Source: an archaeon (GTDB lineage: Archaea > Asgardarchaeota > Thorarchaeia > Thorarchaeales > Thorarchaeaceae). Taken from it: a DNA stretch of 32,000 nucleotides. The notes beneath the pieces were generated by a model. The model worked only from the letters and a program-made list of their open reading frames with translations. It made no database searches and was not told the DNA's origin. Shown here one piece after another: positions 1-32,000 of the stretch (positions are counted from its first letter, which is position 1; each line of letters starts with the position of its first letter). The translations under genes were made by a program, and so were the position numbers. The stretch spans positions 63,896-95,895 of the forward strand of contig JAJRZD010000064.1 in the NCBI GenBank assembly GCA_024275415.1. Direction: 5' to 3'.

Positions 1-9430: not shown

Positions 9431-10687
9431 ATGCAGGTCTATGCCACATTCAATGTTTTCGGGATCTATCTCCTTGATCATGAAAGTAACATACTACACG
9501 AAGTGCTTACATACCCAGATGTGGATGAATCGGTAGACAATGTTAGAAACCTGACCAATGCAGTTGTGACCAACTATCTTGAACGGATTGCAGAGGGAAT
9601 TCCTGATGATGCGACAGTGGTAGTGGCGGACTCCAACTTTGGGTCTGCATTCTCTACGATTGTTCCTGTTCCCATTGAATCTCGGGATAATGACCCCGTG
9701 ATAAAATGGTTCCACACCATTCATGACAGCCAGCTGATAGAACGTGGGGTAGCAAAATCTCGTGAAACAGTCTACTTGTTCCGTAGAGAAGTCGGATTGA
9801 AACTAGCACGGTCTGCTGTCAGTGAGGCAAGCGAAGAAAAAGATTTGTCACTCAAACACGCGATTGATGGGGTAGATGAGATTGATAAATCGATCAATAT
9901 GATAGCGATGCGCCTCAGAGAGTGGTATTCCCTGCATTTTCCATTATTGAATGACATCATCGAAGACCATGAACACTTCGCCAGCATTGTCCGAGTGTGT
10001 GGGAGTAGAACGAATATCACAAAGGAAACCCTCGACATGACCATCATTCCCGACTCCCTAAAAGAGAAGATACTAAGTTCCTCTGACACTCTCGGGGCCA
10101 GCATGACCCCTGCGGATCTGAAGGTGATTCGTTTACTGGCCGAAAGTATCCTTAATCTATATGACCAGAGGAGGGCACTCGAGGAATATGTCTCCACTGT
10201 GATGAATGACATAGCACCAAACATCACGACTCTTGTGGGCCCGCTTGTCGGTGCAAAACTCATCAGGCTTGCTGGCTCACTGAAGGATCTTGCGAGGAAG
10301 CCTTCGAGCACGCTTCAGATCCTAGGGGCAGAAAAGGCTCTCTTTAGAAGTTTGAAGACCGGCGCTGATCCCCCAAAACATGGAGTGATTTACCAGGTTG
10401 CCGAGATCCATTCTGCACCATACTGGCAACGAGGAAAGATCGCACGTGCGTTGGCTGGGAAGCTTTCCATTGCAGCAAAAATAGACGCATATGCAGAATC
10501 CACCACCAAATGCAATCTCAGGGAACAATTTGAAGTCCGGCTAGCCGAGATACAACGCCAGAATCCCAGCGCACCTCCTCCCAAACCCTCTCGTAAAGTC
10601 ACAAGAACTCCACGGAAAACAGCGCATCTCAGAAGATCCCAAGGTGGTCGCACGGGGAACCGAAGGAAAAGAAAAGGAGGGAGATAG
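9431..10687 (+). CDS. nop5: Nop5 (Nop56/58) C/D box sRNP protein
   Basis: RLREWYSLHFP, APNITTLVGPLVGAKLI, PSSTLQILGAEKALF, PPKHGVIYQ, RGKIARALAGK. Likely ATG at 9431. Confidence 0.95.
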   Translation: MQVYATFNVFGIYLLDHESNILHEVLTYPDVDESVDNVRNLTNAVVTNYLERIAEGIPDDATVVVADSNFGSAFSTIVPVPIESRDNDPVIKWFHTIHDSQLIERGVAKSRETVYLFRREVGLKLARSAVSEASEEKDLSLKHAIDGVDEIDKSINMIAMRLREWYSLHFPLLNDIIEDHEHFASIVRVCGSRTNITKETLDMTIIPDSLKEKILSSSDTLGASMTPADLKVIRLLAESILNLYDQRRALEEYVSTVMNDIAPNITTLVGPLVGAKLIRLAGSLKDLARKPSSTLQILGAEKALFRSLKTGADPPKHGVIYQVAEIHSAPYWQRGKIARALAGKLSIAAKIDAYAESTTKCNLREQFEVRLAEIQRQNPSAPPPKPSRKVTRTPRKTAHLRRSQGGRTGNRRKRKGGR

Positions 10688-10688
10688 G

Positions 10689-11387
10689 TTGAACGTCACC
10701 GTAAAGCAACACAGATTCCCTGGCATATTCTTAATGGAAGAAAATGGTAAGTCCTCATTATCCACACGATCCCTTGTACCTCGTCAGAGTGTCTATGGCG
10801 AAAAGGTCATTCTCATTGAGAACAACCACTATCGTTTCTGGTCGACGAGAAGGTCAAAGCTTGCTGCTGGAATCAAGAACGGATTACGAGAAATGCCCAT
10901 CCAGCCTGGTTCGCGCGTCCTTTATCTAGGCGCATCATCTGGAACTACTGTGAGCCATGTTTCAGACATCGTGGGGCCAGAAGGTGTAGTGTATGCTGTG
11001 GAATTCTCATCACAGGTTGCAAGAAAACTGATATGGCTTTCAGAGTCACGTAGTAATATCATCCCTATCATAAGTGATGCACGATATCCTTCATCATATG
11101 CGCCTCTTGTAGGTGGGCCTGTTGATATCGTCTATCAGGACGTTGCCCAGTCAGACCAGTCTCGGATTTTCCTAGACAATCTCTCGTTTTATTGCTCACT
11201 TGGCGCCTATGGGATATTGGCAATTAAAGCTCGAAGCATAGACTCGGTTTCTGAAACCTCTGACATATTCGAGCGTGAAGTGGCTAACATTGCTTCTCAG
11301 GGGATGGAGATTATTGATAATGTGAACCTTGAACCCTTGGAAAAGGATCACAGACTTGTGGTTGTCAGAATCGCAGAGGAGTTGTAA
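10689..11387 (+). CDS. flpA: Fibrillarin-like rRNA/tRNA 2'-O-methyltransferase
   Basis: RSKLAA, VLYLGASSGTTVSHVSDIVG, DARYP, YQDVAQ. Likely TTG start at 10689 behind GGAGG. Confidence 0.95.
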   Translation: MNVTVKQHRFPGIFLMEENGKSSLSTRSLVPRQSVYGEKVILIENNHYRFWSTRRSKLAAGIKNGLREMPIQPGSRVLYLGASSGTTVSHVSDIVGPEGVVYAVEFSSQVARKLIWLSESRSNIIPIISDARYPSSYAPLVGGPVDIVYQDVAQSDQSRIFLDNLSFYCSLGAYGILAIKARSIDSVSETSDIFEREVANIASQGMEIIDNVNLEPLEKDHRLVVVRIAEEL

Positions 11388-11388
11388 C

Positions 11389-11841
11389 ATGAGCAGGATA
11401 ATTGAACGGATGCTTGAGAACGATATCGATACGGCAAATGACCATTTGCCCGCCAAGAAAAAAAGCCTCGAGTCCCTTACTCAGGAAGATGCACCTAGCT
11501 ATCACACTCGTAGTGGGGAACTCTCTCGGTTCCTAGTGGAGGAGATCGAGCATCTGGCCAAGGATATTCCACGGGGTTTCCATCCCACATTCATGCTTCC
11601 TATAATCATGCTTCGGCGCATGGATCTTGGCAGAGGCATCTACACGATTGCGGGTTCAAAGACCGAGCTATTCTTCATCCATAGAACCCTTAGCAATGGC
11701 ACTCTTGAATGGATCGATTTACCGAATTGGCGTCCTATCGAACGACTTGCGCGTCCCCAGGTTCAGATGATCCGGAGGATGTTGCCATCCACAACTTGCC
11801 TTGGTTTCACTATATCGATAAGGTTCGATGACACTTCCTAA
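11389..11841 (+). CDS. DUF61 (UPF0216) family protein
   Basis: NDHLPAKKKSLESL and LPIIMLR pattern; usual neighbour of nop5-fibrillarin; ATG 1 nt after the flpA stop. Confidence 0.7.
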   Translation: MSRIIERMLENDIDTANDHLPAKKKSLESLTQEDAPSYHTRSGELSRFLVEEIEHLAKDIPRGFHPTFMLPIIMLRRMDLGRGIYTIAGSKTELFFIHRTLSNGTLEWIDLPNWRPIERLARPQVQMIRRMLPSTTCLGFTISIRFDDTS

Positions 11842-11906
11842 CAGTTTATTTCATAATTAGTTATGCTGAAAAGGCTAGGTGGAATAAATAAACACTGGTA
11901 ATCACA

Positions 11907-12869
11907 ATGACAAAAGCCCGTGGACATCTAATAGACGAGATAATCAGCTCTCTAGAGGACGCTGGGTTCGATCTGTCATCTCGTTGTGATGTCCGTCCTA
12001 GCTGTTTCGATCTTGTGGCACGGAAGGACGACCAGCTCGTTCTGATCAAGATTCTATCAAACGTCGATGCACTGTCTGAGGAAGATGCTCTCGCTCTTCA
12101 AATGGTTGCACATTTTTTCAATGCCACTCCTCTGATTGTAGGAAGCAAAACCAGAAGAGGGAATCTTGACTCTGGTGTGGTCTACAAACGATATGGCGTA
12201 TCCACGATATCTCCAAAAAGCCTCTCGGCAATCATTGAAGAACAGCAAATGCCGCGAGAATTCATTCAACGAGGGGGACGATTCGTGGCTATTGACGGGT
12301 CAAAGCTGGAACAGGTCAGGGTTTCTCATAACATGACGAAAGAAGAGCTTGCCAGCTGCGTTGAGGTTTCAGCCAGAGCAATTCTTGCTTATGAAAAGGA
12401 CGAGATGGATGTGAGTACCGATGTGGCTTCTCGCCTTGAGAAAGTTTTGGAAACCGATTTGATCATCCCGATTGATGTCCTGCATCACCGCCCCTCATCC
12501 CCTCCATCACAAAAAACAAAATCCACAATGGAAATCTCAGACATTGAAGTCAGAGTCAACCAGTTCTTTGCTCGGCTAGGGATGCAGGTCTTGTGGAGTG
12601 ACCGTGCTCCTTTCCATGTAGCTGCTAAAGAGGATGGGCCTCCGGTCATATCAGGAATAGGTTCTATCAGAAGCTGGGGGCTACAGAAACGCATCGAGAT
12701 CCTCAAGAGCGTGTCGGAAGTGACCGAGTCTGATGCTATTATCATTGTGGAAGAAGGTTCCGTCGATGAGAATGTTTCCGAGCTTCCTGTGATACGACAG
12801 TTGGAATTAGACGAGATTGAAAAACCTCGTGAATTGAAAAAGATAATCTCAGAACGCTCAGGCAGCTAG
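11907..12869 (+). CDS. Archaeal HTH transcriptional regulator with N-terminal nuclease-like fold (COG1395-like)
   Basis: SCFDLVARK..LIKILSNVD, then RGGRFVAIDG..L...R and a Cro-type HTH (AILAYEK). Confidence 0.85.
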   Translation: MTKARGHLIDEIISSLEDAGFDLSSRCDVRPSCFDLVARKDDQLVLIKILSNVDALSEEDALALQMVAHFFNATPLIVGSKTRRGNLDSGVVYKRYGVSTISPKSLSAIIEEQQMPREFIQRGGRFVAIDGSKLEQVRVSHNMTKEELASCVEVSARAILAYEKDEMDVSTDVASRLEKVLETDLIIPIDVLHHRPSSPPSQKTKSTMEISDIEVRVNQFFARLGMQVLWSDRAPFHVAAKEDGPPVISGIGSIRSWGLQKRIEILKSVSEVTESDAIIIVEEGSVDENVSELPVIRQLELDEIEKPRELKKIISERSGS

Positions 12870-13555
12870 TCCTCTAATGTACTCTGCATCGATCCTTTTG
12901 CCTCTATCCTCTTCGATACTGATTTCCATGTGCTCCTGATGAATGTGGGCAATTCCCTATTCTCCTCCAGCATTCTCTCAAGGTACCTGATAGATTTAGG
13001 GTCTGAAGGATATCCAGATCCAAAGTTTCCATACCTCTCATGCAATCTCGCAATCTCTGAATCACGTCTTACTTTCGCCAGTATTGAAGCAGCAGCGACT
13101 ATCGTGTATCTCTCATCAGCTTGATGTTCTGAAACTATTTTGCATCCTCTCTTAAGCAATCCAGAACGTTCTCCTATAACCTTCCCAAACCTATCACTAT
13201 TGACATCTGCCGCATCAAGGTAGAGTTCGGTGGGCGCAATTCTTTTCGCCACATCCACAAAGGCACCTACCTCCATCTCGTTAAGGGTCACTCGGTTCTG
13301 TCTTCTCCTGTCTATCTCGCTTGCAGAAATGATGACGTATTCCGCGCTTTGTATACACCCGCGGATGCTTTGCTCCATGCGTTCTCTTTGCCTCGTAGAG
13401 AGGGTCTTCGAGTCCCTCACACCCAATTCTTTTAGAGCCGCGATTGCCTTTCCGTTTGCCAAGACTCCACATACCACCAGCGGCCCAAACATGGGCCCTC
13501 TGCCAGCCTCGTCAATCCCCCCAATGCCCCTTCGTAAGTTGCCTTTGGAATCCAT
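12866..13555 (-). CDS. rnhB: Ribonuclease HII
   Basis: GIDEAGRGPMFGPLVVCG, DSKTL, AAASILAKVRRD, GSGYPSDP. Confidence 0.96.
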   Translation of the reverse strand: MDSKGNLRRGIGGIDEAGRGPMFGPLVVCGVLANGKAIAALKELGVRDSKTLSTRQRERMEQSIRGCIQSAEYVIISASEIDRRRQNRVTLNEMEVGAFVDVAKRIAPTELYLDAADVNSDRFGKVIGERSGLLKRGCKIVSEHQADERYTIVAAASILAKVRRDSEIARLHERYGNFGSGYPSDPKSIRYLERMLEENRELPTFIRSTWKSVSKRIEAKGSMQSTLED

Positions 13556-13627
13556 ATCTCTCTCTCTCGTAGTGTTTCTATTTTATGATGTCGCATGATC
13601 AGTAATCGATTTTGTGCAAGAAGGAGA

Positions 13628-13747
13628 ATGTGGCAGCTTGCTGACTTCTCACGGGCTCGCGCACCGCAGACTTTCAGCAACGTCACCGAGGCTTAACGTC
13701 CGAGTTCGGCCGGGATCGGGTGAGCCCTCGGGACTATGGCCGCCATC
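13628..13747 (-). rRNA. rrf: 5S rRNA (stand-alone gene; ends approximate)
   Basis: Minus strand GAUGGCGGCCAUAG...CCGAACUCGGACGUUAAGCC...GUGCGCGAGCCCG...GCUGCCAC; helix I UGGCGGC/GCUGCCA pairs; about 120 nt. Confidence 0.93.
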
Positions 13748-13770
13748 AAGTTCGTGTTCCAACGCATTTG

Positions 13771-13787
13771 GTTTTAAAGATTACTCT
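13771..13787 (-). promoter_or_regulatory. 5S rRNA promoter (BRE plus TATA TTTAAAAC)
   Basis: Minus strand AGAGTAATCTTTAAAAC, ending about 24 nt before the 5S 5' end. Confidence 0.65.
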
Positions 13788-13898
13788 AGTGACCATGGTT
13801 TCATGTTTTTCATGGAGTTTTGCAGCAGTTTCGTGATATTGTCGATGTCCTGCCAATACCACATTGTATTAATTAGCAATCTCCAAGACCGGATTGAC

Positions 13899-15503
13899 AT
13901 GTCCGGGCAGCCTGATGAATATCTTCTGTATAGAGAAATCATAGATCACCTGCTGAAAGATGAAGCTAGGCTAACGAAGGCATCAGTAAACAAGATCAAG
14001 AACAAGATTTGTGCCAAGTACCAGAAGGACAGAACTCCTTCAAATGCTGATATATTACAAGCAGCCACTCCTGAAGAGTTGGATGTACTCCGTCCTGTTC
14101 TATTGAAACGCCCTGTCAGGACAATATCCGGAGTTGCAATAGTTGCGGTCATGACGAAACCACATGCATGCCCCCATGGAAAATGTGCATATTGCCCTGG
14201 AGGTCCTGACTTGGGAGTTCCCCAAAGTTATACTGGTCATGAGCCTGCCACCATGAGAGGGATTCAGAACGAGTTCGACCCATACCGTCAGGTGGAAAGT
14301 CGGCTGGAACAGCTGGATGCCACTGGTCATAGCGTCAACAAGGTAGAGTTGATAGTGATGGGCGGGGACTGGTGCTCCAAAGAACCGGACTATCGGGAAG
14401 GGTTCGTCAAACGTTGTCTTGATGCAATGAACAGGATGACTAGTCCGAGCCTGCAGGATGCAATGACTCGCAATGAATCGTCCGCTGTTCGGAATGTTGG
14501 GATCACTTTCGAAACACGGCCTGATTGGATCAATACCGCAACCATTGACGATATGCTCCGGATGGGTGCAACAAGAGTTGAGTTGGGCGTACAAACCCTG
14601 TCGGACGAGGTTCTTGAGAATGTCCAGAGGGGTCATGGAACTGATGCCACAATACAAGCAACAAAGTTGTTACGTGACTGTGGCATCAAGGTCTGCTATC
14701 ATATGATGCCTGGTCTTCCTGGAAGTACGCCTGACGAGGACATTGCAGTTTTTGAGGAGTTATTCTCTGACCCTCAGTATCGCCCCGACATGTTGAAGAT
14801 TTATCCCACTATCGTTGTAAAGAATACCAAGCTCTACGACTGGTGGAAGAACGGAGAGTTCACTCCCTATACGACAGACCAGATTGTGGATATCGTTTCG
14901 CTTGCAGTAAGCAGAATGCCTGAATATGTCAGGATACAACGGATGCAAAGAGACATCCCATTGCATCAGATTGAGGCAGGCTTGGATCGTGGCAATTTGC
15001 GTGAGCTCGTCCATGCAAAGATGAGGGAACAGGGTTTCAGAAATCCAACCATTAGATATAGAGAGATCGGACATTACCAGATGCGTTCGGGTACGGATAT
15101 CGATTTCTCAGAAATGGAGATGATCCGTAGGAACTATGATGCCTCGGATGGGACTGAGGTATTCCTCTCTTTCGAGAATCTGGAACATGATGTCCTCTTT
15201 GGGTTCTTGCGACTTCGTTCTCCCAGCATTGAGGCATACCGTCCGGAGATACTCAAGTTTTCTTGTACCATAATACGTGAACTACGAGTATACGGCCCGG
15301 TGGTTGATATTGGTGCTCGAATGGATGATGCTTGGCAGCATCTTGGTCTAGGCGAACAACTGATTGATATGGCTGCCGAGGTTTCGCTTACGGAATTCGA
15401 CGCGAAGCGCATTCTTGTTAATAGCGGTATCGGTGTAAAGCAATATTACCGAAACCTTGGATTCTGGGATGAAGGCCCGTATCTGGCAAGAGACCTCCAC
15501 TAG
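13899..15503 (+). CDS. elp3: Elp3 tRNA U34 carboxymethylase (radical SAM plus GNAT)
   Basis: RTISGVAIVAVMTKP, CPHGKCAYC, ETRPD, RVELGVQ, LKIYP, RELRVYG, QHLGLG. ATG at 13899; the longer ORF-track start overlaps the 5S gene. Confidence 0.95.
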   Translation: MSGQPDEYLLYREIIDHLLKDEARLTKASVNKIKNKICAKYQKDRTPSNADILQAATPEELDVLRPVLLKRPVRTISGVAIVAVMTKPHACPHGKCAYCPGGPDLGVPQSYTGHEPATMRGIQNEFDPYRQVESRLEQLDATGHSVNKVELIVMGGDWCSKEPDYREGFVKRCLDAMNRMTSPSLQDAMTRNESSAVRNVGITFETRPDWINTATIDDMLRMGATRVELGVQTLSDEVLENVQRGHGTDATIQATKLLRDCGIKVCYHMMPGLPGSTPDEDIAVFEELFSDPQYRPDMLKIYPTIVVKNTKLYDWWKNGEFTPYTTDQIVDIVSLAVSRMPEYVRIQRMQRDIPLHQIEAGLDRGNLRELVHAKMREQGFRNPTIRYREIGHYQMRSGTDIDFSEMEMIRRNYDASDGTEVFLSFENLEHDVLFGFLRLRSPSIEAYRPEILKFSCTIIRELRVYGPVVDIGARMDDAWQHLGLGEQLIDMAAEVSLTEFDAKRILVNSGIGVKQYYRNLGFWDEGPYLARDLH

Positions 15504-15762
15504 TATTTCAGTGTAGCACAGGATGAAGAATGCCCCAACCAAGTGTCGGCATCCACCAATCAAAAGACGTTTTGCACTCCCCGTCGTTGAAGACTTGATA
15601 TCCTAATGGAGCTTGATTAAAATTGAAACCTAGCAAGATTATATATCAAACATCAAAAAGGCAAGTCCTATAGCACTCTGGTCAATGTAGTTTAGTTCGA
15701 CAAGAATGAACTACCTTGGAAAGAACTGCAAGCGATAAAGTGTCGAACTTTGTAGTGAAAAA

Positions 15763-15883
15763 TGGCGCCGAGGATGAGATTCGAACTCATGCGTGACAAA
15801 GCACACTGGTTATCTTGATCCTCAGCATCTGAGGATATTGATTTTCAAGACCAGCGCCGTAATCCTGGCTTGGCTACCTCGGC
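15763..15883 (-). tRNA. tRNA-Ser(UGA) with 32-nt intron at 37/38 (15812-15843), CCA encoded
   Basis: Acceptor stem GCCGAGG/CCTCGGC, G73, long variable arm; bulge-helix-bulge (BHB) with central CTTG/CAAG and bulges AAA and ATA. Confidence 0.93.
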
Positions 15884-15968
15884 ATTGCAATCTACTTGAC
15901 TGCTTGTTTTCACTCCATTGGAAATGCCTTTTAAGCTTCTTGTCATGGCGAGCTCTGTTGTGCATACG

Positions 15969-16403
15969 ATGACTGATCAGGGATTCCGCTTTCATGAGCA
16001 TACCGCTGATATAACTGTAGAGTGCTGGGCACCAACCCTTGAGCTCGCTTTTGCTGAAGCAGCACTCGCAACATTCGAGGTCATCATGGACACTTCTACT
16101 GTGTCCCCACTTGAGCCAACATACGTTTCTGTTTCAGGTTTTGATTTGAGCGAGCTACTAGTGGAATGGGTTGGGCACATTATCGCGCTAATAGACCTTG
16201 AGCACAAGTTCTATTCGAAATTTGAGGTCACTATGATTGACCGAACAGACGAGGAGTACTATTTGAAGGGTGTAGCATGGGGTGAAGAGATTGATTTGGA
16301 CAAACACATTACTCGCACAGAGGTCAAGGCGATGACATACGCCGACCTACGGATTGACACCGAAGAGCTTCTGACCAGAATCTGGTTCACGTTGGATTTA
16401 TGA
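15969..16403 (+). CDS. Archease (RtcB tRNA-ligase activator)
   Basis: FRFHEHTADI, TLELAFAEAA, EVKAMTY, FTLDL C-terminus; ATG at 15969. Confidence 0.92.
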   Translation: MTDQGFRFHEHTADITVECWAPTLELAFAEAALATFEVIMDTSTVSPLEPTYVSVSGFDLSELLVEWVGHIIALIDLEHKFYSKFEVTMIDRTDEEYYLKGVAWGEEIDLDKHITRTEVKAMTYADLRIDTEELLTRIWFTLDL

Positions 16404-16415
16404 GGATGATATTCG

Positions 16416-17267
16416 GTGACTTTTGAATGTGCCTTACCCGATGTGTCACTGGCTGACTGTTCTGATTTGCGACAAAAGACCATCAAGGTTGGTCAGCTTG
16501 GCCGGTCTTTTGCCATCACGAAAGTCGATAGAGTTGTCCTGTATCGAACGAAAGAGCACGGAAGGTTCCAGAAGGACCTGTTCCTTCTTGAGAAGTTGTT
16601 GCGCTATATGGATACCCCTCAATATCTCAGACGTACGGCCTTTCCGATGAGCCCCTCCTTGCGATTCAGTGGGATGCTTCCTCCTTTAAGGGGTCGCAGC
16701 CATCCGTTAGAAACCTCCCTTGACTCTCTCGACGATAGTACTGTCCGATGGGGCATTCAAGTACGACCCGGACTGGTCGACTTGGGCGTGGGTTCGATGA
16801 TTGAGTATAACGGTAGCCTTAGAACACGTGTTCCAACAATCTTTCATGTTTCGAAGAACCGAAATGGGGTTTCTTTAGAGCCTATTCAACGTTCATCCAT
16901 ACCCTATTACTTCGGATTTGAAGTAGTGATAGTGCCGAGTCTGACCGAATACCTCAAGGTAAACCGTTCGAAGACCCGCATTGCTTTCTCACGACAGGGA
17001 ATCCCATTCCAAAGGATGACATCAGAAATAGAAGCGGTTCTCAAAAGTACTAAGGGGGCATTGGCAGTATTCGGTGGCCCTTACTCAGGAGTCCGTGATC
17101 TTGTTGATGATTCCGATATGCTGAAGGAGAACATCGACTTCTGGGTCAATACTATCCCGAACCAAGGGACTGAAACTGTCCGGTTAGAAGAGGCTGTGTT
17201 GATATCAACGGGTCTACTGAACACCTTTTTTGGAAGTATGATTTCGAAACTCGGCTACTATGAGTGA
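16416..17267 (+). CDS. SPOUT-family RNA methyltransferase (DUF171/COG2106-like)
   Basis: KVGQLGRSFAI, YMDTPQYLRR, GMLPPL, VFGGP, NTIPNQGTETVRLEEA. Confidence 0.88.
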   Translation: MTFECALPDVSLADCSDLRQKTIKVGQLGRSFAITKVDRVVLYRTKEHGRFQKDLFLLEKLLRYMDTPQYLRRTAFPMSPSLRFSGMLPPLRGRSHPLETSLDSLDDSTVRWGIQVRPGLVDLGVGSMIEYNGSLRTRVPTIFHVSKNRNGVSLEPIQRSSIPYYFGFEVVIVPSLTEYLKVNRSKTRIAFSRQGIPFQRMTSEIEAVLKSTKGALAVFGGPYSGVRDLVDDSDMLKENIDFWVNTIPNQGTETVRLEEAVLISTGLLNTFFGSMISKLGYYE

Positions 17268-18485
17268 CTACTTTGAGCCTTTTGCACTTACAATCTTGAT
17301 GACAGCTCTGTCTTCCAAAACATGGTTTTCACCAATCCGCATTTTCGTCCGAGCATCAATCGCATGGATGAAGGATTCCATGAGATCTGTATGAATGACT
17401 CCTGCGAACTCCTTTACAGTGGTTCCTTTTGGCACCAAGTACACATCGGGCAGAACGTTTCCATCACTGTCCGTCAATGAATTGGCATCATGCACAGGGT
17501 AGACAGTTATCATATTGAGGTACTCAAAGACTGCGTTATTCAAGAGATTTTGTACTCCCGAACCTCCATACTTCTTGAGAATATCTGACTTGATTCGCTC
17601 AAGCTGAACCACTTCCTGATCATTGAGCTTGTCCTTCTCGATAATCTCAAAATCATCATTGCCAGGAATGTACCTGATTATCCCCTTCTTGTCAAGATCC
17701 TTAAGGATTTTCTCTGTAAGCGCACTGACAGGCACGACAAGATAATCGGGGAACTCCTTCCTCAGCCTTTCAAGGTTCACTTCTGCATTTGGGCGATCTA
17801 TCTTGTTTGCTGCGATGATAATCGGTTTTGCAACAGCCCTAAGCATGGAAACAAACTTCTTGATCTCCTCATCAGTCCATTTGTCTGCTGTATTGCCTGA
17901 TAGCCCTGATGCTCTAAGTGCTTGAAGAATGTGAGTTCGCGTGATTTGGAGTCCTGACAACTTTGACAACAGCAGCTCGTCAAGTTTTGCACCCTCTGCT
18001 CTGACTCGCGAAGCGATTCTTCTCCAGTCCTTAGTGATTATACCATATATCCATTCAGTTATTTCAGTTTCGAGGAATCGTACATCCTCAGCAGGATCAT
18101 GACTGCCAGCCGTCACCTCCTGTCCTTCCGAGTCCAGTGCCCCACTGGCATCGATTATATGTATAAGGACATCAGCCTCTCGAAGGTCATCTAGGAATTG
18201 GTTACCCATCCCGCGCCCTTCGTGAGCCCCTGGTACCAGCCCTGCAACATCGATGAGCTTTATTGGGACTAATCGTACTCCATCTATACAGATCGAGTTC
18301 TTCGGGTTGTCATCCACTCCGAAATCCCTACAAGCGCATGGAGTCCGTACGTGGGTCACACCCATATTGGCTTCTATTGTGGTGAAGGGATAGCTTCCAA
18401 CTTTAAAGTCTGTCAGGCATGCAGCGTTTGTGAACGAGGTCTTTCCACAAGACGGTTTCCCAACAATTCCCACACTGAATCCCAT
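17268..18485 (-). CDS. ychF: YchF/Obg-family translation-associated NTPase
   Basis: GKPSCGKTS, YPFTTIEAN, DVAGLVPGAHEGRGMGNQFLDD, NKID, C-terminal TGS domain. Confidence 0.93.
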   Translation of the reverse strand: MGFSVGIVGKPSCGKTSFTNAACLTDFKVGSYPFTTIEANMGVTHVRTPCACRDFGVDDNPKNSICIDGVRLVPIKLIDVAGLVPGAHEGRGMGNQFLDDLREADVLIHIIDASGALDSEGQEVTAGSHDPAEDVRFLETEITEWIYGIITKDWRRIASRVRAEGAKLDELLLSKLSGLQITRTHILQALRASGLSGNTADKWTDEEIKKFVSMLRAVAKPIIIAANKIDRPNAEVNLERLRKEFPDYLVVPVSALTEKILKDLDKKGIIRYIPGNDDFEIIEKDKLNDQEVVQLERIKSDILKKYGGSGVQNLLNNAVFEYLNMITVYPVHDANSLTDSDGNVLPDVYLVPKGTTVKEFAGVIHTDLMESFIHAIDARTKMRIGENHVLEDRAVIKIVSAKGSK

Positions 18486-18740
18486 GTAGAACACTCCAAC
18501 TGCTTCAAGACCTTACAGCTTCCTAAATAAATGGATATGGATTCTGTGAGGTATTGTGTGTCTTATGAACCTGCCATTTTTTGAAAGAATGTTTCTTTCG
18601 TTATAACATGTCATTCCCTCAGCATAGATTTCAAAATTACATTTGGTAGGCATGACCAGTAAGACACATTCAGTATGAATTATTATGGATGGAAAGATAA
18701 TTATGTAGGTTCCAAAATGGAATATATGGAATTGGTGATA

Positions 18741-19052
18741 ATGCACAGAAGAAGACGCGGAGGCAGAGGAAGGTTTCCGATACAACCCACCATTGGAAAG
18801 GAACCCAAGGCAAAACAACTGACCCCAAAGCCAATTGCTGATGCGAATGAGATCTATCTAGACTTGGCAGAAGCCGAGGTCTTGCGTCTTGTAGATATTG
18901 AGGGACTATATCAAGAACAAGCGGGTGAGATGATGGGCGTGTCTAGGGGTACTGTGTGGCGACTGCTTGCAAGTGCAAGACGAAAGATTGCACGCTCCCT
19001 TTTTGAAGGACGCCCCCTCGTTGTTGGAATTGAGTCCGCTCCACGCCAGTAA
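18741..19052 (+). CDS. DUF134-domain HTH protein
   Basis: EAEVLRLVDIEGLYQEQAGEMMGVSRGTVWRLLASARRKIA; likely ATG at 18741 behind GGTGA. Confidence 0.88.
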   Translation: MHRRRRGGRGRFPIQPTIGKEPKAKQLTPKPIADANEIYLDLAEAEVLRLVDIEGLYQEQAGEMMGVSRGTVWRLLASARRKIARSLFEGRPLVVGIESAPRQ

Positions 19053-19261
19053 CCCAGCTCCTACCGGTGTGACCATTTGTTAAGAACAAGATTCAACGTT
19101 CTGCGTTGCTGTCTGCGAAATACTCTTCCCTTTTGAGTCGGGTGTGAGCATATTCGTTATTTCTCCATGCCAGCCACATAGAACGCTGAGACCAGTGTTC
19201 CTTACATCTTATTGTTGCTTATATACCTCGAACCCCACTGTTTTGAGCGGAGAGAATTGCA

Positions 19262-19693
19262 ATGTCACCGAGCTTGTGGACTATCATGGAACCGATCAAT
19301 GATTACATTCTCATGAGACGACCTGCAATTCCCAGAAAATGGAGTCCCCTTGCCAGGCCTCATGTGGCAATTATTATTGATGAACCACTAGTTGGACAGT
19401 ATGCAAGATACTACATCTCTCAAATCGCATCATCCAGTTCGAAGTCGATTGGAAGCGAGAAACTCGAAACTGTGGATATTGATGAGATCGCAAAAGATTT
19501 CCCGGTTGGGACACTATTAGAAGTAAAGTTCAATGCTACAAATGCAAATCTTTACCAGCTCGAAAAATGTGGGAGTATGCCTTGCTGGCGGTGGGTTGGT
19601 AAATATCGGGGAATTAATACCTTTGAGCATCCATCTCCAATTGATTGGACTGCGATGGTGACTGGAAATCGGAAAATTGCGTCGAAACACTGA
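19262..19693 (+). CDS. Hypothetical protein
   Basis: 143-aa ORF with no overlapping better gene; no recognisable motif; start uncertain. Confidence 0.5.
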   Translation: MSPSLWTIMEPINDYILMRRPAIPRKWSPLARPHVAIIIDEPLVGQYARYYISQIASSSSKSIGSEKLETVDIDEIAKDFPVGTLLEVKFNATNANLYQLEKCGSMPCWRWVGKYRGINTFEHPSPIDWTAMVTGNRKIASKH

Positions 19694-19752
19694 ATATCGC
19701 TATTCTCTACCATAACAAGAGTTTGGAACCCCACTCGGACTCGAAAGGAAGT

Positions 19753-19893
19753 TGGTAGCGGGTGAAGGATTTGAACCTTCGATCTCGGGGTGTCCCCGTG
19801 CGAAGCTCTCAGGCATCGCCTTATGAGCCCCGCGGGATAGACCTGTGAAGCCATATCTGAACGAATCAGCTGCGGAGGCTTCCCCAACCCGCT
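19753..19893 (-). tRNA. Initiator tRNA-Met(CAU) with a D-loop intron (about 19845-19876) and an anticodon-loop intron (19792-19821)
   Basis: A1-U72 pair, acceptor AGCGGGT/ACCCGCT, anticodon stem CGGGG/CCCCG, T arm GAAGG-TTCAAAT-CCTTC, CCA encoded; upstream promoter-like AAAAAGCCTTAAAAC. Confidence 0.9.
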
Positions 19894-20010
19894 GTGACTA
19901 GGACTGAGTTTCTTCCCAGCGAGTTTTAAGGCTTTTTGTCCATCGAAATTAGTATGCCTTCAAAAGACCTGACTCGAATACACATATAATGAAGACGGAG
20001 ATGAGGACGA

Positions 20011-20268
20011 ATGATCTTTGAAGTTAGTTTCCTAGTAGCAATCTATTTCATATGGCTCGTCACTTTGGTTCATTCCATGATCTCTACTGAAGAGATATCC
20101 CTCACAATCGCTACCGTCCCCTTCATTGTGACTTTCCCAATCGCTCTTATTCTGGCAGCTGTAGCTGAGGTATTCGTGTCGGGTATCCTTCTGATAGACA
20201 TCCTACTGACGCTTATCGTTGGTGTGCTCCTTTTTGTACGATGGATCATGGCAATCGTGAGCGAATGA
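20011..20268 (+). CDS. Small integral membrane protein (about 3 TM helices)
   Basis: 85 aa, almost entirely hydrophobic; preceded by GAGGA. Confidence 0.7.
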   Translation: MIFEVSFLVAIYFIWLVTLVHSMISTEEISLTIATVPFIVTFPIALILAAVAEVFVSGILLIDILLTLIVGVLLFVRWIMAIVSE

Positions 20269-20281
20269 CACGAAAAATGAA

Positions 20282-20443
20282 TTACTTGCCCTTACGTTTG
20301 AACTCGGTGTACCCGCAGCGTCCACATGAAAATCGATTATAGTGCTCAGCCATGTATGTCCCTTTCTCACATCGAGGACATGTTCGTTTCACAGGAGTGA
20401 CTTTCCCACTCTTGGAATCGACCTTGTAGAGTTTGTGTGACAT
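20282..20443 (-). CDS. rps27ae: Ribosomal protein S27ae (53 aa; absent from ORF track)
   Basis: Manual translation MSHKLYKVDSKSGKVTPVKRTCPRCEKGTYMAEHYNRFSCGRCGYTEFKRKGK; C4 zinc ribbon; follows rps24e. Confidence 0.95.
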   Translation of the reverse strand: MSHKLYKVDSKSGKVTPVKRTCPRCEKGTYMAEHYNRFSCGRCGYTEFKRKGK

Positions 20444-20448
20444 TTTAT

Positions 20449-20754
20449 TCACTCACCAGTTACTTTCTTGGATTCGTGCCGTTTCAGGATGTGTCCGAGT
20501 TCTACCCGTTTCAGTGTGTCTTCGTTGGCATAGATACGGGCCACTCCCTCTGAAATGCCTGCACCGAACTTGGTTCTCATAGACCGAATGACCACTGTAG
20601 ATGTGCTTGCATCATATTGAGCCACAATCTTGTCTCTCACATCAAGCCTGCTTGGAGTGGTGCCTCCTTGATGATCTATTCTGAATTCAATCTCTTTCCT
20701 CCCAAGAGTCTTGTTATCAGTTTCCTTCAGGATTTCAAGCTTCATTGGCATCAC
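20449..20754 (-). CDS. rps24e: Ribosomal protein S24e
   Basis: NKTLGRKEIEF, TPSRLDVRDKI, TKFGAGISEGVARIY. Confidence 0.93.
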   Translation of the reverse strand: MMPMKLEILKETDNKTLGRKEIEFRIDHQGGTTPSRLDVRDKIVAQYDASTSTVVIRSMRTKFGAGISEGVARIYANEDTLKRVELGHILKRHESKKVTGE

Positions 20755-20929
20755 TCATTGGTTCTGTTTTCCTTACCGTAGGGTTTCAGACAGCCGACTT
20801 GGAGTTATCTAATAAAGGTTTCACTACGGAAATCTCAGCATAAATTACCCCCCTCTTAGTGGTAAGTTTATACCCTCGTGTGGACACAACATTGTACACA
20901 CAGAGGTGTTGAATTGAGAAAAACAACAG

Positions 20930-21693
20930 TTCTGTTTGTCACAACACGGTTTCTAGTTGGAATATCACAAGAGTTTCGAGTGTTCAAGACAACGCCGGCC
21001 AATAGGCATGATTGTAATGTTCTCAAGAATCTCCTGAGCGGTGCTGGCATGGAACTCCTCGACAAAATCACAAAAGAAGTCACACTCAAACACCGATACA
21101 CTGCTTTAAGCAAGATGATCACATCAATACCTGAAATTAAACCAGGAAAACTAGTAATTCCAAGGATTTTGCTACGCTCGATCCTGAATGGGTGGACACT
21201 AAACAGGCAGAGATTTCAGAATATTCAGGACAAGTAGATGATTTTAGAGAGGCTGTGTTCTCTATGCTTGAACAGATGGGTGTGAACCCAGCCAAAGTCG
21301 AGGTTCTATGGCTCTATTGTGAATTTAAGAACTAGGGACACGTTGCAAAGAAACTAGGAATAGGTCAGGGTACTGTGTCTGGCTAGATTAACCAGATACA
21401 GAAACGAAAACTAGGTGAAGCATTCGAATATGTGTGAGTGGCAAAACTAAAGCGACAGGGAATTCATGCAAGAAACGGAGGTGGGAACACAGCAGAGTTC
21501 GATTGTGTCCTTCTCGATGATACTGGGGCGATTGCCAAAGTTCCAGTGTCGGGTCTTCCGGCGCACCACCACAATACCCCGCTCAGAAATTGTAAAGAGT
21601 GAGGAGCGATTGCTCGAGCAGGGAATCCCGTTGAAGCTCATAGTCTATGGCATCCTAGATGCCAAGCTCTACACATTCGATGTTGGAAACTAG
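20930..21693 (+). pseudogene. Disrupted HTH plus PD-(D/E)xK (Mrr-like) nuclease gene (5' end approximate)
   Basis: Reconstructed ...VEVLWLYCEFKN*GHVAKKLGIGQGTVSG*INQIQKRKLGEAFEYV*VAKLKRQG...AEFDCVLLDDTGAIAKV/QCRVFRR...; stops at 21333, 21384, 21435; frameshifts near 21148 and 21543. Confidence 0.65.
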
Positions 21694-21884
21694 GAGTGAT
21701 TCACGATACGCAAAAGGCAGGTGCCAACATGATGCTATATTCAGATTCATTTCTTTCAGGGTTTGTTTCCATCCCCCCGTTCAACCCCCACCCTCTAGAA
21801 GGGCATCCGGTCATGGGAGGTATGAGCAAGAAGTGACAGACCTGTGGTTCTGAACGAAGAAGAAGATGAAACAGATCAAGGGAC

Positions 21885-22115
21885 ATGGAGCTTCGGGCTG
21901 TAATTGTCCGCGTGAACTATTTTGAGCGGACACTGGACGAACTTCTCTATGAAACGCAGTTGCACCGCAACTTTCTAGAGTGCACCCCAGAGAAACTATT
22001 ACAGCGTAGAGTCAGCTCCTAGTTCAAGAATATTAGTTTCGTTGTACTCTCTGAGTACTATGTCCATGTGCAAGACACAGTACATGCAATATGGAAAAAC
22101 TTTAACTGTAATTAA
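21885..22115 (+). pseudogene. Possible gene remnant with one in-frame TAG (22020)
   Basis: MELRAVIVRVNYFERTLDELLYETQLHRNFLECTPEKLLQRRVSS*FKNISFVVLSEYYVHVQDTVHAIWKNFNCN reads protein-like; no family recognised. Confidence 0.3.
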
Positions 22116-22133
22116 TACATTAATATACATGAG

Positions 22134-22193
22134 CTGTTCGCCCTTTGGCGAACAAAAGCGGGGATCTACGCCCTTTGGCGCAGTCACCCGCCC
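22134..22193 (-). ncRNA. Twin-hairpin structured RNA downstream of DUF3800
   Basis: Two stems with identical CGCC-AAAG-GGCG caps (12-nt repeat at 22139 and 22169); four G-U pairs that work only on the minus strand. Confidence 0.65.
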
Positions 22194-22210
22194 TATTTCT
22201 TCACTATCAC

Positions 22211-22984
22211 TCAAGCAGGAAAGTGCTTGATTCCACACCCTACCAGCCGTCTTGATCCCCCTCTGTCAAAACGATGGCTTATGACTTGGAACCCCTTATC
22301 TATCACACGATCAACATCATTCCATTGCGTCTTATTCTGTGGTAGGTTAGTGTGTCTATTCACCAAATGGGCCACAACATCTACTAACTGTGACATGTTC
22401 CTGTATTGAGAGTTGACAAAAAGAGGGTCTTCGATCAGGTATTGATTTGTTTGGTATAGAGTCCCGTCTTTGAAAAACCCGTTGTATTTTCTTCGTACTG
22501 CATTGTCGTACTTTGTGTTGACGGAGTCAATCAACAGGATACCATATTCGGGAGGTTGGTTCGCCTTTGTTCGTTTGGTGTTCTCCTTCTCTAGAAACTT
22601 GCAGACCCGCTCAAAGAGTAACCGATGTGACCACAGTTCAATCTCATCTCTGGTCTTAATCGTGTGTAGCCTGTGTTTGTGAATCACTGATGCGATTAAT
22701 GTGCAATTAATCTGTGAGATCAGTTCGAACACATTTTCTAGCAGATTGAGGGAATTTGTCCTTCCTAATCTTTTGTAGATTCCCTTCTGTTGTATGACCT
22801 CATATGCGTGAATCTCCACTTCTACAGGGGGAAGGTTCGGAAACCACTTCATCTTGAGTGAATTGACTGCATTATCAACAGATTGCCACTCACGGTCTAA
22901 CAGAATAAATGCTGCTTGAACGAACAGACGTGAACCATGCTTCTTACTAGGTTTACCAGATTCATCCACATATACCAGATACAT
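22211..22984 (-). CDS. DUF3800-domain protein (RNase H-like fold)
   Basis: MYLVYVDESG N-terminus and SQLVDVVAH (QLAD-type) motif; intact 257 aa. Confidence 0.88.
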   Translation of the reverse strand: MYLVYVDESGKPSKKHGSRLFVQAAFILLDREWQSVDNAVNSLKMKWFPNLPPVEVEIHAYEVIQQKGIYKRLGRTNSLNLLENVFELISQINCTLIASVIHKHRLHTIKTRDEIELWSHRLLFERVCKFLEKENTKRTKANQPPEYGILLIDSVNTKYDNAVRRKYNGFFKDGTLYQTNQYLIEDPLFVNSQYRNMSQLVDVVAHLVNRHTNLPQNKTQWNDVDRVIDKGFQVISHRFDRGGSRRLVGCGIKHFPA

Positions 22985-23139
22985 GTCCGATCACTCGATT
23001 TCTATCAAATCCCGTATAGTTAAAGCGTCCAGTAATATAAAAGGGCTTCTTCCTTTGAAAACCACCCCCGAGTTCGCCCGGGCGAACTTTTCCAGACCCT
23101 CCTCCGCTTCCACTGCGTCGGTTTTCTCTCTCTTCTCAT

Positions 23140-23760
23140 ATGTATGTACCGTTCCGACAGGACAAGTACGGCTATGTCTTTGTGGTGACTGGAAAAACTG
23201 GCACCAGATCAGCCCGACTGGTCGAGAGTAGTGGTTCTCTTCCATCGTGGCTACGCTGGCGTGGGGATAGTCCCGGGCTACTTTTCAATCACTCGAGGCA
23301 TGGCTTCAGGATCATCTGCAGCGTACGGCGAAAAAAGTAGGTATCACGAACCGAGTCTATCCCCACCTTCTAAGGCACACTCGCCTTACAGAACTGGCAA
23401 AACACCTCCCCCGCCAAGCGCTCACAAATTATACTGGCTGGGTACCGACTACTAGCATGGACTCAGTATATGTGCATCTGGCTGAATCGGACATCGATGA
23501 CGTTTGTTCTTCGTGCTGCTGGAATCACCAAAGACGATGACGAGGCAAAGAATGTAGTTAGATGTCCCCGTTGCCACTTCCTAACTCCCGATTCAGAGTA
23601 TTGTTCTAACTGCGGTGCCCTGCTTAAGGTGACTGAGGATGATTTAACTCGTCTTGAGGCTAATCGACTGATGTACAGGGTTCTCTAGGATGCATATGTC
23701 CAAGAGGTCATAATTGAGCGTTTCAAGGAGATTTTGACCGAAGAGAAACCGACCGAGTAA
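23140..23760 (+). pseudogene. Tyrosine recombinase/integrase remnant with C-terminal zinc ribbon
   Basis: DKYGYVFVVTGKTGTR, then after a frameshift AKKVGITNRVYPHLLRH...GWVPTTSMDSVYVHL, then after a second frameshift CPRC...CSNCG and a TAG at 23686. The N-terminal catalytic Arg region is missing. Confidence 0.88.
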
Positions 23761-23791
23761 AGGTTTCACCAGTGACAAAGATTTCAAATGT

Positions 23792-24004
23792 CTACCGAAC
23801 CTTAAGTGCGTACTTTCCCGGCTTGTCGATATTGAGCCTCTGTGCGATATACGATGATTTTCGTGGATCCTCGTGAGGGTCACGTCCACGAAGGATAACA
23901 ACCACTCCTGTATAGGATGTGGAAAGATTTGTGCTTTTGCAATTCGGGCAATGCGGTTCAGTAGTTAGAAAATGACATTCGCGACATGCTTTTGGTCGAG
24001 CCAT
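23792..24004 (-). CDS. spt4: Transcription elongation factor Spt4 (RpoE'')
   Basis: KACRECH...CPNC...YTGVVVI...PGKYALKVR. Confidence 0.94.
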   Translation of the reverse strand: MARPKACRECHFLTTEPHCPNCKSTNLSTSYTGVVVILRGRDPHEDPRKSSYIAQRLNIDKPGKYALKVR

Positions 24005-24021
24005 TCAAAATCACCCCGTTC

Positions 24022-24603
24022 CTATTCCTTCTTTGTTTCACCACGAGCAGCTTTGACATCATCCTCGACCCATGAAACATCCGGTCCAATCTTCCCAAGG
24101 AATGGCTGTCGCATGGTAAGACCTAGCTTACCTGATCTGTTCCCTGTGTCGAAGCTAATCGAAGTAATTCGAGCGCGTACTTGGTCTCCTTCCGACAATG
24201 TTCGTCCTGTTTCCTTTCCAAGGAGTGAATTACCTTTGGAATCCTGTGTGATGAAATCATCGCAGATTTGACTCACATGGCACAGTCCGTCTAACGGTCC
24301 TACCCTTATGAACGCGCCAAAGTCCATCAGCTCAACAACGTTCCCTTCGATTACTTCTCCACGAACTGGTTTAAAGACCAGCACCTTATATTGGACTGTA
24401 TGATAGGTTGCCCCATCCCCCGGGACTAGTCTTCCCTGCCCAATATCATCAATCCCAATCACAGCAATCATGAGGCCGATATCACGATCCAGAACATTCT
24501 CACTGGTCTTCCTAAGATGGTTCAATGCAGCCTTTTCAAGAGGCTCACCAAACTCTTTCGGTGGAATACGTACTACATCTTTGACAGTGATTATTGAATA
24601 CAT
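24022..24603 (-). CDS. rpoE1: RNA polymerase subunit Rpo7 (RpoE')
   Basis: DVVRIPP, GDGATYH, FGAFIRVGPLDGLCHVSQI, GLTMRQPFLGK; ATG at 24603. Confidence 0.95.
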   Translation of the reverse strand: MYSIITVKDVVRIPPKEFGEPLEKAALNHLRKTSENVLDRDIGLMIAVIGIDDIGQGRLVPGDGATYHTVQYKVLVFKPVRGEVIEGNVVELMDFGAFIRVGPLDGLCHVSQICDDFITQDSKGNSLLGKETGRTLSEGDQVRARITSISFDTGNRSGKLGLTMRQPFLGKIGPDVSWVEDDVKAARGETKKE

Positions 24604-24723
24604 CGAAATTGACCTCATAATTGATGCACTGTAGAATAGCCAGGCATCGAAAATACTCGATAGCCTGAATCTGCCGGCTCAGCGGGTCAACGCTTTATTA
24701 ACCATAAAAACATTGTGACCTGC

Positions 24724-25140
24724 TCACATTACACTGCCCTCTAGAGCCAAATGCTTTTTTCCTCTAAGGAAAATGACCGGGATTCCCGCTTTTCTAGCTT
24801 TTCTCCGGAGCATACGGTCATTTGTTGCCAGAACGCCCTGCACATCCTTGGTATACCTAAGCAGCTGGTCATCCACATTTTTTGCTTGAGGTAGCCCGTC
24901 GGAACCTATAACTTCGCATCGGCTGACAAGATTTCGCGCTATCCTGAAATGACGTTCCTCTGTCTTGTTTTTCGGGTGTGCTAATCTATGTTCCAGTTCG
25001 TCCAATGCAGTTGAGAGTATGACGAATCTTATCTTTCTCTCAAGGATGCGTTCTGCCTCTGCGAAAATATCGACCCCGAATTGAGCTGGTACAGTAAAGA
25101 AATTCGTGTCGAGGATGACTGCAAGGGGCATCGTACTCAA
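24724..25140 (-). CDS. PIN-domain protein (Fcf1/Utp24-like)
   Basis: VILDTNF, DELE, VDDQLL, LATNDRMLR; conserved position after eIF2gamma. Confidence 0.9.
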   Translation of the reverse strand: MSTMPLAVILDTNFFTVPAQFGVDIFAEAERILERKIRFVILSTALDELEHRLAHPKNKTEERHFRIARNLVSRCEVIGSDGLPQAKNVDDQLLRYTKDVQGVLATNDRMLRRKARKAGIPVIFLRGKKHLALEGSVM

Positions 25141-25152
25141 GGCCCTTATTGA

Positions 25153-26388
25153 CTATAGCTCCGCATAACCAATCAGTCGCCACTTGTTTTCCACACGACG
25201 ACCGATGGCTATTCTCTGCCCTTCTTCGGCTACGACAGGTCTCTTCAGTTCTAACTCGACCGCATCCCCATGGAGCCGTGAGATGATCCCTACAGTTGCA
25301 GCGGTGCCTACAACCAGCATCAATGGCTCTCTCAGTCGTAAGTTGTCTACCACTCGCTTTGATTCGGATCCAACAACTCTTTCCATGAGTTGTGGGGTTA
25401 TCATTATCTTATATAGTGCCTTGGGAAGCTTGCCAATCTTGCCGACTACGTTGCCTACTAACCTATCTGCCCGTGTCGAAGCTGGATCCAATTCTGTGCC
25501 CACACCAATCAACCCTCCAGGGTATGCCTCTTCAAGGCTGTTCCCACTTCCCGACCGCAGGCTCACAATATTTGCTCTGATTGGTTCAAAGCCTTTGTCA
25601 GTTTTTTGTCCAGGGGCTATCTCAATCTCGTCACCGATTCTCAGCTTTCCTTGAACAATCGAGCCCCCCACAACCCCTCCTTTCAGGTCTTGCGGAAGAC
25701 TTCCTGGCTTATTAATATCAAAGGAACGTGCGATGAACATTTTCGGAGGTGCATCTGCATCTCTATCCGGTGTAGGAATCTTTTCTTCGATTGCTTTTAT
25801 CAACATGTCAGCATTAGCCCCAAAGACAGCGGAGAAAGGAATGATTGGGGCGTCCTCTGCAATCGTACCTCTTATGAATTCTTTGATCTGCTTGTAATGC
25901 TCAAGAGCCTGCTCCTTACTCACAAGCTCTATCTTGTTCTGGACGATAATCAGGTTCTTGACGCCAACAATTTGAAGGGCATGTAGATGCTCAGCGGTTT
26001 GTGGCATTGGACAGGGTTCATTAGCCGCAATGACAAGGATTGCACCATCCATTAGACTTGCGCCACTAAGGCATGTAGCCATCAGGGACTCGTGGCCTGG
26101 ACTATCGACAAATGAAATTTCTCGGAGTGTTTCTAACTTGCCTCCACACTTGGGACATTTGCCATCATCCGCTAGGTGTGATGTTGTGTACCCCTCAGGG
26201 TCGCCGCAGGCATCGCATTGCATGATTTTGGTAGCAGCGTATCCAAGACGGATTGAGATTCCACGCCGCACCTCATCAGAATGACGATCTGTCCATTCAC
26301 CTGTAAGATAGCTGACCATCGTGGTCTTTCCGTGATCCACATGGCCTAGAGCTCCTATACTTACTTCAGACTGTCCCTGATATTTCAC
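25153..26388 (-). CDS. eif2g: Translation initiation factor aIF2 gamma
   Basis: [19 protein letters not shown], zinc knuckle, DSPGHE, QNKIEL, WRLIGY. Confidence 0.97.
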
Positions 26389-26513
26389 CTGTGCATCACT
26401 TCCAATAATCTCTTCTGTGTCAGAACGAAGGACTCAAAATTATCCATATGAACCCTTCTGTGTCACCAGTACAAGAACACATCGAAACCTGTGAACGGCG
26501 CGAGGTGACTGGC

Positions 26514-26897
26514 CTAGGCTGCTTTTGTGATGAGCTCTTCCAGAGGAGTAGATCCTTTCTCTTCTACTCTCATGTTAACCTGAGAAATCTCGCTACTAAG
26601 TTCTCTGCCCCGAACCATTTTCCGTCTGGCAATCCCGTCACGTTTTGGCCTGAACCCTGGAGGCCCACGGATCAGGATACGCTTTTTTCCTGAACCATGC
26701 ACATCAGGTCTAATTGGGAATCCTGATGTATCGCTTCCACCAGTTATTTTGAGCTTGTATCCAGGTAGACCAATAATATCACCTTCCACGATTTCCCCAA
26801 CTGTTTTTCCAACTAGGGCATTTGTCTTAGCATCATCCAGCTCGTATTGGATTGCCTTTGCAGTTTCTGGGTCACTAATCACTAGCTTGAAGGGCAA
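26514..26897 (-). CDS. rps6e: Ribosomal protein S6e
   Basis: FKLVISDP, LKITGGSDTSGFP, RRKMVRG. Confidence 0.96.
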   Translation of the reverse strand: MPFKLVISDPETAKAIQYELDDAKTNALVGKTVGEIVEGDIIGLPGYKLKITGGSDTSGFPIRPDVHGSGKKRILIRGPPGFRPKRDGIARRKMVRGRELSSEISQVNMRVEEKGSTPLEELITKAA

Positions 26898-27079
26898 TTA
26901 TCATCTCGCCTACCTTTGGTTATTACTGAATCCATCATTTGGACCGTAGCGCTAGCGTCAATATATCACTTTATGAGGATTGCGGTGTAGCTTCCAGATT
27001 CAAGTTCAGCCTGAGTCATAACCATTATAACATGCATGGATTTGGCAGTGGATAACCACGATTGACTGTGTGAACCACC

Positions 27080-28237
27080 ATGGACATATATCAAGTGCTT
27101 CTCCTCATTATTGGAATCTATCTCCTCATCTACATCATCGCACAAGCTCTTGGAGTAGAGAAACTACAGGAGAAGGGCATTGAAGCGGGCACTCCGTTTT
27201 TCCTGATGATAAAGACTGAACGCCTAAATTCATTTCTCACTAGGATGGGCAAGAAGTTCCCAAAGGCTTTCTTCAACCTTGGGATAATTGTCGCATTTGG
27301 TGGGATGGCCATTGGATTCTGGTTGTTTGGGGAGAACCTCTTGCGTTTCTTTTTCACTCCCGAAACTGCAGGAGGAGTCGTACCAATAATTCCCGGTGTC
27401 ACGATTAATGGCCCTCAGCTTTTCTATATGATGATCGGCTTGGCTATCACATTGCTTACGCACGAGTTCGCACATGGCTTGGCATCGGCAAAGGACAATA
27501 TACCCATTAAGAGCTCGGGATTGGTATTCCTCCTTGTACTCTTTGGCGGATTTGTCGAACCTGATGAGGAGGTCTTTGAGCAAGAAGCAAGCCCTCAAGC
27601 CCGGATGCGCCTTTTGGCCGCAGGGTCATTTGCTAACCTGCTTTGGGCGTTCTTTTTCCTTCTCCTGTTGATCAATGTGGCCCCTGTTCTATCACTGGGC
27701 TATAATCCTCCCAGTGGAGCTTATGTTTATGATATCGCACCCGATTCGGCTGCCTTTGGCAACATCGCAATTGGTGATGTGATTATCCAACTCAATGATA
27801 CTGATATCAATTCGTGGGCTGATGTGTCGCGATTCATGGCAAACAGCCTTTCAAATACAACATTGACCGTCCATACTCTAGACAGTGTGTTCGATCTAAC
27901 TCTCGGGATGAACCCCGCGAATCATACACGAGGGTATATTGGGATATATGGTGCTGACTATTGGGAACCAAAATATGGCTTTCTTGATCCTATGATCCCA
28001 TTCCATTATCAGATGGTGCTTCAGTGGACGTTCCTCATTCTTTTCTCTGTATCACTGTTCAACCTGCTTCCCATCCCATTCTTGGACGGTGATAAGTTGC
28101 TTTCCAACGCCCTCAGTCTGAAGATTAAGGATGAACGGACAATGAAATACATTATGTATCCAGCTCGGTTCCTCGCAGTCGCTATTGTTATACTGAGTGT
28201 AGTACTCACCTTTGTCATGGGGAAGGCTATTTTCTAA
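27080..28237 (+). CDS. Site-2 protease (peptidase M50) with PDZ insert
   Basis: HEFAH, GGFVEPD, AAGSFANL, PDZ-like region, NLLPIPFLDG. Confidence 0.92.
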   Translation: MDIYQVLLLIIGIYLLIYIIAQALGVEKLQEKGIEAGTPFFLMIKTERLNSFLTRMGKKFPKAFFNLGIIVAFGGMAIGFWLFGENLLRFFFTPETAGGVVPIIPGVTINGPQLFYMMIGLAITLLTHEFAHGLASAKDNIPIKSSGLVFLLVLFGGFVEPDEEVFEQEASPQARMRLLAAGSFANLLWAFFFLLLLINVAPVLSLGYNPPSGAYVYDIAPDSAAFGNIAIGDVIIQLNDTDINSWADVSRFMANSLSNTTLTVHTLDSVFDLTLGMNPANHTRGYIGIYGADYWEPKYGFLDPMIPFHYQMVLQWTFLILFSVSLFNLLPIPFLDGDKLLSNALSLKIKDERTMKYIMYPARFLAVAIVILSVVLTFVMGKAIF

Positions 28238-28359
28238 GTGGAATTGGAATGCCATCGTCCCGTCATTGATGGCTTCCACTCCATTCTTCAATGGACAAAT
28301 GACTAATCTTTTCAGCAATCAGATGACACATTGTTCTAATCTTGGCTGGGAATGTCATC

Positions 28360-29292
28360 ATGATTGTGCGTTGCTCAAAGTGTGAACATGAAGCAGTCTA
28401 CCTCCGCAGATACACATCTGAACGGCTCTGTCCATCGTGCCTTGTACATACATCCGTTGATCGAGTACGAAGAGCGATTAACCGTAGAAAGATGCTGAGG
28501 GAAGATGATCGGATAGTCGTAGGGGTTTCTGGGGGAAAGGATAGCGCAGTCCTATTGGACATCATCCACCAGATAGAGCAAAGGTATCCTCAGACTGAAG
28601 TAATCCCAGTCACAATAGATGAAGGAATACGCGGATACAGGGATCAGGCTCTTGAGGCCGCCAAGGCACTATCACGGTCATTGGGGCTATCACTTGTACT
28701 TCGGTCATTCGAAGATGTCTTCGGGATGTCTCTTGACGACATGGTGGACGTACGTGGGGACACAGGTACATTGGGAGCCTGTTCATATTGTGGGGTGTTC
28801 AGGCGAAAAGCCCTCAATCTTGCTGCTCGCGAGCTTGAGGCTGACGTTGTTGCTACAGGACATAATATGGATGATGAGGCTCAAACGGTCATAATGAATA
28901 TAATGCGCGGAGATGGAAGGCGAATAGGAAGAACCAATCGATTGAGAATGCAGCCAATACGCGGGTTTGTACCACGAATCAAGCCCCTTGCCGTGTTGAG
29001 TGAACGAGACATTGTTGCATACGCTCATCACACACAGCTTCCATATCATGATGTCCCTTGCCCATACGCTACAGAGGCATACAGGAACGATATACGCAAT
29101 TTCCTGAATGACATGGAACACAAGCGACCTGGTACCCTGACTGCCATCCTCCGATCTGGGGAGGCAATTGCAAAAGCAATCGCAAGTACGTCAAGTGAAT
29201 CATTTTATTCTACCTGCTCCACGTGTGGCGACCCTTCGACAACAACGATGTGCAAAGCATGTCAGCTTCTTGACAAATTGGAACAAGGATGA
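28360..29292 (+). CDS. ncsA: TIGR00269-type tRNA 2-thiolation protein (NcsA/TtuA/Ctu1 family)
   Basis: N- and C-terminal zinc fingers, SGGKDS PP-loop, CSYCGVFRR, ATGHNMDD, CPYA; likely ATG at 28360. Confidence 0.88.
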   Translation: MIVRCSKCEHEAVYLRRYTSERLCPSCLVHTSVDRVRRAINRRKMLREDDRIVVGVSGGKDSAVLLDIIHQIEQRYPQTEVIPVTIDEGIRGYRDQALEAAKALSRSLGLSLVLRSFEDVFGMSLDDMVDVRGDTGTLGACSYCGVFRRKALNLAARELEADVVATGHNMDDEAQTVIMNIMRGDGRRIGRTNRLRMQPIRGFVPRIKPLAVLSERDIVAYAHHTQLPYHDVPCPYATEAYRNDIRNFLNDMEHKRPGTLTAILRSGEAIAKAIASTSSESFYSTCSTCGDPSTTTMCKACQLLDKLEQG

Positions 29293-29301
29293 GGATTCGT
29301 A

Positions 29302-30000
29302 TTGTCACGGAAACCAGAAACGCTCCACGAGCAGAGAGAAATAACATATGATACTGAACATTGGACGCACCTAGATGCTCTCCGACAGAATGCGCGCAGT
29401 GTCATCTTGGCATTGGCTGATGTAGGATGTGAGGCATATGTCTATGGTTCTGTTGCACGAGGGGACATCTCTGTGAATTCTGATATCGATGTTATCATTC
29501 CCCATGTCGTGTCCAGCTTCAAGGTGGAACTGGCTCTCGGAAAGGGTATTAGACGAGAACTGGTTCAGGCTACCCCCTCATCGGTCATGAAAGGACATTT
29601 ACATCTTGATGCGGATGTTGTTGTCAGTTTTCCATTGTTTAGAATGCTATCTAGAGAACGAGAGTTCTACCGTTGGGGTGGGCTAGCAAGCGTGTGCGAG
29701 TTAGGTTCTGGGGCCCGAGTTCCTGGGGTCAATAAGAAGCTGCTTCTCATTGTGCCCACTGAAACTGGACATCAGGAACAAGGCATTATAGGTCAGGAAT
29801 GGTACGCTGCCAAGGTACTGGGCGTCAGTCCCGCGATCGCACATGAGAGAGTGAGAGTACTGACCAGAAGGGATACAATGGGACGGACCGGGGTCTATCG
29901 GACCTATCAAATACGAGAAGACGAAACCTTTGAAGAAGCTGCGAAAAGGCTCAGTGACAATGATCCCGCATTGCGGAGGACAATACGTCGAAGGAAGTGA
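29302..30000 (+). CDS. Predicted nucleotidyltransferase (COG2413-like)
   Basis: YGSVARGD...SDID, LVQATP, EFYRWGG, RVPGVNKKL, VLTRRD..GRTGV. Confidence 0.82.
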   Translation: MSRKPETLHEQREITYDTEHWTHLDALRQNARSVILALADVGCEAYVYGSVARGDISVNSDIDVIIPHVVSSFKVELALGKGIRRELVQATPSSVMKGHLHLDADVVVSFPLFRMLSREREFYRWGGLASVCELGSGARVPGVNKKLLLIVPTETGHQEQGIIGQEWYAAKVLGVSPAIAHERVRVLTRRDTMGRTGVYRTYQIREDETFEEAAKRLSDNDPALRRTIRRRK

Positions 30001-31142
30001 CGTTCGAAATGAAACGAAGACCAAAGGAGCTTGAGGGTGGTTCCATCATACTTGGAGAATTGCCTCGTGGATGCAGACTATGTGCCAAGGGCTCGAAAAT
30101 GGTTCTTTTTGTTACTGGGCTATGCGAGAGTTCATGCTATTACTGTCCTCTTTCTCATGAGAAGGCCGGGAAAGACATGGTCTATGCGGATGAGATGCTC
30201 GTTTCGAATGATGAGGATGTCCTCTACGAGCTGGCTACAATCGATGCAGAAGGAGCCGGGATGAGCGGGGGTGACCCTTTGTGTACCCTCGACAAGACAG
30301 TCCACTTCATTAGTCTTCTAAAAGCACGGGCTGGAAAGGACTTCCATTTACATCTTTATACTAGCAAGGCTGACGCAAGATTTGACGAACTAGAACAGCT
30401 CCGAAAAGCAGGGTTGGATGAAATAAGGTTCCATCCCCAAGGTGATGACTGGTCTGGAATTGCACATGCGTTGTCGTTGGGGATGACTGTAGGTCTTGAG
30501 GTTCCAGCACTCCCAAATGGGTTCAAACGCATAGTCAAAATGGCAGAAAGGGCCGAAGCGATGGGGGTCGCCTTCCTCAATCTCAACGAGCTCGAATCTA
30601 GTGAAACCAATTTCGAACAGCTTGTGTCCATGGGGATGCGTTTGAACAACCTTGGTGGTGCCAGCATCCGTGGGAGTTCTGAAACTGCGAAACAGGTGAT
30701 TGAGTGGGCAAAAGTGAATCTGAGATCCCTCACGGTGCATTATTGTTCTGCTCGGTTCAAAGATGCGGTACAATTACGAAATCGGCTCGAACGAAGGCGA
30801 AACAATGTCATCAGGCCTTTTGAGGAGCCTGATGAGGAAGAACCGTTGCTGATACTTGGTATCATTAGAGCGCCCCATGGACAAACCCTCTCTGAGGAAC
30901 ACCTATCATTTTTGGAAACCAAGCTCGCAACTATCTTCGATGTCCCATCGGAACTGATGAATGTTGATATTACAAGGAACCGGATTGAGATAGCACATTG
31001 GATACTCACTGAGATTGCGGAAGATGTCAAGAGGCTTTTTACGTTCCATCAGGCAATTGAAATGGGCATTGCGTTCGAGTACCCAACTAGTGATAGGCTA
31101 CAAGTCCTGTTCGAACCTCTATTATTCAATCACTCAACCTGA
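29997..31142 (+). CDS. Radical SAM protein (COG2108-like)
   Basis: CRLCAKGSKMVLFVTGLCESSCYYCPLS, GMSGGDP, HLHLYT, GLDEIRFHP, LNLNELE. Confidence 0.85.
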   Translation: MTFEMKRRPKELEGGSIILGELPRGCRLCAKGSKMVLFVTGLCESSCYYCPLSHEKAGKDMVYADEMLVSNDEDVLYELATIDAEGAGMSGGDPLCTLDKTVHFISLLKARAGKDFHLHLYTSKADARFDELEQLRKAGLDEIRFHPQGDDWSGIAHALSLGMTVGLEVPALPNGFKRIVKMAERAEAMGVAFLNLNELESSETNFEQLVSMGMRLNNLGGASIRGSSETAKQVIEWAKVNLRSLTVHYCSARFKDAVQLRNRLERRRNNVIRPFEEPDEEEPLLILGIIRAPHGQTLSEEHLSFLETKLATIFDVPSELMNVDITRNRIEIAHWILTEIAEDVKRLFTFHQAIEMGIAFEYPTSDRLQVLFEPLLFNHST

Positions 31143-32000
31143 ATCTAAGCAGAGCCGCGATTCCTCCAAGGTTTTGTAGTTGATCCCCTGCTGGATGCTC
31201 TGTGGAGATAATATGGAACTTGCCACGGGCGCTCTCCACCTCACGTATCAGCTTATCCGTCCACCGTCGCTGGTCGGGAGTGCCCTCCCTTAGTCGTTTG
31301 TCTGTAATCAGAAGGTTTTCAACCGCACCATATTGCACCGCCTTTGCGACCTCATCAGGACCATATGCAGCCAGCCCATCCCCTTTTGCAATATGCTCGA
31401 TAGTGCTTTCAACCAATCGTGTTTCTTCTTCAAGTCTAATCCCTTCAATGGCTGACGAGATCACTCCTCTAAAAAGGATCTCTTTGGCGCCTGGTATACC
31501 AATGGAGTTCGTGCTTTCCACAACCACTGAGGGGAGGTTTTTGATTCGTGCACCCAAAAGATGATCTTTGAAATGATCCTTGACAAATCCGGGACCTGCA
31601 ATGACGATCAGACCGACATCATTCTGCTCGATTTGTGACATGATTCCTACAGTGACCTCTTGAAAGAACTCCTTCATGGTGGCATCATGTGATTTCTGGC
31701 TCCCTCGCTTCCGAGAGATACTGGTTCTTATGCGAACTGCTTCTTTGATGCCAAAATCAGCTGCTAAGAACAGCTCGGCAACACCATCTTCTATGGTGAC
31801 GAGCAGCGCTATAGGGCTTTTTCCAGATTTCTCCGCCTCCTCAAGCCGTTTGAGCAGATACTTGGGCCATCTCTCCTTCATGATGGTAAGGGTATCACCC
31901 TGCTCAATATTGATTGTATGGTACGACCCCATACTTACATACTCGGAAGGCCCTTCCAGTATTGTCCCCTTTATCCGTACTCGATTCGAGAACGAATGGA
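31126..32000 (-). CDS. pelA: Pelota/Dom34 ribosome-rescue factor (5'-truncated by window edge)
   Basis: Frame open to the edge (HSFSNRVRIKGTILEGP..MGSYHT); IAGPGFVK, AAYGPDEV, GGIAALLRF. Confidence 0.93.
   Translation of the reverse strand, partial: HSFSNRVRIKGTILEGPSEYVSMGSYHTINIEQGDTLTIMKERWPKYLLKRLEEAEKSGKSPIALLVTIEDGVAELFLAADFGIKEAVRIRTSISRKRGSQKSHDATMKEFFQEVTVGIMSQIEQNDVGLIVIAGPGFVKDHFKDHLLGARIKNLPSVVVESTNSIGIPGAKEILFRGVISSAIEGIRLEEETRLVESTIEHIAKGDGLAAYGPDEVAKAVQYGAVENLLITDKRLREGTPDQRRWTDKLIREVESARGKFHIISTEHPAGDQLQNLGGIAALLRFRLSD

What the first reader, a model, noticed from the sequence alone, without database searches (positions are those of the whole stretch)
19792..19833. Initiator tRNA anticodon intron folds two ways: possible nested, two-step intron or splicing switch
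Seen on the minus strand: G26-CGGGG-CTCATA|AGGCGATGCCTGAGAG|CTTCGCACGGGGAC|A-CCCCG. Fold A excises all 30 nt at 37/38 but has an A-G mismatch in the central helix (CTCA/GGGG). Fold B is a BHB with a perfectly paired central helix (CTCA/TGAG, bulges TAA and AGC, inner GGC/GCC). Its outer helix uses intronic TTCGC as a decoy while intronic CGGGG sequesters the true CCCCG strand, so it removes only 16 nt and leaves a 14-nt intron for a second, relaxed cut. Known: multi-intron and intron-dependent sequential splicing occur in some Thermoproteales tRNAs. Inference: ordered splicing could gate production of the initiator tRNA.
Basis: partly seen in the sequence, partly recalled or inferred. Interest (0 to 1): 0.72.

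Follow-up and report, generated by a model that had tools for sequence, protein, structure and literature searches.

The report
Initiator tRNA intron with decoy helix
The only initiator tRNA gene of this Thorarchaeota (Asgard) genome has an anticodon intron carrying a conserved "decoy" strand that pairs with the anticodon stem and competes with the shape the splicing enzyme needs, so this looks like a built-in lock on initiator tRNA maturation, not two nested introns.

Summary
It is the single-copy initiator tRNA gene (minus strand, 19893-19753) of a Thorarchaeota MAG. It has a 32-nt D-loop intron and a 30-nt intron at 37/38.

Intron GAG-CUUCGC pairs contiguously with exon G26-C34. This 9-bp "decoy" helix scores -28.7 kcal/mol, against -18.5 for the best BHB fold and -12.1 for strict Fold B.

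Fold B exists as a second BHB only in two species of the genus, and weakly in two more. Close relatives destroy TGAG but keep the contiguous GAG. Nested two-step splicing is therefore not supported.

The decoy helix is conserved in 48 distinct Thorarchaeota initiator-tRNA introns of two architectures:
- Short type: 153/153 cells paired, only C/U changes opposite G, and A28-U to G28-C compensation.
- Long type: 90.7% paired, against 54% or less when slid.

The BHB fold also covaries. Other Asgard initiator-tRNA introns, and other intron-bearing tRNAs of this genome, fold straight into the BHB.

My best reading is a single intron plus a selected, mutually exclusive lock helix that gates or delays splicing. 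The trigger is unknown and no RNA data were found. An earlier scan note on this same stretch proposed tandem introns; nothing similar was noted on other DNA.

The parts
19753..19893 (-). Initiator tRNA-Met(CAU) gene with encoded CCA, 141 nt, carrying two introns. It is the only copy in the assembly.
   Evidence: In-silico splicing gives a perfect 79-nt cloverleaf. ARAGORN and Rfam at gathering score miss the unspliced gene. The genome regex finds only one copy.
19845..19876 (-). D-loop intron, 32 nt, with a relaxed BHB: central GAAG/CUUC, bulges CC|U and AC|A, inner 3 bp, no outer helix.
   Evidence: BHB scan. The spliced D-loop AGCCAGGUCUA matches relatives that lack this intron.
19792..19821 (-). 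Canonical 37/38 intron, 30 nt (long, 'L' type).
   Evidence: Homologous introns occur in 24 Thorarchaeota genomes.
19825..19833 (-). Exon strand X: G26, C27-G31 (the 5' strand of the anticodon stem) and C32-C34. It pairs either with the decoy or with the true 3' side.
19800..19808 (-). Decoy strand Y, GAG-CUUCGC, complementary to G26-C34 as a contiguous 9-bp helix. Its last 4 nt (UCGC) instead pair with intron GCGA in the BHB fold.
   Evidence: It is in the MFE of the arm and of the whole pre-tRNA. Conservation is shown.
19811..19821 (-). Intron 5' hairpin P1 (A-GGC GAU GCC-U), formed only in the decoy fold. Its GCGA (19816-19819) is the 5' strand of the BHB inner helix.
   Evidence: The inner helix covaries.
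19808..19811 (-). The U is not conserved.
19786..19798 (-). CGGGG-ACA-CCCCG. In the BHB fold, GGG pairs with C32-C34, ACA is the 3' bulge holding the splice site, and CCCCG is the 3' strand of the anticodon stem. In the decoy fold the segment folds on itself as a small hairpin.

Best explanation
This is one ordinary-position (37/38) BHB intron, removed in a single step from a relaxed BHB. That BHB consists of the anticodon stem, a 3-bp central helix with an A35.G mismatch, a 3' bulge ACA, and an inner helix GCGA/UCGC. The intron also carries a selected decoy strand (GAG-CUUCGC). The decoy pairs with exon positions 26-34 and so takes away the 5' strand of both the anticodon stem and the central helix. 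It is transcribed before the true 3' partner and its helix is predicted to be more stable, so the precursor should first fall into this splicing-incompetent 'locked' fold and must refold to be cut. Four strands take part: 1 = exon 26-35, 2 = intron 5' strand, 3 = decoy, 4 = xGGG-NN|A-CCCCG. The locked state pairs 1 with 3 (plus the P1 hairpin). The splicing state pairs 1 with 4 and 2 with 3. Shown: both sets of helices exist, exclude each other, and are conserved with covariation. Inferred: the lock delays or gates maturation of the cell's only initiator tRNA. Unknown: what releases it (helicase, chaperone, EndA capture, temperature or growth state).
For: Energies of the window's arm: decoy fold -28.7, best BHB fold -18.5, strict Fold B -12.1 kcal/mol. 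The full 141-nt precursor MFE keeps the acceptor and T arms and adopts the decoy helix. Short-type introns (17 distinct): decoy helix 153/153 cells paired against 31-50% when slid, and 0/500 shuffles reach the observed pairing or covariation. Position 28 pairs as A-U 11, G-C 5, G.U 1. Opposite G26, G29, G30 and G31 only C/U occur. The decoy's 3' half lies in the apical loop of the BHB fold, so the BHB cannot explain its conservation. Long-type introns (31 distinct, unbiased MAFFT alignment): 90.7% paired against 54% or less when slid. The many G.U pairs fix the constraint to the RNA of the tRNA strand. The BHB fold is also conserved: 90.6% and 92.8% paired, with inner-helix changes on both sides. 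Specificity: initiator-tRNA introns of other Asgard families and of decoy-less Thorarchaeota fold to the BHB with P(anticodon stem) 0.96-0.99, against mostly <0.01 and at most 0.15 with a decoy. Most of the roughly nine other canonical-intron candidates my crude parser found in this genome fold to the BHB (P 0.34-0.99). A scan of all GTDB species found the decoy pattern, among archaea, almost only in Thorarchaeota. On an aIF2-gamma tree, position 28 changed at least 3 times; the decoy followed in 2 independent pairs, stayed a G.U pair in 1, and never went the other way. The gene is single-copy. Two EndA paralogues fit a broad-specificity enzyme that tolerates the relaxed BHB.
Against: Everything is computational; no RNA evidence was available. 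The exon side is almost invariant, so true two-sided covariation for the decoy helix rests on one pair (28) and only 2-3 independent events, and the sign test cannot reach significance. In the long type, the decoy's CGC core is also used by the BHB inner helix, so part of its conservation has another explanation. A lock of 3-11 kcal/mol with estimated refolding barriers of 14-26 kcal/mol on an essential single-copy tRNA is paradoxical. It may mean the energy model misjudges the balance in the folded tRNA body or with proteins bound. Some Thorarchaeota have no decoy, or no anticodon intron at all, so the element is not indispensable. No trigger or partner has been identified.
Confidence: 0.6

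Rival explanations
1. Nested or tandem introns. Fold B is a real BHB that removes 16 nt first, and a relaxed second cut then removes the remaining 14 nt.
For: In this species and one congener, Fold B scores central 4 bp, inner 3 bp, outer 3 bp with 3-nt bulges. After removal of the 16 nt, ARAGORN still sees a tRNA with a 14-nt 37/38 intron.
Against: Strict Fold B scores -12.1 kcal/mol, against -28.7 for the contiguous decoy helix and -21.0 for the 2-nt-bulge register. Its outer helix is 3 bp, two of them G.U. Same-genus variants GGAGAG, U-AGAG and UGCGAG break it but keep the contiguous register. In 25 of 31 long-type introns there is no 3' bulge at all, so no second BHB. The 14-nt intermediate would still carry the decoy and need the same relaxed BHB, so the first step gains nothing. 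The A35 mismatch is the family norm.
Confidence: 0.05
2. The decoy helix is selected but is not a gate on splicing. It might be a transient folding aid for the sticky G-rich strand, or a platform that presents the unpaired A35-U36-A37 or G26 to a modification enzyme or another protein before splicing.
For: It rests on the same conservation evidence as the best explanation. In the decoy fold A35-U36-A37 is unpaired, as a tetraloop in the short type and an internal loop in the long type. Intron-dependent modification is known elsewhere (PMC4090602).
Against: No box C/D motifs and no Rfam family match in the intron. No candidate enzyme is linked to it. The predicted stability and barriers exceed what a transient chaperone needs. 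Nothing upstream of strand X is C-rich enough to mispair with it (direct reading of the sequence).
Confidence: 0.2
3. The decoy is a non-functional leftover of how the intron arose (an inverted copy of the anticodon arm or a copy of the 3' splice-site region), or it is kept by DNA-level quasi-palindrome correction.
For: The decoy resembles the true 3' side with the bulge deleted (GAG + CYYCG against xGGG-NNA-CCCCG). Intron types turn over quickly: short and long types are interleaved on the aIF2-gamma tree.
Against: Across 48 distinct sequences in at least 9 genera, substitutions are almost entirely pair-preserving. G.U pairs are abundant, which argues against templated DNA correction, since that would give G-C. 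G opposite C27 never changes in 48 sequences, although in the short type it lies in a loop of the BHB fold, while neighbouring unconstrained positions show three or four different bases.
Confidence: 0.12

Closest known systems
Canonical archaeal BHB intron at tRNA position 37/38, cut by EndA and joined by RtcB
   Same: It sits at position 37/38. The anticodon pairs with the intron to form the central helix. The 3' splice site lies in a 3-nt bulge next to the anticodon stem. The genome has EndA genes.
   Different: The central helix has only 3 standard pairs, and the inner helix is offset by a bulged A. The intron also encodes a second, stronger partner for the exon strand that excludes the BHB. 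Ordinary introns of this kind, including those of other Asgard families, lack such a partner.
Pre-tRNA-Trp intron of Haloferax and Pyrococcus with a nested box C/D guide (Clouet d'Orval 2001; Singh 2004; reviewed in PMC4090602)
   Same: Intron antisense elements pair with the exon's anticodon-arm nucleotides.
   Different: That intron is about 100 nt, has C/D and C'/D' boxes, and guides 2'-O-methylation of C34 and U39. Here the introns are 20-35 nt with no boxes and no Rfam match, and the antisense stretch covers 26-34 as a plain hairpin.
Multi-intron tRNAs of Thermoproteales and Asgard archaea (Sugahara 2007 as cited in the preprint below; bioRxiv 10.64898/2026.10.13.758758)
   Same: This gene also has more than one intron (D-loop plus 37/38). 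Standard annotators miss it, as that preprint reports for D-arm introns. Ordered splicing of such genes is from my recall, not from a paper read here.
   Different: The two introns here are separate, not nested. The internal 16/14-nt split is not a conserved BHB. The preprint does not mention initiator tRNA or competing folds.
Bacterial attenuators, T-box leaders and riboswitch expression platforms (mutually exclusive 1:2/3:4 against 2:3 helices)
   Same: The logic is the same: four strands, two exclusive pairings, and the upstream pairing forms first during transcription.
   Different: The output is access of a protein endonuclease to a splice motif in a tRNA precursor, not transcription termination or ribosome binding. 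No ligand or sensor is known.

Membership tests
Archaeal/eukaryal-type initiator tRNA | CAU anticodon, A1:U72 pair, and three consecutive G-C pairs (29-31:39-41) in the anticodon stem | tested here: met
   The spliced sequence and ARAGORN cloverleaf show all three.
Canonical BHB tRNA intron | Insertion between nucleotides 37 and 38 | tested here: met
   Removing 19821-19792 restores the loop CUCAUAA. Homologues without the intron align across the junction.
Canonical BHB tRNA intron | [quoted passage not shown] | tested here: inconclusive
   The 3' bulge ACA and the 5-bp outer helix are present. The central helix has 3 pairs plus A35.G, and the inner helix starts with one G-C, then a bulged A, then 4 bp. 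This is a relaxed form, and the same relaxation is common in the family.
Canonical BHB tRNA intron | Cognate splicing endonuclease encoded in the genome | tested here: met
   Two PF01974 paralogues are present (101.6 and 70.1 bits), consistent with a two-subunit enzyme. The subunit architecture itself was not tested.
Canonical BHB tRNA intron | Excision demonstrated in RNA | not testable with these tools
   No RNA run was listed.
Nested or sequentially spliced introns | A second BHB at the internal boundary, conserved among homologues | tested here: not met
   A strict motif occurs only in L001 and L002, and weakly in L006 and L058. No 3' bulge in 25 of 31 introns.
Intron-encoded box C/D guide RNA | C (RUGAUGA) and D (CUGA) boxes flanking an antisense element, with the guide 5' of box D | tested here: not met
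   No conserved boxes in alignments A1 and A2. No Rfam match at E up to 10. The introns are too short.
Bistable (switch) RNA | Two mutually exclusive helices, each conserved beyond slid and shuffled controls | tested here: met
Bistable (switch) RNA | A defined trigger that shifts the equilibrium | not testable with these tools
   None was identified.

The most novel reading that the evidence does not exclude
Thorarchaeota control the supply of their only initiator tRNA at the splicing step. An intron-encoded decoy helix locks the precursor in an uncleavable fold until a cellular factor or condition releases it. This would be a riboswitch-like conformational gate acting on a protein-spliced tRNA intron in a close relative of eukaryotes.
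Probability: 0.3. Interest if true: 0.85.

Novelty: new variant of a known kind. Interest (0 to 1): 0.62.

Why it matters
tRNA introns of the BHB type are usually treated as passive inserts whose only structural requirement is the splice motif. Here a lineage-wide, initiator-specific element is maintained that works against that motif. If the lock is real, it gives tRNA introns a regulatory role and provides a handle on translation-initiation capacity in Asgard archaea. It would also be a natural example of RNA refolding controlling a protein endonuclease. Practically, it shows that motif-based intron finders and minimum-energy folds will mis-annotate these genes, because the lowest-energy fold is not the splicing fold.

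Tried and rejected
- ARAGORN and Rfam at gathering score do not find the gene, because it has two introns.
- ARAGORN with introns allowed, run on the whole genome, gave noisy calls and mislabelled this gene as tRNA-Leu. I replaced it with my own anchor-based parser, which is crude and recovered only about nine comparators.
- RNA evidence: no RNA holder was listed for the locus.
- The genome-contig scan for the decoy pattern added no new distinct sequences beyond the family search. Its bacterial hits are chance matches in non-tRNA DNA (the two inspected, L099 and L111), and the single Desulfurococcaceae hit folds to a normal anticodon stem.
- Box C/D guide idea: rejected.
- Reading the P1 helix as a bulge-helix-loop substrate: the cuts would fall inside the intron and explain nothing, so I dropped it.
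- Shuffle control (a) of the count of structure pairs is uninformative for the long type, because the exon side never varies. I used the slid control instead.
- The sign test on independent pairs has too few pairs to be significant.
- Refolding barriers from findpath are heuristic upper bounds and are not used as evidence of function.

Full report
**What is there**

On the minus strand, 19893-19753 encodes a tRNA that ARAGORN and Rfam at gathering score do not report. Reading the sequence shows why. The D-loop holds a 32-nt insert (19876-19845) and the anticodon loop a 30-nt insert (19821-19792). Removing both gives a 79-nt tRNA-Met(CAU) with encoded CCA, an A1:U72 pair and three G-C pairs closing the anticodon stem. 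It is an archaeal initiator tRNA.

It is the only initiator tRNA copy in the 92.9%-complete assembly. Record titles of homologous contigs place the family in Candidatus Thorarchaeota, which belongs to the Asgard archaea.

**The observation**

Fold A has the anticodon stem, a central CUC/GGG helix with an A35.G mismatch, and bulges UAA and ACA. One G-C pair and a bulged A lead into an inner helix GCGA/UCGC.

Fold B has central CUCA/UGAG, bulges UAA and AGC, and inner GGC/GCC. With a 3-nt AGC bulge its outer helix is only G31.U, G30.U, G29-C.

The minimum-energy structure of the arm, and of the whole 141-nt precursor, is neither fold. Exon G26-C34 pairs contiguously with the second GAG of UGAGAG plus CUUCGC (9 bp). 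P1 (A-GGC/GCC-U) caps this rod, and CGGGG-ACA-CCCCG forms a small hairpin.

Energies for the arm:

| Fold | kcal/mol |
|---|---|
| Contiguous decoy helix | -28.7 |
| Fold B with 2-nt bulge | -21.0 |
| Best BHB-compatible fold | -18.5 |
| Strict Fold B (3-nt bulges) | -12.1 |

Shuffling the intron core reaches the observed 10.2 kcal/mol advantage of the non-BHB fold in only 3 of 1000 trials.

**Relatives**

BLAST and pattern searches recovered initiator tRNA anticodon arms from three sources:
- 38 of 86 genomes of the family.
- 133 of 400 genomes of the phylum.
- 41 metagenome contigs.

Together these give 84 distinct arms. Three kinds of 37/38 intron appear.

1. Ordinary introns occur in all other Asgard families with hits and in some Thorarchaeota. 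They end in xGAG, xGGG or xAAG plus two nucleotides. Their minimum-energy fold is the BHB, with P(anticodon stem) 0.96-0.99.
2. A short Thorarchaeota type (20-22 nt, 17 distinct) places GAGYYYYGY one nucleotide after the 5' splice site.
3. A long type (29-35 nt, 31 distinct, including the window) has a 5' hairpin, then GAG/GGG plus a pyrimidine-rich 6-mer, a spacer, xGGG and NN.

In every short and long intron the predicted minimum-energy fold pairs G26-C34 with the intron. P(anticodon stem) is mostly <0.01 and never above 0.15.

Most of the roughly nine other canonical-intron candidates my parser found in this genome fold to the BHB (P 0.34-0.99); one Tyr-like candidate (GUA anticodon) gives 0.012. 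So the decoy looks specific to the initiator tRNA. A scan of one genome per GTDB species found the decoy pattern, among archaea, almost only in Thorarchaeota. The one crenarchaeal hit folds normally.

**Is Fold B a second splice motif?**

No. A strict BHB at the 16/14-nt boundary exists only in the window's species and one congener, and weakly in L006 and L058.

Within the genus, UGAGAG becomes GGAGAG, U-AGAG or UGCGAG. Each change damages CUCA/UGAG, but the last GAG, which is contiguous with the 6-mer, is kept.

Across the 31 long introns, the base before GAG is U 14 times, C 9, A 7 and G 1. The gap between GAG and the 6-mer is 0 nt in 25 and 1 nt in 6. Without a 3' bulge there is nothing for EndA to cut.

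A35 is unpaired in 14 of 17 short introns and 22 of 31 long introns, and central-helix mismatches are common across the phylum. Two EndA paralogues in the genome fit the broad-specificity two-subunit enzyme reported for most Asgard genomes (bioRxiv 10.64898/2026.10.13.758758).

**Is the decoy helix selected?**

Short type, MAFFT alignment A2:
- 153 of 153 cells pair, against 31-50% when the partner is slid.
- 0 of 500 shuffles reach the observed pairing or covariation score.
- Opposite G26, G29, G30 and G31 the decoy shows only C or U.
- Position 28 pairs as A-U 11 times, G-C 5 times and G.U once.

The decoy's 3' half lies in the apical loop of the BHB fold, so the BHB cannot account for these constraints. 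Neighbouring unconstrained positions vary freely.

Long type, alignment A1: 90.7% of cells pair, against 54% or less when slid. This includes the GAG and YY columns, which are unpaired in the BHB fold.

The many G.U pairs place the constraint on RNA of the tRNA strand. They also argue against DNA palindrome correction.

On an aIF2-gamma nucleotide tree, position 28 changed at least three times. In three independent pairs the decoy followed twice, stayed a G.U pair once, and never went the other way. That is too few pairs for significance.

The BHB fold is conserved as well, at 92.8% and 90.6% paired. Its inner helix shows changes on both sides: U-A/C-G in the short type, and three such pairs in the long type.

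**How it probably works**

Four strands give two exclusive states. The decoy lies 5' of the true partner, so during transcription the lock should form first. It is also predicted to be more stable, by a median 3.1 kcal/mol in the short type and 7.6 in the long type. Heuristic refolding barriers are about 15 and 23 kcal/mol.

Only the other state shows EndA a BHB. I therefore read the element as a lock that delays or gates splicing of the cell's only initiator tRNA.

That both helices are conserved is shown. That the lock forms in vivo and limits splicing is inferred. The releasing factor is unknown. The size of the predicted lock on an essential gene is itself a warning that the model may overstate it.

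**Comparison with known systems**

The intron belongs to the canonical 37/38 BHB class in relaxed form.

The nearest functional analogue is the pre-tRNA-Trp intron of Haloferax and Pyrococcus, whose box C/D guide pairs with the anticodon arm (PMC4090602). Here there are no boxes and no Rfam match, and the introns are far too short.

The logic resembles bacterial attenuators, but the output is access of a splicing endonuclease. The searched literature, including the recent Asgard tRNA-intron census, does not describe competing folds or initiator-specific features. An earlier scan note on this same stretch proposed two tandem introns, and my data contradict it. No similar note exists for other DNA.

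**Verdict**

The nested-intron reading is rejected. The 'switch' reading is upheld in a revised and much broader form. All of this is computational, and RNA evidence is needed.

Noticed in passing
window 19845-19876 (-); L002-L005, L011: The D-loop intron sits after AGCC. Same-genus relatives instead carry an unrelated D-loop intron a few nucleotides further on, after AGCCAGG. The window's intron resembles that of another genus (G024/L011; shared GAUUCGUUC and CUUCAC|AGG). This suggests rapid intron turnover or exchange at the D-loop.
   Followed up: partly
window 25153-26388 (-) and 19753-19893 (-); The aIF2-gamma gene, whose protein binds Met-tRNAi, lies about 3-8 kb from the initiator tRNA gene on the same contig in more than ten Thorarchaeota genomes. 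This synteny between the initiator tRNA and its carrier is conserved.
   Followed up: partly
genus g6 genomes: Short and long decoy introns occupy the same syntenic locus, yet they are interleaved on the aIF2-gamma tree (at least 5 changes; for example G069 short is sister to G054 long at 99/98 support). This implies frequent replacement or recombination of intron alleles, or a gene tree that differs from the species tree.
   Followed up: partly
window 15766-15883 (-): A second intron-bearing tRNA (Rfam 43.7 bits; ARAGORN calls it Phe-GAA) has an insert of about 45 nt placed 3' of the usual 37/38 site in the Rfam alignment.
   Followed up: no
L006 (G011), about 59 nt upstream of its initiator tRNA gene: A partial copy of the initiator tRNA 5' end (AGCGGGUUGGGG...) lies just upstream of the intact gene. 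It may be a remnant of duplication or of integration at the tRNA.
   Followed up: no
L040 and L066 (G048, two loci on one contig): These are odd initiator-like genes in which CUCAUA is followed by CCCUG/CCCUC and, in one, a T-arm-like segment. They may have different intron positions or be decayed copies, and they do not fit any of the three intron types.
   Followed up: no
G000:C117:27095-27231 (-): A Tyr-like tRNA (GUA anticodon) with a 31-nt intron also has a non-BHB minimum-energy fold, with P(anticodon stem) 0.012 and a 3 kcal/mol difference. The pairing is different and weaker than in the initiator tRNA.
   Followed up: no
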